The notes under the pieces were generated by a model. The model searched no databases, was not told the DNA's origin, and saw only the letters and a list, made by a program, of their open reading frames with translations. The position numbers and the translations under genes were made by a program. A stretch of 61,502 nucleotides of DNA, counting the filler, from Bdellovibrionota bacterium (GTDB taxonomy: Bacteria; Bdellovibrionota; Bdellovibrionia; Bdellovibrionales; JAEYZS01): NCBI GenBank assembly GCA_963169515.1. It is 7 parts of 7 records of this genome, joined end to end, with 100 filler letters (N's around TTAATTAATTAA, not from the genome) between each part and the next. Parts side by side here need not be neighbours in the genome. Positions count along the whole stretch, not along the records: positions 25,700 to 29,160 come from CAUJEF010000157.1; 6 more parts are not named here. One strand, written 5' to 3'. Positions 1 through 61,502 of the stretch are shown piece by piece. Numbering within the stretch: position 1 is the stretch's first letter; each line of letters opens with the position of its first letter.

Positions 1-453
1 ACCGAAGGTAAACATCTTGTGGGGGCATTTGAATTCCTGCGGTTGCTGGCGTGCGCTCTGCTAATCCAACGCTTATTCTGAGGCTTTCGAGTGGCAGATT
101 TTCTTTTACGTAATCTGTAGTGCTGGAAAAGAGCACGAGGTCATTTGTCGGATGATAAACGGGCGAGGCATCGACGCCGGCATTAAAGCTGACCCGGTGC
201 TCTTTTTTTGTTGTAAGGTCCATTTCGTATATCTGTCCGGCCTTGTGATTTTCACGATCACCGCTTACATAAACGATTTTGGTTTGAGTCGGATGAAAAT
301 TGCCCTGGACATTCGTTCCGACAGACGTCAGTTGGTACATTTCAAGTTCATGAGAATCTTTTAGCGCGGACACAGAGTATTCGTTCGTTTTTGTTGTTGT
401 TGAACAACCAAAACCAATCCCCAAGGAAATGATAGAAATCAAAAGGAATATTT
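1..453 (-). CDS. TolB-like (PD40/beta-propeller) lipoprotein, 3' partial; start codon uncertain (possible TTG at 442)
   Basis: Stop-free minus frame absent from the ORF track: KYSFLISIISLGIGFGC-STTT...QGNFHPTQTKIVYVS...QIYEMDL...RVSFNAGVDASPVYHP; lipobox-like FGC; runs off the window. Confidence 0.6.
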
Positions 454-1425
454 TTAAAAAAGATGCAGATGGAGAGCTTTTTGTACAAGGGACAACGGAA
501 TGTATTTTTTGATGTCTTGTAATGGGACCCATCGTATATTTCTTTTCGGAAATTTCTTCTGTGATTTGATTTTTTCTAGACGCGCTTTCACATAAATTTC
601 GTAATGGGTGACATTATGTTTGTAATCAAAGTTTGATGGCGGTCTTTTTAGGCGGCGTGCCTTTCCCGGCAATAGAGTTTGGCCTTTTAAAAATGGAGCA
701 TAATCGTTTTCAGCAAGAGCTAGGCGTTTTTTGTAAATCAAAAGTCGAGGAGACCACTCCCAAATTTCCTTTGTCTTTCTTGGCTTTGGTACGGGGAGTA
801 TATGAGCTTCATGCCTTTTAAATGCAATACAATCCTGTCGCAAGGGGCAGAGTAGGCAGGCCGGTTTTTTAGGCGAACAGAGGGTTGCCCCCAGTTCCAT
901 CATGGCCTGATTCAAAATGCTGCTGTCTTCATTTTGAACCCATTGATCGGCCAAGGTTTGAAGGCGTTCGCGATTTTTTTTCTCCCACCAGTTTAGTTTG
1001 AGTCCGTTCAAGCGGCATAAAATGCGAATGACGTTACCATCTAAAACACCGACGGGCTCTTTGAAAGCGAGGCTTGCAACCGAACGAGAAGTGTATGGGC
1101 CAAATCCTTTGAATTTAATTAGCTCAGCGTAAGTTTTGGGGAATGGAATTTTTGAAAGGTCTTGTGCGGCGGCATGAAGATTTTTTGCGCGAGAATAATA
1201 TCCCAAGCCTGACCATGCTTCGAGAACGTCTTCAATTGGCGCATTTGCAAGAGAGCCTAATGTTGGAAATTTTTTTGTAAATTTCTCATAATAAGGTATG
1301 ACGGCTGTTGATGTTGTCTGTTGCAACATGACTTCCGACACCCAAATTAAGTAAGGATCCTGTGTTTTACGCCACGGTAACGGCCGCGCCTGCTGCAGAT
1401 ACCATTGCCTAAGCCGCTTTTGCAT
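454..1425 (-). CDS. mutY: A/G-specific adenine glycosylase MutY
   Basis: LPWR, SEVMLQQT, GLGYYSRA, LDGNV and C-x6-C-x2-C-x5-C 4Fe-4S motif. Confidence 0.95.
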   Translation of the reverse strand: MQKRLRQWYLQQARPLPWRKTQDPYLIWVSEVMLQQTTSTAVIPYYEKFTKKFPTLGSLANAPIEDVLEAWSGLGYYSRAKNLHAAAQDLSKIPFPKTYAELIKFKGFGPYTSRSVASLAFKEPVGVLDGNVIRILCRLNGLKLNWWEKKNRERLQTLADQWVQNEDSSILNQAMMELGATLCSPKKPACLLCPLRQDCIAFKRHEAHILPVPKPRKTKEIWEWSPRLLIYKKRLALAENDYAPFLKGQTLLPGKARRLKRPPSNFDYKHNVTHYEIYVKARLEKIKSQKKFPKRNIRWVPLQDIKKYIPLSLVQKALHLHLF

Positions 1426-1428
1426 GAA

Positions 1429-1526
1429 AAAAAGGTACGCCGTTCCCTTTCAGGAGACAACGCATTATTTGTTTGAGACACGGATCATAATGCGTTGTCT
1501 CCTGAAAGGGAACGGCGTACCTTTTT
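1429..1526. repeat. Perfect 40-bp inverted repeat with 18-bp spacer (REPIN/MITE-like)
   Basis: 1429-1468 AAAAAGGTACGCCGTTCCCTTTCAGGAGACAACGCATTAT is the exact reverse complement of 1487-1526. Confidence 0.95.
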
Positions 1527-1529
1527 CTG

Positions 1530-2456
1530 ATGGAATATAAACAGCTTAGTGGTCGTGAGTTTCCTCGTTTTTCTGGTATCAAAACTTTTTTTCGATTGCC
1601 TCACGTTCAGTCTAATTCCGACTATGAAATTGGGATTGTTGGGGTCCCCTTTGACGGCGGAACATCTTACAGACCAGGCGCTCGTTTTGGTCCCTCCGCA
1701 ATCCGAAATATCTCTTCATTAGGCCGAGGATTTCATTGGGGGCGTGAGAAGCACATTTTTGAATCAGCAAAAGTAGCTGATATTGGGGATTGTTCGACAG
1801 TTCCGATCAGCTTGGAAAAAACTCATAAAAAAATCGAAGAATTTTTCTCTCCGCTTGTAAAAGATGACAAAAAATTTATTGCAGTTGGTGGAGATAATTC
1901 TATAACCCTTCCGATTTTGCGTGCGCTTAGCAAAACGAGAAAACAAAAACTAAATATCATACATTTCGATGCCCACTTCGACACGTATCCCGCGGCCTGG
2001 GATTGCGAATACCATCATGGAACATTTTTAAGAAATGCTATTGAAGAGGGGCTTGTCGATCCTAAAAACACCGTGCAAATCGGTATGCGCGGACCATTTG
2101 TGGATTATAAAGATGCTGAATATTCCAAGAAAAATAAAATCACTGTTTTCAACATGGATGATATTCGTAAAAAATCGATTCAAGAATTTGTAAAAAAACT
2201 CCCAAAATTTGATAAGGGTTTAACCTATATTTGTTTTGATATTGATTGTTTGGACCCAGCGTATGCTCCAGGTACGGGCACCCCTGTCCCTGGTGGGCTT
2301 ACCACCTATGAAACTCAACAAATTTTGAGAGCTCTGAAAATCAAGAACTTAGCGGGTTGCGATCTCGTCGAGGTTTCGCCAGCCTATGACCATGCCGATC
2401 TTACTACGCTTGCAGCCATGGACACTATATTTGAGATGCTGGGGTTGATGGTGTAA
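1530..2456 (+). CDS. speB: Agmatinase / ureohydrolase family protein
   Basis: GVPFD, RPGARFGP, DAHFD, HGT, DIDCLDP, APGTGTP; GGDNS instead of GGDHS. Confidence 0.85.
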   Translation: MEYKQLSGREFPRFSGIKTFFRLPHVQSNSDYEIGIVGVPFDGGTSYRPGARFGPSAIRNISSLGRGFHWGREKHIFESAKVADIGDCSTVPISLEKTHKKIEEFFSPLVKDDKKFIAVGGDNSITLPILRALSKTRKQKLNIIHFDAHFDTYPAAWDCEYHHGTFLRNAIEEGLVDPKNTVQIGMRGPFVDYKDAEYSKKNKITVFNMDDIRKKSIQEFVKKLPKFDKGLTYICFDIDCLDPAYAPGTGTPVPGGLTTYETQQILRALKIKNLAGCDLVEVSPAYDHADLTTLAAMDTIFEMLGLMV

Positions 2457-2475
2457 TTGTCTCATTTTGAGACAA
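2457..2475. promoter_or_regulatory. Palindromic operator-like site TTGTCTCA-N3-TGAGACAA
   Basis: Perfect 8-bp dyad just upstream of a sigma28-like promoter; degenerate copy near 14947. Confidence 0.55.
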
Positions 2476-2502
2476 AAATACAGAAACTAGGTCATGTCTT
2501 AC

Positions 2503-2529
2503 TTTAGTCCAGATTCAAAAATGCCGAAT
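2503..2529 (+). promoter_or_regulatory. Putative sigma28 (FliA)-type promoter of the pilin-like operon
   Basis: TTTAG-N16-CCGAAT; same spacing as three other sites in this window. Confidence 0.5.
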
Positions 2530-2548
2530 AGTTATAGATAGGTACGGT

Positions 2549-3427
2549 ATGAATTGGTTCTATAATTTGCGTCAAAATGAATTCGGATTTTCGATGATCG
2601 AAACAATCATCGCGGCTGGAATTGGAGTTCTTTTAGTTTTGGTATTGAGCTCCATGGTCACAATGCAAAAAATTGCTACGAATTCAAATTTACAAAGTTA
2701 TGAGGTTACTTTTTTGAATCATGAAATTCATGAGTTCCTAAAAGACACAAGTACATGCCGAAAAAATTTCTCAGGACTTGATCCAAATGCAGCAAGCCCT
2801 CCGATCTTGGCAATAAGGAATCCATCTGACGCTGTTATTTACAATACTACCGATTTATATAGCAACAACGCCATAAAAATTAAAAACGTCGTGTTCGGTG
2901 ATGCGACAGCTACGGTTCCTGCAACTGGTGAAGGTGAAACTAACTTGAGCATTACTTATCAACGTGATGGAAGTTTTATTGGTTCATCAGAAGCAAAGCG
3001 AACATTTTATGTCTATGTTCGTACCAGCGGGGGCCTGGTAACAGATTGTTCAACACAAAGCTTTATAGTGGGCGCCGACCCCAAATTAGAGAGGGTTGAT
3101 CGCATCTCATGCACAGCGCCTCGTAATGGCGCCTGCCAAAATTTTACGGATGCAAGCCTTGGATATGATTTTTGTTCATTGTCAGAGGTACGCTCGGGCG
3201 GTGACGAAGGTGGTGGGCAAGATGAATGTCGCGTTGATCGCATTTCCGATGGACGCTGGCGGGTCAGTGCACGTCGGGGAGATGATCCGCCGATTGTTTG
3301 CGCTGCAAGCTGTATTGATTTTGATGGGGTCGTGCAAGCAGTAGCCCCGGTGCCAACACCAGAGCCGATCGGGGACTCATCGTGGGATCCTTGCTCAGGA
3401 AGTGGGTGGACATGTTACACTCCATAA
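2549..3427 (+). CDS. Type IV pilin-like protein with C-terminal Cys-rich domain
   Basis: Class III signal G|FSMIE plus hydrophobic helix; shared GGDEGGG/RGDD domain. Confidence 0.8.
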   Translation: MNWFYNLRQNEFGFSMIETIIAAGIGVLLVLVLSSMVTMQKIATNSNLQSYEVTFLNHEIHEFLKDTSTCRKNFSGLDPNAASPPILAIRNPSDAVIYNTTDLYSNNAIKIKNVVFGDATATVPATGEGETNLSITYQRDGSFIGSSEAKRTFYVYVRTSGGLVTDCSTQSFIVGADPKLERVDRISCTAPRNGACQNFTDASLGYDFCSLSEVRSGGDEGGGQDECRVDRISDGRWRVSARRGDDPPIVCAASCIDFDGVVQAVAPVPTPEPIGDSSWDPCSGSGWTCYTP

Positions 3428-4278
3428 AAAACCAATTTGGGTTTACCCTCATAGGAACAATTATTGCGGCGAGCATCGGGCTCGTAATTGCATTAGGGGT
3501 CACCTATTTTTCAACTATGCAGGCGCGTTCAGAGAGCGAAACCTATCAAAAATATGATCTCATCGGACTGCAGGAAAGCATTCAAGAGACATTAAGAAAC
3601 TCAAGCGCGTGTGTAAATAACTTTCAGGCGATGAATCCGAACGCGGCCAATAACATGACTCAGATTGTAGATGAAAATGGTAGCGTCGTCGTGAGTACGG
3701 CCGGAACTTATTCTTTCGGGACCCTCGTGTTTACTGGAGCTACATTTGGGAACAGCAGTCCCGCCATTTCCTCAGGCGGAACCGGTATGGCTACATTGGC
3801 AATAAAATTTGAATTAAAAAGCCAAGGTGGCTCACGTCAGATAGAGCGAAAAATAAAAGTGTTTGTTCAAAATTCTGGAGGGGTTGTTGCGGGCTGCTCT
3901 TCAGAACGGATGTATACAGGCGAGGCTGACTTCAGCAATGCTAGAATGGATCGGGTAACGGTGATGGTTCCTCGAAACTCAACCCGGACGGCAGTGTCTG
4001 ATCCAACATACGCTTATGACTATTGCGCGCTGGCGGTTGTCCGTACAGGAGGTGACGAAGGTGGTGGTGGTGATACCTGCCGCGTGGATCGAATTGCAGA
4101 GGGCAAATTTCAAATCTACGGTAATAGGGGGGATGACCCTGCGATTGAATGTGCGATGAATTGCATGGATTTGGATGGCAAACAAGTTTCAATTCCTCCG
4201 CCGCCACCAGAAATCCCATTGTTTGATGGGGCCGATATTGATCCCTGTCATATCACGGGATGGGGAGTGTGCCCATGA
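3412..4278 (+). CDS. Type IV pilin-like paralogue 2
   Basis: ATG 3412 gives MLHSIKNQFG|FTLIG (E+5 replaced by G); same C-terminal domain. Confidence 0.8.
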   Translation: MLHSIKNQFGFTLIGTIIAASIGLVIALGVTYFSTMQARSESETYQKYDLIGLQESIQETLRNSSACVNNFQAMNPNAANNMTQIVDENGSVVVSTAGTYSFGTLVFTGATFGNSSPAISSGGTGMATLAIKFELKSQGGSRQIERKIKVFVQNSGGVVAGCSSERMYTGEADFSNARMDRVTVMVPRNSTRTAVSDPTYAYDYCALAVVRTGGDEGGGGDTCRVDRIAEGKFQIYGNRGDDPAIECAMNCMDLDGKQVSIPPPPPEIPLFDGADIDPCHITGWGVCP

Positions 4279-5711
4279 GAGGTTCAGTTATTCTTTCCAT
4301 TCTAATTACATTTGTCGTCGCGGCCATAGTAATCATGGGCTTGAGTGCTTTGAATAAGGTTCAAGGTAACGCGGCGGCGTTTACAATGTATAAGTACGAA
4401 ATGGATTACATGGATGCAAATGTTCGTAACTTTTTATTTACTCCCTCTAATTGTATAAAAAATTTCAGTGGCAGAGACCCCAATATAAAGAGTTCGTTGA
4501 TAACGTCGATAGTGGACCCATCAGACACTGTAAAATATAGCAACTCATTATCGTATGGGAACGGACTTCTTCGCATCCATGGTTTTGAGTTTGGAGATCC
4601 TGCTAGCGCAGTTCCAACCAACGGAACCGGAACCACTTTTTTAAATGTTGTTTACGAAAAGCAAAAGGATGCATTGGGCGCAAAACAAGTTGCACGTCCT
4701 ATAGTGATTAATGTGACAACCGTTGCTGGTGCCGTCACTAATTGTAGTGCGGCTGTACTTACGCCACCTGTAGCGAGCGATACGAAAGTGGAACGAGTAG
4801 ATAGGTACGCGTGTGTAGCCCCACGCAAAGGTGTCTGCGAACAATTAACCGGCACGGCATATTCGTATGAGATGTGTTCGCTTGCAACAGTCCGAAGCGG
4901 CGGCGATGAGGGCGGAGGCGAAGACGTTTGCCGCGTTGATCAAATGATTGATGGCCAATGGAGAATTTACGGTCGCCGTGGCGATGATCCGGCAATTGAA
5001 TGTGCAATGTATTGTATAGACTTTGACACAGAAGACACGGACACCGCCGCTGACACGGCCCCACCCGCAGATGTGACAAGTGGACCACCAGCGGATGCGC
5101 CTGCACCAGTTTGGAAAGTTTCAAAAACGAAGGGGAATTGGATTTGTACGCAGCCTTGTGTAGGCCACCTTGGCACTGCATGTTCTCCAGGAGGGGCATA
5201 CAATGAATGTTATTATAGTTTTTGGGGAGCCGGTTCGCCTGCCTATGGTTGTGTTGAAACGCAATGTGCGATTGGTTCGGCTGTACCGAGCGCAACGGCT
5301 CCAACACCTTCGGCGGCAACCCCGACGCCTACACCAGACCCATCGTCGCCGTATGCGTGGACGATGGGGGGAGGCATTGCTTGGTCCACTGGTCATTCGA
5401 CACAAAGTTGTTCTGGGCTCGTGGGCTTACCGTGCGCTCCGTATGGAGATATTCAAGGGTGTTTTGTAACGGCAAATGGAGCAACATTGGCGTACAACAT
5501 TGGCTGCGGAGTGAGTCCGTCTGCACCGACCCCTGTGCCAGTGCCGTCACCGACTCCTGTGCCAACAGGGCACTGGGTTCTTGAATCAACGGAGTCAACG
5601 GGGTGTAAAAAGAAATTATGTCCGTTTTTAGGCAACCCATGCACAGTTGGTGATTATGCGTTTTGCTGCATACCTGCTGGCGTATCCAAAGATTATGTTT
5701 GCCAACCGTAA
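4275..5711 (+). CDS. Pilin-like paralogue 3 with extra Cys-rich repeats and Pro/Thr linkers
   Basis: ATGA overlap at 4275; MRG|SVILS hydrophobic N-terminus; same domain plus three Cys-rich modules. Confidence 0.75.
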   Translation: MRGSVILSILITFVVAAIVIMGLSALNKVQGNAAAFTMYKYEMDYMDANVRNFLFTPSNCIKNFSGRDPNIKSSLITSIVDPSDTVKYSNSLSYGNGLLRIHGFEFGDPASAVPTNGTGTTFLNVVYEKQKDALGAKQVARPIVINVTTVAGAVTNCSAAVLTPPVASDTKVERVDRYACVAPRKGVCEQLTGTAYSYEMCSLATVRSGGDEGGGEDVCRVDQMIDGQWRIYGRRGDDPAIECAMYCIDFDTEDTDTAADTAPPADVTSGPPADAPAPVWKVSKTKGNWICTQPCVGHLGTACSPGGAYNECYYSFWGAGSPAYGCVETQCAIGSAVPSATAPTPSAATPTPTPDPSSPYAWTMGGGIAWSTGHSTQSCSGLVGLPCAPYGDIQGCFVTANGATLAYNIGCGVSPSAPTPVPVPSPTPVPTGHWVLESTESTGCKKKLCPFLGNPCTVGDYAFCCIPAGVSKDYVCQP

Positions 5712-5712
5712 C

Positions 5713-8325
5713 TTAGGATAATAGCGAAATCAGTTTTGTTTCTGCCATATTAAAATCCTGGATGTTTGTTGCCGATCCTTGAGCAAAATCCGGTCTGCCG
5801 CCGCCTTTGCCCCCCATAATTGGCGCCACTTCCTGCAATAATTTTCCAGCATGATATTTTCCAACGAGATCTTTTGTGACGGTAATAATAATTGGATGGG
5901 CGTCCGCCCCCCGCCCCGCTACAAATACGATTCCTGTTTTAACCTTGTCGCGGAGTTTGTCGCTGATTGCACTGAGGGCGCCTTTGTCATCAATTTCCAG
6001 ACTCGCTGAAACAAACTTTCCATCTTTAAATGATTTTGCAGACGAGATCAAAGCATCTATATCCAGACTTTGTGAAGAAATATTTTGTAGTTTGCGCTCG
6101 AGAGTTTTGATTTCTTTTTTTCTATCTTCAATCCAATTTATAAGCGAGGCATTTTGTATTCCTGTCGCCAATTTAGCAGCGTTCAGTTGTTTTAATGCAT
6201 CTGTCATGGCATTCATCGCCTTGGTTCCAGTAATCGCTTCGATACGTCGCACGCCACGGCTTACGCCTGTTTCGCTTGTTATTAAAAATGCGCGAATAGA
6301 GGCCGTGTTCTTCACATGCGTCCCGCCACACAATTCAGTCGAGAAATCGCCCATTTTCAAAACACGAACCGAGTCCCCATACTTTTCTCCAAATAATGCT
6401 ATGGCCCCGGCCTTGATGGCGTCATCGTATTTCATCAATTTAGTTACAACCTCGACACCAAGACCGATTTGTTCGCTTACCAGGTCTTCGATTTTTTGAA
6501 TTTCATCGTCTGTAACGGGTTTGTCGTGAGTAAAATCAAAACGCAATCGATCCGAATCGACCAAGGAACCCGCTTGTGTGACGTGTTCCCCCAAAACTTT
6601 CCGTAGGGCCGCATGCATTAGGTGAGTTGCTGAATGGTTATTTGCGGTGTCCCTCCGCTTGGATTGGTGAACACTCAATTGAATTTGCTCTGAACTTTTT
6701 AAGGTCCCTTCCGAAATCTGGATGTGGTGAAGATAAACGCCATTTATTTGCGTGCAATTTAAAACGTGTCCCTTGCCTCCACGCCAAGAAACGTCTCCCG
6801 TATCACCGACTTGTCCTCCGCCTTCAGCGTAAAAGGGGGTAGCGTCAGTGACAATGATACCTTGATCGCCGTTGTTTAGCTGGTTAGTTTCCGTATCTTT
6901 ATTGGAAAGTTTTAATATTTTTGCTTCAGCGGAAGTCGTTTCGTATCCAACAAATTTGGTTTTTTCAACTTTTTGAGTCAATTCAATCAAGTGAGCCTGA
7001 TTCGAAGAGATCCCTTGGCCTTTCCACGATGCTTGCGACAGAGTTTTGGCTTTGGACATGGACTCTTCAAAGCCAGTTTCATCAATTTTGAATCCCTTTT
7101 CTTCGGCAATAATTCGTGTCAAGTCAGATGGGAAACCAAAGGTGTCATATAATTTAAAAACGGTCTCGCCTTTCAAAATGTCAGTTCCAGATTTTTTTAA
7201 TTTTCCGAGCTCGAAATTCAGAATATCTGTCCCCTGGTCCAAGGTTTTTAAGAAGGACTCTTCTTCGCTTTTTGCTGACTTTATGATTAATTTTTTTTGT
7301 GTTTCCAGTTCAGGATAAACAGCACCCATGTTTTTAATAACTTCCTCTACAAGAGGGACTAATAAAGATTTTGTTTTTGATAGGCTGCGACCATAACGAA
7401 TCGCCCGACGCATTATTCGTCGCAAAACGTAACCGCGTCCTTCATTTGTTGGTAATACGCCGTCAGCGATTAAAAATGCAGTTGTTCGAGCGTGATCGGC
7501 TAAAACGCGTTTTGCAATTCGAGTTTCAGGGGTATGAATTTCTGCAATCCTCTCTGCTTTTTTAATTAAATACGTGAAGAGATCCGTATCAAAGTTATCC
7601 GCAACATTTTGCAGTACCGACGTCATACGCTCCAAACCAGCGCCCGTATCCACAGAGGGTTTGGGGAGTGGATTAAGTTTTTTATTCTCATCTTCATAAA
7701 ATTGCATAAATACAAGATTCCAAATTTCAAAATAGCGGTCGTCGTCCTCTCCAAACTTGGCATCTTTTTTTCCGCTTCCAGAGCCTGGGCCCAAATCATA
7801 GTAAATTTCGGAGCATGGACCACATGGACCCGTGTCACCCATACGCCAAAAATTATCGGCCTCACCGCGGCGTTGGATCCGGTCTTTTGGAACGCCCTCC
7901 TGTTTATGCCAAATTTCTGCGGCCTCGTCGTCTGTTTCGAATACAGTGACATAAAGACGATTTTTATCCATTTTCAATTCGTTGGTTAACAGATCCCACG
8001 CAAAATGAATTGCATCTTTTTTAAAATAATCTCCGAACGAAAAATTTCCGAGCATTTCAAAAAATGTGTGGTGACGTGACGTGTGGCCAACTTGTTCAAG
8101 ATCATTATGCTTTCCACCGGCGCGAACACATTTTTGAGAAGTTGTTGCCCGTTTGTAAGAACGAGTTTCAAGACCTAAAAATAAATTTTTGAACTGATTC
8201 ATTCCCGCATTTGTAAAAAGTAGGGTGTTGTCACCGTCTGGGACCAAACGCGAGCTGCCAACAATGGTATGTTTGTTTTTTTCAAAATATTTTAAAAATG
8301 TATTTCTGACTTCTTTGCTTTTCAC
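5713..8325 (-). CDS. alaS: Alanine--tRNA ligase
   Basis: LLFTNAGMNQFK, HHTFFEMLGNFSFGDYFK, HSATH, ELCGGTHV, GGKGGG. Confidence 0.98.
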   Translation of the reverse strand: MKSKEVRNTFLKYFEKNKHTIVGSSRLVPDGDNTLLFTNAGMNQFKNLFLGLETRSYKRATTSQKCVRAGGKHNDLEQVGHTSRHHTFFEMLGNFSFGDYFKKDAIHFAWDLLTNELKMDKNRLYVTVFETDDEAAEIWHKQEGVPKDRIQRRGEADNFWRMGDTGPCGPCSEIYYDLGPGSGSGKKDAKFGEDDDRYFEIWNLVFMQFYEDENKKLNPLPKPSVDTGAGLERMTSVLQNVADNFDTDLFTYLIKKAERIAEIHTPETRIAKRVLADHARTTAFLIADGVLPTNEGRGYVLRRIMRRAIRYGRSLSKTKSLLVPLVEEVIKNMGAVYPELETQKKLIIKSAKSEEESFLKTLDQGTDILNFELGKLKKSGTDILKGETVFKLYDTFGFPSDLTRIIAEEKGFKIDETGFEESMSKAKTLSQASWKGQGISSNQAHLIELTQKVEKTKFVGYETTSAEAKILKLSNKDTETNQLNNGDQGIIVTDATPFYAEGGGQVGDTGDVSWRGGKGHVLNCTQINGVYLHHIQISEGTLKSSEQIQLSVHQSKRRDTANNHSATHLMHAALRKVLGEHVTQAGSLVDSDRLRFDFTHDKPVTDDEIQKIEDLVSEQIGLGVEVVTKLMKYDDAIKAGAIALFGEKYGDSVRVLKMGDFSTELCGGTHVKNTASIRAFLITSETGVSRGVRRIEAITGTKAMNAMTDALKQLNAAKLATGIQNASLINWIEDRKKEIKTLERKLQNISSQSLDIDALISSAKSFKDGKFVSASLEIDDKGALSAISDKLRDKVKTGIVFVAGRGADAHPIIITVTKDLVGKYHAGKLLQEVAPIMGGKGGGRPDFAQGSATNIQDFNMAETKLISLLS

Positions 8326-8330
8326 GGTGG

Positions 8331-8771
8331 TCAGGCCTTTTCATTCATAACGGTTTTACAAACGTCGTCTGTAAAACCTTTGTTGGCTAAGAACCTATAA
8401 ATAACCTTTTTTTGCTCAAATGTATATGGCGGACCGCTTCTGATTTTGCGCTCGGCAAGCACGCGAGCACTTTCAAGCTCGCTCTCTTTTTCAACGATGA
8501 CTTTTGGAAGTCCCTTTTTATGCAAATATTTATTCACGTACAGAATACCACGATTTTTTTGTTTCAGTTGTGCGGCAACCTTTTTTGCAAGCGCATCGGG
8601 TTCAGGGATCCAGCCGTGTCGAATCGCATATTCTATGGCGTCGCGTATTTCTTCAGTGGCAAAGCGTGTTTTCATTTTTTGTACAAGCTCGCGAATGGAG
8701 TGATCTCGCTTTGCAAGGTAGTCCATAACCTTTGTCAACGCTGTTTTCGTGGGTTTACGGGTACTTTTCAT
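8331..8771 (-). CDS. recX: Regulatory protein RecX
   Basis: YLAKRDHSIREL, RG, KKGL, FLANKGF; near recA and alaS. Confidence 0.85.
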   Translation of the reverse strand: MKSTRKPTKTALTKVMDYLAKRDHSIRELVQKMKTRFATEEIRDAIEYAIRHGWIPEPDALAKKVAAQLKQKNRGILYVNKYLHKKGLPKVIVEKESELESARVLAERKIRSGPPYTFEQKKVIYRFLANKGFTDDVCKTVMNEKA

Positions 8772-8810
8772 TGTATTCCTACTCTATATTAATTTATAAA
8801 CTAAGAATAG

Positions 8811-9275
8811 ATGAAACAAAAACTTATTCCCTTTCTTGCCACCTTTTTTTACGTCGGGAAAATTCCGATGGCACCGGGTACATTTGGGACCATTGCGACC
8901 TTACCCCTTTGGTATATTCTTTCTCATAACCTGAGTCCGATACCATACATGATGGCCGTTTTTGCATTGGTAATTGGTGCGATGGCTATTTGCGAGATGT
9001 ACGAGCGACAGGTGCCGGGCCATGATAATTCTGAGGTGGTTATAGATGAAGTGGTCGGCTTTTTGATTACGATGACTTGGGTTCCGGAAACTTGGAAAAG
9101 CGCTTTGGTTGGGTTTATTCTATTTCGTATTTTGGATATCACGAAACCCTTCCCCATAAGCTATCTTGATAAACGGGTAAAAGGCGGGGTAGGGGTTGTC
9201 ATAGACGATATTGCAGCCGGAATTTTGGCCAGCATTATTTTGCAAGGGATTTATAGTTATGGGCTTCTTAATTGA
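8811..9275 (+). CDS. pgpA: Phosphatidylglycerophosphatase A
   Basis: APGTFGT, VVIDEVVG, FRILDITKPFPI, DDIAAG. Confidence 0.92.
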   Translation: MKQKLIPFLATFFYVGKIPMAPGTFGTIATLPLWYILSHNLSPIPYMMAVFALVIGAMAICEMYERQVPGHDNSEVVIDEVVGFLITMTWVPETWKSALVGFILFRILDITKPFPISYLDKRVKGGVGVVIDDIAAGILASIILQGIYSYGLLN

Positions 9276-9756
9276 GCAAGCTGCTGCAACCGTAGAGTCA
9301 ATCCATTTAAATTTGTCTAAACGAAAAGAAACTCTCTCCGTTGCTGAAAGCTGTACAGGAGGTCTAGTTGCGGCCCATCTTACAGAAAGACCTGGAATTT
9401 CAGAGGTTTTTTTAGGAGGCATTGTCTCTTACGGTAACGATATTAAGCGGGATCTTTTGCACGTTTCTGGGCGTGACTTGAAAGAGCATGGTGCCGTGAG
9501 CCAGACGGTCGCATTAAAAATGGCCAGGGGGGTGCGAGAGCAGTTGAAAAGTGATTGGTCCGTTAGTATTACTGGTATTGCAGGTCCGGGGGGCGGAACA
9601 CCAAACAAGCCAGTAGGCACTGTATGGTTCGCGGTTGTTGGCCCGAATCTTGAAAAGACCCATGAGAGGCTTTTCAAGGGAGATCGAACAACCATTCGCA
9701 GATCAAGCGTTCAGTTCGCCCTTGAGTTTTTAGATCAACAAATAAAAATGGGCTAA
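9259..9756 (+). CDS. cinA: CinA C-terminal / PncC NMN deamidase
   Basis: [24 protein letters not shown]; sits between pgpA and recA. Confidence 0.9.
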
Positions 9757-9788
9757 TTCGCCCAACAGAGAATCAAGGAGAAATTTCC

Positions 9789-10877
9789 ATGGCTATACAA
9801 ACAGCAAATACCGACAAACAAAAAGCTCTTGAGCTTGCATTGTCCTCTATCGAAAAACAGTTCGGTAAAGGTTCGATTATGAAGTTAGGTGACGACTCAA
9901 CGCCTAAAAACGTCCCTGTGGTAAGCACGGGTTCGTTGGGATTAGATATCGCACTGGGCATCGGAGGCATTCCCCGCGGTCGCATTGTTGAAATTTACGG
10001 ACCAGAATCTTCTGGCAAAACAACACTTGCGCTTTCAACTGTAGCACAAGTTCAAAAAACAGGCGGTACTGCCGCTTATGTGGATGCCGAGCACGCACTT
10101 GATATTGGATATGCAAAAAAACTAGGCGTCGATATAGAAAATCTTTTGGTTTCTCAGCCGGATACAGGTGAACAAGCTCTGGAAATAGTAGACACGCTTG
10201 TTCGTTCAGGTGCCGTTGACATGATCGTCGTTGATTCGGTTGCTGCGTTAACCCCACGGGCAGAGATTGAGGGTGAAATGGGGGATAGCCATATGGGCCT
10301 TCAAGCGCGATTGATGTCACAAGCGCTAAGGAAACTGACAGGTTCAATCAATAAATCAAATACAACCGTAGTTTTTATTAATCAAATTCGCATGAAAATT
10401 GGCGTGATGTTTGGTAACCCGGAAACTACAACCGGCGGAAACGCATTGAAATTCTATGCATCGGTTCGGTTAGATGTTCGCCGAGTGGGGGCAATTAAAA
10501 ACGGTGAAGAGGTTACGGGAAGCCGTACAGCAGTTAAGGTTGTAAAAAACAAAATGGCGCCCCCATTTGCAAAATGCGAGTTCGACCTAATGTACAATGA
10601 GGGTATTTCTTTAGTCGGTGAAATTGTTGATGCTGCCGCCGAAAAAAATATCATTGATAAATCAGGAGCGTGGTACAGTTACAATGGCGAGCGTATTGGT
10701 CAGGGACGTGAGGCCGCAAAAGAATATCTGCGCGCAAACCCACCGTTAATGGAAGAACTTCGCACAAAGCTTTTGGAAAAAGCCGGTGTATTGAAAACGG
10801 CTGCACCAAAAGCAGAAGATTTGAAGACACCGACAAAAGATATTTCGAAAGAAATGGATAAAAAGAAAAAACATTAA
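9789..10877 (+). CDS. recA: Recombinase A
   Basis: [43 protein letters not shown]. Confidence 0.99.
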
Positions 10878-10902
10878 ATTAATTACCTGTCGTGGTCGTT
10901 TT

Positions 10903-10941
10903 AAAAATTGTGTCCGAAGACGCACTTCGGACACAATTTTT
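10903..10941. terminator. Intrinsic (bidirectional) terminator after recA
   Basis: 17-bp perfect IR AAAAATTGTGTCCGAAG / CTTCGGACACAATTTTT with 5-nt loop. Confidence 0.8.
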
Positions 10942-10950
10942 GGCAATTTA

Positions 10951-10988
10951 AAGATTATCATGGAGAAGAATGGCTGCGTCACAAAGTC
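10951..10988 (+). repeat. 38-bp direct repeat, copy 1
   Basis: AAGATTATCATGGAGAAGAATGGCTGCGTCACAAAGTC; 35/38 identical to 11741-11778. Confidence 0.9.
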
Positions 10989-11081
10989 AGTGCCTTTTAG
11001 GCCGTTGTTTGGAGTAGAATCCTTCCCTTGTTGACCAATTAATGAGTTTGATTTCTACTTCCAGCGTATAAGGGGAAGACA

Positions 11082-11603
11082 ATGAAAATTGCATTTATTT
11101 TTGTTTTTTTGTTTGGGCTCAAATCCTATTCTGCCACCGAACCAGTAAATTATTCTCCTAGCGAGTGTCGGCAATACTGCAGTGATAATAGCGGCGGTTG
11201 CTTAGATTTGAATAGGCCACCAATGCTAATAGCAGCAGGGTCAATTTTTAGATTAGTTGAGCTTGTACAATCTTCCCAAGGTGGTTTAGACAACGCATGT
11301 AAACAAACTATTCAAATTGAAAATACGCATTTCAGATTCTCAGGACCAAGTTGTACAACTGCTCGTTTCGAAGCGACTCTTAAAATGCCTGGCAATACGC
11401 GAGGTCAAATCGAATACGATCATGATAATTTTTTAGTTCTGAGTTTTACCCAAGATAGTAGCGCCCCCATGTGGGAGCTGGCAGGCTTAGAGTATCCGAG
11501 CGGTTTTAATCCAATCAAATATGTGACGTTGGAGAAGCGAAACGGTGAAGATCGGATAGTTTGGTTTGATGGCTATTGGTGCTATTCCGTAAAAAAGAAC
11601 TAA
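11082..11603 (+). CDS. Hypothetical secreted Cys-containing protein
   Basis: AAGGGG RBS, signal-peptide-like N-terminus, 173 aa. Confidence 0.7.
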   Translation: MKIAFIFVFLFGLKSYSATEPVNYSPSECRQYCSDNSGGCLDLNRPPMLIAAGSIFRLVELVQSSQGGLDNACKQTIQIENTHFRFSGPSCTTARFEATLKMPGNTRGQIEYDHDNFLVLSFTQDSSAPMWELAGLEYPSGFNPIKYVTLEKRNGEDRIVWFDGYWCYSVKKN

Positions 11604-11740
11604 CCCAAAAACCCTAATGATTTGCCAACAGGAAGGTCAGTAATTTTATGATATCTGAGTTGGCTCTCACGTTAACTTCACATATTTTTTGTTAAACAAG
11701 CTGGAAGATCAGACATTTCAACATTTAATCCTTCAGCAGC

Positions 11741-11778
11741 AAGATTATCATGGAGAAGAATGACTGCGTTATAAAGTC
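11741..11778 (+). repeat. 38-bp direct repeat, copy 2
   Basis: AAGATTATCATGGAGAAGAATGACTGCGTTATAAAGTC. Confidence 0.9.
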
Positions 11779-11793
11779 GTGAGCCGGTTTTAA

Positions 11794-12774
11794 TCAAACT
11801 CGAAATTTCTCTGGTTCGTTAGGATCTGTGAGTTCTTCGAGTGAAAATGGGATCCGTTCAATAAATATTTTTTTGCGTACTGGACAGTCGCTTACATCGC
11901 AGGCTTCGCAGTAGGCTTGTCGACACGGGTCAACGTGAAAATGAATTTCGCCGTCACTGTAGTATTCTTTAATAACCGATTTTTCAAACCGACTTGTTTC
12001 GTTGTGTGCCTTTTCAACGTCCCAATATTCAGGAACCACGACATGGGCGTCTATATGGTGGTAACTTCCAGAGCGAATGACCCGAGTATGGTGGATGCGA
12101 ATAATCCCCGGGAAGACGTGCTTTTGAAAAAGGGCACCAACCTTTGTAATAACCTCAAAATCTTCTTCGTCCATTAAGCCACCCATGGACTGTCGAACGA
12201 TCTTATAGCCAGAGTAAAGCAAAACTGCCCCATACACCAAGGCCGTTATGGGATCGAGCCAGTTTAGGCCCGTAAGGGTCACTAAAAAAAGACCAAGGAT
12301 AAGCCCCACACTTGTCCAAAAATCTGAAAGAATGTGTATTCCGCTTGCCGTTAGTGTCAAAGAATTTAGTTTTTTCCCTGTCCGTAAAATGTAAAGCCCT
12401 AATATGCCGTTTGCAACTCCGCAGCCAGCAATGATCAAAAGACCGTCGCTTAACCGATCAAGTTCAATCCCTTTGATCAGGGCGCGGATCGACTCATAAT
12501 AAATTGCAATGGCCGCGAAAGTAATAAGCCCGCCCTCGAACGCCATAGAAAAGTATTCTGCTTTACCATGACCATAGGGGTGATCGCGATCTGCGGGTTT
12601 AATCGATATGCGCAGAACAATAAGAGCCACAATTGCCGCAACGACGTTGACGATACTTTCCAAGGCGTCAGACAAAATCGCTTTTGATTCTGTCATGTTG
12701 AAGGCCCAAAATTTCAAAAGCATCAAGATGGAGCCAACAATGATGGAGATCCATGCGGTTTTAATTCTTTCCAT
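11794..12774 (-). CDS. Cation diffusion facilitator family transporter
   Basis: SDALES, KPADRDHPYGHGKAE, HILSD, six TM segments, Cys-rich tail. Confidence 0.92.
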   Translation of the reverse strand: MERIKTAWISIIVGSILMLLKFWAFNMTESKAILSDALESIVNVVAAIVALIVLRISIKPADRDHPYGHGKAEYFSMAFEGGLITFAAIAIYYESIRALIKGIELDRLSDGLLIIAGCGVANGILGLYILRTGKKLNSLTLTASGIHILSDFWTSVGLILGLFLVTLTGLNWLDPITALVYGAVLLYSGYKIVRQSMGGLMDEEDFEVITKVGALFQKHVFPGIIRIHHTRVIRSGSYHHIDAHVVVPEYWDVEKAHNETSRFEKSVIKEYYSDGEIHFHVDPCRQAYCEACDVSDCPVRKKIFIERIPFSLEELTDPNEPEKFRV

Positions 12775-12789
12775 GTCGGCATTATAAAC

Positions 12790-13196
12790 TTAAGGGCACC
12801 CCTGCGCAACCGTCGATCGAATATAATTTGTGATTCCGGATAGATCGAGATGTCGATTACCCATAACGAAATTGCTTGGGAAAGATTGTATCGATGCGCT
12901 TGATAAAATAACTTCTTCAAGTTGCGCAGGCGTTAATTCACGGTTTGAGTAATCTCGTAACATTTCTAAGGCAAGGGCGCCGGCACCTGCGGCAATTGGG
13001 GATGCCATAGAGGTGCCATACATATACCCATATCGGCCACCGGCTAGTGTCGATAACAACCCAGCAGGAGTTTGTGAGTCACAACCAGGCACGGCGAGTT
13101 CAACATACGTAGAACTGGAGTTTGAAAATGAACATTTTGAATTTATATAGGAAGCATTGCTTGCGCCAATAGAAAACATTCCGTAAATATACGCCG
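12790..13196 (-). CDS. Subtilisin-like S8 peptidase, 5' partial
   Basis: ELAVPG and catalytic GTSMASP motif; cut by contig end. Confidence 0.85.
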
Positions 13197-13296
13197 NNNN
13201 NNNNNNNNNNNNNNNNNNNNNNNNNNNNNNNNNNNNNNNNTTAATTAATTAANNNNNNNNNNNNNNNNNNNNNNNNNNNNNNNNNNNNNNNNNNNN
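13197..13296. other. Artificial contig linker
   Basis: N44-TTAATTAATTAA-N44 (stops in all six frames). Confidence 0.99.
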
Positions 13297-13495
13297 TATA
13301 TTACGGTAAAACAGTAAAGAATTATCTTAATTCTCGTCCATAGCATCGAGAACTGCGCCCCAAGCCATCATACAGTTTTATGAAAATTTTCATATAAATT
13401 CTTAATTCAAATTTCTTGCCAACTGAGCCAGAAACATGCCACCATCATCGTCACGACGCCTCTATTACTGGCTTACTTTTTAATGAAACCATAAA

Positions 13496-13690
13496 ATGGA
13501 TGAATCAGATTTCGAAGGCACATTAGTTTTGGAAAGACTCGCAGAAATTGGAAAAATTGAAGCATTTTTTGATGCTATTGATTCAGACGATTTTAAAAGA
13601 GCAGTATCATTATTGAAACTTGCAAAGATAGATGCTGAGACAATTGCGATTGTGTTAAAAAAGATGGCCGCTGCTGACACAGATCACTAG
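13496..13690 (+). CDS. Small hypothetical protein (64 aa)
   Basis: Protein-like helical composition; co-oriented with the DUF1653 gene. Confidence 0.6.
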   Translation: MDESDFEGTLVLERLAEIGKIEAFFDAIDSDDFKRAVSLLKLAKIDAETIAIVLKKMAAADTDH

Positions 13691-13737
13691 CCGGCTTAAA
13701 TGCTTGGTGAACTAAAATTGATATTGGAGAAAAAGCT

Positions 13738-13968
13738 ATGAAAAGTCAGGATGTCGTTAAGGGTGGAGTATATCAACACTACAAAGGCAAAAGGTATAAA
13801 TTAATAGACGTAGTTCGCCACAGTGAGACTCTTGAGGAATTAGTGCTCTATGAAACACTTTACGAAAATGAACTCGGAAGGTTATGGGTTCGACCCAAAA
13901 CTATGTTCTTAGAAAATTTGAGCGATGGTAGACCTCGCTTTAAATTTGTTGGGAATGACAATGTTTAA
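13738..13968 (+). CDS. DUF1653 domain protein
   Basis: GVYQHYKG...HSETLEELVLYETLY...WVRPKTMF...PRF; GGAG RBS. Confidence 0.9.
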   Translation: MKSQDVVKGGVYQHYKGKRYKLIDVVRHSETLEELVLYETLYENELGRLWVRPKTMFLENLSDGRPRFKFVGNDNV

Positions 13969-13975
13969 GCGTGGT

Positions 13976-14476
13976 CTATTTTGGGAAATTAACCAGCGGG
14001 AGAAGTAAAGTCATTGGCTCATCAATTAGAGGCGTAAATCCGTATTTCAAGTAAAAGTTTTTTGCTGAATCGTCTTTAGCATCAACCAGTAAGGCAAATA
14101 CGCCAATCAGTTCAGATGCAGTTTGAACCCTCTTCATTGCATCCACCATAAGAAGTTTTCCCAGTCCCTTGCCCTTTGTAGAGCCATCGACGGCTAATCT
14201 TCCCATCCTAGCAATGGGGACGGGATGTCTTGGTAATTTCTTTACTAAATTTTCTGGAAGTGAAGTTAGGTCAACCTCACCCATGCTCAAACTATAATAA
14301 CCGAGAACAACCTTGCTTTTGTCGCCACTAGATATTGCCACAAAGGTTTTATTGAATCCTACGGACTGATTTTGACGAGCTTTAGTTTTTAAAAAGTTAT
14401 TTAACTCCAAAGAGCCACAATCAAAGCTGTTTCGGTCAAAGGATTTATCAAGGGTGTGAAATTCAAAGCTGCTCAA
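13976..14476 (-). CDS. GNAT-family toxin (TacT/AtaT-like)
   Basis: FDCGSLELNNFL, GYYSL, GRLAVD, GKGLG, VDAK, FYLKYGF. Confidence 0.9.
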   Translation of the reverse strand: MSSFEFHTLDKSFDRNSFDCGSLELNNFLKTKARQNQSVGFNKTFVAISSGDKSKVVLGYYSLSMGEVDLTSLPENLVKKLPRHPVPIARMGRLAVDGSTKGKGLGKLLMVDAMKRVQTASELIGVFALLVDAKDDSAKNFYLKYGFTPLIDEPMTLLLPLVNFPK

Positions 14477-14482
14477 ATCAGA

Positions 14483-14782
14483 CTACTTTCGAGTTTGTTT
14501 TTCGTAGTCTTTGAAAGCCGCTTTCAGTGGTGCATTTGGAGCTTGAGGATTTGTAAGAGCTGACAGAAATAACTCAGCATCCCTTTTTGTAAGAGAAATT
14601 TTCTCAACTTCTGCTAGTTCTCTACGAGCTGCCTTAATAGAGTTTTGTAGCATGAAAGAACTAATGGTCAAACCTACAGCATCAGCCGCTTTTTCTATAA
14701 GCATCTTATCTGAAGGAGTAGACCTAATGTGGATAACGTCATCCTTTGAGCTTTCATTTTTTTTCTTTCTTGCAGTAGACAT
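14483..14782 (-). CDS. DUF1778 RHH antitoxin (TacA/AtaR-like)
   Basis: IHIR...IEKAA...ISSFM...ISLT...FLSALTNPQAPN; directly upstream of the toxin. Confidence 0.9.
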   Translation of the reverse strand: MSTARKKKNESSKDDVIHIRSTPSDKMLIEKAADAVGLTISSFMLQNSIKAARRELAEVEKISLTKRDAELFLSALTNPQAPNAPLKAAFKDYEKQTRK

Positions 14783-14820
14783 ATAAAACTCCTAGCCATC
14801 TAACTAAACCCATAATACCA

Positions 14821-14847
14821 AATTGTGTATTTATTGTATACACAATT
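14821..14847. promoter_or_regulatory. Probable TA autorepression operator
   Basis: AATTGTGTAT-N7-ATACACAATT perfect 10-bp IR about 40 bp upstream of the antitoxin start. Confidence 0.65.
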
Positions 14848-15025
14848 AAATAGCCATATAGTTTCATGTATTTAAGGTTACTTTTTCTGGAGAATAACAG
14901 TCCACCTTTGGCTTAAATGCTTGCCATATTGCAGTTTTATGAAAAATTGTCTCATCTTGGTACATCTAAAAAATATTTCTTAATCTTATTGTGAGTCATC
15001 TCCAGAAATGCCGATAAACAAGAAT

Positions 15026-17221
15026 ATGTCTTTGAAAAAAGTAAGTACATATCTGGCGATTTGCGGGCTCTTAACCTCACTCGTAGTGGGTTATCAAAAC
15101 TGCGCTCCTACACTGAAGGCAGGTAGTGATTCGGGTAGCAGTAGCCCCGTAATCCCAACAATAACGGACAACCTTTTTACACAAATATCGAGCGGCGACG
15201 GCCATGACTGCGTTCTTTCTTCCGATGGCAATGTCAAATGCTGGGGGAATAACAATTTTGGCCAACTTGGCAATGGCACACTCAACAGCTCCAGCATACC
15301 CATCGCAGCTCGAAATCTTTCGGGTATTGTCGAAATTTCAAGTTCCGGATCTTCCAACTGCGCCCTCAATATTAATGGAAATGTTCTATGTTGGGGAGCG
15401 CTCAATAACTCAAGCTTGCCAGTCGCCGTTCAGGGTCTCGCAGGGGCAAGGCAAATCGCAGTCAGTGGCCCCCACGCTTGTGCAATCACATCCCAAAATA
15501 CGGTTGCCTGCTGGGGAGACAACAGTTCTGGCCAGCTTGGCAATGGGACATTCAACAATTCAAACTCGCCCGTCGCAGTTCAAAATCTAACAGCAGTCAT
15601 GCAAATCACTGTGGGCGCCTCGCATACGTGTGCGCTCACCTCGCAGGGCACAGTTAAATGTTGGGGAAGCAATTATTCCGGCCAGCTTGGCAACGGAACA
15701 TTTAGCGGCTCAAGCGTGCCAGTCTCAACACAAAATCTATTGGGAATTAAACAAATAATAGCTGGCAGTTCCCACACCTGTGCCATCACCTCACAAGACA
15801 CGGTCATGTGCTGGGGCTACAATGGTGACATGGAACTCGGTAATGGTTCGGTACAAAACTCAAATGTACCAGTGACGGTACAAAGCGCGACAGGCATTAC
15901 ACAAATTGCCGCAGGCACTTCTCACGCCTGTGCGCTCACTTCTCAAAACACAGTGACCTGCTGGGGGCGCAATGCGAACGGACAACTTGCCGCTCCGGGC
16001 CTTTCAAATGTTCAACAAATATCAGCTGGCAGCGCTCACACGTGTGCACTCACTTCTCAAGGCACGATCAGCTGCTGGGGTCAGTTCATTACAATTGCAC
16101 CGTCGGTACCTTCCAATTGCGCATATGGAACCTCTTCACCAACATATACCACTGGCGTGAACATCACCCCCAACACTGTAAGCTGCAGCGGTGGAAGCGC
16201 CCCGACTACATTTTCTCTGCTAGGAATTCTTCCCGCGGGGCTTTCTTTTAATAGCGCGACTGGAACAATCAGTGGAACACCGACGGCCGCAAAAGCAACG
16301 ACATCTTACAGTGTGACCCCATCGAACTCGGCCGGAACAGGAGCTACGTTCACAGTCACAATCGACGTTGTATCTGGAGTAACCGTACCAACCGGCTGCT
16401 CTTATAATTCGCCTTCGCCAATCTACACGAAAGGCACCGCAATCCCTGCCAACACGGTCAGCTGCACTGGTGGAACTACACCAACCGCGTATTCGTTGGT
16501 GGGCACACTTCCTACAGGTCTTTCTTTCAACAATACAACAGGTGTGATTAGCGGAACACCGACCGCGATAAGGACAGCAACGGCCTACAGCGTGACCCCG
16601 TCAAACTCGGCCGGTAGCGGCGCTGCTTTTATTGTAACAATCACCGTAAATGATATTGCACCAAGTGCGTGTTCTTATAATACGCCAACAGCAAGCTACA
16701 CGGTGAACACCGCCATCACCCAAAACCCGATCACTTGCAGTGGCGGCCCTGTCGTAAGTTATTCCGTATCACCAACGCTACCATCAGGTTTAAGTTTAAA
16801 TACCACAACAGGCACTATCACAGGCACGCCAACCGTTGCCACGTCAGCCACCAATTACACGGTTACCGCTACTAATACAGGCGGAAGCTCCGCGGCCATC
16901 GTAAACATCACTGTTGGAACCGGAGTCACCGTGCCAAGTGGTTGCACATACAGTGTTACCCCCGTATTTTATACAGTAGGTGTGCCAATCACCCCCAACA
17001 CAGTCAGTTGCAGCAGCGGGAGCGCACCGACTGCATTTTCGATAGATATGACGCTCACGATTGGCCTTTCCTTTGACACTGCTACAGGAACTATTAGCGG
17101 TACTCCAGAATATCCTCCGCCTGCGATAACATATACGGTGACCCCGTCAAATTCAGCGGGCGATGGACCTGCATTTACAGTGAGAATAAACATTCGGCCA
17201 GGGCCAACCCCACCGCCATAA
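15026..17221 (+). CDS. Lipoprotein with RCC1-like propeller repeats and four putative Ig (He_PIG-like) domains
   Basis: GYQNC lipobox; repeated HTCA...CWG.N..GQLGNG; repeated LP.GLSF...TG.ISGTP; start moved to 15026 because ATG 15008 overlaps a GCCGATAA promoter-like element. Confidence 0.85.
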   Translation: MSLKKVSTYLAICGLLTSLVVGYQNCAPTLKAGSDSGSSSPVIPTITDNLFTQISSGDGHDCVLSSDGNVKCWGNNNFGQLGNGTLNSSSIPIAARNLSGIVEISSSGSSNCALNINGNVLCWGALNNSSLPVAVQGLAGARQIAVSGPHACAITSQNTVACWGDNSSGQLGNGTFNNSNSPVAVQNLTAVMQITVGASHTCALTSQGTVKCWGSNYSGQLGNGTFSGSSVPVSTQNLLGIKQIIAGSSHTCAITSQDTVMCWGYNGDMELGNGSVQNSNVPVTVQSATGITQIAAGTSHACALTSQNTVTCWGRNANGQLAAPGLSNVQQISAGSAHTCALTSQGTISCWGQFITIAPSVPSNCAYGTSSPTYTTGVNITPNTVSCSGGSAPTTFSLLGILPAGLSFNSATGTISGTPTAAKATTSYSVTPSNSAGTGATFTVTIDVVSGVTVPTGCSYNSPSPIYTKGTAIPANTVSCTGGTTPTAYSLVGTLPTGLSFNNTTGVISGTPTAIRTATAYSVTPSNSAGSGAAFIVTITVNDIAPSACSYNTPTASYTVNTAITQNPITCSGGPVVSYSVSPTLPSGLSLNTTTGTITGTPTVATSATNYTVTATNTGGSSAAIVNITVGTGVTVPSGCTYSVTPVFYTVGVPITPNTVSCSSGSAPTAFSIDMTLTIGLSFDTATGTISGTPEYPPPAITYTVTPSNSAGDGPAFTVRINIRPGPTPPP

Positions 17222-17261
17222 TCTACAAATTCAAATGTCAACTGCTCGAGTGTGATTTGAG

Positions 17262-18365
17262 CTAAAAAGCATAATCAACAGTTAAAATTGCCCTCAATAT
17301 CCCAGCTGTGGCGGTTGCATTAGTGTAATTTATATTTTTTTGTGAATTGCGCAGGTCATAACCAAAGGAATTTAGTTCATAGGCCAGGCTCATTCCGTAA
17401 AACCAAGTTTTGCTGTAGCGGTACTTTATTTCAGAGTAAAGGTTGAAATCATATTTGGGGGTGTAACTGAGCGCACCAGAATCCAAATTTACATAAAATG
17501 GATAATTAAAAGTAGCTGAAGCAAGAGCTTTCCATTTTTTCATTTCGTAAAAATAAGCTGCACCTGCAACATATCTAAGGGCTGATATTTTTACAAGCTG
17601 CATATTATTAGCGCCATCGACCGTTACAAGGGGTATTGATTGCTGACTCAGCCCACCTATCAGCCAAAAATGTCGACTGGAATTAATTAGACGGTATCGT
17701 GCCTCCACCTGTATTTGTGCCAAGCTTTGTTGGAGCGATTCCAATTCGAGCGCAAACTTAAACCACCAGTTGCGGTTTATATTTGAAGCCGTGATTCGTG
17801 GATTTAAAAAGCTGCTGTCAGAAAGTTTGCGTTCGCTAAATCCATTTGCGCTTGAAGTTTCATTGATTGAAACGAAACCGAGCCCCACACCCACTTCGTA
17901 CTTGGGTCTAAATTTTTTTATTTTCTTTTTAACGGGACGCTCAGAAATTTTAACATTCATTTGTACATTCTGTTCTGAAACGCCAAGAGTCAGCAGTAGG
18001 GGTTCGCCAGAGGTATTAAGATATTTGTCAAAAATGATCGGCAATTGGACAAGACCGTTTGGTAACTCTAAAACAAGTTCGAAATTCCCAACCTGATCGC
18101 TTTTTACAGACGACAATATCGGACGAGGCTTAAATTTCAAATTTGGATCCACTTGACGAATAATCTCAATATTATCAACGTCGACAAATACGGGAGTTCC
18201 CGGCTTTGTTTTACCATACAAATGCACGATGGAACATCCTGTGGTGGGGGACGCTTCAAGCGTTGGTTTATACCATATGCTTTTAATCGTCTGCGCGCGA
18301 GCTAGACCCGTACCGAGTACGCAAGCAATGCAAATCAAGGTGAAAATAATCAGTTTTCGCTGCAT
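17262..18365 (-). CDS. Hypothetical secreted protein with probable C-terminal outer-membrane beta-barrel
   Basis: Signal peptide, alternating beta-strand pattern, terminal DYAF. Confidence 0.6.
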   Translation of the reverse strand: MQRKLIIFTLICIACVLGTGLARAQTIKSIWYKPTLEASPTTGCSIVHLYGKTKPGTPVFVDVDNIEIIRQVDPNLKFKPRPILSSVKSDQVGNFELVLELPNGLVQLPIIFDKYLNTSGEPLLLTLGVSEQNVQMNVKISERPVKKKIKKFRPKYEVGVGLGFVSINETSSANGFSERKLSDSSFLNPRITASNINRNWWFKFALELESLQQSLAQIQVEARYRLINSSRHFWLIGGLSQQSIPLVTVDGANNMQLVKISALRYVAGAAYFYEMKKWKALASATFNYPFYVNLDSGALSYTPKYDFNLYSEIKYRYSKTWFYGMSLAYELNSFGYDLRNSQKNINYTNATATAGILRAILTVDYAF

Positions 18366-18476
18366 AAATTTATATTATTTCCGCTTACTGTAGGCTACAC
18401 CAAAGCGGCCAAACAGTAACGCGACTTTAGACCCTTTACTAATAAAAATAATTAACCGATTCGCTAGCGTAGGAGA

Positions 18477-20141
18477 TTGAAGTTTTTCATGGCCCAAAGA
18501 CTAGCTAATGGTTCGCAATTCGACACTTTCCACATTGTCCGCCTGATTGATAAAGGCGGAATGGGCGAGGTTTACGAAGCCTACGAAGACTTACTTCACC
18601 GCAAAGTGGCCCTAAAAATTATCGCAATTGACGGCCAAGATAATACGGACGGGAAAACTATTCCCGATGTAACAAATGAGATCATTGATCTGTTTATTAA
18701 GGAAGGACGAGCGTTAGCCAAACTCAATCATCCTAATGTCGTCACCATTTATCGCCTCGGCTTTGCACAAGGTATGCATTACATCGTTATGGAATATGTA
18801 GAAGGTGTCTCATTACAAACACTCATCAATAAAAAAGAAATTGATAAAACACAGATACTCCGCTTTTTTGAAAAAATTCTTAGAGGAACTAAAGCTTTTC
18901 ATGATAAAAATATTATTCATCGTGATTTGAAGCCAAGGAACATTTTGGTCACAAAAGAAAACAACATCAAAATCGTGGATTTTGGTATCGCCGAAACTAA
19001 TCTGGATAGCAAAAAAGATAATAAGAACAAAAAAGTTATTGGTTCCACACACTATATTCCACCCGAAGTTCTTCGCGGAGAGCGTCCGACGTTCCAATCG
19101 GATATTTGGAACTTAGGCGTTCTGCTCTATGAAATTCTGACTTACGATAAGCCTCACGATGGCTCCTCAGAAAAAGAGATCTCGAAAAAAACTAAAGAAC
19201 ACGACGTCAGCTTTTCGTTCACCAACCGCCTTCTTGTCCCGTCCCAATTGCAAAAAATAATCTTAAAAATGTGCCAACGCGAGCCCCAAGATCGATACGA
19301 GTCTGTTCAAGACATTATGGACGATTTTCTTCAGTACGTTGAAACACTACGCGCCCAATTCCCCACTGCAAACACACGTGGAGAACCTCCCTTAAAAAAA
19401 TCAAATAATAAAGTGGCCTACATTACAATCGGATTAGTATTTGTCGCTTTCATAGGATTAGTTAAATACGCACAAATGGAAAAAAATACCCTAGTCGTTC
19501 CGGAACCGCCAGAAGAGCAAGAGCAAATTGCATCGGAGGCCGCTCCCGAATCACCAGCGGAACCAGAACAGGTCGCAGCCCCTACTCCAGCCAAAGAAGA
19601 CCTTGTCGAAAATAAAGTTCAAGTGCGTAAGAAAAAAACTGCTTCACAGAAAAGGCAAAAGCATACCGCCAGATCGCCCCGCTCAAAACAGATTGTTCAA
19701 AAACCTGTTGCGAAGAAATCAACGATACAAAAACTTGCTTCGTCAAAACCGATTGCCCATAAGCCCGCTGCACCAAAACCCGTCGCGCAGCCTATTATTG
19801 AGCGATCCGTCGCTTCGGTTGCTCCAGTTACAATTGAAAAGCTACTCGTCCCCCGATTAAGTTCGCCTATTGATAAAATTAGCATTCCCAATCAAGGCAC
19901 CATTGTCACGCCGATCGTTTTCAATTGGTCCAAAATAGATGGAGCCAAAAACTATCAAATCGAATTTTCCATGACAAAAGATTTCAAGCAAACAATCTAT
20001 GAGATCACGATAACTCACAACCAACACATATTTGATCAGCCGCTCTCACCAGGAACTATTTTCTGGCGAGTACGTGCCATCGGAGAAAATGGAAACAATT
20101 CCACCTGGTCTGAGCCACGCACCTTCATCATCGATCAATAG
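18477..20141 (+). CDS. Membrane-anchored Hanks-type Ser/Thr kinase with C-terminal Ig/FN3-like domain
   Basis: GGMGEVY, VALK, HRDLKPRN, DFG, PPE, SDIW; one TM segment; FWRVRA in the C-terminal domain. Confidence 0.92.
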   Translation: MKFFMAQRLANGSQFDTFHIVRLIDKGGMGEVYEAYEDLLHRKVALKIIAIDGQDNTDGKTIPDVTNEIIDLFIKEGRALAKLNHPNVVTIYRLGFAQGMHYIVMEYVEGVSLQTLINKKEIDKTQILRFFEKILRGTKAFHDKNIIHRDLKPRNILVTKENNIKIVDFGIAETNLDSKKDNKNKKVIGSTHYIPPEVLRGERPTFQSDIWNLGVLLYEILTYDKPHDGSSEKEISKKTKEHDVSFSFTNRLLVPSQLQKIILKMCQREPQDRYESVQDIMDDFLQYVETLRAQFPTANTRGEPPLKKSNNKVAYITIGLVFVAFIGLVKYAQMEKNTLVVPEPPEEQEQIASEAAPESPAEPEQVAAPTPAKEDLVENKVQVRKKKTASQKRQKHTARSPRSKQIVQKPVAKKSTIQKLASSKPIAHKPAAPKPVAQPIIERSVASVAPVTIEKLLVPRLSSPIDKISIPNQGTIVTPIVFNWSKIDGAKNYQIEFSMTKDFKQTIYEITITHNQHIFDQPLSPGTIFWRVRAIGENGNNSTWSEPRTFIIDQ

Positions 20142-20269
20142 ATTTTCAATTAACACGCGCTCCCGAAACCAAAAAATCGCGGGGCTTGTGGACATTGAAA
20201 AATCGTTGATATAGTCTCAAGATTACGCGTTTTGATACAGAGGCGCCTGTACATGAAAAGACAAACTAC

Positions 20270-21133
20270 GTGCGAAGAAATTTAAAAAACATAACATTGA
20301 CAATACTGTTGCTCCTGTTCACCGCTGGCTGCACGACCCTGAGCAAAAACGGGTACGCGCCCGTTAATGGAATCAAAATGTACTATGAGGTTTATGGGGA
20401 AGACAGCGGTGTCCCTCTTATTCTGCTTCACGGGGGAGGATCGACAATCGAATCAACCTTTGGAAAGGTGATTCCAATCCTTGCAAAAAGCCGCAAAGTT
20501 ATCGGCGTCGAAGAACAAGCGCATGGTAGAACCTCTGACCGAAATAAACCGATTCAATTTAACACCTCTGCCGATGACGTAGCAGCACTGATGGATTACC
20601 TAAAAATCAAACAGGCCGATATTTTTGGCTTCAGCAATGGGGCCAGCGTTGGCATGTATGTGGCAATGAAGTTTCCTGAGAGGGTCCGGAAGCTCGTCTT
20701 CGCCTCATCGCTGACAAAGCGATCGGCGGCCCCACCCGAGCTTTGGGAGTTCATAAGAAAATCCAATCTTTCCCAAATGCCTCAGCCGCTTAAAGACGCA
20801 TTTTTGAAGGTGAACCCTGATCCTGACAAGCTCAAAGTGATGCATGACAAAGACCAAGAACGTATGAATAATTTTAAGGATATAAACGATAGAGAGATTA
20901 AATCTATCAAAGCCGAAACTTTGGTTATCAGCGGAGACCGCGACATTGCAAAACCAGAACACGCAGTTGAGCTTTCAAAGCTCATCCCGAATGCGCGCTT
21001 GATGATATTGCCTTTTGGTCACGGCGATTACATAGGGGAAGCGTCCGCGACGCAAAAAGAATCTCGAGTTCCTGAGTTTGTAATAGGACTTATCCAAGAA
21101 TTTTTGAACGGCCCAACACTTCAACCGCGCTAG
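20270..21133 (+). CDS. Alpha/beta hydrolase (likely lipoprotein)
   Basis: LLHGG, GHG-like AHGRT, GFSNG nucleophile elbow; TAGC lipobox. Confidence 0.88.
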   Translation: MRRNLKNITLTILLLLFTAGCTTLSKNGYAPVNGIKMYYEVYGEDSGVPLILLHGGGSTIESTFGKVIPILAKSRKVIGVEEQAHGRTSDRNKPIQFNTSADDVAALMDYLKIKQADIFGFSNGASVGMYVAMKFPERVRKLVFASSLTKRSAAPPELWEFIRKSNLSQMPQPLKDAFLKVNPDPDKLKVMHDKDQERMNNFKDINDREIKSIKAETLVISGDRDIAKPEHAVELSKLIPNARLMILPFGHGDYIGEASATQKESRVPEFVIGLIQEFLNGPTLQPR

Positions 21134-21143
21134 GATCACATTT

Positions 21144-23381
21144 ATGAATCACTTGCCACAAATGATAATTGATCTAACCCTTATTCTCGGGGCCGCCGCT
21201 ATTAGCACACTAATTTTCAACAAACTTCGTCAGCCCGTGGTTCTTGGTTATCTGATCGCAGGATTTGTTGTCGGCCCTCACTTTCCACTATGGCCCACCG
21301 TTGCCGACAGCGATGGTGTTAAGCTCTGGGCTGAGATAGGCGTAATATTTCTTCTTTTTGGATTGGGACTAGAATTCAGTTTCAAAAAACTTGCTAAAGT
21401 GGGGAAAAGCGCCTTTATCGCAGCCACTTTTGAAATCATCACGATGAGTGCTGTTGGTTACCTATTTGGTCAAGCCCTTGGATGGACGACTATGGATAGC
21501 ATTTTTTTGGGAGCCATCCTTTCCATGTCGTCAACCACGATTATAATTCGAGCTTTTGACGAAGCTAGACTGAAAAGCACAGCCTTTGCTAGCCTTGTGT
21601 TTGGTATTTTGATCGTCGAAGACTTGATGGCAATTCTTCTGATGGTAGTCTTGTCAGCGATTAGCGTTCCAGGATCATTTTCAGGTTCTAATCTCGCGTA
21701 TTTATCTGCTCGGCTCGTATTTTTTCTGCTGGTTTGGTTTCTAATTGGCATTTATTTCTTGCCTACTGTGTTCCAACGCATACGACGTCAGCTTAATGAT
21801 GAAATCATGTTGATTGTGTCAATCGCCTTGTGTTTTTTGATGGTCGTGCTGGCAACCAAAGCCAACTTTTCAGCGGCTTTAGGGGCGTTCATTATGGGCT
21901 CTATTCTGGCGGAAACCAAAGAGGGAGAAAGAATTGAGCACCTTTTGATTTCTGTCAAAGATCTTTTTGCAGCGATATTCTTTGTTTCCGTTGGAATGAT
22001 GATTGACCCATCCATTTTGCGAGAACATTTTATGGTTGTGATCCTAATCACAATAATTACCATTGTGGGAAAACTGATGGGTTCTGGTTTTGGGGCCGTC
22101 ATATCAGGAAGAAGTCTTAAACATTCAACACAAGCCGGGATGAGCTTAGCCCAGATCGGCGAATTCTCATTTATTATTGCAACTCTCGGTGTGAGCTTGA
22201 ATGTTGTGAGTGATTTTTTGTACCCTATCATCATTGCTGTTTCAGCGGTGACAACATTTACAACACCATACATGATCCGTTATTCAGATTCGATGTACTC
22301 CTGGATTGAAAGGCGTCTACCTCAGACACTCCTTGATAGTTTAAACCAGTATGAGCAAGCAATGTCATCAAACAGCAAAGGGAGTAGTGCCCTTGGCCTT
22401 CTATACAGAACATATGGTCTGGGGGTCCTGTTAAACTCGGTAGCCGCATTAGCCGTTAGCCTTTCGGTGTCTACGTGGGGATTGCCATTGATACTCTCAA
22501 CCTTCGGCGATACATCCACAGTGAGGTTCGTATCTTGCGTTTTAACGCTAGTTGCCTGTTCGCCTTTTCTTGTGGCAGTAGCCTTTAAAGCCCCCAAAAA
22601 AATAGCAAGCAAAGAAGTCGAGTCCGTTCTGCGTCTACGCAGACTTCAAATTGGCGTAGCAGTGATTCGAGCGATAGTTGGCCTAGTACTTATTGAGGTC
22701 ATCATTAGTCAGTTCGCAAAATCTACGCTTTTCCCATTAATCATTTTAATCATAACCCCAATCCTTATTTTCATTTTCAGAGCAAAGATAGGGCGTTTCT
22801 ATTCAGTCATTGAGAATAGATTTCTCTCAAATTTGAATGCCAAAGAAATTTCAGAAATGGAATCGCTGGCAAAACTGCCCCAGCTTGCTCCTTGGGATGC
22901 AACCCTCGCCCAGATTGTCTTAAGTGCAGACTCTCGAATTGCCGGTCAGTCCCTTGAAGAATGTAAATTCAGAACTGAGACGGGCGCAACAATTGGCATG
23001 ATAGACCGAGGAAGCCGCAGGATTTTTGCCCCAGGAAGATCTGAGCGACTCTTGCCAGGGGACGAACTATTTCTCATCGCCACAGAGGAACAAATTGCTG
23101 CGGCTCAGGATCTGGTTAGCCCCCAAAAAAATCACAGTCCTTTGCCCCACGATGAACTTTACTCCCTTGTATCTTTGAATATTGAACACGAATCCCCTTA
23201 CGCAAAAAAAACTATTCGCGAAATAGGGTTCGGAGAACATTTTGGCGGGCTCATTGTCGGGATCGAAAGGGATGGGAACAGGATTCTGAACCCCGAAAGC
23301 ACAGAGATTTTGGAACCCGGGGATCTTATATGGATATTTGGGCACGAATCGAAAATTCGTGCGCTCCGCGGAACTCGCTGA
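21144..23381 (+). CDS. CPA2 cation:proton antiporter with two TrkA-C domains
   Basis: AEIGVIFLLFGLGLEFS, SSTTII, LAQIGEFSFIIA, RILNP. Confidence 0.92.
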   Translation: MNHLPQMIIDLTLILGAAAISTLIFNKLRQPVVLGYLIAGFVVGPHFPLWPTVADSDGVKLWAEIGVIFLLFGLGLEFSFKKLAKVGKSAFIAATFEIITMSAVGYLFGQALGWTTMDSIFLGAILSMSSTTIIIRAFDEARLKSTAFASLVFGILIVEDLMAILLMVVLSAISVPGSFSGSNLAYLSARLVFFLLVWFLIGIYFLPTVFQRIRRQLNDEIMLIVSIALCFLMVVLATKANFSAALGAFIMGSILAETKEGERIEHLLISVKDLFAAIFFVSVGMMIDPSILREHFMVVILITIITIVGKLMGSGFGAVISGRSLKHSTQAGMSLAQIGEFSFIIATLGVSLNVVSDFLYPIIIAVSAVTTFTTPYMIRYSDSMYSWIERRLPQTLLDSLNQYEQAMSSNSKGSSALGLLYRTYGLGVLLNSVAALAVSLSVSTWGLPLILSTFGDTSTVRFVSCVLTLVACSPFLVAVAFKAPKKIASKEVESVLRLRRLQIGVAVIRAIVGLVLIEVIISQFAKSTLFPLIILIITPILIFIFRAKIGRFYSVIENRFLSNLNAKEISEMESLAKLPQLAPWDATLAQIVLSADSRIAGQSLEECKFRTETGATIGMIDRGSRRIFAPGRSERLLPGDELFLIATEEQIAAAQDLVSPQKNHSPLPHDELYSLVSLNIEHESPYAKKTIREIGFGEHFGGLIVGIERDGNRILNPESTEILEPGDLIWIFGHESKIRALRGTR

Positions 23382-23451
23382 TATGGAAGTTCCACGCGAG
23401 GCAGCGCTTATGATCTAGATCATCACCTTAACACTTCAACCACAGATATCC

Positions 23452-25083
23452 TTGGCCATGGCAGAGCAAACAAACAATTTTTTAAAATTTATTGAAAACG
23501 TCAAAAACAAGCTTGGCCCAAATGGCGTTCTGCAAGGGCAAGACGTTTCCCCTTATGAAGCTAACATTTCTGACTATGTCAGAACTATTCCCGCTGTGCT
23601 ACTCCCCAGCTCGGTTCAAGACGTACAAGAGATCATGCGCTTAGCCTGTGTTCATAAAATTCCAGTATCACCAATCAGCCGCGGAAAAAACTGGGGGCTC
23701 GGTTCTAAGCTACCAGTGTCCAGTAGGACAGTTATTTTAGACCTTTCTCGGATGCTAAAGATTCGCGAAATTAACCATGAGCTTGGTTACGCAGTGGTAG
23801 AGCCTGGCATTACTCAAGGGCAGCTCGCCGACGTTTTAAAAAATCAAAATTCTCGTTTCTATCTTGATGTAACCGGATCTGGGCGCGACACAAGTTTGGT
23901 TGGCAATATTTTAGAGCGCGGCATTGCTTACAATTCTCTTCGCGCCGAATCGGTTGCAGAACTTGAAGTTGTTTTGCCCTCAGGCGAGCTCATCCGAACA
24001 GGCTATGGACACTATGATAGCGCAAAGGCAAACCATATTTATAAATATGGAATAGGGCCGTCTCTTGAGGGCCTTTTTTTTCAATCGGGATTCGGTGTTG
24101 TAACTGCCGCAACAATACACTTAATGCCCATCCCAGAAGCTCGTATGTCTTTTACGTTGGCCATTGAGAAGGAAGCCATGGTTCCTCAGGTGATGGATGC
24201 CTTGCGCAAACTCATGGAACAAAGTGTTTTACGCTGCATTACACACGTTTTCAATCGCGAAAGATTTGTGCCAGCAATAGCACCACTTATCAAAAACGAG
24301 GCCATTCTTTTAGATCTGCCAAGCGACCGAATTTCGATTGAACATTTGCTCGCAAACGAAATGAGCGGAGCATGGTGGGCTGTTGGCAGTACCTTCGGAA
24401 CCAAGGAAAATGTGCAGGCTTCACAAAAATATTTAAAGAAAGAATTAAGAAAATTTGGCCCTCTACTTTTTATGACAGAAGGAAAAGAGGCTTTAGCAGA
24501 AAAGATTCTGAATTTGAGCAAGGCGCTAAGTTTTGCACGGCGGAAACTTGCGATTCTTAGAGCGACCAAACCCCTTCGCGGCTTAACCAAAGGTCTACCA
24601 ACCAACGCAACTCTTACCAGCATTTTATGGCCCGTCACTTCGGACATTGAAAAGTATAATACACTTGAACCAGATCTTGGTCCTGGTGGGTTTCTTTATT
24701 CCGTTCCAATCGTTCCCCTCACAAGTACCGATGTGTCTTGCATATTAACCTTAATCAACGAGATCGGCAAAAAATTCGCGTTCAATCCCGCTGTAACACT
24801 TAACGCTGCCACAGCACGCTTTATCGAAGTAGTGATGAGTATCGATTATCCCCGCTCAGATCAATTAGCCGTGAAACGAGCACAGGCTTGCATACGAGAA
24901 ATGAATGAATGTTTTATACGCCAGGGCTATATTCCCTATCGCCTAGATATTAACAACATCGACCTTGTCGTAAACGAAAAAGATTCTTTTTGGGAAACGG
25001 TTGCAAAGCTAAAGCTAACCCTTGATCCGGACAGAATTCTTGCCCCCGGCAGATTTGATGGAATCAGAAGAAATCTCGACTAG
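23452..25083 (+). CDS. FAD-binding oxidoreductase, VAO/p-cresol methylhydroxylase family
   Basis: ISRGKNWGLGS, VEPGITQ, GNILERG, PYR, LDPDRILAPGR. Confidence 0.85.
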   Translation: MAMAEQTNNFLKFIENVKNKLGPNGVLQGQDVSPYEANISDYVRTIPAVLLPSSVQDVQEIMRLACVHKIPVSPISRGKNWGLGSKLPVSSRTVILDLSRMLKIREINHELGYAVVEPGITQGQLADVLKNQNSRFYLDVTGSGRDTSLVGNILERGIAYNSLRAESVAELEVVLPSGELIRTGYGHYDSAKANHIYKYGIGPSLEGLFFQSGFGVVTAATIHLMPIPEARMSFTLAIEKEAMVPQVMDALRKLMEQSVLRCITHVFNRERFVPAIAPLIKNEAILLDLPSDRISIEHLLANEMSGAWWAVGSTFGTKENVQASQKYLKKELRKFGPLLFMTEGKEALAEKILNLSKALSFARRKLAILRATKPLRGLTKGLPTNATLTSILWPVTSDIEKYNTLEPDLGPGGFLYSVPIVPLTSTDVSCILTLINEIGKKFAFNPAVTLNAATARFIEVVMSIDYPRSDQLAVKRAQACIREMNECFIRQGYIPYRLDINNIDLVVNEKDSFWETVAKLKLTLDPDRILAPGRFDGIRRNLD

Positions 25084-25094
25084 GGCTCGAACTT

Positions 25095-25599
25095 TTACTT
25101 TGTTTCCTTACGTTTCTGTTCTAGCCAATTTTTATTATTTTTAAATAACTGATTGTCTGGCTCTCGGCTAAGGGCCTCTTTAATCGCATGATCAGCTAAA
25201 TCCAGTTGTCCCCTAATGATGTAAACGCTTGCTAAATTATTTTGTGCGCGTGGATAAGTCGCTTCGTTTTTTTTGATCAACTTCCACAGCCCGTTGGCAG
25301 AATCAAAATCTTTTAAGTTATAAAATTCCATCCCGAGGTTTAATATTTGCTCACCTGTTTTCTTATCGTTCGACATAAGGTCTGATTTTTTCTTCGCCAG
25401 CGCTACCTTGGTCTCTGCCACTTTGTTTTTTGTAAATGCTAAGTTGTTTTTGGCTAATAAAAAATTCGGATCAGCCTGAGTGGCCTTTTCACAATTGGAA
25501 AGCGCTTCGCCATAACGATGCATTCCGTTCAATTACGCGCAGATGTTATTCCAGGCTAGCGGTGCTGTGGGATTGATCGTTGTCGCCTTAGTGTACGCC
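25095..25599 (-). CDS. TPR-repeat protein, 5' partial, with an in-frame TAA at 25533-25535
   Basis: Frame continues upstream as AYTKATTINPTAPLAWNNICA*LNG; AKNNL and AQNNLA TPR motifs. Confidence 0.75.
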
Positions 25600-25699
25600 N
25601 NNNNNNNNNNNNNNNNNNNNNNNNNNNNNNNNNNNNNNNNNNNTTAATTAATTAANNNNNNNNNNNNNNNNNNNNNNNNNNNNNNNNNNNNNNNNNNNN
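25600..25699. other. Artificial contig linker
   Basis: N44-TTAATTAATTAA-N44. Confidence 0.99.
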
Positions 25700-26781
25700 C
25701 CATAAATTACCTGCTTCGCGGGGGTCAGGGACCAGTTTTTGTATCGAACTTTTGTCTCAAGGTAGCGATAGGAAAGCCAAGAAAGCAAAACTGTAGCAAA
25801 CAGTAGGAACGGAGCCGTCATTGCAGTCAATCCAATGGTCCAACGGCTGATTGCAAGCACGGGCCAATGCCAGAGGTAGATGGAATAGGACAAGAGCCCG
25901 ATGGTCACCAAGGGCTTGCTCGCTAAGATTTTTGAAATGTTAGGAGCTTTTGGCAAGAGGTAGATGAAAAGGGCAGTGATAGAGCTGACGGCAAGAGTGG
26001 ATGGCAAAACCGGAAACTTTCTGGACAAAAGCGCAAATAGGAGGATTAGTAAAATTCCACAGAACAGAGCTTGATGCGAGCTAGCTTCTTTAGATCTTTT
26101 TTGTATCAAAAGATAGACGAGAGCTCCGCTTCCCAGTTGCCAAAATCTAGCGGGCATAAGGAAGAAGGCAGCATTTGTATCTTTGATCGACAAATAAATA
26201 TACAAGGCCAACGAGAGTCCGCTGAGAACTGACAAAGTTAGCAACAGCACACTCTTTCCATTGCTTTTTTTCTTCACCACCAAGAAGTAGCTTAGCCAGA
26301 CGAGAATTGGAAAAAGGAAGTAGAACTGTTCCTCCACCCCAAGAGACCAGGTGTGGGTGCAGAGGTTTAGGTCAGCATCAGCAGCAAAATAATCCTGTGA
26401 TCGCAAAAAGAGATAGATGTTTGAAAGGCCAAGAAAGGAGCTCACACAGGTCCTCATGCTCATTAGGGAGAATCCGCCATCTGGTGAGATAAAGAGCATG
26501 CCCGAGATCACTGTGACGGTCCCAACGAGCAAGAGGGCAGGGAGGAGGCGCTTCATGCGTTTGGCGTAGAAGTTCATCAAAAAATCCTTCAGGGTAGGGG
26601 AATTTGTACTGAGCAAAGAAGAGGTTACAACAAATCCAGAAATAATAAAAAAAATGTCCACGCCCAGAAAACCATTGGGCATCAGTTGGGCTGAGTAATG
26701 AAAAACAACGACCGCGAGGACGGCAATTGCCCGAAGCCCGTCAATTTCGGGCCGGTAGACTGGGTGATTTTGGATGGTCAA
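25700..26781 (-). CDS. Acyltransferase family 3 (OafA-like), 3' partial
   Basis: YRPEIDGLRA, GVDIFFIISG, HTWSLGVEEQFY, SYSIYLWHWP. Confidence 0.93.
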
Positions 26782-27051
26782 AAAATAGAGCGATCAGGCC
26801 CCTAATGCAACGGATAAGAGCAGGGCTAGATTTCTTGGATACTTGAATTTGGGTCCGGGCTATCGATTTATAATTCATTGGCAATCCCTTCAGCAGCCCT
26901 CCCAGGTCAGCTGGGTCGCTGCCTCTAAGGCCGCACTGGAAAGCTGTTTACAAAAGTAAACACTTTGTTTAAAAAGCCATTGCCTGGAAGGATCCTCGGT
27001 TTGTATTTAGGCTTCCTAACCCGCTTGCTGCGGTTGAAAGGAGTTTACAAA

Positions 27052-27372
27052 ATGGTGTTCAAATTATTAGTGGTAATCGGATTATTTGGGGGTTTACAGT
27101 TGCAAGCCAAAGTCTATGAGCGTGTGGTCTTGAGTGACGCCTGCACTTACGCGGCGCCACTGACAACCTATCAACGCTGTGATGAGTCCTCCTACGGTGG
27201 ACGTTGGGCAGAAAACTGTGCCATTCAACGTACGCTGAGAACTTGCCGCACTTTGGGCTATATTGATTGCCACAGCGTAGGGGTGGAGTTCGTGGATGTT
27301 TTGAGTAAGGAATTTGTCGGGTATCGGGCCTGTCAAGCTAACGCTTTTATAGTTGGCTACAATAGCAATTAA
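27052..27372 (+). CDS. Small secreted Cys-rich hypothetical protein
   Basis: AAAGGAG RBS before ATG 27052; signal peptide; six Cys. Confidence 0.65.
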   Translation: MVFKLLVVIGLFGGLQLQAKVYERVVLSDACTYAAPLTTYQRCDESSYGGRWAENCAIQRTLRTCRTLGYIDCHSVGVEFVDVLSKEFVGYRACQANAFIVGYNSN

Positions 27373-27390
27373 GATTCAATTGGGAGGACT

Positions 27391-27522
27391 ATGAAAACCA
27401 TTCTGATGTTAACGATTTTGCTGCTGGGTGTTCAGGGCCAGGCTCGTGTTCCGGTGGATGCAGCCACACAGCAAAGGGGAAAGAGGCTTCCCGAGGGACT
27501 CGAGGTCATAGAGACAATGTAA
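27391..27522 (+). pseudogene. Secreted-protein gene truncated by IS insertion
   Basis: GGAGG RBS, MKTILMLTILLLGVQGQA signal peptide; stop codon lies inside the IS left inverted repeat. Confidence 0.7.
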
Positions 27523-27669
27523 GAAAGCGAGCATCCCCTAAGGAGTTCATCCACAAATGGACCTCTGGCTGAAGTAAATTTGTACTTAAGCCGTGTCAGA
27601 CCCTTTCGGGAGTGGATGTAAACTGAAATGTTCACCAACATTTCAAATCCCCAAAGGAGGATGCTGCTT

Positions 27670-28716
27670 ATGAAATATTATATTGGTCTTGATGCTCACA
27701 GTACAACATCAACATTTGCCGTGGTCGATGAAAATGGACAGTGCGTACTTCGCCAGACCGTTAAGACCTCAGAACAAAGTCTAGTTCACGTGATTAACCA
27801 AATTCATGGTGAACGTCATATGACATTTGAAGAGTCCACGATTTCTCAGTGGCTGTATTTGCAACTCAAAGACAAGGTGGACAATTTATTAATTTGTAAC
27901 CCTACGTATGTGGCAAAAAAACAGGGAGCTAAAACTGACTTCAGAGACGCACTCCATTTAGCACAAGAGCTTCGAACAAATCACTTACAGCCGGTTTTTC
28001 ATGATACGAGCCATTGGATGGAGATCCGCACGACCGTGAGTGGATACTTGGATATTGTTGAGGAAATTATTCGCTTTAAAAATCGGCTCAAGGCCGTTTT
28101 TCGAGCCGAAGCCATTCAAACAGATGAGAACAGTTTTTATAAAAATCAGTCTCGAGTGAAGGAGTTAAAAAACCAATCAGCTCGATTTGTTGCGGACAAA
28201 TTATTTAATCAAATTGAATTTCTTGAAAACGAAAAGGAAAAATATAAAGAGGTTTTCGAGAGGAATCGAAAGAAGTATCGTCCGATTCGCAATCTGATGA
28301 CGATCCCAGGAATCAGTATTATCAGGGCCAACATTATTGCTGCGATTGTTTGCCAGCCAGCAAGGTTTGAAAATAAACACAAATTTTGGGGTTACTGCAT
28401 GTTGGTTCGTCATATTCAGGTATCCGGTGGAAAGATCTATGGGAATAAGCGGTTTTTTGGCAGACGAGAGCTTCGTAATGTGTTCATCGGAGCGGCGGAG
28501 AATGTGATGCGGCTGGGTGGTGAGTTAAGGGACAGGTACGACGCCCTTAGGGCCAAGGGTGTTGATCACAAGGACGCAAAACTGAATTTAGCCAGGCAGA
28601 TTGCTTCAATCTCACTCTGCCTTTTAAAAAATAACGATAAGTACAATGAGAATTATGGTGAATATTTAAAGGAGCGAAAGAAGTTACAAAAAGAATTTTA
28701 TGAACCAAGTTTATAG
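27670..28716 (+). CDS. IS110-family DEDD recombinase/transposase
   Basis: YIGLDAH, FEES, KTDFRDA (RuvC-like DEDD); TIPGIS and VSGG in the C-terminal domain; AGGAGG RBS. Confidence 0.93.
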   Translation: MKYYIGLDAHSTTSTFAVVDENGQCVLRQTVKTSEQSLVHVINQIHGERHMTFEESTISQWLYLQLKDKVDNLLICNPTYVAKKQGAKTDFRDALHLAQELRTNHLQPVFHDTSHWMEIRTTVSGYLDIVEEIIRFKNRLKAVFRAEAIQTDENSFYKNQSRVKELKNQSARFVADKLFNQIEFLENEKEKYKEVFERNRKKYRPIRNLMTIPGISIIRANIIAAIVCQPARFENKHKFWGYCMLVRHIQVSGGKIYGNKRFFGRRELRNVFIGAAENVMRLGGELRDRYDALRAKGVDHKDAKLNLARQIASISLCLLKNNDKYNENYGEYLKERKKLQKEFYEPSL

Positions 28717-29141
28717 CTAATAGCCCTTGGACGTTCGAATACCACATGGAAGTGATGCAGAAGTTGATTCCTTTTTCATGCTGACCTAAAGCCGAAAAAG
28801 TAAATTGATTTTTGATTGGAAAGGACGACTTCGGATGGACTTCAAGGTGCGGGATGAGGCCCAATGTCTGCTTGACGGTTTAACGATAAAACACGTCCAT
28901 TTAGAGACTGGCACGCTCGCGTTTTTAATCCAACATTGTTATGGCCGCTAGAGAGGCCCAAACAGAAGAATGAATGCGCTATTTGCATAAATCCGGTTTA
29001 AACAATGGAAGGGTTCATTAAGAAAATTTCCATGCAGTATTCCAAACGACGAGAACTACCTAGATACGACGACCGGGGAGCAAGCCTCAGGCGTCGATTT
29101 AGACCGAGAAATCGGTCAAAGGAAATTTATTACCTTGAGGG
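28717..29141 (+). ncRNA. Candidate bridge RNA / seekRNA region
   Basis: About 425-nt structured non-coding region downstream of the transposase; internal loop carrying matches to both element ends. Confidence 0.6.
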
Positions 29142-29160
29142 GCTTGCTTTCTTACAGAAG

Positions 29161-29260
29161 NNNNNNNNNNNNNNNNNNNNNNNNNNNNNNNNNNNNNNNN
29201 NNNNTTAATTAATTAANNNNNNNNNNNNNNNNNNNNNNNNNNNNNNNNNNNNNNNNNNNN
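29161..29260. other. Artificial contig linker
   Basis: N44-TTAATTAATTAA-N44. Confidence 0.99.
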
Positions 29261-29616
29261 GGACAAACTCGGCCAAAAGCAAGGCTACCTGATCCTGTTC
29301 GAGAAAAAAACGTCGGAAGAGCTGCCCTGGGAGACGCGCATCCGCAGGGAAGTACACGAGGTGGATGGGAAAGAGGTGATTTTGCTGGGGATGTAGGGGG
29401 CTGCCGGTTGGCAGACTATGCCCATACCGCAGGACATTTTTGGGCTTAGCGTCTGTAACCGCCAAATTTATTTGGCGGAAGCATGGGGAAAACAGCACAC
29501 GGGGCCAAATAAATTTGGCCGTTACAATAGGGGCTGGACAGCATATTTCTACAATGTTCAGTAAGGTGTTCTTTGGAATAGGTTCCTCAGTATTTCACAG
29601 TCATAACCCTTTCACA

Positions 29617-30783
29617 ATGCCTGTAAACGTCCTTATTCCCATCATTAGTGGTTTTTGTTTCTTTCTTTTGACGAAAGAACAGGGGGGTGATGTTTTGAGA
29701 CCTATCCGTAGCAGGTGTAGTGAAACCATTTCTGCTTTTAATAATTGCAAAAACAACCTTTGTTTGGACAACTTGGATTTCGTCTCAGACAGCTCAGCGA
29801 TCTGCGAGATTCAGATTGTAAATAAGGCTAAAGAAGTTGAAACATTTTATTTAACAATCAAAGGTAAACTCCTTGATAGTATCCGCATTGACAAAGATGC
29901 ATTTGGCTGCTTTAACATAACCACCGATCGATCGTTGTTGCAGCTGGATACCAAAAAATCCAAATCACGCCTTCTGTTTTTTAAAGACAAGAACAGGCCT
30001 GTAAAGATACTATTTGGGGGAGGACGTGAATTTCTTGTTGAAGGAAGCAAGCTGGATTCCATCTGGCGAGTAGCTGTATCTATTCAGGATTCTTTGATTA
30101 AAAATGTTGAAAATTGTGCGAGTAGAAGTTCCGGCGACTCCGCTTTTATTTCGGTAAAGGAGAAATATGAAAATTGGTGTTTTAATGAGTTTACTTCCAT
30201 GTTGAGTAAGGACACCATTTTGGCTGTCCGGTTTTTGAATTACCATGTCCTCAATTTGAGGAGAATAACATTTGTTTCTCCTATTTACACCGATAGTATT
30301 ATACACTTGGTTTCCAAGTTTAATCCTCCGAATATTGATCTGTTAAATGATCTGACAAGCCTGTCCCGCCTAAGACTCGGTTCTCAAATGGTTCATTTTC
30401 CGTTTACCAGCCAAGCAGGAGATACACTGAACACTTCGGAGTTTTTTATGAGTCAAAGCGGCGATAAAGTCCTGGTCGATTTCTGGGCGAGTTGGTGCAA
30501 GCCTTGCAGAGCAAAGAATAAAACCCTAAAAGAGCGCTATGCAGCGCTCCGGGAAAGAAATATTCAGATACTTGGAATTTCCCTGGACGAAAAAGCTCCA
30601 GCTTGGGAAAACGCGCTGGGGGAAGACGAACTGCCGTGGCCTCAGGGCTTAATCCCTGGTAGCGAATTAAAAAAAATTCAGCGGGTTTTCAATTGCTACG
30701 CTATTCCGTGTTCGCTGCTTTTCTCCCCTAAAGGAGAGCTTTTGTTAATTAATCCTACAATAGAAGACCTTTTAATAAATTGA
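29617..30783 (+). CDS. TlpA/AhpC-TSA thioredoxin-like protein (start uncertain)
   Basis: VLVDFWASWCKPCR, ILGISLD, AIPCSLL. Confidence 0.85.
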   Translation: MPVNVLIPIISGFCFFLLTKEQGGDVLRPIRSRCSETISAFNNCKNNLCLDNLDFVSDSSAICEIQIVNKAKEVETFYLTIKGKLLDSIRIDKDAFGCFNITTDRSLLQLDTKKSKSRLLFFKDKNRPVKILFGGGREFLVEGSKLDSIWRVAVSIQDSLIKNVENCASRSSGDSAFISVKEKYENWCFNEFTSMLSKDTILAVRFLNYHVLNLRRITFVSPIYTDSIIHLVSKFNPPNIDLLNDLTSLSRLRLGSQMVHFPFTSQAGDTLNTSEFFMSQSGDKVLVDFWASWCKPCRAKNKTLKERYAALRERNIQILGISLDEKAPAWENALGEDELPWPQGLIPGSELKKIQRVFNCYAIPCSLLFSPKGELLLINPTIEDLLIN

Positions 30784-30829
30784 GAGGGTAGTTTGTCCTC
30801 TTCAACTTTTAACGCCAAAACCAAGCTCC

Positions 30830-31621
30830 ATGAAACCCTTTCGTCTGGTAAGGAAGCCATCCTTGTTATTTTTCGTGCTCTGCTTGTCGCTCGTCGTTCG
30901 CTCTCAAGACCGTCTTTTTGTGATTTCGTTTATTCTTGATGAAGATTTTCCCAATTTTATTGTAGGCCGCTGCCTGGAATTGGATTCGGGATTGGTTTTT
31001 AGGTTATCTGATCTCAATCAAAATGGAAATCATTTTGAAAAAGGGGTGGAGTATTTGTCTATTTATTATAGGCCATTAGGAATCAGTGGCGCTTTAAAGG
31101 TGAAAGACCAAATGACCTTCAATCTTCGAGGACAATCTTATCAAGCGCTCGTTTCTCCGCCCAATATTTTGGTGAAACCCTTGCTTGAGCCCGTTGCTGA
31201 GGCGGATGTTGCCCTGGTAGATACGCTTCCGGCGTTCACCGCCATCAACTTACAGACCAAAGACACACTCCATATTTCTGAAAACCTTATAAAAGGATAT
31301 GATTTTCTATATGTATCCGTTTGGGCGCATTCTTGTCGCCCTTGCATAGAAGATATGCCGCAATTTGAAATTTTCGAAACCACCTTTAAAAAAAGAATTC
31401 TATTTATTCACCTCAGTTCAGAAAGAAATATAGAACAAGCGCTAGAAGTTCTTAATCAAGTTAAACCGCCTGGGATTTATGCCGTCTGTTCGGAGTCGGT
31501 TTTTTCAAGATTGAATGTTAGCGGATTTCCTCGGGGCAATCTGTACGATAAAAAAGGGAAATTAATGCGCTCTTTCTCGCATATCACCCCGGCTTTCAAT
31601 TATCTGATGGCTCATTTTTAG
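30830..31621 (+). CDS. TlpA-like thioredoxin-fold protein
   Basis: Signal peptide; VWAHSCRPCIEDMP, GFP. Confidence 0.8.
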   Translation: MKPFRLVRKPSLLFFVLCLSLVVRSQDRLFVISFILDEDFPNFIVGRCLELDSGLVFRLSDLNQNGNHFEKGVEYLSIYYRPLGISGALKVKDQMTFNLRGQSYQALVSPPNILVKPLLEPVAEADVALVDTLPAFTAINLQTKDTLHISENLIKGYDFLYVSVWAHSCRPCIEDMPQFEIFETTFKKRILFIHLSSERNIEQALEVLNQVKPPGIYAVCSESVFSRLNVSGFPRGNLYDKKGKLMRSFSHITPAFNYLMAHF

Positions 31622-31626
31622 ACGTA

Positions 31627-32391
31627 ATGCGCTATTTACTTCTTTTTTTTCTGTATTTTCTTACACTACCTATTGCCAAAGGCAAACAGGTTAAAATTCT
31701 TGTAATCGGAAATAGTATTTGTGAATATAATGACATGCTCGGGTTGTTTCAAAATATCGCCTTGTTGAATGGAAAGGAGGTTAAAATAAAAGCAACTTTT
31801 GAAGGAGGAGCCTCCATAGCAGAAAATATTTGTAAAAATTTGATCCCTGGCTGCAGGATAATAAATTATAAAGTTGAATCCCCATATTGGTTCAAAGAGA
31901 ACAAACAATTTTCTTTTTTTATCGATATTTTTAAAAAGTACGATTATGTATTGTTTCAAGGCAGAAGCGCCAGCGATTCTCATTTTTTAGAAATTTCAAA
32001 GTCAATTGCAAATTCTATTTCTAAAAAGCAAACTATTTTTATTTTTCAAAATTATTCTTCAATTCTATGGAATGATAGCCTGCGTAGGGTTAGTCTGGAA
32101 AAGGACAAAGCTGTTTTTCAAACTATTTGCAACTCTAATAAACGTATTAAGCTTTTTCGGGTTGGAGATTTATTTGATTTTGCCCAAATTTGTTTTCCCG
32201 AGACAATGCTTTTAAGATCAAATAATCATCCTGAACCCACAGGATCTCTTCTTATTGGTGTTTATTTATACGATTCCATTTTTAATGAATTTCCGGCAAT
32301 AAACATCAAAAAAAATCACAAAAAACAAATCTACGCAACAGATGAACTAGAAAGGTGCATCAATATTGTAAATGAATTCAAAAATGAATAA
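31627..32391 (+). CDS. SGNH/GDSL-like hydrolase domain protein
   Basis: ILVIGNS, YDYVLFQ, NHP. Confidence 0.65.
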   Translation: MRYLLLFFLYFLTLPIAKGKQVKILVIGNSICEYNDMLGLFQNIALLNGKEVKIKATFEGGASIAENICKNLIPGCRIINYKVESPYWFKENKQFSFFIDIFKKYDYVLFQGRSASDSHFLEISKSIANSISKKQTIFIFQNYSSILWNDSLRRVSLEKDKAVFQTICNSNKRIKLFRVGDLFDFAQICFPETMLLRSNNHPEPTGSLLIGVYLYDSIFNEFPAINIKKNHKKQIYATDELERCINIVNEFKNE

Positions 32392-32493
32392 CACTATTTT
32401 AATCTTGTCAAGTGAAAATGATTGGCCTATTAATTCTGTTGTTGACTGGATAAATTATCTTGGATATAATACCATAATTTTCCGCAATCGGTA
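32384..32493 (+). CDS. Possible ATP-grasp peptide maturase N-terminus, 3' partial
   Basis: MNNTILILSSENDWPINSVVDWINYLG resembles the ILILS..D...V.DW start of grasp-with-spasm maturases; only 36 codons visible. Confidence 0.45.
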
Positions 32494-32593
32494 NNNNNNN
32501 NNNNNNNNNNNNNNNNNNNNNNNNNNNNNNNNNNNNNTTAATTAATTAANNNNNNNNNNNNNNNNNNNNNNNNNNNNNNNNNNNNNNNNNNNN
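32494..32593. other. Artificial contig linker
   Basis: N44-TTAATTAATTAA-N44. Confidence 0.99.
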
Positions 32594-33888
32594 TGTACTA
32601 AAACTTTTCCATACAAATTGGGGTTTGCCGTTAATTTTCGTTCATAGCAAAAGCGAATTTGTCCAATATTAGACTTTATGACTGCAGCAACTGCGTCTTT
32701 GTCAAGACCTCCGCCGACATCGGCTTCCTCTTCGACAACTCCCACGTCTGCTGTGCCAATTCCACCATTTGCAATTGTGCCGTAGCCATTAATGTTGCCA
32801 CCACCACCAAGCCCTTTTGTGCCGATTGCCGCAAGCTGATAACCCTTTGTCGTTCCACCAGTAACACCGCCAGAAACTCCGCTCACTGTGACTTTTGAGC
32901 CAGAAGATCCCGCAATACCACGAGCTTTGTCATACTCTGTTGAACCCGTTGCCGTTAAAAAGTTTTTATTTGTTACGTTTTGGCGAGCTGCGATTTTACC
33001 CAACAGCTGTTGGATACCCGAGGCCTTGATGTTTGTAATTACCTTTGGTGTAGATCGAGCCTGTTTGCGCGTGTCCACTGATGGCGAGGCCGCAGCAGCC
33101 GCTTTCGGCGGCTCCTTAAACTTTTCTTTTGTGATCGTCATTGCCTGTTTACGCTTTTCTTTGATCATATTTTTATCGTAAATCAATTTCGTATATGTAT
33201 TCATTTCTACTTTTTTCTCAATTTCCTCTTCAGGTGCGCCTGGAAACAGAGCCACAATTAGAATAATAACTGCCAGCAGCCCTGCTCCAATCATGTGATA
33301 GTTTTTAAGTTCAAAATTAAATTGATTTTTTCCATTTTCCAGAACCATTGGAGCCTTTACAAGTCTCTGCAAAACTGTATATCCGTCGACCTGCGTTTCT
33401 TCCCAATCACTTGACTTAGGTGGTTTAAAAAGATGGTCTTTGCCTTTTATGTTTCGCGTGTAAGATTCGTTTTTGCCTAATAGCAACGAATCGACAACGC
33501 CCTTTTTGCAACGTACAACGACTTCGTGGAAATCTTTGCCCCCATTTTCAGATTTCTTTTTATAGTAAAGTGGGGCGTGTACCGGCTTGGGCTCTAATTT
33601 TATGATATGTTGACCGACTCTAAATGTGGTGTTTTTTTCAATAGGTTCTTCTGCGACGACCTCATCGTTGATCCAAGTTCCGGTCTCGCTTGAAAGATCA
33701 AGTAGGTACCACTTTCCATCCCTGCACTCTACCGCAGAATGGAGCGGGCTCACATCAGTTCCATTTAAAACCACTTGTGCTTTATATGAATTTCCAAAAA
33801 TGAATGTCTTCGTTTGAGGAGTAAGTTTAAAACTTTTCTCGCGCTTTCCTCGGGCTGAATATTTTATGTAGAGATCCATTTTGCTCAT
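32594..33888 (-). CDS. FHA + TM + AgmX/PglI (TonB-C-like) gliding protein, GltG-like, 3' partial
   Basis: VSPLHS...DLSSETGTWIN FHA motif; GGLDKDAVAAVI...QIRFCYE...PNLYGKV. Confidence 0.85.
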
Positions 33889-33898
33889 AGCTACCCCG

Positions 33899-34132
33899 TT
33901 ACTTCACGTACTCTATGCTTTGTTCAACTTGTTCATCAAAATTGTCCCTCAGTTTGTAGAGAGGTATAAAATCAATTCCACGCTTTTGAACGATGTAGGA
34001 ACCATCCGGCTGACGGACCTTCCCATCGATACTTTCATCTTCAAAGTTCATCTTTTGAACCTTCGGCCTTTTATCTTCTGCAATTACCGCCAGCGGAAGA
34101 ACTAAAACGAGTATAATAATGATCTTCTTCAT
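33899..34132 (-). CDS. Small secreted gliding protein, GltF/CglF-like
   Basis: Signal peptide; FEDESIDGKVRQPDG...LRDNF; position within the cluster. Confidence 0.75.
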   Translation of the reverse strand: MKKIIIILVLVLPLAVIAEDKRPKVQKMNFEDESIDGKVRQPDGSYIVQKRGIDFIPLYKLRDNFDEQVEQSIEYVK

Positions 34133-34137
34133 AACCC

Positions 34138-35049
34138 CTACCCTTTTGAAGCCAATTTCTTAGATGACTTAACAGTTGATTCTAAATCTTTTATTTTGGC
34201 TTCGAGATCAAACGGCACCTGGCCATCGACCGATTTTTTCATTACCATGGTTCGAATGTCTTTAAATCGAGCTAGTGCAACTTCAATTTGTTGAGTTAAG
34301 TTTTCGTAGACGTATGCTTCTCTCAAACGAAAATGCAGGCTACGTGGGTAGGCCTGAATTGCCGTTTGAATATATTGCAAAGCCAGAGCTGCCCGATCTA
34401 GTTCAATGTAAACGTCAATAATTCCGGCCAAAGCCACCCTCTGCGTTGGGTAATTTACAAGAACTTTAAGATAATGTTCTTGCGCAGTTTTGAAATTAAG
34501 TTCGCTCAAATAAGCTTCGCCCAAAACTAGATGCGCATCTGCAATATCTGGATCTTGCCTTAAAGCGTCTTCCATTTCTCGGACACTTTCTTTATAAAAA
34601 CCTTTTTTCCACAATAAACGACCCTTTTGATATTTCAACACTCCAACATTGGATGCTTTTTTGATCGCCAAATCCACCATCCACATCGCGCGCTCGGACT
34701 GACCTGCTCCCTCAGCTTCTAGACTCAGATAATATGCGCCCCACGGAAGGGTGGGTTCAACCTCAGCTAACTTTGTAGCAATTATGTTAAGTTCTTTATA
34801 TTTTTTTTGAGACAAGCAACGATTTGCAAATTTAACAAGATCTTTCCAGTCCCTTGTTTTATTGATAATTGCATTTGTTGGACACTGTGAACTTCCAACC
34901 CAAGCCAAAGGATAAACTTTAAGATCCGTTGCAATGACCTTTGGAATTTCAGCCGAAGTCGTAATCTGACTGGGCTTGCGCGTAGCAGACTTTTCAGTAG
35001 TTGCGCAGCCCATAAATGTTAAAGTGATAATTATTAAAACCCGTTTCAT
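34138..35049 (-). CDS. TPR lipoprotein, GltE/AglT-like
   Basis: FMGC lipobox, TPR helices, synteny. Confidence 0.75.
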   Translation of the reverse strand: MKRVLIIITLTFMGCATTEKSATRKPSQITTSAEIPKVIATDLKVYPLAWVGSSQCPTNAIINKTRDWKDLVKFANRCLSQKKYKELNIIATKLAEVEPTLPWGAYYLSLEAEGAGQSERAMWMVDLAIKKASNVGVLKYQKGRLLWKKGFYKESVREMEDALRQDPDIADAHLVLGEAYLSELNFKTAQEHYLKVLVNYPTQRVALAGIIDVYIELDRAALALQYIQTAIQAYPRSLHFRLREAYVYENLTQQIEVALARFKDIRTMVMKKSVDGQVPFDLEAKIKDLESTVKSSKKLASKG

Positions 35050-35060
35050 TATACGTCCCT

Positions 35061-38033
35061 TTATTGCACGACCGAAATGCCCGGCTCGGCAGGTTTATAA
35101 GCTACTGCATTATTTAATTTCATATTCACCCTGTTCAATTCGTTACGAAGATGTTGCGTTTGCCCCGAAAATGTTTTTGCAGTCAACGCAAAATCTATCC
35201 CTTCTTTTAAGGTATCAATGATTCGATCTTCCAAAGGAATAATCATTTTTTCCAATTCAGACCGAATTGCCTTTTCGTCTGCGGCAGCAACCTTTTCTGT
35301 AAAGCGAATCCCTTTTAAATCTGAAACAAAGTTTTCATAACATCGAGCCAGACCCAGGAATGCTTTTATGGTTGTGTCTGGGTCTCCAAACTTCATGCTT
35401 TCTTGGTATGCACGCTGAGCCTTATCCAGCTTCTCAGTTTTTAGTCCCATTACCGCTTGTAACCGGTCCACCTTTGAATTCATTTTTTGATTCACAAGCT
35501 CTTTTTCTAAAATCCGGGATTGTATGTAGCGCGCCTCTGCAAATATCGCGTTTGGAACCTCTTTTTTAGAATAACTCAGAATTCTACCCGCAACTCCAAA
35601 AGCTTCCGCAAAATCATTTGAATCAAATAACTTACGAACGCGATCAAGCTGTTTGCGAGCAATCTGCGCAGTACTCATGTGTGCATCCATCGCTTTGGCT
35701 GCAGATTTTGTATCAATTGCCAACTTATCCGCAACAGCCTCATAGCGATTCATGTATTCTGCAAAAGTTGCGCTTTCGCCGGAATTCAAAAACCCAACCA
35801 TGACACTTCTTGCCTTATCATATCGTGCACCGACAACATAGAAATCAACGCTCAGCTTTTTCCATTTCTTTGCGTCGGCTGAATCGAATTTTGCAAGCTC
35901 AGTCAAAACGTCACCCACCAGTTCCGGTTGGGCCAAAAACTCATAGAGCTCTGCGGCTTTTTTCAGGGCTTCTATCGTGTATTTGGATCCAGGGAATTTC
36001 TTTGAAAGTTCAAAACATTTATCAGACGCCTTTCTGTAGTCTTTTTGAACTAGGTGAATTTGAACAATATTCCACCACGCCTGATCCGCCAATTTTGATG
36101 TCGGATTTTCAATGGCAAACTTTTCATAACTTTCCAAAGCATCTCTATACTTTTTATCCGCTTGAAACTTTTGGGCCTGAGAAAAGAACGACTCACGATA
36201 AAGGTTTTTCAATTCACTTTTACGTTTTTCATCCCCCGTTAGTTGAATTAACTCTTTGGTGGAGCTCATCAATGTCGGATAGTCTTTTTGGATATTCAAT
36301 ATGTCTAAATAAAGATCCTGCGATTTCAAGCCCAATTCTGTTTTTGGAAACTTCCATCCTAAATCCCTAAACCCAGGCAGTGCTTCGGCATAGCGAGCCT
36401 TTTCATAAGCAATAAACGATTTTTTGAATTTTACGTCTGTGACAAACTTCCCGCCCGGATTTTTAGTTAAATACACAGAGGCAAGTTGTATATATTTGTT
36501 TTCATCATTATCAGACCATTTTCCATTAACATATTTTTCCAAGCTCACAATCGCAAAATAGCAAGCGTCGTGAAGCAGCGTTTTATCTTTGATATTTTGT
36601 GAAACGAGTTCGTATTGTTCAATCGCCGTTTTATAATATTGGCGTTGAAAATTAAATTCCGCGTATGAAAAACGAACTTTTTCGCGCTTTTCTACATCAA
36701 TTTGGCTACCAATATAAATGCGATATGTTTTATCGACACGCTCTGCCAATTCCTTATTCGCTTTTTTCTTCCATTCGTCGTGCCATTTTTTAGATAATTT
36801 ATAACTCATCTTAGACAAATTGAAGTTGCAGTTTGGTTTTGCATCCATGTCAGAATCTTCTTCGTCCTGCAAATCGTCTTCTTTTTGAGATTGCCCCGCC
36901 GTTATACGATCTTGAAGTTCTGTTTTATAGTATTTATGGCAATGGTTCTCAAATGCAACCACGTGCTTAAAGGCCTTAGAATCTGATTTAATATTGATAT
37001 CATTTAAAATAAGATCTCGATATGCTTTTGGAACTTGTGGATTCTCTGGAATATTATCTATAAAGTCTGCTAGTACATATTCGCGCTCTTTATTTTGGCC
37101 ATGACGCTCGTAAATAGCCGCAAGTTGCAATATCAGTTTCCCAACTATTTGCTTACCAGCCCATTTCACAAAATACGGGAAGGCCTGGTTCGGCTCACCC
37201 TTTTCTGAATAGAAAAGAACCAAGTCCGTCAGAGCTTCTTCTTTTAAATTATATTTAGATTCAACATTTTGAGCCGCTCTCTGATCGGAAACTGTGATCA
37301 CCGCTTCAAGCTCAGTCATTGCCGCTCGAGTGTCTTTCAGCTGGTAACGCGTCCAGGCTCCTTTATATAGTGCATATGGGTAAACCCGAGCATCTGGAAA
37401 TTTTTTAACAGACTCGTAATCTTCCAATGCCTTTTTCCACAACTTTTGTTCATAATTCATCTCTGCTACAGACAGATATGCGTCTGGAATAAGCTCTGAA
37501 CCCGGGAAGCGTTTAATTAGGCTATAATAAAGATCTTTTGGGGCCTGCTTTTCACCAGTTTGTTGACGAAGAAATGCATTGTTAAATAAAACAAGGTCCA
37601 TTTCTTCGTACTTTGGAAATCGGCGCTCTATATCGTCAAAAATATGGATAGCATCTTTTAGTTTTTTAATAGAGGACCCTTTGACCTCTTCAGGAACCAT
37701 CGACAGCAATTCACCTTTCGTATTTGTGAACTCGAAAAAGCGCGCTGATTTTGCCTGGCGCACAATGAGTTCGGCCTTCCTAAATTGAAGGCCGGGTTCC
37801 ATTGATGTTCCTTTATATTTTCGGATCAACATATTGATTTGATCTAAGGCCTTTTTTTCATTTCGAGTGACAAGAACCTCAGCAACGGCACTACGTTTTT
37901 CATTAATTTCTCCATTTTTGCCAAAGGCACGAATTTTCTCTGCAAAGTCGTCCTTTTTTACAGGGCTTTCTGCAAATACTGGTGAAACCCCGATGACAAA
38001 AGTTAAAATAAATTGAAAACCCAGTTTCAACAT
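35061..38033 (-). CDS. Large periplasmic TPR protein, GltD/AgmU-like
   Basis: Signal peptide, LIKRFPGSELIPDAY, YALYKGAW, EEALTDLV; 990 aa; synteny. Confidence 0.8.
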   Translation of the reverse strand: MLKLGFQFILTFVIGVSPVFAESPVKKDDFAEKIRAFGKNGEINEKRSAVAEVLVTRNEKKALDQINMLIRKYKGTSMEPGLQFRKAELIVRQAKSARFFEFTNTKGELLSMVPEEVKGSSIKKLKDAIHIFDDIERRFPKYEEMDLVLFNNAFLRQQTGEKQAPKDLYYSLIKRFPGSELIPDAYLSVAEMNYEQKLWKKALEDYESVKKFPDARVYPYALYKGAWTRYQLKDTRAAMTELEAVITVSDQRAAQNVESKYNLKEEALTDLVLFYSEKGEPNQAFPYFVKWAGKQIVGKLILQLAAIYERHGQNKEREYVLADFIDNIPENPQVPKAYRDLILNDINIKSDSKAFKHVVAFENHCHKYYKTELQDRITAGQSQKEDDLQDEEDSDMDAKPNCNFNLSKMSYKLSKKWHDEWKKKANKELAERVDKTYRIYIGSQIDVEKREKVRFSYAEFNFQRQYYKTAIEQYELVSQNIKDKTLLHDACYFAIVSLEKYVNGKWSDNDENKYIQLASVYLTKNPGGKFVTDVKFKKSFIAYEKARYAEALPGFRDLGWKFPKTELGLKSQDLYLDILNIQKDYPTLMSSTKELIQLTGDEKRKSELKNLYRESFFSQAQKFQADKKYRDALESYEKFAIENPTSKLADQAWWNIVQIHLVQKDYRKASDKCFELSKKFPGSKYTIEALKKAAELYEFLAQPELVGDVLTELAKFDSADAKKWKKLSVDFYVVGARYDKARSVMVGFLNSGESATFAEYMNRYEAVADKLAIDTKSAAKAMDAHMSTAQIARKQLDRVRKLFDSNDFAEAFGVAGRILSYSKKEVPNAIFAEARYIQSRILEKELVNQKMNSKVDRLQAVMGLKTEKLDKAQRAYQESMKFGDPDTTIKAFLGLARCYENFVSDLKGIRFTEKVAAADEKAIRSELEKMIIPLEDRIIDTLKEGIDFALTAKTFSGQTQHLRNELNRVNMKLNNAVAYKPAEPGISVVQ

Positions 38034-38036
38034 GAA

Positions 38037-38837
38037 TCAGCCTGCCTTCTCAGTAATATATTTTTTGATCGCCTTTTTAGTTCCAGGTTGAATTTTTAAA
38101 AACTTCACACCGTATTTAACAGCCGTACTAGGATTTTTAATATCTTTCATATAGTTTTTGCTCACAACCTCGCAAACAGCATTAAACGGAGGGACCGAAT
38201 CCCCCGGCTTAAAGTGTAAATATATGCTTTGGCCAGGCACGACGGCGGCGTTGTTCATCACTATTCCCGCGCCTTCCTCACTGATTTCGATCGCATCACC
38301 CTTCCAAACATTATTGTTGTCATGGATTAAAATCGAACCGTTAAACGTCACCCGTTCATGACGACGGCGAAAAAATACATTTTTAGTATCCAACTCTTTG
38401 TTATTGTCGTAATGATGTTTAATCTTGTCGTGATGATATACATCCACTTCAGCGATACGTTTCCACGTATCAAAATCAGCTTTCCAAATGTAATCAAATT
38501 CGAAAATTGATTTCGACTGTAACATCTTAAGGATATCAATATAACTGAACGGTCCATACTTGTTATCCCACTTCAACACATACCATTCCTGCGCGTCCAT
38601 ACCGATTCCATTGGTTGCAGCGTTGACAGGGTTTGCTTTTGGGGGGGCGGGCTTCTTACTTTTTGTTTGGTCCGCAATTGGGGTAAATTCCATAAGCGCA
38701 ACCCAATCCTTGCGGTCATCCAAATAAATATAATCTGTTAATGAAATTACATTTTCATGAATTTTGCCAACAATCTCTTCAACGCTAAAAGGACCAATAG
38801 TTTGACTGTTACGATGAACAAAAAACTTATCCTGCAT
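38037..38837 (-). CDS. Two GYF_2 (DUF4339) domains plus PilZ domain
   Basis: GPFS twice with downstream W motifs; RRHER and EISEEG PilZ-type motifs; YGVKF. Confidence 0.85.
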   Translation of the reverse strand: MQDKFFVHRNSQTIGPFSVEEIVGKIHENVISLTDYIYLDDRKDWVALMEFTPIADQTKSKKPAPPKANPVNAATNGIGMDAQEWYVLKWDNKYGPFSYIDILKMLQSKSIFEFDYIWKADFDTWKRIAEVDVYHHDKIKHHYDNNKELDTKNVFFRRRHERVTFNGSILIHDNNNVWKGDAIEISEEGAGIVMNNAAVVPGQSIYLHFKPGDSVPPFNAVCEVVSKNYMKDIKNPSTAVKYGVKFLKIQPGTKKAIKKYITEKAG

Positions 38838-38890
38838 AAAGTTCTCCTAAATCACGTACATAACGAGATAACTAAATCCCCACATACTGA

Positions 38891-38917
38891 AATCGGATAT
38901 TGGGCTTACGTACTTAA
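38891..38917 (-). promoter_or_regulatory. Putative sigma28-type promoter of the glt-like operon
   Basis: Minus strand TTAAG-N16-CCGATT. Confidence 0.6.
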
Positions 38918-39288
38918 GGGCTTTAACGACCTAAGTTCCGGATTTAACTAGACTTTTATAAACCAGTTTGACACTTTCTATTAAATTTTGGCTCAAAAAA
39001 AAACAGTCTTAAAAAGTTCGACATTTTTTTTAAAGGATGAAATGGAATATACGAACATACCACGAAAAAATGTTTCATTGTGGCACACCCCAAACGCGAC
39101 AGTCCCTTAACAAAACAAATTCGAATACTCCCGACTATAATATAGAATTATTTTTATTTTTTTATTTTGTAGAAAACTTTTTCATTTTTTATAAATTAAT
39201 ATTGCTGACTATGTGTTGAACATTTATTTTAGATTTCCACGAAAATAATCAACACTTAAGAAAGTTAAAGAAATCCATTCAGTTTCAA

Positions 39289-39315
39289 TTAAGTAATCTA
39301 GTCCTATGACCGATT
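39289..39315 (+). promoter_or_regulatory. Putative sigma28-type promoter of the motor operon
   Basis: TTAAG-N16-CCGATT. Confidence 0.6.
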
Positions 39316-39379
39316 AACCCCTTGTAGAAACATTTATGGGTCATCTTCTCGATGGATCCATTTTGTAGGAGGAAGTCTA

Positions 39380-40093
39380 ATGGACTCACTGTTAAGTTTC
39401 TTAGTTGATTATAAGGTAGCGGATGTTTGCATCGGTTTAGTGGGTATATATGGATTACTTGTCGTAATAGACAGATTCAAGGCTCTATATGTAGACTTTT
39501 CTATCCCAGCTGAAGAATTTATGAAGCAAGTAATGAAGCTTGTTGAAGCCGACAAAACAGAAGAGGCAATTACATTCTGTACAGCAAATGAGGGAAAGCC
39601 ACTCGCATTCGTTGTTAAAAAAATATTGCAACATTCAGATAGAGATGAAAAATCGATGAACGAAGCTTTAAATACGGCAGCATCTGAGGTTGCGCCAAAG
39701 CTGGTACGACGACTTGGATATCTATCAATGATATCGAATGTGGTAACCCTGATGGGTCTATTCGGTACCGTGATCGGCTTGATCGTCGCATTCAAAGCGC
39801 TAAGCTTTGCAGACGTTTCTCAAAAACAAACGATTCTTGCTCAAGGTATTTCCATTGCAATGACAGCAACAGCAATGGGCCTCATGGTTGCAATCCCAAT
39901 TATGTTTCTGTACTCATTTTTGTATGAAAAACAATCTCGCTTGTTTTCTGAAATTGATCTGCACTCACATAAATTGATGCAATTCTTAAGAGAGCGTGAT
40001 TTTGTTCCGTTTACACACGATGCGGCTTACCCGAACAATTTACATTCAGACAAGCTTGCTAAACCGCCAGCGCCAAAAGCAAAGGTATCGTAA
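39380..40093 (+). CDS. MotA/TolQ/ExbB proton channel, AglR-like
   Basis: TLMGLFGTVIGLI, GISIAMTATAMGL. Confidence 0.9.
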   Translation: MDSLLSFLVDYKVADVCIGLVGIYGLLVVIDRFKALYVDFSIPAEEFMKQVMKLVEADKTEEAITFCTANEGKPLAFVVKKILQHSDRDEKSMNEALNTAASEVAPKLVRRLGYLSMISNVVTLMGLFGTVIGLIVAFKALSFADVSQKQTILAQGISIAMTATAMGLMVAIPIMFLYSFLYEKQSRLFSEIDLHSHKLMQFLRERDFVPFTHDAAYPNNLHSDKLAKPPAPKAKVS

Positions 40094-40107
40094 TAGAGGA
40101 ATAACGA

Positions 40108-40635
40108 ATGCGTGCGCGTAAATCAGACCCAACATTTGACCTGAATCTAGCACCCGTATTGGATATTATGGTCACCGTAATTCCGATGCTGCTATTGAGC
40201 GTGGCTTTCGTACAAATTCGAATGATCGAAACGCCTGTTCCTCAGGTGGTGGCAGAAAAGATAAATAGTCAGGATCAACATCCACGGGTATCCGTAAATT
40301 TAAAAGTTTCCAAACAGGATGGCTTCCAGCTTACTGTTTTTGATAACGGCCAACGAAAAGATTTTAAGGTGGGATTGAAACAAGGGCAGCTTGACTTTGA
40401 CGGCCTTACAAATGTGGCAGCTCAAGTCAAAAGGCAATATGCGGATGTATTTAAGCTGGAGCTTGCTCCCACACAAACAGTTGTGTTCGATGACATCGTT
40501 AAGACAATGGACTCAGTCCGCAGGATGCCAGCCAATGTTGAAAAAGTGACGATTACAGATACGAAAACAGGTCAAAAAGTTCAAACAGACTTGTTGTTTC
40601 CTGATGTTGTATTTGCAAATGTAGTTGGAGATTAA
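40108..40635 (+). CDS. ExbD/TolR family, AglQ-like
   Basis: LNLAPVLDIM TM aspartate motif. Confidence 0.85.
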   Translation: MRARKSDPTFDLNLAPVLDIMVTVIPMLLLSVAFVQIRMIETPVPQVVAEKINSQDQHPRVSVNLKVSKQDGFQLTVFDNGQRKDFKVGLKQGQLDFDGLTNVAAQVKRQYADVFKLELAPTQTVVFDDIVKTMDSVRRMPANVEKVTITDTKTGQKVQTDLLFPDVVFANVVGD

Positions 40636-41155
40636 AGTGAATAACTCAGGTATGCGCAGTTACATGGAACGAAGATTACCATCGTCGTTTAAAATTCAAA
40701 TTACATCGATGGTGGATATGTTCGTTATCATTCTTGTGTTTCTTATCAAAAGCTATTCAACCAGCCCAATCAACATTCAACCGACCCAAGATATGACCCT
40801 GCCGGTTTCAAGCGTTGATGCTGATCCAATTGATGTCGTGAAATTGATGGTTTCAAAAAAGGGAATTTTTTTAGAAGAGAAAAAAGTTATCGATTTCGAA
40901 AATGGCGGATTAATGAAAAAAGATTTGGATACTAATGATCCGTTATTTATAGCTGCACTTTTTAAAGAACTTGATACAAAGGCCAAAATGGTAAAAGATA
41001 TCTCTAAAGTGAACGATACTTTAGAGTTTGACGGTAAAATTCTTATGCAAGCCGATAAGGACTTGGCTTACTCTATACTTCAAAAGGTGATGTACACGTC
41101 TATGCTCGCAGGCTATTCCGATGTAAAGCTTGCCGTAAATGCCAAAGATTTCTAA
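40625..41155 (+). CDS. ExbD/TolR family, AglS-like
   Basis: ITSMVDMFVIILVFL, QADKDLAY. Confidence 0.85.
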   Translation: MEIKVNNSGMRSYMERRLPSSFKIQITSMVDMFVIILVFLIKSYSTSPINIQPTQDMTLPVSSVDADPIDVVKLMVSKKGIFLEEKKVIDFENGGLMKKDLDTNDPLFIAALFKELDTKAKMVKDISKVNDTLEFDGKILMQADKDLAYSILQKVMYTSMLAGYSDVKLAVNAKDF

Positions 41156-41200
41156 AGGTTCCAGGTTCCTTTTCTTGATAAAAATGTCCGAATACCGGAC
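41156..41200 (+). repeat. REP-like direct repeat, copy 1
   Basis: AGGTTCCAGGTTCCTTTTCTTGATAAAAATGTCCGAATACCGGAC starting at the base after the stop codon. Confidence 0.85.
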
Positions 41201-41282
41201 AAGTCAGGTTCCTTTCCTAAAGTTTCTAATAATAAACAACTTTTTAGCTGATTAAATTTTTAATTATACTAAGCTAAAAAGG

Positions 41283-41963
41283 GTGGAAGAGATAAAGACA
41301 GGCGTAATCTTTTTTGTGGGCTGCTTTATCGTTTTCCTATTTTTCATTTCAGGCTTGCCAACAGAAGATTCTAATAATCCCAGAGTTATAATCGAATACG
41401 CGCCCAACGTGGACCGCTACTTTTGCAGTCCGTATGGTAAAGGGAAAATTAAACCCGACTGGGGCAAAGAACTGGCTCGAAAATTTCCAAAATTTGAAGC
41501 TTTTTGGAATCGCATTGGGCCCAATATCCTAATGAAGACTTCAGAACTCACGGGCAAGCACTTTGTTTTCAGTGAGAAGAAAGCCTATCTTTTTATGTGC
41601 CCGAGTCTGTCGGCCTTTACAATTCCCCTTATGATCCCAATCACAGAATTTGTTCAAGAGCAAAACAAGGTAAATGAAGTGATATTGGTTGATTCGATAT
41701 TTCACAACGTGCTTCATTTGTTTGTCGCAAGCGCGCTTTTCCCAGGTTATTATACCCCACAAATTGGACAGCATTTTCACGAAAGCTGGGCGACGCTTAC
41801 TCACCTTCACCTCTTTGCACTTCAGAAAGCCGTATACTTAAATACAAATCAGCAATATTTATGGTTTCAAGTAAAAGATCGAACTAAAGATCCCGATCTG
41901 ATCCGCGCAATCAATATTGTCGAAACGACAGGTACGCAACCTTTTATTGATGAATTAAAGTAG
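41283..41963 (+). CDS. Hypothetical membrane-anchored protein with degenerate zincin-like HNxxH motif
   Basis: N-terminal TM segment; FHNVLH and downstream HLHL. Confidence 0.6.
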   Translation: MEEIKTGVIFFVGCFIVFLFFISGLPTEDSNNPRVIIEYAPNVDRYFCSPYGKGKIKPDWGKELARKFPKFEAFWNRIGPNILMKTSELTGKHFVFSEKKAYLFMCPSLSAFTIPLMIPITEFVQEQNKVNEVILVDSIFHNVLHLFVASALFPGYYTPQIGQHFHESWATLTHLHLFALQKAVYLNTNQQYLWFQVKDRTKDPDLIRAINIVETTGTQPFIDELK

Positions 41964-42007
41964 AGGTTCCAGGTTCCTTTTCTCGATAAAATATCCGAAT
42001 ATCGGAT
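41964..42007 (+). repeat. REP-like direct repeat, copy 2
   Basis: AGGTTCCAGGTTCCTTTTCTCGATAAAATATCCGAATATCGGAT starting at the base after the stop codon. Confidence 0.85.
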
Positions 42008-42043
42008 TGACGCAGCTATTCGCTTCCATGAGAGCCTCACATT

Positions 42044-42883
42044 TTATTTTAATTTTGCATCTGATACGCAAGCCATTGTGCTGCTCGCAAAACTGCTGGC
42101 GTCATAAGCGTTATAAAACCTAACTGGCCACCCGGTATTTTGCTCAATAATTTGCGATGAAATCAGACCTGGAACTCTGATTTCTCCTTTCACCTTTGCT
42201 GGCGAAAATAATTGCTCTGGATTTTCGCGTACTAGAACTCCCTCGAAATGCCCAGGATAATCTTTACCCTCATCCGAGCGAACAAAAAAATCGAGCTTAA
42301 AATTTGCATTGGCATTATTCTGCAAAGCAACTTCTTTTTCAAAACGCTTTGAGAAATCGACATGATCGTCTTGGTTGTGAAACAAGGTATCGACCCGACA
42401 GATAATTTGTGGCGCTAAATAGTCTTGTGGCGATTTGAGTGCGGCCTTAAAATCTTGCAATTTCATTTTTGTAGTACCCGCCATAATCTGGCCAACCACA
42501 CTTTCTCCTTCTATATTTAGCAAGGAATTCATGCAGCTTCCGGTTTCGAAATCCCCAACGCCCTCCTCTTCCCCATAGGCATCTGTAATCTTGTTCACCA
42601 CTGCAATCCAAGTTTTGTCCACGCCCGAATTCAGAGGCCCACGACACAGCATACCCGGGTCTCCCCAAATATTAATTTCCGCTTCCACCAGGTTTCCGTA
42701 GAGAACTTGTACAACTTTTGCTCGAACACCATGGCTCAAGCTTTTCGTATTTTGAACAATTGCAACTGCTCTCTCAGCATTGGGGCGGCTCAAGATACCC
42801 TTTAACGTCGATTGAAAATCAGCGCATGAGCACGCCCAGCCCAGGCTTGGGATAAACATTAAGGCCGTAACCAGAGTTCTCAT
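42044..42883 (-). CDS. Secreted hypothetical protein with N-terminal CxC (TIMP/NTR-like) motif
   Basis: Signal peptide ending GWA followed by CSC; further Cys in MLCRG and GSC. Confidence 0.6.
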   Translation of the reverse strand: MRTLVTALMFIPSLGWACSCADFQSTLKGILSRPNAERAVAIVQNTKSLSHGVRAKVVQVLYGNLVEAEINIWGDPGMLCRGPLNSGVDKTWIAVVNKITDAYGEEEGVGDFETGSCMNSLLNIEGESVVGQIMAGTTKMKLQDFKAALKSPQDYLAPQIICRVDTLFHNQDDHVDFSKRFEKEVALQNNANANFKLDFFVRSDEGKDYPGHFEGVLVRENPEQLFSPAKVKGEIRVPGLISSQIIEQNTGWPVRFYNAYDASSFASSTMACVSDAKLK

Positions 42884-42888
42884 AAAAA

Positions 42889-43623
42889 CTACCTTTTATA
42901 CTTAAAGTTCGTCACCACCGGTAAGCCAGCCGGTGGCTCTGATTTACCAGAATGTACGCTATCAAAAAAGACTATTTTTACGTGTGGAGAATCTTTCAAC
43001 AACAGATGTATATTGTGAGGCTCATTTTCAAAAAACCAAATGGGATGCCGGCGGTCTTGAATCGCATTAAAATGGTCTCGCTTGAATTCTGCATCGTCGT
43101 GATCTTTATGCGGTTTCAAAACCAATACAGCGTTGGTTTCATTCATGGGGAATTTCCACTTTTTAAGACTAAGAATAGAACCTTCTTCCATGCGATGCTT
43201 GTCTCTGCCAGTAAGGTAGACAATCCGCGCCCCGAGGCCATATAGCTCGTTTACATATTCAACGGCCCCCTCGTTAGGAACGTCCTCGAGCAAATAGTCA
43301 CTGTGGAAAAAGTTCTCCATCCAATAGTTATAAAGCTCTTTATAAAATTCCATAGGTTGGTTTTCTAAACCAAAATGCTTCATATGATCGTGGAGATGGT
43401 AGGATTCCGAAATCTCTTCCACCACTTTTAGGGTCTGTGATGCACTGGGATATTTAGAGGCCGTGGTCTCTAAATGTCCGAACTCTCGCATAATTTTCTT
43501 CAATCGCGGCTTTACGTTAAAAAGTGTCGAATCAAGGTCGAAGTACACTAACGGGGCCTGTCCCGCCCTTGCAGAGGCTTCCACAAAATCAAGTATGTTT
43601 TTTAAGATTTCTGCGTGCGTCAC
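42889..43623 (-). CDS. HAD-superfamily hydrolase
   Basis: FDLDSTL, YLTGR, FK, FENE. Confidence 0.85.
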   Translation of the reverse strand: MTHAEILKNILDFVEASARAGQAPLVYFDLDSTLFNVKPRLKKIMREFGHLETTASKYPSASQTLKVVEEISESYHLHDHMKHFGLENQPMEFYKELYNYWMENFFHSDYLLEDVPNEGAVEYVNELYGLGARIVYLTGRDKHRMEEGSILSLKKWKFPMNETNAVLVLKPHKDHDDAEFKRDHFNAIQDRRHPIWFFENEPHNIHLLLKDSPHVKIVFFDSVHSGKSEPPAGLPVVTNFKYKR

Positions 43624-43738
43624 TGTTAATGTGGAATATGTTAGAAAAACCCAGTTTGTTCAACCTTTTCTTGTCAGAATTACCCCGGGTTGTTAATCCT
43701 TTCCGAGATCCTTGCTTATCAATAAAGAGGGTACATTT

Positions 43739-45286
43739 ATGCTAAAATATGGGGATTTGATTTTTCTACTTGTAGGGTTAGCGACAGTTATAACGATCTA
43801 TTTCAGAAACAATCCTATGAACCACACGCGCCGGTTTATGTGGCGCCGATTTACGAATTGGTTTCCCTTGGGGATGACCTATGCATTTTTGTATATGGCT
43901 AGGTATAATTTAGTTGTTTCAAAAAACGCGCTTGGCTCAATGATGACCAAAGAAGACTTTGGTTTAATTTTTGCTGCAGGGACCACAACCTACGCATTGT
44001 CATTTTTTCTCAATGGTCCTCTTGTGGATAAATTGGGTGGCAAAAGGGGAATCGTTTTTGCTGCTGTTGGCGCCTGTGTGATGAACATAGCCATGGGGGT
44101 AGTGACATACCTATTTTTGCATGGTCGTTTAGCGGCCAATTTGACTGTTATATTTTCGATTCTATATTCACTAAATATGTTTTTCCAAAGCTACGGCGCA
44201 GTTTCAATCATCAAAGTTAAAGCCTATTGGTTTCACGTTCGTGAGCGTGGAATTTTTGGAGCGATCTTCGGTACACTCATTTCATTCGGAGCATACTTTG
44301 CGTTTGATTGGGGCCAGGCAATTGCAACTGCCGCAAAACTAACATTGACAACAGACCCTACGCCATTTCAGAAGTTCCTTCGAACCCTGTTTGCTATTGA
44401 TACAGGGGCCACAGATGCACTTTGGCTGATCTTCTTTATTCCAGCAGGGATCCTCATTTTCTGGACATTGATGGATATAATCTTTATCAAAGATTCTCCG
44501 GATCAGGCCGGCTTTGATGAGCTCGATACACATGATGCTTCTTCCGATGATTCTGGACCTGAGCTCACTATGCCTCAGATGATAAAAAAAATAGTAACCC
44601 ATCCAATTATGCTAACGATCGCGTTAGTTGAATTTACATCAGGCGTTTTGCGTAACGGTATCATGCAATGGTATTTGGTTTTTGCAAAAGATGTGCACCA
44701 AGCTGGGGCTGAGTTTTTTGCCCATAATTGGGGAATTTTATTAGCTATTTCTGGAATACTCGGCGGCTTTTCTGCAGGATACATTTCTGACCATCTTTTC
44801 CATTCGCGTCGAGCTCCGGCAGCAGCGCTCTCAAACATAATCATGATTCTCGCTACAGTTATAATGGCTCTGTTTTTATTTAACTCTCCGGTCGCGGTCG
44901 GAGTTTGCGCCGTCATAATGAACTTTGCCGTGATCGGTGTACATTCGATTATGTCCGGTACTGCGGCCGCAGATTTTGGCGGTAAGAAGAACACGGCTAC
45001 GGCCTCTGGGCTGACGGACGCTTGCGTATACTTTGGAAGCGGGTTGCAATCCATAAGCTTGGGATATCTAACCACGGCAAACTGGCAATACTGGCCGGTC
45101 TTCTTGATACCCTTTGCGGTTTTAGGTTTAGTAGCTTCTCTTAAGATTTGGACAGCATTACCTGAAGCTACAAAACGCTACCTTCTGACGGTGGAAAAGG
45201 TGTCCATTAGCGTGCGCACAACAACAATACTAACAAAAATTTCACTTCCCAAATCTGCACGCAACAAAAGGGAGAACTCTGTCTGA
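43739..45286 (+). CDS. MFS transporter, GlpT/OPA-like
   Basis: YMARYN, WFHVRERG, SDHLFHSRR, multiple TM segments. Confidence 0.88.
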   Translation: MLKYGDLIFLLVGLATVITIYFRNNPMNHTRRFMWRRFTNWFPLGMTYAFLYMARYNLVVSKNALGSMMTKEDFGLIFAAGTTTYALSFFLNGPLVDKLGGKRGIVFAAVGACVMNIAMGVVTYLFLHGRLAANLTVIFSILYSLNMFFQSYGAVSIIKVKAYWFHVRERGIFGAIFGTLISFGAYFAFDWGQAIATAAKLTLTTDPTPFQKFLRTLFAIDTGATDALWLIFFIPAGILIFWTLMDIIFIKDSPDQAGFDELDTHDASSDDSGPELTMPQMIKKIVTHPIMLTIALVEFTSGVLRNGIMQWYLVFAKDVHQAGAEFFAHNWGILLAISGILGGFSAGYISDHLFHSRRAPAAALSNIIMILATVIMALFLFNSPVAVGVCAVIMNFAVIGVHSIMSGTAAADFGGKKNTATASGLTDACVYFGSGLQSISLGYLTTANWQYWPVFLIPFAVLGLVASLKIWTALPEATKRYLLTVEKVSISVRTTTILTKISLPKSARNKRENSV

Positions 45287-45321
45287 GCCAGCTCCCTTCA
45301 CCCGAAGACAAAAATTTTGTT

Positions 45322-46182
45322 ATGCCGGACGCAAAGAGCGTTCAAAAGATAGAAAAACGAATTTTTCATAAAACGGGTAAGGCCATACAAGAATTTGGAA
45401 TGATTTCTAATGGCGACAAAATACTCGTCGCCGTTTCTGGCGGGAAAGACTCTTGGGTTCTCCTTTATGTGTTAAATGAATTGAAAAAACGAGCGCCTGT
45501 AAACTTTGAATTAATTGCAGTCAACATCGACCAAGGCTATCAAGGATTTCGCCAAGATCTCATAGAGGAATATATAAATAAAAGCGGCATCACACAAAAA
45601 ATGGAATTTTTTGACATTGCTTCTCTGGTGGACGAAAAAATTCAAGATGGCTCTGTTCCCTGTTCGCTCTGCTCACGACTGCGCAGGGGGGCCCTCTATG
45701 GAGCCGCCAAAAAACTGGGCTGCACTAAAATTGCGCTGGGACATCATCAAGACGACTTTATTGAAACCTTGCTGCTAAATACATTCTTCATTGGGACCTT
45801 GGCTGCCATGGCACCTGTATTAAAACCAGATGAAGAAAATTGCCATGTAATCCGACCCTTGGTCTATGTTTCTGAATCCGACATCAAGATTTATACAAAA
45901 GCCAAAAATTTTCCTGTCGTCTGTTGCGAATGTCCACTTATGTGTGGTGAAAGCATGCACGTTGATCACAAACGACGCTATATAAAAAAACTTCTTTTGC
46001 AGCTTGAGAAAGAAATTCCAGACATTAAAAATTCCATTCTTGCAAGTCTTGGGAACATTAAGGGCAGTCATTTGCTTGACAAAAATATTTTTGATTTTTT
46101 GAATCTCAATCCACCTCGCCCGAAGGAAAAATCCAGTCCGATTGTTGACAACATTTTATCTAGTTTTGATGGATTGCTATGA
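45322..46182 (+). CDS. ttcA: tRNA 2-thiocytidine synthase TtcA
   Basis: SGGKDS PP-loop, CSLCSRLRRG, GHHQDD, IRPL. Confidence 0.93.
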   Translation: MPDAKSVQKIEKRIFHKTGKAIQEFGMISNGDKILVAVSGGKDSWVLLYVLNELKKRAPVNFELIAVNIDQGYQGFRQDLIEEYINKSGITQKMEFFDIASLVDEKIQDGSVPCSLCSRLRRGALYGAAKKLGCTKIALGHHQDDFIETLLLNTFFIGTLAAMAPVLKPDEENCHVIRPLVYVSESDIKIYTKAKNFPVVCCECPLMCGESMHVDHKRRYIKKLLLQLEKEIPDIKNSILASLGNIKGSHLLDKNIFDFLNLNPPRPKEKSSPIVDNILSSFDGLL

Positions 46183-46393
46183 GCCTAACAATAGTTTCGA
46201 CTCCGATAGGAAATATTTCCGATATTACCTTAAGGGCGATTGAAATTTTAGAAGCTGCTGAAATTGTCATTGGCGAAGAACACCGCATGGTTTCGACGTT
46301 GCTAAAAAGGCTGGGGATTCAAAACAAAGAAATTTACCTGTTAAATGAACATTCGAAAGCAGATGATGTTAAAGAACTGAAAGACTTAATAAA
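46179..46393 (+). CDS. rsmI: 16S rRNA C1402 2'-O-methyltransferase RsmI-like, 3' partial
   Basis: VSTPIGNISDITLRA, NEH. Confidence 0.8.
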
Positions 46394-46493
46394 NNNNNNN
46401 NNNNNNNNNNNNNNNNNNNNNNNNNNNNNNNNNNNNNTTAATTAATTAANNNNNNNNNNNNNNNNNNNNNNNNNNNNNNNNNNNNNNNNNNNN
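46394..46493. other. Artificial contig linker
   Basis: N44-TTAATTAATTAA-N44. Confidence 0.99.
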
Positions 46494-46536
46494 CAATTGC
46501 GATGGATTCACCGAGTTTTCGAGTTAGGACCAGCAT
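46494..46536 (-). CDS. csrA: Carbon storage regulator CsrA, 3' partial (not in ORF track)
   Basis: Minus strand reads MLVLTRKLGESIAI; AAGGAG upstream; follows flgL. Confidence 0.9.
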
Positions 46537-46583
46537 GGGACTTCAAGCTCCTTCCAATGGGCTATTTATGCTTACACATGATG

Positions 46584-46610
46584 TATCGGCTAAATTTTCA
46601 ACGACCTTAG
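46584..46610 (-). promoter_or_regulatory. Putative sigma28-type promoter of csrA
   Basis: Minus strand CTAAG-N16-CCGATA. Confidence 0.6.
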
Positions 46611-46622
46611 CTATATTATTTA

Positions 46623-47738
46623 TTATCTGAGGAAGTCAAGAAGACTCGGCTGCAATATCTTTGCAGAGCTTGCCAGGGTGGCTTTTAAAGCATTATCGTT
46701 CTTGCTGAGATCGCTAAATATTTCAAAGGCGTCAGCATCCTCTATCTGAGAAATATTCGCCTTCTCGGTAAAGCTTGTTCCATATAAAGTTTGCATGGTT
46801 GAATCCAGCTGGTTCGCCCTCGACCCAACTTTAGCCCGACCCAAAACTACTTGGTCTATGGACTTATCTAAACGGTCTATTGAATCTTGAACAATGGATT
46901 TATCATTTGCCATCAAACCCGTTTCAAGATGTGCCAAGGTTTTAAATATGTTTTCACCGTATTCTGGGATCGGGTTTGGGGAAATTTCTTGTTTGCCGTC
47001 CAGGGACTTGTTGCTTGTCATTGTCGCTCGAACACTGGCGGGTCCTCGGATAGGAACATTATCGTCATGCATTTCGCCGATATCTTGTTCCGGGGTGTAT
47101 TTCTCACGAGCCTCCTTAACATTTTCCGCAAGCTCTTTTACGTTCATTGGGGATTCTTTAGAGGTGCGTGGGTCCTGAACCCTTGCAAGATCTTCTCCAA
47201 AGAAAATCATATTTCCTGGAACATTCATCGGAATGTAAGTTCCTTTGGAAATTTCAATCATCATTTCGCCCTTGTCCCCAGCATAGTCACCGCCATCATT
47301 AAACGGCTGGCGAGTAGTCATATAACCGCCAAAGATAAACCGGTCATTTTGTTTGCGATTTGCCACCTGAACTGCATGATCATAAATCTGGCTGATTTCA
47401 AGCGCGACGGCCTTCCGTGTGTCCGCGCTGGCACTGGCATCGTTTGCTTGCGACAGCGCGAGTTCTTTTGCGCGAACAAGCATTTGCGTCAGCTCATCTA
47501 GCGCCTGGTCTGTCGCTGTAATGAACTGACGGGCAACATCCAAATTTTTGAGATACTGGTTCGCACCCTGAAGTTCGGACTTTGAAGACATAACCTTTGT
47601 CATTCCCACGGGATCGTCCGATGGTCGATTCAATTTCTTCATAGATGCACTTTGGGTTTGTAGCTCGTGCATCTGTTCACGATTTTTACTAATCGACTGA
47701 TTTACCTTGTTGTAATTCATCGAATCCGAAACTCTCAC
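46623..47738 (-). CDS. flgL: Flagellar hook-associated protein 3
   Basis: RPSDDP, FIFGG, SLLDFLR. Confidence 0.95.
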   Translation of the reverse strand: MRVSDSMNYNKVNQSISKNREQMHELQTQSASMKKLNRPSDDPVGMTKVMSSKSELQGANQYLKNLDVARQFITATDQALDELTQMLVRAKELALSQANDASASADTRKAVALEISQIYDHAVQVANRKQNDRFIFGGYMTTRQPFNDGGDYAGDKGEMMIEISKGTYIPMNVPGNMIFFGEDLARVQDPRTSKESPMNVKELAENVKEAREKYTPEQDIGEMHDDNVPIRGPASVRATMTSNKSLDGKQEISPNPIPEYGENIFKTLAHLETGLMANDKSIVQDSIDRLDKSIDQVVLGRAKVGSRANQLDSTMQTLYGTSFTEKANISQIEDADAFEIFSDLSKNDNALKATLASSAKILQPSLLDFLR

Positions 47739-47745
47739 TCAATCC

Positions 47746-49179
47746 CTACCTTTTTAAATTAATCACAGTGTCTAACATTTCATCCACTGTTCGAATCAAC
47801 TTTGCCGAAGCATCGAAGTTCTTTTGGAACTCGATCATTTTAATAGTTTCTTCATCCAAGTTAACCCCGCTGATACTTTCACGCAGGTTTTTCATTTGCT
47901 CCATCACAGTCAATTGGTGATCATTCATTTCCTTTGCTTTGTGAGTCATGACACCGACATCGCCGACGATGCCCTTATAGAATTCTTCCATAGAATTTAA
48001 ACCGTCAGGCATAATAGGTTGATACTGTAACGCTGCGATCACCTGTGCCACACGGTTATCCCCAGGGGCATTCGGCGTTGCCGCTGTCGCAATTCGTGTC
48101 ACGTCGTTAAGAATTGTCTTGTCTACCTCCATATTCATGGCTGTGTCTTTTACATCCAGTGGGCGGTCAAAGAAATTTCCAGAAGGATTTCCGTACTGGT
48201 CGTAACCCTGAAGGTGCGCTTCGTTCACTTTATCAACAAATACCGACGCCATTGTATCTAAGCGCTCCAAAAGGCCGTTCACAGTTTTGTCGCGCACTTC
48301 GAGTTCTGCACCGAGCTTTCCACCGCGAATCTGGTCAGTTAAGTTATAGAAATTTCCCTCTTTAGTGGTGCGGAATAAAATATCAACACTACCTTCTCGC
48401 TTGTTCCCCCGAGCCGGAGTCTTGCCTGCAGTTAAGTTAATATTATCAAAGTCTGCAACTAGAATTCCCACGTCACCAGCAGTAACATTGATGGCTCCCG
48501 ATTTCCCTTCGGCCACTTTTATATTCAGTTTTTCACCGAGTTTTTTAACCAACAGATCTCGACGGTCACGGTGATCGTTTGCAGTTGCCTCAAACCGTTG
48601 AATTTCTGTATTAGCTATTTTTTGGTTCAGGTCGGCGATTTCTTTGGTCATGCGGTTGATCTCTTCAACCTCAAGCTCGATATCGCGATCAATTCCCTTT
48701 TGGATTTCTTTTAGGGTTGCATTGATGCGCTTGAAATCTTTTGTAACATTAACGGCAGCTTCCTTTACTTGAGTTCGCAGGGGAAGACTTTCTGGATTGT
48801 TTGCAAGTTCTCGGAATCCATTAAAAAATACTCCCAAAAAGTGTCCAACTCCTTTGCTTACCTGATCGTTAAATACATTTTCAATTTGATTAAGATGGTA
48901 GAGTTGCCCATCGCTGAACCCCATTTTTTGGCCTTCGATTTCAAGTTGCTTTTCAAGGTGGGGGTTATTTATACGGATCACGGATTTTACATCTGCACCC
49001 GTTCCCACTTGGTAAGGGCCACGGCCGTCAACCGGCGGAGTCGATTTAAAATCAACGCGTTGGCGAGTATAACCTTCGGTCGTCTTGTTAGCGATGTTAT
49101 GAGAAACAGTCTGCAAACCTGTTTGGGCATTCATTAAAGACCGTTTTCCAACAGTCATTGTAGAGTTAATCTTAGACAT
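47746..49179 (-). CDS. flgK: Flagellar hook-associated protein 1
   Basis: HNIAN..TEGYTRQRV, SGVNLDEE. Confidence 0.96.
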   Translation of the reverse strand: MSKINSTMTVGKRSLMNAQTGLQTVSHNIANKTTEGYTRQRVDFKSTPPVDGRGPYQVGTGADVKSVIRINNPHLEKQLEIEGQKMGFSDGQLYHLNQIENVFNDQVSKGVGHFLGVFFNGFRELANNPESLPLRTQVKEAAVNVTKDFKRINATLKEIQKGIDRDIELEVEEINRMTKEIADLNQKIANTEIQRFEATANDHRDRRDLLVKKLGEKLNIKVAEGKSGAINVTAGDVGILVADFDNINLTAGKTPARGNKREGSVDILFRTTKEGNFYNLTDQIRGGKLGAELEVRDKTVNGLLERLDTMASVFVDKVNEAHLQGYDQYGNPSGNFFDRPLDVKDTAMNMEVDKTILNDVTRIATAATPNAPGDNRVAQVIAALQYQPIMPDGLNSMEEFYKGIVGDVGVMTHKAKEMNDHQLTVMEQMKNLRESISGVNLDEETIKMIEFQKNFDASAKLIRTVDEMLDTVINLKR

Positions 49180-49247
49180 CCTGTCTCTCTCGGGTGCCAG
49201 GCACCCATTGTCCGTTTACCGGACAACCTTTACCGCCATCTTGGCGG

Positions 49248-49757
49248 TTATGCTTCTCGACTTACAAATCTGCCTGTCGTAATCGGAGCTTTATCCACAT
49301 TGCCCTCGCTCTGATAGGTCTTTTGACCTTCGAGCGACGTTTTTAAATTTTCTAGAGCACCTTGAATCGTTCTTAAGGCAGATTGAATCAAAGCTTCATT
49401 TTTTTCGTTATGTTCGCGAATACGCTTTACCAACAAATCCAATGTCGTATGAATAGATCTTAAGCGATCACCCTGCACCTGGTTCAGGTGCGAAGCTATT
49501 TCTAATAAACGAACCGGCTCACTCTTAATTTGCAACAATACAGAAATTTCTTTTACACGTTTTTCGCGAATCCGATCATTCGAACGGATCTTTGATACCA
49601 GAGCATCTTTAGCTTGGTTGTTTTCTATCAGGTCATCCATTTTCGAAGCGACTAGAATTTCATGCTCCCGACGAACAATATCAAGCATGGTCCGATAGAG
49701 CGTTACCTCAAATTCCACGCTTTCAATCAAATGGGAATAGGCCTGATCAATCGTCAT
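49248..49757 (-). CDS. flgN: Flagellar chaperone FlgN
   Basis: Helical protein between flgM and flgK; NEKNEAL, TY motif. Confidence 0.8.
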   Translation of the reverse strand: MTIDQAYSHLIESVEFEVTLYRTMLDIVRREHEILVASKMDDLIENNQAKDALVSKIRSNDRIREKRVKEISVLLQIKSEPVRLLEIASHLNQVQGDRLRSIHTTLDLLVKRIREHNEKNEALIQSALRTIQGALENLKTSLEGQKTYQSEGNVDKAPITTGRFVSREA

Positions 49758-50092
49758 TCTTCTTCACCAAATCCCATCATCAAATGACTATCGACCATTT
49801 TGTCGGCAACTTTGCCAGAATCAACTTTGTATTGCCCGCTGTCGACAAGTGCCTGGAATTTTTTTACTTTATCCATATTCACATCAGGCGCCTTCAGGGC
49901 GATTTCTTTTATTTTCTTCATATCTTGCGCTCTGTCTGAAAGTGCAATCTTAGCCGCATCAACCTTTTCTAAATCGTTGGCAACACTTTTTGTTTGCCTG
50001 CCAAGATTCTCTAAACCATCGACGCTATTCGATTTTTTATTTTTTACCGAATTGATATCCGCGTTCTGTGAACGTTGATTTGTGACTTTCAT
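49754..50092 (-). CDS. flgM: Anti-sigma28 factor FlgM
   Basis: IALSDRA, DKV...SGQYKVD..KVADKM. Confidence 0.9.
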   Translation of the reverse strand: MKVTNQRSQNADINSVKNKKSNSVDGLENLGRQTKSVANDLEKVDAAKIALSDRAQDMKKIKEIALKAPDVNMDKVKKFQALVDSGQYKVDSGKVADKMVDSHLMMGFGEEE

Positions 50093-50163
50093 CTATCACC
50101 TCGTTTGTTACAGTGTATCACGGTGAGACTCATTTTTACAATAAATGTAGACTGGACCTTCGT

Positions 50164-50826
50164 CTACGTTTTACCAATTTTCCAGAGAATTTCATTAACT
50201 CCCGGTGCTGCAATACCCAATCTTTCACCCGCAGCTAAGCCCTGGGACGGATTATACGCAATAGCGGCCCCTTGAAACAACAGGGTTGATCGAAGTCCAT
50301 TGTCATGTTCGACCTGAACAACATTTTGTGAGTTGTCCATTCTCTGTGATGACACCACTTTTCCATCCCACGGCAGCGTTATTCCAATCGGATCCTTTTG
50401 TTCTGCGGTCGGAATCAGTTTAAACAACATCGCTCCCGTGGATTCATTTATCTTTTTTACATTTACTTTTTCTTTTCCATCGGGGTGAATGGGGCCCTTT
50501 GATCTCTGCTGCTGGCGAATCATGCTTCCAAAGCGCTCCATCATTTGATCATAGATCAAATTTGATAAGCCAACACCTCCCTGATCAGCCCATTGTTCAA
50601 CATACTTGTCATATAGCTGATCTTCGTAAATATTCGCTGCCATCGAATTTTCATCCGCTTTCGGTGTCGCCTGCCTCATCGCCTTGACCATTTCATTCAA
50701 GAACATCTGCTCATAAGCTTTTGCGGCCTGTTCAAGCTGTGGAATGCGTTCCTGCTTCATCGGGACGATGGAAGTTTGTGAATTTGTTTGCGATGGTGTT
50801 ATTTGTTTGGCTACGTGTATTTTCAT
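50164..50826 (-). CDS. flgJ: FlgJ-like rod-binding protein with degenerate M23-like C-terminus (start uncertain)
   Basis: AAKAYEQMFLNEMVKAMR, GVGLS; LPWDGKVV...VEHDNGL...GERLG. Confidence 0.75.
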   Translation of the reverse strand: MKIHVAKQITPSQTNSQTSIVPMKQERIPQLEQAAKAYEQMFLNEMVKAMRQATPKADENSMAANIYEDQLYDKYVEQWADQGGVGLSNLIYDQMMERFGSMIRQQQRSKGPIHPDGKEKVNVKKINESTGAMLFKLIPTAEQKDPIGITLPWDGKVVSSQRMDNSQNVVQVEHDNGLRSTLLFQGAAIAYNPSQGLAAGERLGIAAPGVNEILWKIGKT

Positions 50827-50833
50827 AAAAAAA

Positions 50834-50946
50834 GCGGGGTGGGTGTTAGAGCAGTGTGCATCCTGCACTTGATTCCTGCTTGGCTCAAAATCCTTCCATG
50901 GCTCTGATCTCTAACCCCCGGCCCCTCCAACACGTCCATGTGTTGG
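50834..50946 (-). promoter_or_regulatory. Structured GGA-rich RNA element (candidate CsrA-binding)
   Basis: Six GGA on the transcribed strand, two in perfect hairpin loops; long enclosing stem followed by a U-run. Confidence 0.55.
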
Positions 50947-50956
50947 TGTTTTAATT

Positions 50957-52024
50957 TTACAATATTTCCAATTCCCCTTGCAAAGCACCTGCAGCTTTGA
51001 TGTTTTGTAAGATCGTAATCAGGTCCTTAGGAGAGATTCCAAGACCATTCAACGCGTTGACAATCTCACCAACATTCGCCTCTCCCCCCACCAAAGCCGT
51101 GTGTGCCCCACCTTCTTTTTTATTTGTTTGGGCTACTGTCACCGACGCAGGACCACGAGCATTGACACGGTCGCCACCACTTACCCCTACGCTGACAGAA
51201 ATATTCCCATGACTGATCGCCACTTTAGAAATGCGAACCTTTTCGCCAATAACAACTGTCCCTGTTTTTTCGTTTATCACAACCTTTGCTCTCGTGTCCG
51301 GATTAATTTCCAATGATTCAATTGTCGCAAGCAGCTCAACAGCGTTCCCATCATATTGTGGGGGCACTATTACGTCGACCGTTCCTCCATCTTTTGCGAC
51401 AGCATATTTGCCACCAAGATCTGCGTTCACAGTTTGCGCCGTACGCGCGGCTGTCGTGAAATCAGGATTTTGCAATGTAAGCCGAAGCATTTTTCTACCA
51501 GAAAATTCCGCCTCAATATCGCGCTCGACTGTCGCAGCGTCTGGTGCCCGGCCTACAGTCAATTGTCCCTTTCCGCTTGCATCCGTACTCACGATCACGG
51601 GCCCCTGGGCTACGGCATACACTTGTTGGTTTGCTGCCCGCAAGGGAGTTTGTACAAGGGTTCCCCCTTGAAGGCTCGATGCGTTTCCTATTGAGTGAAC
51701 GGTAACATCGAGCTTATTTCCCGCACGAGCAAATTCTGGCAAATTAGCAGTTATCAATACAGCGGCAACATTTTTACTTTCAATTTCTGTTTGTGTCAGC
51801 TTTACACCCATTGTATCAAGCATTCGCACAAAAGATTTGCTGGTAAATTCGGATTTACCATCACCAGTTCCCTTTAAGCCAACTACTAATCCATAACCTA
51901 CAAGTTGATTTTCACGAACGCCGCGAATATTTGCTATGTCTTTCAGTCTGGCCGCTTCCGCCGAAATATTAAGTAGGATCGCTATGATAATTACCATCAG
52001 CTGTAAAAATAAAAACTGCCTCAT
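50957..52024 (-). CDS. flgI: Flagellar P-ring protein
   Basis: RLKDIA, NQLVGYGLVVGLKGTGD, AGALQGEL. Confidence 0.97.
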   Translation of the reverse strand: MRQFLFLQLMVIIIAILLNISAEAARLKDIANIRGVRENQLVGYGLVVGLKGTGDGKSEFTSKSFVRMLDTMGVKLTQTEIESKNVAAVLITANLPEFARAGNKLDVTVHSIGNASSLQGGTLVQTPLRAANQQVYAVAQGPVIVSTDASGKGQLTVGRAPDAATVERDIEAEFSGRKMLRLTLQNPDFTTAARTAQTVNADLGGKYAVAKDGGTVDVIVPPQYDGNAVELLATIESLEINPDTRAKVVINEKTGTVVIGEKVRISKVAISHGNISVSVGVSGGDRVNARGPASVTVAQTNKKEGGAHTALVGGEANVGEIVNALNGLGISPKDLITILQNIKAAGALQGELEIL

Positions 52025-52800
52025 ATTCCTCTCTTTCGCGAACGAACAATATCAAATTTTGAATCTATTATTTTAGAGGCAGCGACCCCACCATCGGCCA
52101 CATCACTTGGACGCACAAGGCCCGATACAATAACTTTGTATTCATCTTTGCCAATCATAAAAACCTGACTGCCTTTCACTCGATAGCTGCCGTCAATAGA
52201 GCGATCAACGATACGAACGGGTATTTGATTTACGTCAAATTGTTCTAGATTCGGCTTTTCCGTTTTTTCTGCTACAGGAGGCGGCGCTTGTGCTGCGGCT
52301 GCCGCCGTTAGACCACCCGTACTCTGATCCCCTAGAATAGGAATGGCCGGCGCCGCCTGAACGGCTGCGGGTTTTCGCTTTGCAGCCTCCGACAACTCCC
52401 GAATCACGCCCACTTTGGTGGACAGTTGCTTGTGTGGTTGACCATCCAATACGACGTTAAAAATATCTCCGGGCAAACGTACAATATTTTGGGAAAACAA
52501 GTAGGAATCTTGTCCTTCCATTACCCACAATGATCCATCGCGATCTTTTGACAGGTACTCATTTTCAAAATCGTCTTTGGACATTCTTTGGTAATTTCGT
52601 TCTGTGTATGCAGGGACGTTACTTTTTTGAGAATAGGTGACGCCCGAATTGGCATTTTCAGACGAGGTCGCTTGATTATTTGTCAGTTCTTTTTCTGGCG
52701 TTGGTTCCCCACCAACAAATGCTTTCATTGTCCGCCCAAAGGTTGAGCACCCTGAAAGTACGAATACAGACAACATACAGATCAAAAAATTTTTCATCAC
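52021..52800 (-). CDS. flgH: Flagellar L-ring lipoprotein (divergent)
   Basis: LSGC lipobox, GSLW, GDI, VSGLVRPSDV; synteny. Confidence 0.85.
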   Translation of the reverse strand: MMKNFLICMLSVFVLSGCSTFGRTMKAFVGGEPTPEKELTNNQATSSENANSGVTYSQKSNVPAYTERNYQRMSKDDFENEYLSKDRDGSLWVMEGQDSYLFSQNIVRLPGDIFNVVLDGQPHKQLSTKVGVIRELSEAAKRKPAAVQAAPAIPILGDQSTGGLTAAAAAQAPPPVAEKTEKPNLEQFDVNQIPVRIVDRSIDGSYRVKGSQVFMIGKDEYKVIVSGLVRPSDVADGGVAASKIIDSKFDIVRSRKRGI

Positions 52801-53726
52801 TTTACCTCGATGGTTGCATCATCAACGACAACGCCGACCAAATATTTATTTGTCATAGGGTTTAAAACGCGAATTGCATCGCCTATGTAACCAGATCCCT
52901 GCGCAACCCCTCGAACATTGACGTTCCATCCTTCTGAGCGCATAACAACATTGACTGGCCGCCCCGGCATCATAACCATTTTTCTACGCAACAAAGATTT
53001 CCAAATTACTTCTTTGGCGTTTAACGTGCGCGCCAATTCAGACCCTAAAAGATCGTTTTCACTTGGAACTGTATCTGCAGCATACGTAACGTCACGGTCT
53101 TCAATTGCGTAATCTTCTTTGTGCAATCGGACACCCGCGCTCAGCAGCCTTTGCACGACAGGTACCTTCTTATAAATTCTTATGTCTCCACTGACCCATT
53201 TTTTTTGAGGATCTACACTTTTATCTTTGATATTCAAAGCCACATAAAACGCACCCCTTGGTCGGGATCCCGCTTTCACCAGCTCCCACGTTGCAGCACC
53301 ACTCACATCTGAAAAATTGGGAATTTTCAGATCTGAAATTTTCACTTCACAAGGGGCACATCCCTCTTGTGTCCATGCGGCAATTGCCTTTTCAACGTCT
53401 TCTTGCTTAAGGTTGAAAGATTTTTGCCGAACGGTGACTTCCATGGGGATCACAACTTTTATATTGTAAACTTCGGGAACGCTGTAACGAAGAATTTCAG
53501 ACAGTCCAAAGCTTGTAAATCGCCGAACCTCTCCTGCCTTTGGTGCATCACTAATTTCCAACTGTGAAATCTGCTTTTTGGCATCGGATGTTAAATCTTT
53601 GAATTCGGCAATATCACCAAAAGTAATTTTGTCACCTTCAATAAGATTTTTGGGATGGATAATAATAGACGGCTCTGCCTGAGCAAGGCTTGAAAACATT
53701 AAAATAAAAAGACCGAATTTTTTCAA
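52797..53726 (-). CDS. flgA: P-ring chaperone FlgA
   Basis: SAF-like C-terminus GVAQGSGYIGDAIRVLN; synteny. Confidence 0.85.
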   Translation of the reverse strand: MKKFGLFILMFSSLAQAEPSIIIHPKNLIEGDKITFGDIAEFKDLTSDAKKQISQLEISDAPKAGEVRRFTSFGLSEILRYSVPEVYNIKVVIPMEVTVRQKSFNLKQEDVEKAIAAWTQEGCAPCEVKISDLKIPNFSDVSGAATWELVKAGSRPRGAFYVALNIKDKSVDPQKKWVSGDIRIYKKVPVVQRLLSAGVRLHKEDYAIEDRDVTYAADTVPSENDLLGSELARTLNAKEVIWKSLLRRKMVMMPGRPVNVVMRSEGWNVNVRGVAQGSGYIGDAIRVLNPMTNKYLVGVVVDDATIEVK

Positions 53727-53729
53727 AAA

Positions 53730-54515
53730 TTACCTCAAGTTATTTAGCGACTGCAACATCGCATCGGACGCTTGAATCGCTTTCGAATTCATTTCGTATG
53801 CCCGCTGTGCACTGATCATATTCGTCATTTCTTCGACAATGTTGACGTTACTACCCTCTAATTGTCCTTGAGAAAGCTGCCCCAATTCGTTTGTTCCCGG
53901 AATCCCTTGATTAGGTACGCCGCTTGCTTCTGTTGGAACAAACGTATTTTTGCCCATTGCTTTTAGCCCTGCGGGATTAATAAAACTCACTGTTTGTATT
54001 TGGCCTATGACCTGAGGTGCGGCTCCCGCTTGGGTCATGACAGACACTTCACCGTTTTCCGCAATGCCCACGTTTGTTGTTCCCGGAGGAATCGTTATTT
54101 CAGGGATCAGGGCTCGGCCATTGCGATCTACAATCCGACCCGTAGGATCTTTTTTGAAGGAACCGTCGCGGGTATAACCTATCTGTCCATTTTCAATTTG
54201 AATTGGAAAAAATCCTTGGCCTTCAATCATAATATCCAGATCGTTTCCAGTCATTTTAGCCGAACCAACTTCGAAATCCTTTTGAATTGCGCTGGTTTTT
54301 ACACCTAAACCCGTTTGAATTCCTGTTGGGGAAACAGCATTCAACCCAGATTGCGCTCCTGGCTCTTTCACGTTTTGATAAAGCAGGTCTTCAAATTCTG
54401 CCCGGGACCGTTTAAACCCGCTGGTTTGGACGTTTGCAAGATTGTTTGAGATGACTTCTAAATTTGTTGCCTGCGCTTGCATTCCAGTTGCAGCGGTATT
54501 CAAAGATTTAAACAT
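53730..54515 (-). CDS. flgG: Distal rod protein FlgG
   Basis: NNLANVQTSGFK, FEDLLYQ, YTRDG, QRAYEMNSK. Confidence 0.97.
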   Translation of the reverse strand: MFKSLNTAATGMQAQATNLEVISNNLANVQTSGFKRSRAEFEDLLYQNVKEPGAQSGLNAVSPTGIQTGLGVKTSAIQKDFEVGSAKMTGNDLDIMIEGQGFFPIQIENGQIGYTRDGSFKKDPTGRIVDRNGRALIPEITIPPGTTNVGIAENGEVSVMTQAGAAPQVIGQIQTVSFINPAGLKAMGKNTFVPTEASGVPNQGIPGTNELGQLSQGQLEGSNVNIVEEMTNMISAQRAYEMNSKAIQASDAMLQSLNNLR

Positions 54516-54526
54516 ATTTTACCCCG

Positions 54527-55342
54527 TTATCTTAACACTGGTATTTCGTTCACCAGTTTATTTGCCATTTCATCATACGTCTTAATCGCTTTCTGTGTGT
54601 TTTCGAAAGCGCGAGTTGTTTGAATCATATCCGTCATCTCTTTTATTATATTCACATTGCTTGCTTCCAAAAAACCTTGATGAAGTTTAAAGTTTGTCGC
54701 TGGGATAATTTGAACATTCATATTCGGTTTTATCGTGTACTGTGAATGTCCCACCTTGTGAAATGCGGCTGTGTTGTCCAAAGTAACGACCGCCAACTTT
54801 CCAATTTGTTCGTTTCCTTGAAATATGCTTCCATCCTCTGTTATGTTTACTTGCGATCCGTTTTGATTTGTAATCGCAATCATGCGATTTTCAGGGGGCG
54901 CATTACCCTCAGACAATACAGGGAAACCCTCCGTGGTTACTATGCGGCCTTGGCCATCTATTTTCAAAGCCCCATTACGCGTCATGCGCGATCCCTGTGG
55001 TGTTGATATTTCTAAAAATCCCTGCCCTTCCAATGCGACGTCCATTTGGTTCCCTGTTGGCTTCAATGCTCCCTGACTAAAATCCGTATAGGTTCCTGTT
55101 GCATCAACATATCCGCGATCGCCAGCACCGAGGTCGTAAAAGCTTTCGATCGAGGCCGTCACTCGCGGCACCGTTATGGCCGAGGGATCTTTTTCATACG
55201 CAGTTAAGTATTCTTTAAACACCTGCTGATCTTTTTTGAAACCAGTTGTGTTTACGTTTGCCATATTGTTGGCAATCGTATCCATCTTTAGACTTTGAGC
55301 CATGGCGCCACTGACCGCAGTGTAAATACCCTTTGTGCTCAT
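54527..55342 (-). CDS. flgF: Rod protein FlgF
   Basis: ANNMANVNTTGFK, TRNG, LEASNVN; upstream of flgG. Confidence 0.9.
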   Translation of the reverse strand: MSTKGIYTAVSGAMAQSLKMDTIANNMANVNTTGFKKDQQVFKEYLTAYEKDPSAITVPRVTASIESFYDLGAGDRGYVDATGTYTDFSQGALKPTGNQMDVALEGQGFLEISTPQGSRMTRNGALKIDGQGRIVTTEGFPVLSEGNAPPENRMIAITNQNGSQVNITEDGSIFQGNEQIGKLAVVTLDNTAAFHKVGHSQYTIKPNMNVQIIPATNFKLHQGFLEASNVNIIKEMTDMIQTTRAFENTQKAIKTYDEMANKLVNEIPVLR

Positions 55343-55371
55343 AGAAATACTTTCCCTCTAAAATGGTTCAA

Positions 55372-55387
55372 AGCAATGACCATGCCA
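55372..55387 (-). promoter_or_regulatory. Sigma54 -24/-12 promoter of the flgF operon
   Basis: Minus strand TGGCATGGTCATTGCT (GG-N10-GC). Confidence 0.75.
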
Positions 55388-55544
55388 CGCTATCTTGCAC
55401 GACTTAAGTCCACATAAGAGAAAAATCAACTCGCCCTTAGCGAACCCATTGAGCAAATTGACGAATGTCCATTATGTAACTCCGTCAAATTTCTGACTCT
55501 CGTCAAAACATCTGGGCTCGCACCACCACTTCCGGACTCGACTC

Positions 55545-56579
55545 ATGCGGAAACTGTGTTGGATAATGTACCCTATGTCTTTACTTCTTTTGACATTGTT
55601 TTCGTTGCAGAACATTTCAAATGCATCGCTGCAGACAATTGAAATTACGCAAAGAAAACCTTCTTTTTATATTCCCGGCGATGAACAGATTTTAATAAAT
55701 CAGGTCATGGCCCCTACCAAACCGCCAACCTCTATCACTAAAAAACTTGAACCCTTGAAACTAAAAGGATCCCAAGCAAAGCGCCAGGACGTTTTGTCTT
55801 TCGATCTTCCAATTACCTACAACGGAAGCGTTAAAGAATGGATTCATTTTTATCAAACACGGGGGCGAAAGGATTTTTCCCGCTGGCTCGAACGCTCGCA
55901 AAAATATCTACCACATATCCAAACCGTCTTCCGCCAAGAAGGGCTTCCAAACGACCTTGCTTACGTCGCTATGGTTGAAAGCGGGTTTTCTCCATTTGCG
56001 ATTAGCCCCGCCGATGCAGTCGGATACTGGCAATTTATCGAAAGTACGGCTCAGAGGTTTGGATTAACCGTGAACTGGTGGTTGGACGAACGTCGTGACA
56101 TTGTAAAGAGCACTCGCGCAGCCGCACTTTATCTTAAAAAACTTCATGATATGTTTGATTCCTGGTATCTTGCGATCGCAGCCTACAACACAGGTGAAAA
56201 TAGAATCAAACGCCTTGTTGCAAAACACCAAACAAAAAACTTTTGGGTCCTCGCCGAACGTGAGGGCCTGTTTGCAGAAACAAAGAACTATATTCCAAAA
56301 ATATTAGCGACCGTACTGATTTCAAAAGCTCCGCCACTTTATGGGTTTCGCGACCTCAAATACCAGAAACCCACCCAGTTTGACTACTTTTGGGCGCCGG
56401 GCGGGTTATCATTGACCAAATTGGCTGCAGATACCGGAATCAGCGAAAAGGAGCTGTCTTACCTCAATCCTGAACTGATTCGCAAGTATGTACCTGAAAA
56501 CGTATCGGGCCACCGGATTCGTATCCCCAAGAATTCCTTACAAAAAGTTTCACAATACGTTCGGAATGCTTCAATTTAA
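55545..56579 (+). CDS. MltD-like lytic transglycosylase
   Basis: AMVESGF, AVGYWQF, LDERRD, AAYNTG, ETKNYIPK, LNPEL. Confidence 0.9.
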   Translation: MRKLCWIMYPMSLLLLTLFSLQNISNASLQTIEITQRKPSFYIPGDEQILINQVMAPTKPPTSITKKLEPLKLKGSQAKRQDVLSFDLPITYNGSVKEWIHFYQTRGRKDFSRWLERSQKYLPHIQTVFRQEGLPNDLAYVAMVESGFSPFAISPADAVGYWQFIESTAQRFGLTVNWWLDERRDIVKSTRAAALYLKKLHDMFDSWYLAIAAYNTGENRIKRLVAKHQTKNFWVLAEREGLFAETKNYIPKILATVLISKAPPLYGFRDLKYQKPTQFDYFWAPGGLSLTKLAADTGISEKELSYLNPELIRKYVPENVSGHRIRIPKNSLQKVSQYVRNASI

Positions 56580-56623
56580 TCTAACATTTTGACGTCTTCG
56601 AATTAGGGATTTATAAATCTCGC

Positions 56624-57292
56624 ATGGATATATTAGAATTTGAGGGCCAAATTTTAGACCCTAAAACAGTAATCGAAAAACTTGCCCCATTACTTACAGA
56701 TAATCGAAGGGTTCGAATTCAAAGCGTTTTAAAAAATAGAACCTATAACATCATCCCGGTATTGGATGGAATTTATGATCGTGGAAACACCAGCGCCGTT
56801 ATAAGATCTGCTGAGTCTTTTGGTCTTCAAAAAATGCATTTAATTGAAACTCAAGAAAAATTTAAAGCCGCAAAGAGCGTTTCAAACGGTGCGGATAAAT
56901 GGCTTGATATCACAAAATGGAAGCATCCCATTCCATGTGCGAAGTATTTAAAAGACAACAATTATCAAATTGTTTCAACACACCTTGAATCCTCGGTCCC
57001 TATTTCCCACATTGATTTTACGAAACCAACAGCCATCGTATTTGGAAATGAAAAAGACGGCGTTTCACAAGAAATGCTTGAAATGAGCGATGCTCGAATC
57101 ATTATTCCAATGCAGGGCTTTTCTCAGAGCTTTAACATTTCTGTCGCCGCCGCGATCAGTTTTTATCACATTTGGTCTGAAAGAATCCGAAAGCTTGGAC
57201 AACATGGTGACCTTTCCGATCAGCAAAAATCAATTGTCGAAGCCAAATACTATTTGAACTCAGTGGACAATCCTTTGCGGTATTTCAATTAA
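56624..57292 (+). CDS. trmH: tRNA Gm18 methyltransferase, SpoU family
   Basis: NTSAVIRSAE, FGNEKDGVS, IPMQGFSQSFNISVA. Confidence 0.85.
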   Translation: MDILEFEGQILDPKTVIEKLAPLLTDNRRVRIQSVLKNRTYNIIPVLDGIYDRGNTSAVIRSAESFGLQKMHLIETQEKFKAAKSVSNGADKWLDITKWKHPIPCAKYLKDNNYQIVSTHLESSVPISHIDFTKPTAIVFGNEKDGVSQEMLEMSDARIIIPMQGFSQSFNISVAAAISFYHIWSERIRKLGQHGDLSDQQKSIVEAKYYLNSVDNPLRYFN

Positions 57293-58179
57293 ACAGATTT
57301 TCTTCGAAGCTTTTTGGGGTCGACGATAATTCCCTGTTCTGCCTCTATTTTATAGTCATAATATTTGATCGTGTTTCTGCCGGCCTCTTTTGCCTCGTAC
57401 AGACATTTATCTGCTCGTCGAACCAATGCCCGGGCGTCAACAACCGCACCTGGATGGGTAATCGCAAAGCCCATACTGCCTGTTAATTTCTTTTTATCAA
57501 CACCGTTGTCAAAGATATGGTCTTGAATGTTTGTCCGCAACCGATCCGCAAAAAGCAGCGCGCCTTCTTTAGTCGCATCGGTCAAGGCAACCAAAAACTC
57601 GTCCCCACCATAGCGGGCAGCGAAATCAATTTTACGAATTCCTGCGCGCACAATTTTTCCGACTTCGGAAAGCACGAAGCTGCCAAACAGGTGATCGTGC
57701 TCGTCGTTTACAGTTTTAAAATGATCCATGTCCATCATGACAACGGCAATCTTATTTCCAAACCTTTGTGCGCGTAAAATTTCATGATCCAACCTTTGAT
57801 AAACAGAACGCATATTGTACAGACCCGTCAGGTCATCGATTTCCACAAGCTCTTTGAGTTTTTTATTCGCGTCTCGCAGTTCATCATGTAAATCCTTTAC
57901 CCGCAATTTTGCGCGAACACGCGCCAAAAACTCTGCAAGATCAAATGGCTTTTTCAGATAATCGTCGGCACCCGCATCGAGGCCCTTGACCACATCCTGA
58001 GGTTGTCGATTGCCGGATGCAAATAGCACGGCAACATAGTTATTTCGGTCGCGTAATGTTTCCAGGGTTTGAATTCCTGAAATTCCCGGCATATTGACAT
58101 CCAAGATGACAATATCCGGGGTCGTGGCTGCTAAAAATTATAATGATGTTTCTCCAGATGAAGCTGTCGAAACTTTGTA
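57289..58179 (-). CDS. Response regulator-diguanylate cyclase (REC-GGDEF), 5' partial, in-frame TAA at 58138-58140
   Basis: PDIVILDVNMP, GADDYLKKP, DDLTGLYN, RYGGDEF. Confidence 0.9.
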
Positions 58180-58279
58180 NNNNNNNNNNNNNNNNNNNNN
58201 NNNNNNNNNNNNNNNNNNNNNNNTTAATTAATTAANNNNNNNNNNNNNNNNNNNNNNNNNNNNNNNNNNNNNNNNNNNN
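58180..58279. other. Artificial contig linker
   Basis: N44-TTAATTAATTAA-N44. Confidence 0.99.
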
Positions 58280-58361
58280 GTCGATTGCTTAGAATTTCAA
58301 AAGCAATTACAACTGCACCATTTAAGAAGGAAACCATTAAAACAAAGATATTATTCTCCCA

Positions 58362-59153
58362 TTACAAATCACAGCCCATTTGCCGCGGAGATAGTCGGTT
58401 AAAATACTGGACGCCACCCGAAACAGATCCGTCATATTCGACACGTGAGTTGTTCAAAACAATGACTCGGTTACAAATTCTCTCAACTTGATCCGACAAG
58501 TGAGACACAAATAGTACGGCACCGGCCCCCTCAATGAATTTTACTATTCTTTTTGCAATCTTCTCTTTAAAAAATTTGTCTGCTCCCTCAAAGACCTCAT
58601 CCAAAATAAGTAGGTCCGGCGATCTGCAAGAAATCATTGAGAGATATAAGCGCGCCTGCATTCCATTGCTGTATGTTTTAAATGGCGCCATGGAAAACGT
58701 CCCCAGTTCAGAGAAATCTAAAGCTTCCTCAACTATATCTTTATGTTGTGCCTGGACCTCTGGATACATAAACTGCGCCAACAAAAATGCGTTTTCCCTG
58801 CCAGTCAATTCTGGAAAAATTCCAACACTTGTATCAAAGACCGCCCGGACATTGGCTGGAACTGAAATACGGCCTGACGTAGGGCCATATATGGAAGCAA
58901 AACACCGACAAAGCGAAGTTTTTCCCGCTCCATTAATCCCTAAAATACCGATTCTATCACCCCGCCGAATTTGTAGTGAAATATTATTTAGCACGTGCAA
59001 CCGGTCGCGTTTTTTGAAAAGGACTTCCAGAGGATTTTGGGTTACTCTTATGACTGCGTCTCGCAAACCTGCCGACTGGAAAAGTCGCAGCTTATAAACC
59101 AAATTCAAATTATTACATTCTGCGATTACGCTAGAGGCTGTGGTAGAACTCAT
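58362..59153 (-). CDS. Wzt-like polysaccharide ABC transporter ATPase
   Basis: GINGAGKT, TGREN, YSNGMQARL, LILDE, VSH. Confidence 0.9.
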   Translation of the reverse strand: MSSTTASSVIAECNNLNLVYKLRLFQSAGLRDAVIRVTQNPLEVLFKKRDRLHVLNNISLQIRRGDRIGILGINGAGKTSLCRCFASIYGPTSGRISVPANVRAVFDTSVGIFPELTGRENAFLLAQFMYPEVQAQHKDIVEEALDFSELGTFSMAPFKTYSNGMQARLYLSMISCRSPDLLILDEVFEGADKFFKEKIAKRIVKFIEGAGAVLFVSHLSDQVERICNRVIVLNNSRVEYDGSVSGGVQYFNRLSPRQMGCDL

Positions 59154-59889
59154 ACTTATACTTTCTCCAATACAATCCTGCGATTACAACCGCTCCCAAC
59201 CCAAGACCAATCGCCTTAAACCACAAAAATACAAAATCCGCCATCACCCCACTCACAGCAACCTGAAATGGACGAATAATATGTCGAATCGGATTTAATT
59301 CGAACAACCACCTATACCTTTCGTCGATAAATTCCACGGGATAGATGATGGGCGTCAAATAGAAAAGAAAGTTCATTACAAACGTCATAATAAATCTTGT
59401 ATCCCAGAAAAAAATTTGGAGCGTTGCCATAAACATTACCATTCCGACAGTAAACAGAAGTAGAGGCACTGCGCACAGGGGCAGCAATATCCCTCGACTC
59501 AGTTCAAAATTAAAAATGAAGGCGCTCAGGAAAAAAATCAAAATCATAGCTACTATGAAGTTAATAAAATTATCCCAAATCTGAGATATCAAAATCACAA
59601 ACGGATGAATCGGAAAAGACTTCAATAATCGGTTTGAATTCATAAATATACTTGTTCCTGTTTCAACAGATTGAACAATAAATATCCATGGTATTAACCC
59701 ACTCAATAAGAACAGAGGGTAATGTTCTACATTGATCTTCAATATATAATGAAAAACAAGTGCTTGTGCCCCAAAGACCATAATGGGATTAAGTATTACC
59801 CAAAGAAACCCTGTGATCGTATTGCGATATCTCGATTTCATATTGGCAACGACTAGGCTTTTGGCTTGCTGCAGCCAAAATTTTTTCAT
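59131..59889 (-). CDS. Wzm-like polysaccharide ABC transporter permease
   Basis: RYRNTITGFLWVILNP, FYLTPIIYP, LNP; AGGAGG before ATG 59889. Confidence 0.9.
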   Translation of the reverse strand: MKKFWLQQAKSLVVANMKSRYRNTITGFLWVILNPIMVFGAQALVFHYILKINVEHYPLFLLSGLIPWIFIVQSVETGTSIFMNSNRLLKSFPIHPFVILISQIWDNFINFIVAMILIFFLSAFIFNFELSRGILLPLCAVPLLLFTVGMVMFMATLQIFFWDTRFIMTFVMNFLFYLTPIIYPVEFIDERYRWLFELNPIRHIIRPFQVAVSGVMADFVFLWFKAIGLGLGAVVIAGLYWRKYKYEFYHSL

Positions 59890-59995
59890 AGGCAACCCTC
59901 CTAATCCAAAATTATAGTTGTAGTGGACTGCTCTGAACAAGGTCTTTAGTGGAGAGACCTGACTCAGAGAATACAAACTTTAGTCGAGGTACTAA

Positions 59996-60868
59996 GTGCG
60001 GCATCTTCAATCTCTAGAATCTGAAGCTATCTTTATTCTACGCGAAACAGCGGCACTTTTTAAAAAAGCCGTTATACTTTTTTCTGGCGGTAAAGATTCC
60101 GTGGTCTTAACTCATCTTGCAGAGAAAGCTTTTTATCCCTTTCCGATGCCATTTGAATTTTTGCTTATAGACACGGGACATAATTTCCCAGAAACTTTGG
60201 AGTTCATTTCTAATCAAATGAAACAAATTAATAAGACTCTTTTAGTTGGATCCGTAGAAAAGATTATGCAAAAAAAGGGACTGGTTTTGCCCCCATTCCA
60301 GAGCAGAAATGCACTCCAATCTGTTACACTTATGGAAGCCATCCATAAATATGCCTTTGATGCCGTTATTGGTGGAGCTCGACGCGATGAAGAAAAGGCA
60401 AGGGCTAAAGAACGCATATTTTCTATAAGAGGCCCTACAGGCGCCTGGGAGCCAGAGAGCCAACAGCCCGAACTATGGATGGTATTCGGCGCTAGCCTGT
60501 GCAAGGGGCAGCATATGCGTGTCTTTCCCCTCAGCAATTGGACGGAACTGGACATTTGGGAATATATCAATCAAGAAAACCTCACCGTTCCTTCCATTTA
60601 CTTTAGTCATGCGCGAGATTGCATTTTGCGGGGAGATGTTCTTATGCCAAAGTTCGGAACACAATCCATTGAGTCAAAAAATCTCAAGGTCCGAGTAAGA
60701 ACTGTCGGTGATATGCTTTGCACAGCAGTCTTTCCGTCTCACGCCTCAACTATCAAAGAGGTCATAACAGAATTAAATAAATCCAGAATTTCCGAACGTG
60801 GCCTAAGAATGGACGACAGGGTTTCAAAGTTTTCAATGGAAGAACGAAAAAAAGAAGGCTACTTCTAA
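59996..60868 (+). CDS. cysD: Sulfate adenylyltransferase subunit 2
   Basis: LESEAIFILRE, SGGKDS, GGARRDEEKARAKER, KKEGYF. Confidence 0.96.
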   Translation: MRHLQSLESEAIFILRETAALFKKAVILFSGGKDSVVLTHLAEKAFYPFPMPFEFLLIDTGHNFPETLEFISNQMKQINKTLLVGSVEKIMQKKGLVLPPFQSRNALQSVTLMEAIHKYAFDAVIGGARRDEEKARAKERIFSIRGPTGAWEPESQQPELWMVFGASLCKGQHMRVFPLSNWTELDIWEYINQENLTVPSIYFSHARDCILRGDVLMPKFGTQSIESKNLKVRVRTVGDMLCTAVFPSHASTIKEVITELNKSRISERGLRMDDRVSKFSMEERKKEGYF

Positions 60869-61502
60869 TGGATCTCCTAAAGTTTGTCATCGTCGGCAGC
60901 GTTGACGATGGAAAAAGCACCTTATTAGGCCGCTTGCTTTTAGATAGCGGAAGCCTCTGCGACGATCAAATTAGAGACCTCAAATCAATTTCACTTGCCC
61001 ACATTACAGACGGATTGAGGTCCGAGCGTGAGCAAGGAATAACAATGGATATTGCATACCGATACTTTTCAACATTAGGGCGACGTTTTGTCGTTATTGA
61101 TGCGCCTGGGCATTTCGAATATATTTCAAAAATGATCACAGGTGCAACCCAAGCTAATTGCGGAGTTGTAGTCGTTGATGTGGAACGGGGCATACAGTCA
61201 CAGACCAAAAAGCACTTATGGCTTCTCGCTCTTCTCGGTATCGATGACCTTATTTTTTGCATAAATAAAATGGATGCAGTCCAATATTCTCAGTCTCGCT
61301 TCAAAGAATTGGCAGAACAGCTCACTTTATTGCTAAACACACTAGATATTCGCCACGTTTCATTTATTCCCGTTGCAGCGATTTACGGCGACAATATTGT
61401 TTTTAAAAGTGCAAATTCACATTGGTACAATGGGGCACCCCTTCTAAAAACACTCCAAGATATCAAAAGCACACCTCCTGTGTTTGAGACTCGAGTGCTC
61501 AT
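60868..61502 (+). CDS. cysN: Sulfate adenylyltransferase subunit 1 (GTPase), 3' partial (not in ORF track)
   Basis: GSVDDGKSTLLGRLL, EREQGITMDIAYRYF, DAPGH, NKMD; TAATG overlap with cysD. Confidence 0.95.
   Translation, partial: MDLLKFVIVGSVDDGKSTLLGRLLLDSGSLCDDQIRDLKSISLAHITDGLRSEREQGITMDIAYRYFSTLGRRFVVIDAPGHFEYISKMITGATQANCGVVVVDVERGIQSQTKKHLWLLALLGIDDLIFCINKMDAVQYSQSRFKELAEQLTLLLNTLDIRHVSFIPVAAIYGDNIVFKSANSHWYNGAPLLKTLQDIKSTPPVFETRVL

Follow-up and report, generated by a model that had tools for sequence, protein, structure and literature searches.

A probable two-loop bridge RNA at the right end of a Bdellovibrionota IS110-family element with IS1111-like anatomy

In IS621 and IS622 (ISCro4), as described in PMC11208160, PMC11208158 and 10.1101/2025.05.14.653916, a bridge RNA carries a target-binding loop followed by a donor-binding loop, and a recombinase with a DEDD domain and a catalytic serine acts at a 2-nt core. 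The 5' strand of each loop reads CC, guide, core and UG, and the 3' strand CC, guide, AG and two handshake bases after the core, with a mismatched A at the donor core and a 7-nt donor arm (ACAGTAT in IS621). The IS1111-family seekRNA elements described in PMC11187229 (ISEc11, ISKpn4, ISPa11) have a non-coding region downstream of the gene, sub-terminal inverted repeats and terminal extensions of 7 and 3 bp, one core copy being counted to the left end, and in their RNAs a top-strand complement precedes a bottom-strand match. According to Siddiquee et al., the IS1111 type has its guides in the reverse of the IS110 order, and they suggest that the mechanics differ. Between them, the bridge-RNA and seekRNA papers left it open whether a right-end (IS1111-like) guide RNA reads its own element's ends.

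The locus analyzed here is an IS110-family element with a predicted bridge RNA and IS1111-like anatomy. It shares with IS621 the sequence features listed above, its core being CT when read on the other strand and its own donor arm ACATTGT, although the proteins are weakly alike (E 0.00086 against IS621 chain 8WT6). Unlike IS621 as published, its RNA is downstream of the gene, with respect to which its DNA sites are inverted, and it has long inverted repeats; its variable core base is the near-invariant one of IS621, its donor handshake pairs with its own donor and its long target arm is hardly obeyed. It also displays the strict IS1111 anatomy given by Siddiquee et al., namely sub-terminal repeats, 7- and 3-bp extensions, a downstream non-coding region and reversed guides. 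Unlike the IS1111-family elements of PMC11187229, it has a clear donor loop, its targets are short and varied rather than specific, and its protein motifs are GLD and KTD, with no named core IS1111 element among the 100 plasmid matches listed.

Setting, recombinase and ends of the element

The window, which is the whole 61,502-nt stretch analyzed, consists of seven contigs joined with N runs (at 13197, 25600, 29161, 32494, 46394 and 58180) and a short spacer; the order is artificial, and neighbors across a gap are not genomic neighbors. Because contig C157 stops at 29160, right at the end of the element, in a window of N-joined contigs, the right flank of this copy is truly absent, and the artificial order rules out C158 as that flank. 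The assembly holds a single copy, with no second copy or further end, and nothing recognizable as an empty site was found in the neighborhood of a relative (G001). The element comprises the following features:

27509..27511, plus strand: left target flank TAG, equal to 28902-28904 of the target loop 3' strand
27512..27513, plus strand: left copy of the core dinucleotide AG (CT on the other strand), set by homologue left cores
27514..27520, plus strand: left-end donor arm, predicted to be read by the donor loop 5' strand
27518..27532, plus strand: left sub-terminal inverted repeat, 15-nt arm with family-conserved part 27520-27528
27670..28716, plus strand: IS110-family recombinase, 348 aa (PF01548, E 2.7e-18; PF02371, E 4.9e-11)
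28717..29158, plus strand: long right non-coding end with the predicted bridge RNA, conserved blocks in 57 homologues
29142..29156, plus strand: right sub-terminal inverted repeat, 15-nt arm with family-conserved part 29146-29154
29155..29160, plus strand: right-end donor arm CAGA and right core copy AG, where the contig ends

The recombinase shows the IS110-family hallmark, a RuvC-like DEDD domain (PF01548) together with a Tnp domain (PF02371) bearing the catalytic serine, and D8, E55, D90, D93 and S252 are invariant across 35 aligned relatives. A reading made earlier from the sequence alone had placed the element in a divergent clade, which is borne out by NCBIfam NF033542 (E 1.3e-36, 126.4 bits, below the cut-off of 140) and by plasmid relatives that are at best ~27% identical among the matches listed. 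The family is large, with 483 proteins at E<=1e-30; 14 of the 16 genome loci with close relatives carry Bdellovibrionota names, so that the host probably belongs there, and viral contigs yielded no relative.

The comparison drew on these 16 genome loci, on the locus in the window itself and on metagenome loci, of which the best 80 of 83 were taken; dropping loci below 50% identity and fragments without the loop or end concerned left 55, 50, 48 and 52 elements in four comparisons; changes were counted on a protein tree of 66 rows. Thirteen left ends were parsed with a second pattern and two guide strands were placed by hand. The left-end parser demanded G-AC, so these letters are no test of the ends, and anchoring on the repeat alone gave the same letters.

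Across 71 left ends the core was AG in 58, TG in 12 and CG in 1, its G being the parsing anchor with which repeat-only anchoring agrees, while right-end types include CAGA-AG, AAGA-TG, TAGG-AG and CAGA-CG. An AG, TG or CG core thus stands at both junctions in homologues, with no longer target duplication, and the two inverted-repeat arms are 93% complementary and conserved. In runs X1-X3 of one study, one contig begins at 27511 and two, in X1 and X3, stop at 29160. The frames of recognizable interrupted genes fit one core copy at L017, L022, L039, L048 and L050, with Pfam matches on both sides for L039 only, whereas the frame at L072 misfits, ~50 codons being absent between its flanks. A blind frame test of 25 loci was mixed: one core copy fitted best in 7, other spacings in 8 and none in 10. 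No joined-end junction was found in 132 loci or in the contigs of four runs, contigs being prone to drop rare forms, and 14 viral pattern matches to joined ends were palindromes without a transposase.

Several minor observations concern the junctions. At L018, L037, L075 and L121 the second core base departs from G (AA, AT), and does so at the right junction alone, a hint to the way in which core mismatches are resolved. The flank past the right end of L089 opens like the start of a second non-coding-end copy, a possible nested or tandem insertion. Many insertions lie within or next to other mobile-element genes, as Pfam shows for the flanks of L017, L022, L033, L039, L048, L050 and L075 (Y2, ISL3 and DDE transposases, a serine recombinase and an integrase core). 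In the window itself, a short frame with a signal-peptide-like start (27391-27513) enters the left junction and stops inside the element; it is probably an interrupted gene, and its other half was not found. A promoter scan of the element ends called no site, and we do not claim a weak by-eye match to a junction promoter (TTGCTT in the right repeat and TAAGAA in the left, 17 nt apart on the circle).

The donor-binding loop and its covariation with the element ends

The sequence-only reading had singled out two 7-mers within one loop of the right non-coding end, and both agree letter by letter with the element ends: ACATTGT (28933-28939) is the reverse complement of 27514-27520, and ACAGAAG (28962-28968) is identical to 29154-29160, each occurring once within 28717-29141. 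The A that follows had been said to fit the predicted junction as well; it does match (A28969 = A27514), as a handshake position rather than an ordinary guide base. The loop is made up as follows:

28932..28941, plus strand: 5' strand of the donor loop, complementary to left end and core, the last base usually mismatched, as in IS621
28943..28958, plus strand: donor loop inner hairpin, closing pairs near-invariant, length varying widely through insertion
28960..28970, plus strand: 3' strand of the donor loop, with right end and core followed by handshake AA at 28969-28970

Among 20,000 dinucleotide shuffles, 435 contained the first 7-mer and 840 the second; 19 contained the two together, and in 3 of them they stood in order and no more than 60 nt apart. 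The co-occurrence is rare, as had been argued, but these figures overstate the rarity since the words were picked after the fact. The proposed inner stem stands, three of its pairs holding in 30, 30 and 29 of 30 aligned homologues and the fourth in 18, whereas the outer stem as drawn is weak: 84.9% of its cells are paired with two-sided changes at 3/6 pairs, the RNAalifold consensus does not list it among predicted helices, and G28919 pairs with C28850 of the target-loop stem in 29/30, at least as well as in the donor stem. Its register is therefore not fixed. Alternatively, the loop may be closed through 28929-28973 and 28930-28972, two pairs that are invariant, invariance alone being no proof. 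Folding likewise gave a divided answer, with the whole right end more stable than shuffles (z -2.45) but the flagged loop closed on itself, its two strands pairing with each other in the single-sequence fold (local z -0.79), so that folding alone does not show an open loop.

Across homologues, the donor 3' strand equals the right end and first core base at five positions in 55/55 elements and matches the second core base in 52, with two wobbles and one failure. Over 11 distinct pairs, 63 of 66 cells matched against 47.5 after shuffling (p 5e-5), and on the tree right-end position -4 changed at least 7 times in the DNA and 7 times in the guide, position -1 at least 4 times and the first core base at least 3 times. 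For the donor 5' strand, 18 distinct pairs gave 129 matching cells out of 162, compared with 120.9 after shuffling (p 0.0006); left-end base 4, which matches in 50/50 through two tree changes, is the sole covarying position there, and mismatches occur at left-end base 2 (9/50), base 6 (8/50) and the first core base (31/50). When every RNA column was scanned against each DNA position (~770 tests per position), columns 28963, 28966, 28967 and 28936 ranked first with kappa 1.0. Loop columns came first for right-end -4 and -1, the core, left-end base 4, left-flank -1 and -2 and right-flank +1, the first core base covarying with both loops; left-end bases 3, 5 and 6, by contrast, each had their top-ranked column somewhere other than in the guide. 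Kinship raises some of these scores, an unrelated column having reached kappa 0.85.

Two strands of one loop covary with two element ends, as in the donor loop of a bridge RNA, strongly on the 3' strand and at one position on the 5' strand. From this pattern we consider it highly probable that the right end specifies a two-loop bridge RNA and that the flagged loop is real and donor-binding, as in other IS110-family guide RNAs and as first proposed. The long guide region that had been proposed alongside it did not survive, as the donor guides measure 7+2 and 4+2 nt, like those of IS621, and just the non-coding end is long (419-651 nt in 58 elements). An Rfam search of that end returned nothing at E<=1.

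Three other explanations of the donor loop were weighed against these data. Chance or shared ancestry, with no RNA-DNA pairing, draws on the shortness of the words, on a local fold no better than shuffles and on kin that are not independent. It is effectively refuted by covariation. Against it stand the 3/20,000 shuffles, the repeated changes on separate branches and the balanced left-flank and guide changes described below, and the same pattern is visible by eye in relatives at 24-27% identity. Pairing of the loop with RNA for regulation, through a read-through or junction transcript of the ends, would suit a 5' strand complementary to the left end of a same-sense transcript, in a family where RNA-level control is described (ISPpu9, PMC12288879); however, the strand that covaries best has the very sequence of the same-sense right end and not its complement, as expected for pairing with the opposite DNA strand in the manner of IS621, and we regard RNA pairing as very improbable. 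Somewhat less remote, yet still improbable, is a seekRNA model in which the ends are read via sub-terminal repeats and a target loop suffices, leaving the donor loop optional or for excision only. An 82-nt target-only RNA supported movement of ISEc11 (PMC11187229), excision with the donor loop alone is reported for IS621, and the present element has 15-nt inverted repeats and a donor 5' strand that tolerates mismatches. Against that model, CazIS110-1 is reported to require the full RNA for circles and integration, and the co-change of donor 3' strand and right end is perfect and repeated, which calls for ongoing selection on their pairing.

Natural covariation answers yes to self-end reading for one long-inverted-repeat clade and names the bases to mutate; it also suggests that the element would be programmable.

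Target-binding loop and its match to insertion sites

The target loop had been held to be unassignable with the right flank missing. The left flank and the homologues nevertheless allow it to be placed, upstream of the donor loop:

28849..28920, plus strand: target-binding loop, outer stem 28849-28861/28910-28920 and inner hairpin 28874-28897 (RNAalifold)
28863..28872, plus strand: target loop 5' strand, complement of core and right flank, predicting C first in the missing flank
28899..28908, plus strand: 3' strand of the target loop, with left flank and core followed by handshake AC at 28907-28908, equal to the first two donor bases

Two-sided changes occur in 13 of the 18 stem pairs. The handshake AC was also a parsing anchor, and an independent alignment nevertheless shows it to be invariant. 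Each flank was compared with the guide separately. Over 47 distinct pairs, the 3' strand matched left-flank position -1 in 47, -2 in 44 and -3 in 30, with chance levels beyond, and at the two best positions 29 tree changes in the guide stand beside 29 in the DNA. The 5' strand predicted the first right-flank base in 31/52 elements (shuffled 17.6). Position 3 of that flank reached p 0.023 uncorrected and the others stayed at chance levels, even when wobble was permitted; a scan of the RNA columns in all registers found none that predicted positions 2-8 (best kappa 0.26). Both flanks are thus matched by the loop, as in a bridge RNA, over three bases on the left and one on the right, much shorter than in IS621. 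The left flanks come in 47 different sequences and the right flanks in 51, agreement is limited to ~5-6 bp, and elements or close groups showed no longer insertion site of their own of the kind known for IS110 and IS1111 elements. On these sequence comparisons the effective target seems to be ~5-6 bp and one-sided, the lineage seemingly picking its landing sites by an unusually short match. Since insertions obey just the core, two to three left bases and loosely one right base, the element lands at many sites. In runs X1-X3 it occurs with other left flanks, and several insertion sites per population share G-AG alone on the left. The left flank found next to a sister element that has T at 28904 ends in TTAT, a link that we infer across unbridged contigs.

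At the first right-flank base, the guide-predicted C was missed in favor of A in 8 cases, G in 5 and T in 4, and in 24/52 elements this base equals that of the donor beside the core. An excess of A there as a handshake effect was considered and is not clearly above background.

The short match could be an artefact of other copies, trans-acting relatives or guide drift, with true targeting longer and two-sided, a doubt that touches the target claim only. Assemblies can mis-pair flanks, as L072 and L073 share a left flank and differ on the right; related elements with different guides co-occur, and 3/55 right junctions have an altered core. Mis-pairing between identical copies is immaterial, however, because the guide was set against one flank at a time, and drift or trans action should have blurred the left match also, where position -1 still holds in 47/47. 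One genome (G062) has right flanks beginning AGC, ACT, GTT and TGA behind near-identical ends, and the failure of any RNA column in any register to predict right-flank positions 2-8 again speaks for a short target. We therefore judge an artefact unlikely and retain the one-sided reading.

Half-match reactions of IS621 are reported chiefly on the donor side; in this clade it looks as though the target side is half-matched in nature. The clade offers a natural series for bridge editing, bearing on the minimal target match and on the true handshake-base requirements, and its loose targeting would be a drawback for an editing tool unless a fully matched guide tightens specificity.

Proposed mechanism, handshake and left end

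The matches, covariation, boundaries and target-loop structure described above are combined here with features carried over from IS621 by analogy, namely RNA expression, protein binding, circle formation, chemistry and handshake function. In the proposed scheme, a right-end bridge RNA would present the target loop and then the donor loop. On either side of the core, the left-end arm would pair with the donor 5' strand, and the right-end arm, through its opposite DNA strand, with the donor 3' strand; the donor loop would thereby read the joined ends of the excised element, and the upstream target loop the insertion site. Both sites would be held by a recombinase tetramer (RuvC-type DEDD plus serine), which would exchange strands at the core and leave one core copy at each junction. 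The core AG corresponds to the CT of IS621 because the DNA sites are upside-down relative to the gene, and we infer the same chemistry with inverted sites. The guide order is that of IS1111 and matches the IS621 pattern when the DNA is read on the other strand; if this mirror-image reading is true, the 'reversed guide order' of right-end RNAs would be a matter of strand naming rather than mechanism.

The handshake departs from this likeness. The target-loop handshake AC fits the donor, whereas the donor-loop handshake AA pairs with its own donor at the first base, because that base is A (62/62 elements). Such pairing cut IS621 recombination in E. coli, and IS622 designs avoid an equal donor and target base beside the core; in the present element the pairing of the handshake with its own donor may favor excision.

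The left end carries four further features:

27525..27669, plus strand: left-end fold whose outer helix would bury the ribosome-binding site, in 13/13 folded left ends of differing sequence
27559..27598, minus strand: copy of the scaffold half-motif that frames the guide loops, in 64/71 left ends
27619..27624, plus strand: -10-like hexamer TAAACT before the gene, with conservation of at least 90% at four of its six positions across 51 left ends
27677..27682, minus strand: candidate outward-facing -10 box TATAAT; of 55 distinct gene starts, 27 have TATAAT and 16 have TAAAAT

The half-motif shows paired changes on the minus strand, compared with 4 plus-strand occurrences and a shuffled average of 7.2, and no guide strand accompanies it; it was not found upstream of six distant relatives. 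We propose it as a candidate recombinase-binding site on an antisense RNA or single-stranded DNA, and our two guesses at its role are that it belongs to an antisense RNA comparable to Asr9, or that it serves as a signal carried by the single strand that is excised. The minus-strand -10 box is weakly suggestive, as it falls in codons 3-5 and is partly forced by the protein sequence, and the plus-strand hexamer was not called by the promoter scan. Sigma-70 consensus and the GNRA and UNCG tetraloop classes were applied by eye. Folding energy chose no strand (minus better in 28 and plus in 35 of 63 ends), while stable tetraloops lean minus (27/81 versus 7/82 plus), mostly in one subclade.

ISPpu9 and ISPpu10 with their RNAs Asr9 and Asr10 (PMC12288879, PMC8450116) are alike in having a structured, translation-blocking 5' region crossed by an antisense RNA, the blocking and the antisense RNA both being putative here, and ISPpu9 also in its AG core (PMC12288879); unlike the present element, Asr9 and Asr10 come with no mention of a recombinase-binding motif in the available text of PMC12288879. 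A donor loop in an IS110-family RNA is already known, and the short one-sided targeting, odd handshake and antisense motif are variant features. Taken jointly, as a bridge lineage that targets with half of its target loop, namely the short arm of ~5-6 bp adjoining the handshake, has a donor handshake that in IS621 terms hinders insertion and bears at its left end, on the minus strand, a third recombinase-binding motif that lacks guides, they make up a reading that we offer tentatively and ourselves hold doubtful. If it is true, the motif, on an antisense RNA over the ribosome site or on a strand released by excision, would couple protein level to translation or circle handling.

The nearest named proteins are ISSso6, ISEc45 and ISMno22, at 23-24% identity among the matches listed. 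One listed protein is labelled IS1328, and its motifs (GLDVH, KTD) are not those of IS1328 as given in the supplement. Judged by the names among the listed matches, the protein points away from the core IS1111 family. The ISSso6/ISEc45/ISMno22 branch is alike in a right-end RNA with inverted repeats and far diverged; its members stand beside ISCARN28 and ISAzs32 in the source-data sheet of PMC11187229, whose column order would appear to follow tree order, and for those two Durrant et al. give predictions, and only predictions, of bridge RNAs including donor pairing. No targeting test of this branch was found in the literature searched. This clade may be among the 32,190 bridge RNAs, with 12-40 paired bases, that were modelled in a preprint of 2026. 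Our literature search, which covered few subscription papers, figures and supplements, returned nothing on the clade, the mirror-image reading or the antisense motif, and such work may exist there. By eye, the donor strands of a Rhizobium element (L149) and of ISMno22 (L150), at 24-27% identity, are laid out in the same way, the core being followed by AA.

The two loops also vary in size. The donor strands are spaced by 15-147 nt in 62 elements, with the maximum in L071, and a sister element in runs X1-X3 has 72 letters in place of 8; the target-loop hairpin lengthens from 26 to ~50 nt in a distant subclade. From the sequences compared, both hairpins are natural sites that tolerate additions. 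An 18-nt inverted repeat (28734-28751 / 29028-29045) could wrap both loops into one long RNA domain, and consensus folding did not keep its full pairing. Lastly, in the sisters L023 (867-1012) and L035 (1525-1670) the A after CC is replaced by U at the start of all four guide strands, and the same two proteins, which form one lineage, have K for R at residue 309, where 60/60 others have R; this joint change may mark a base read by the protein.
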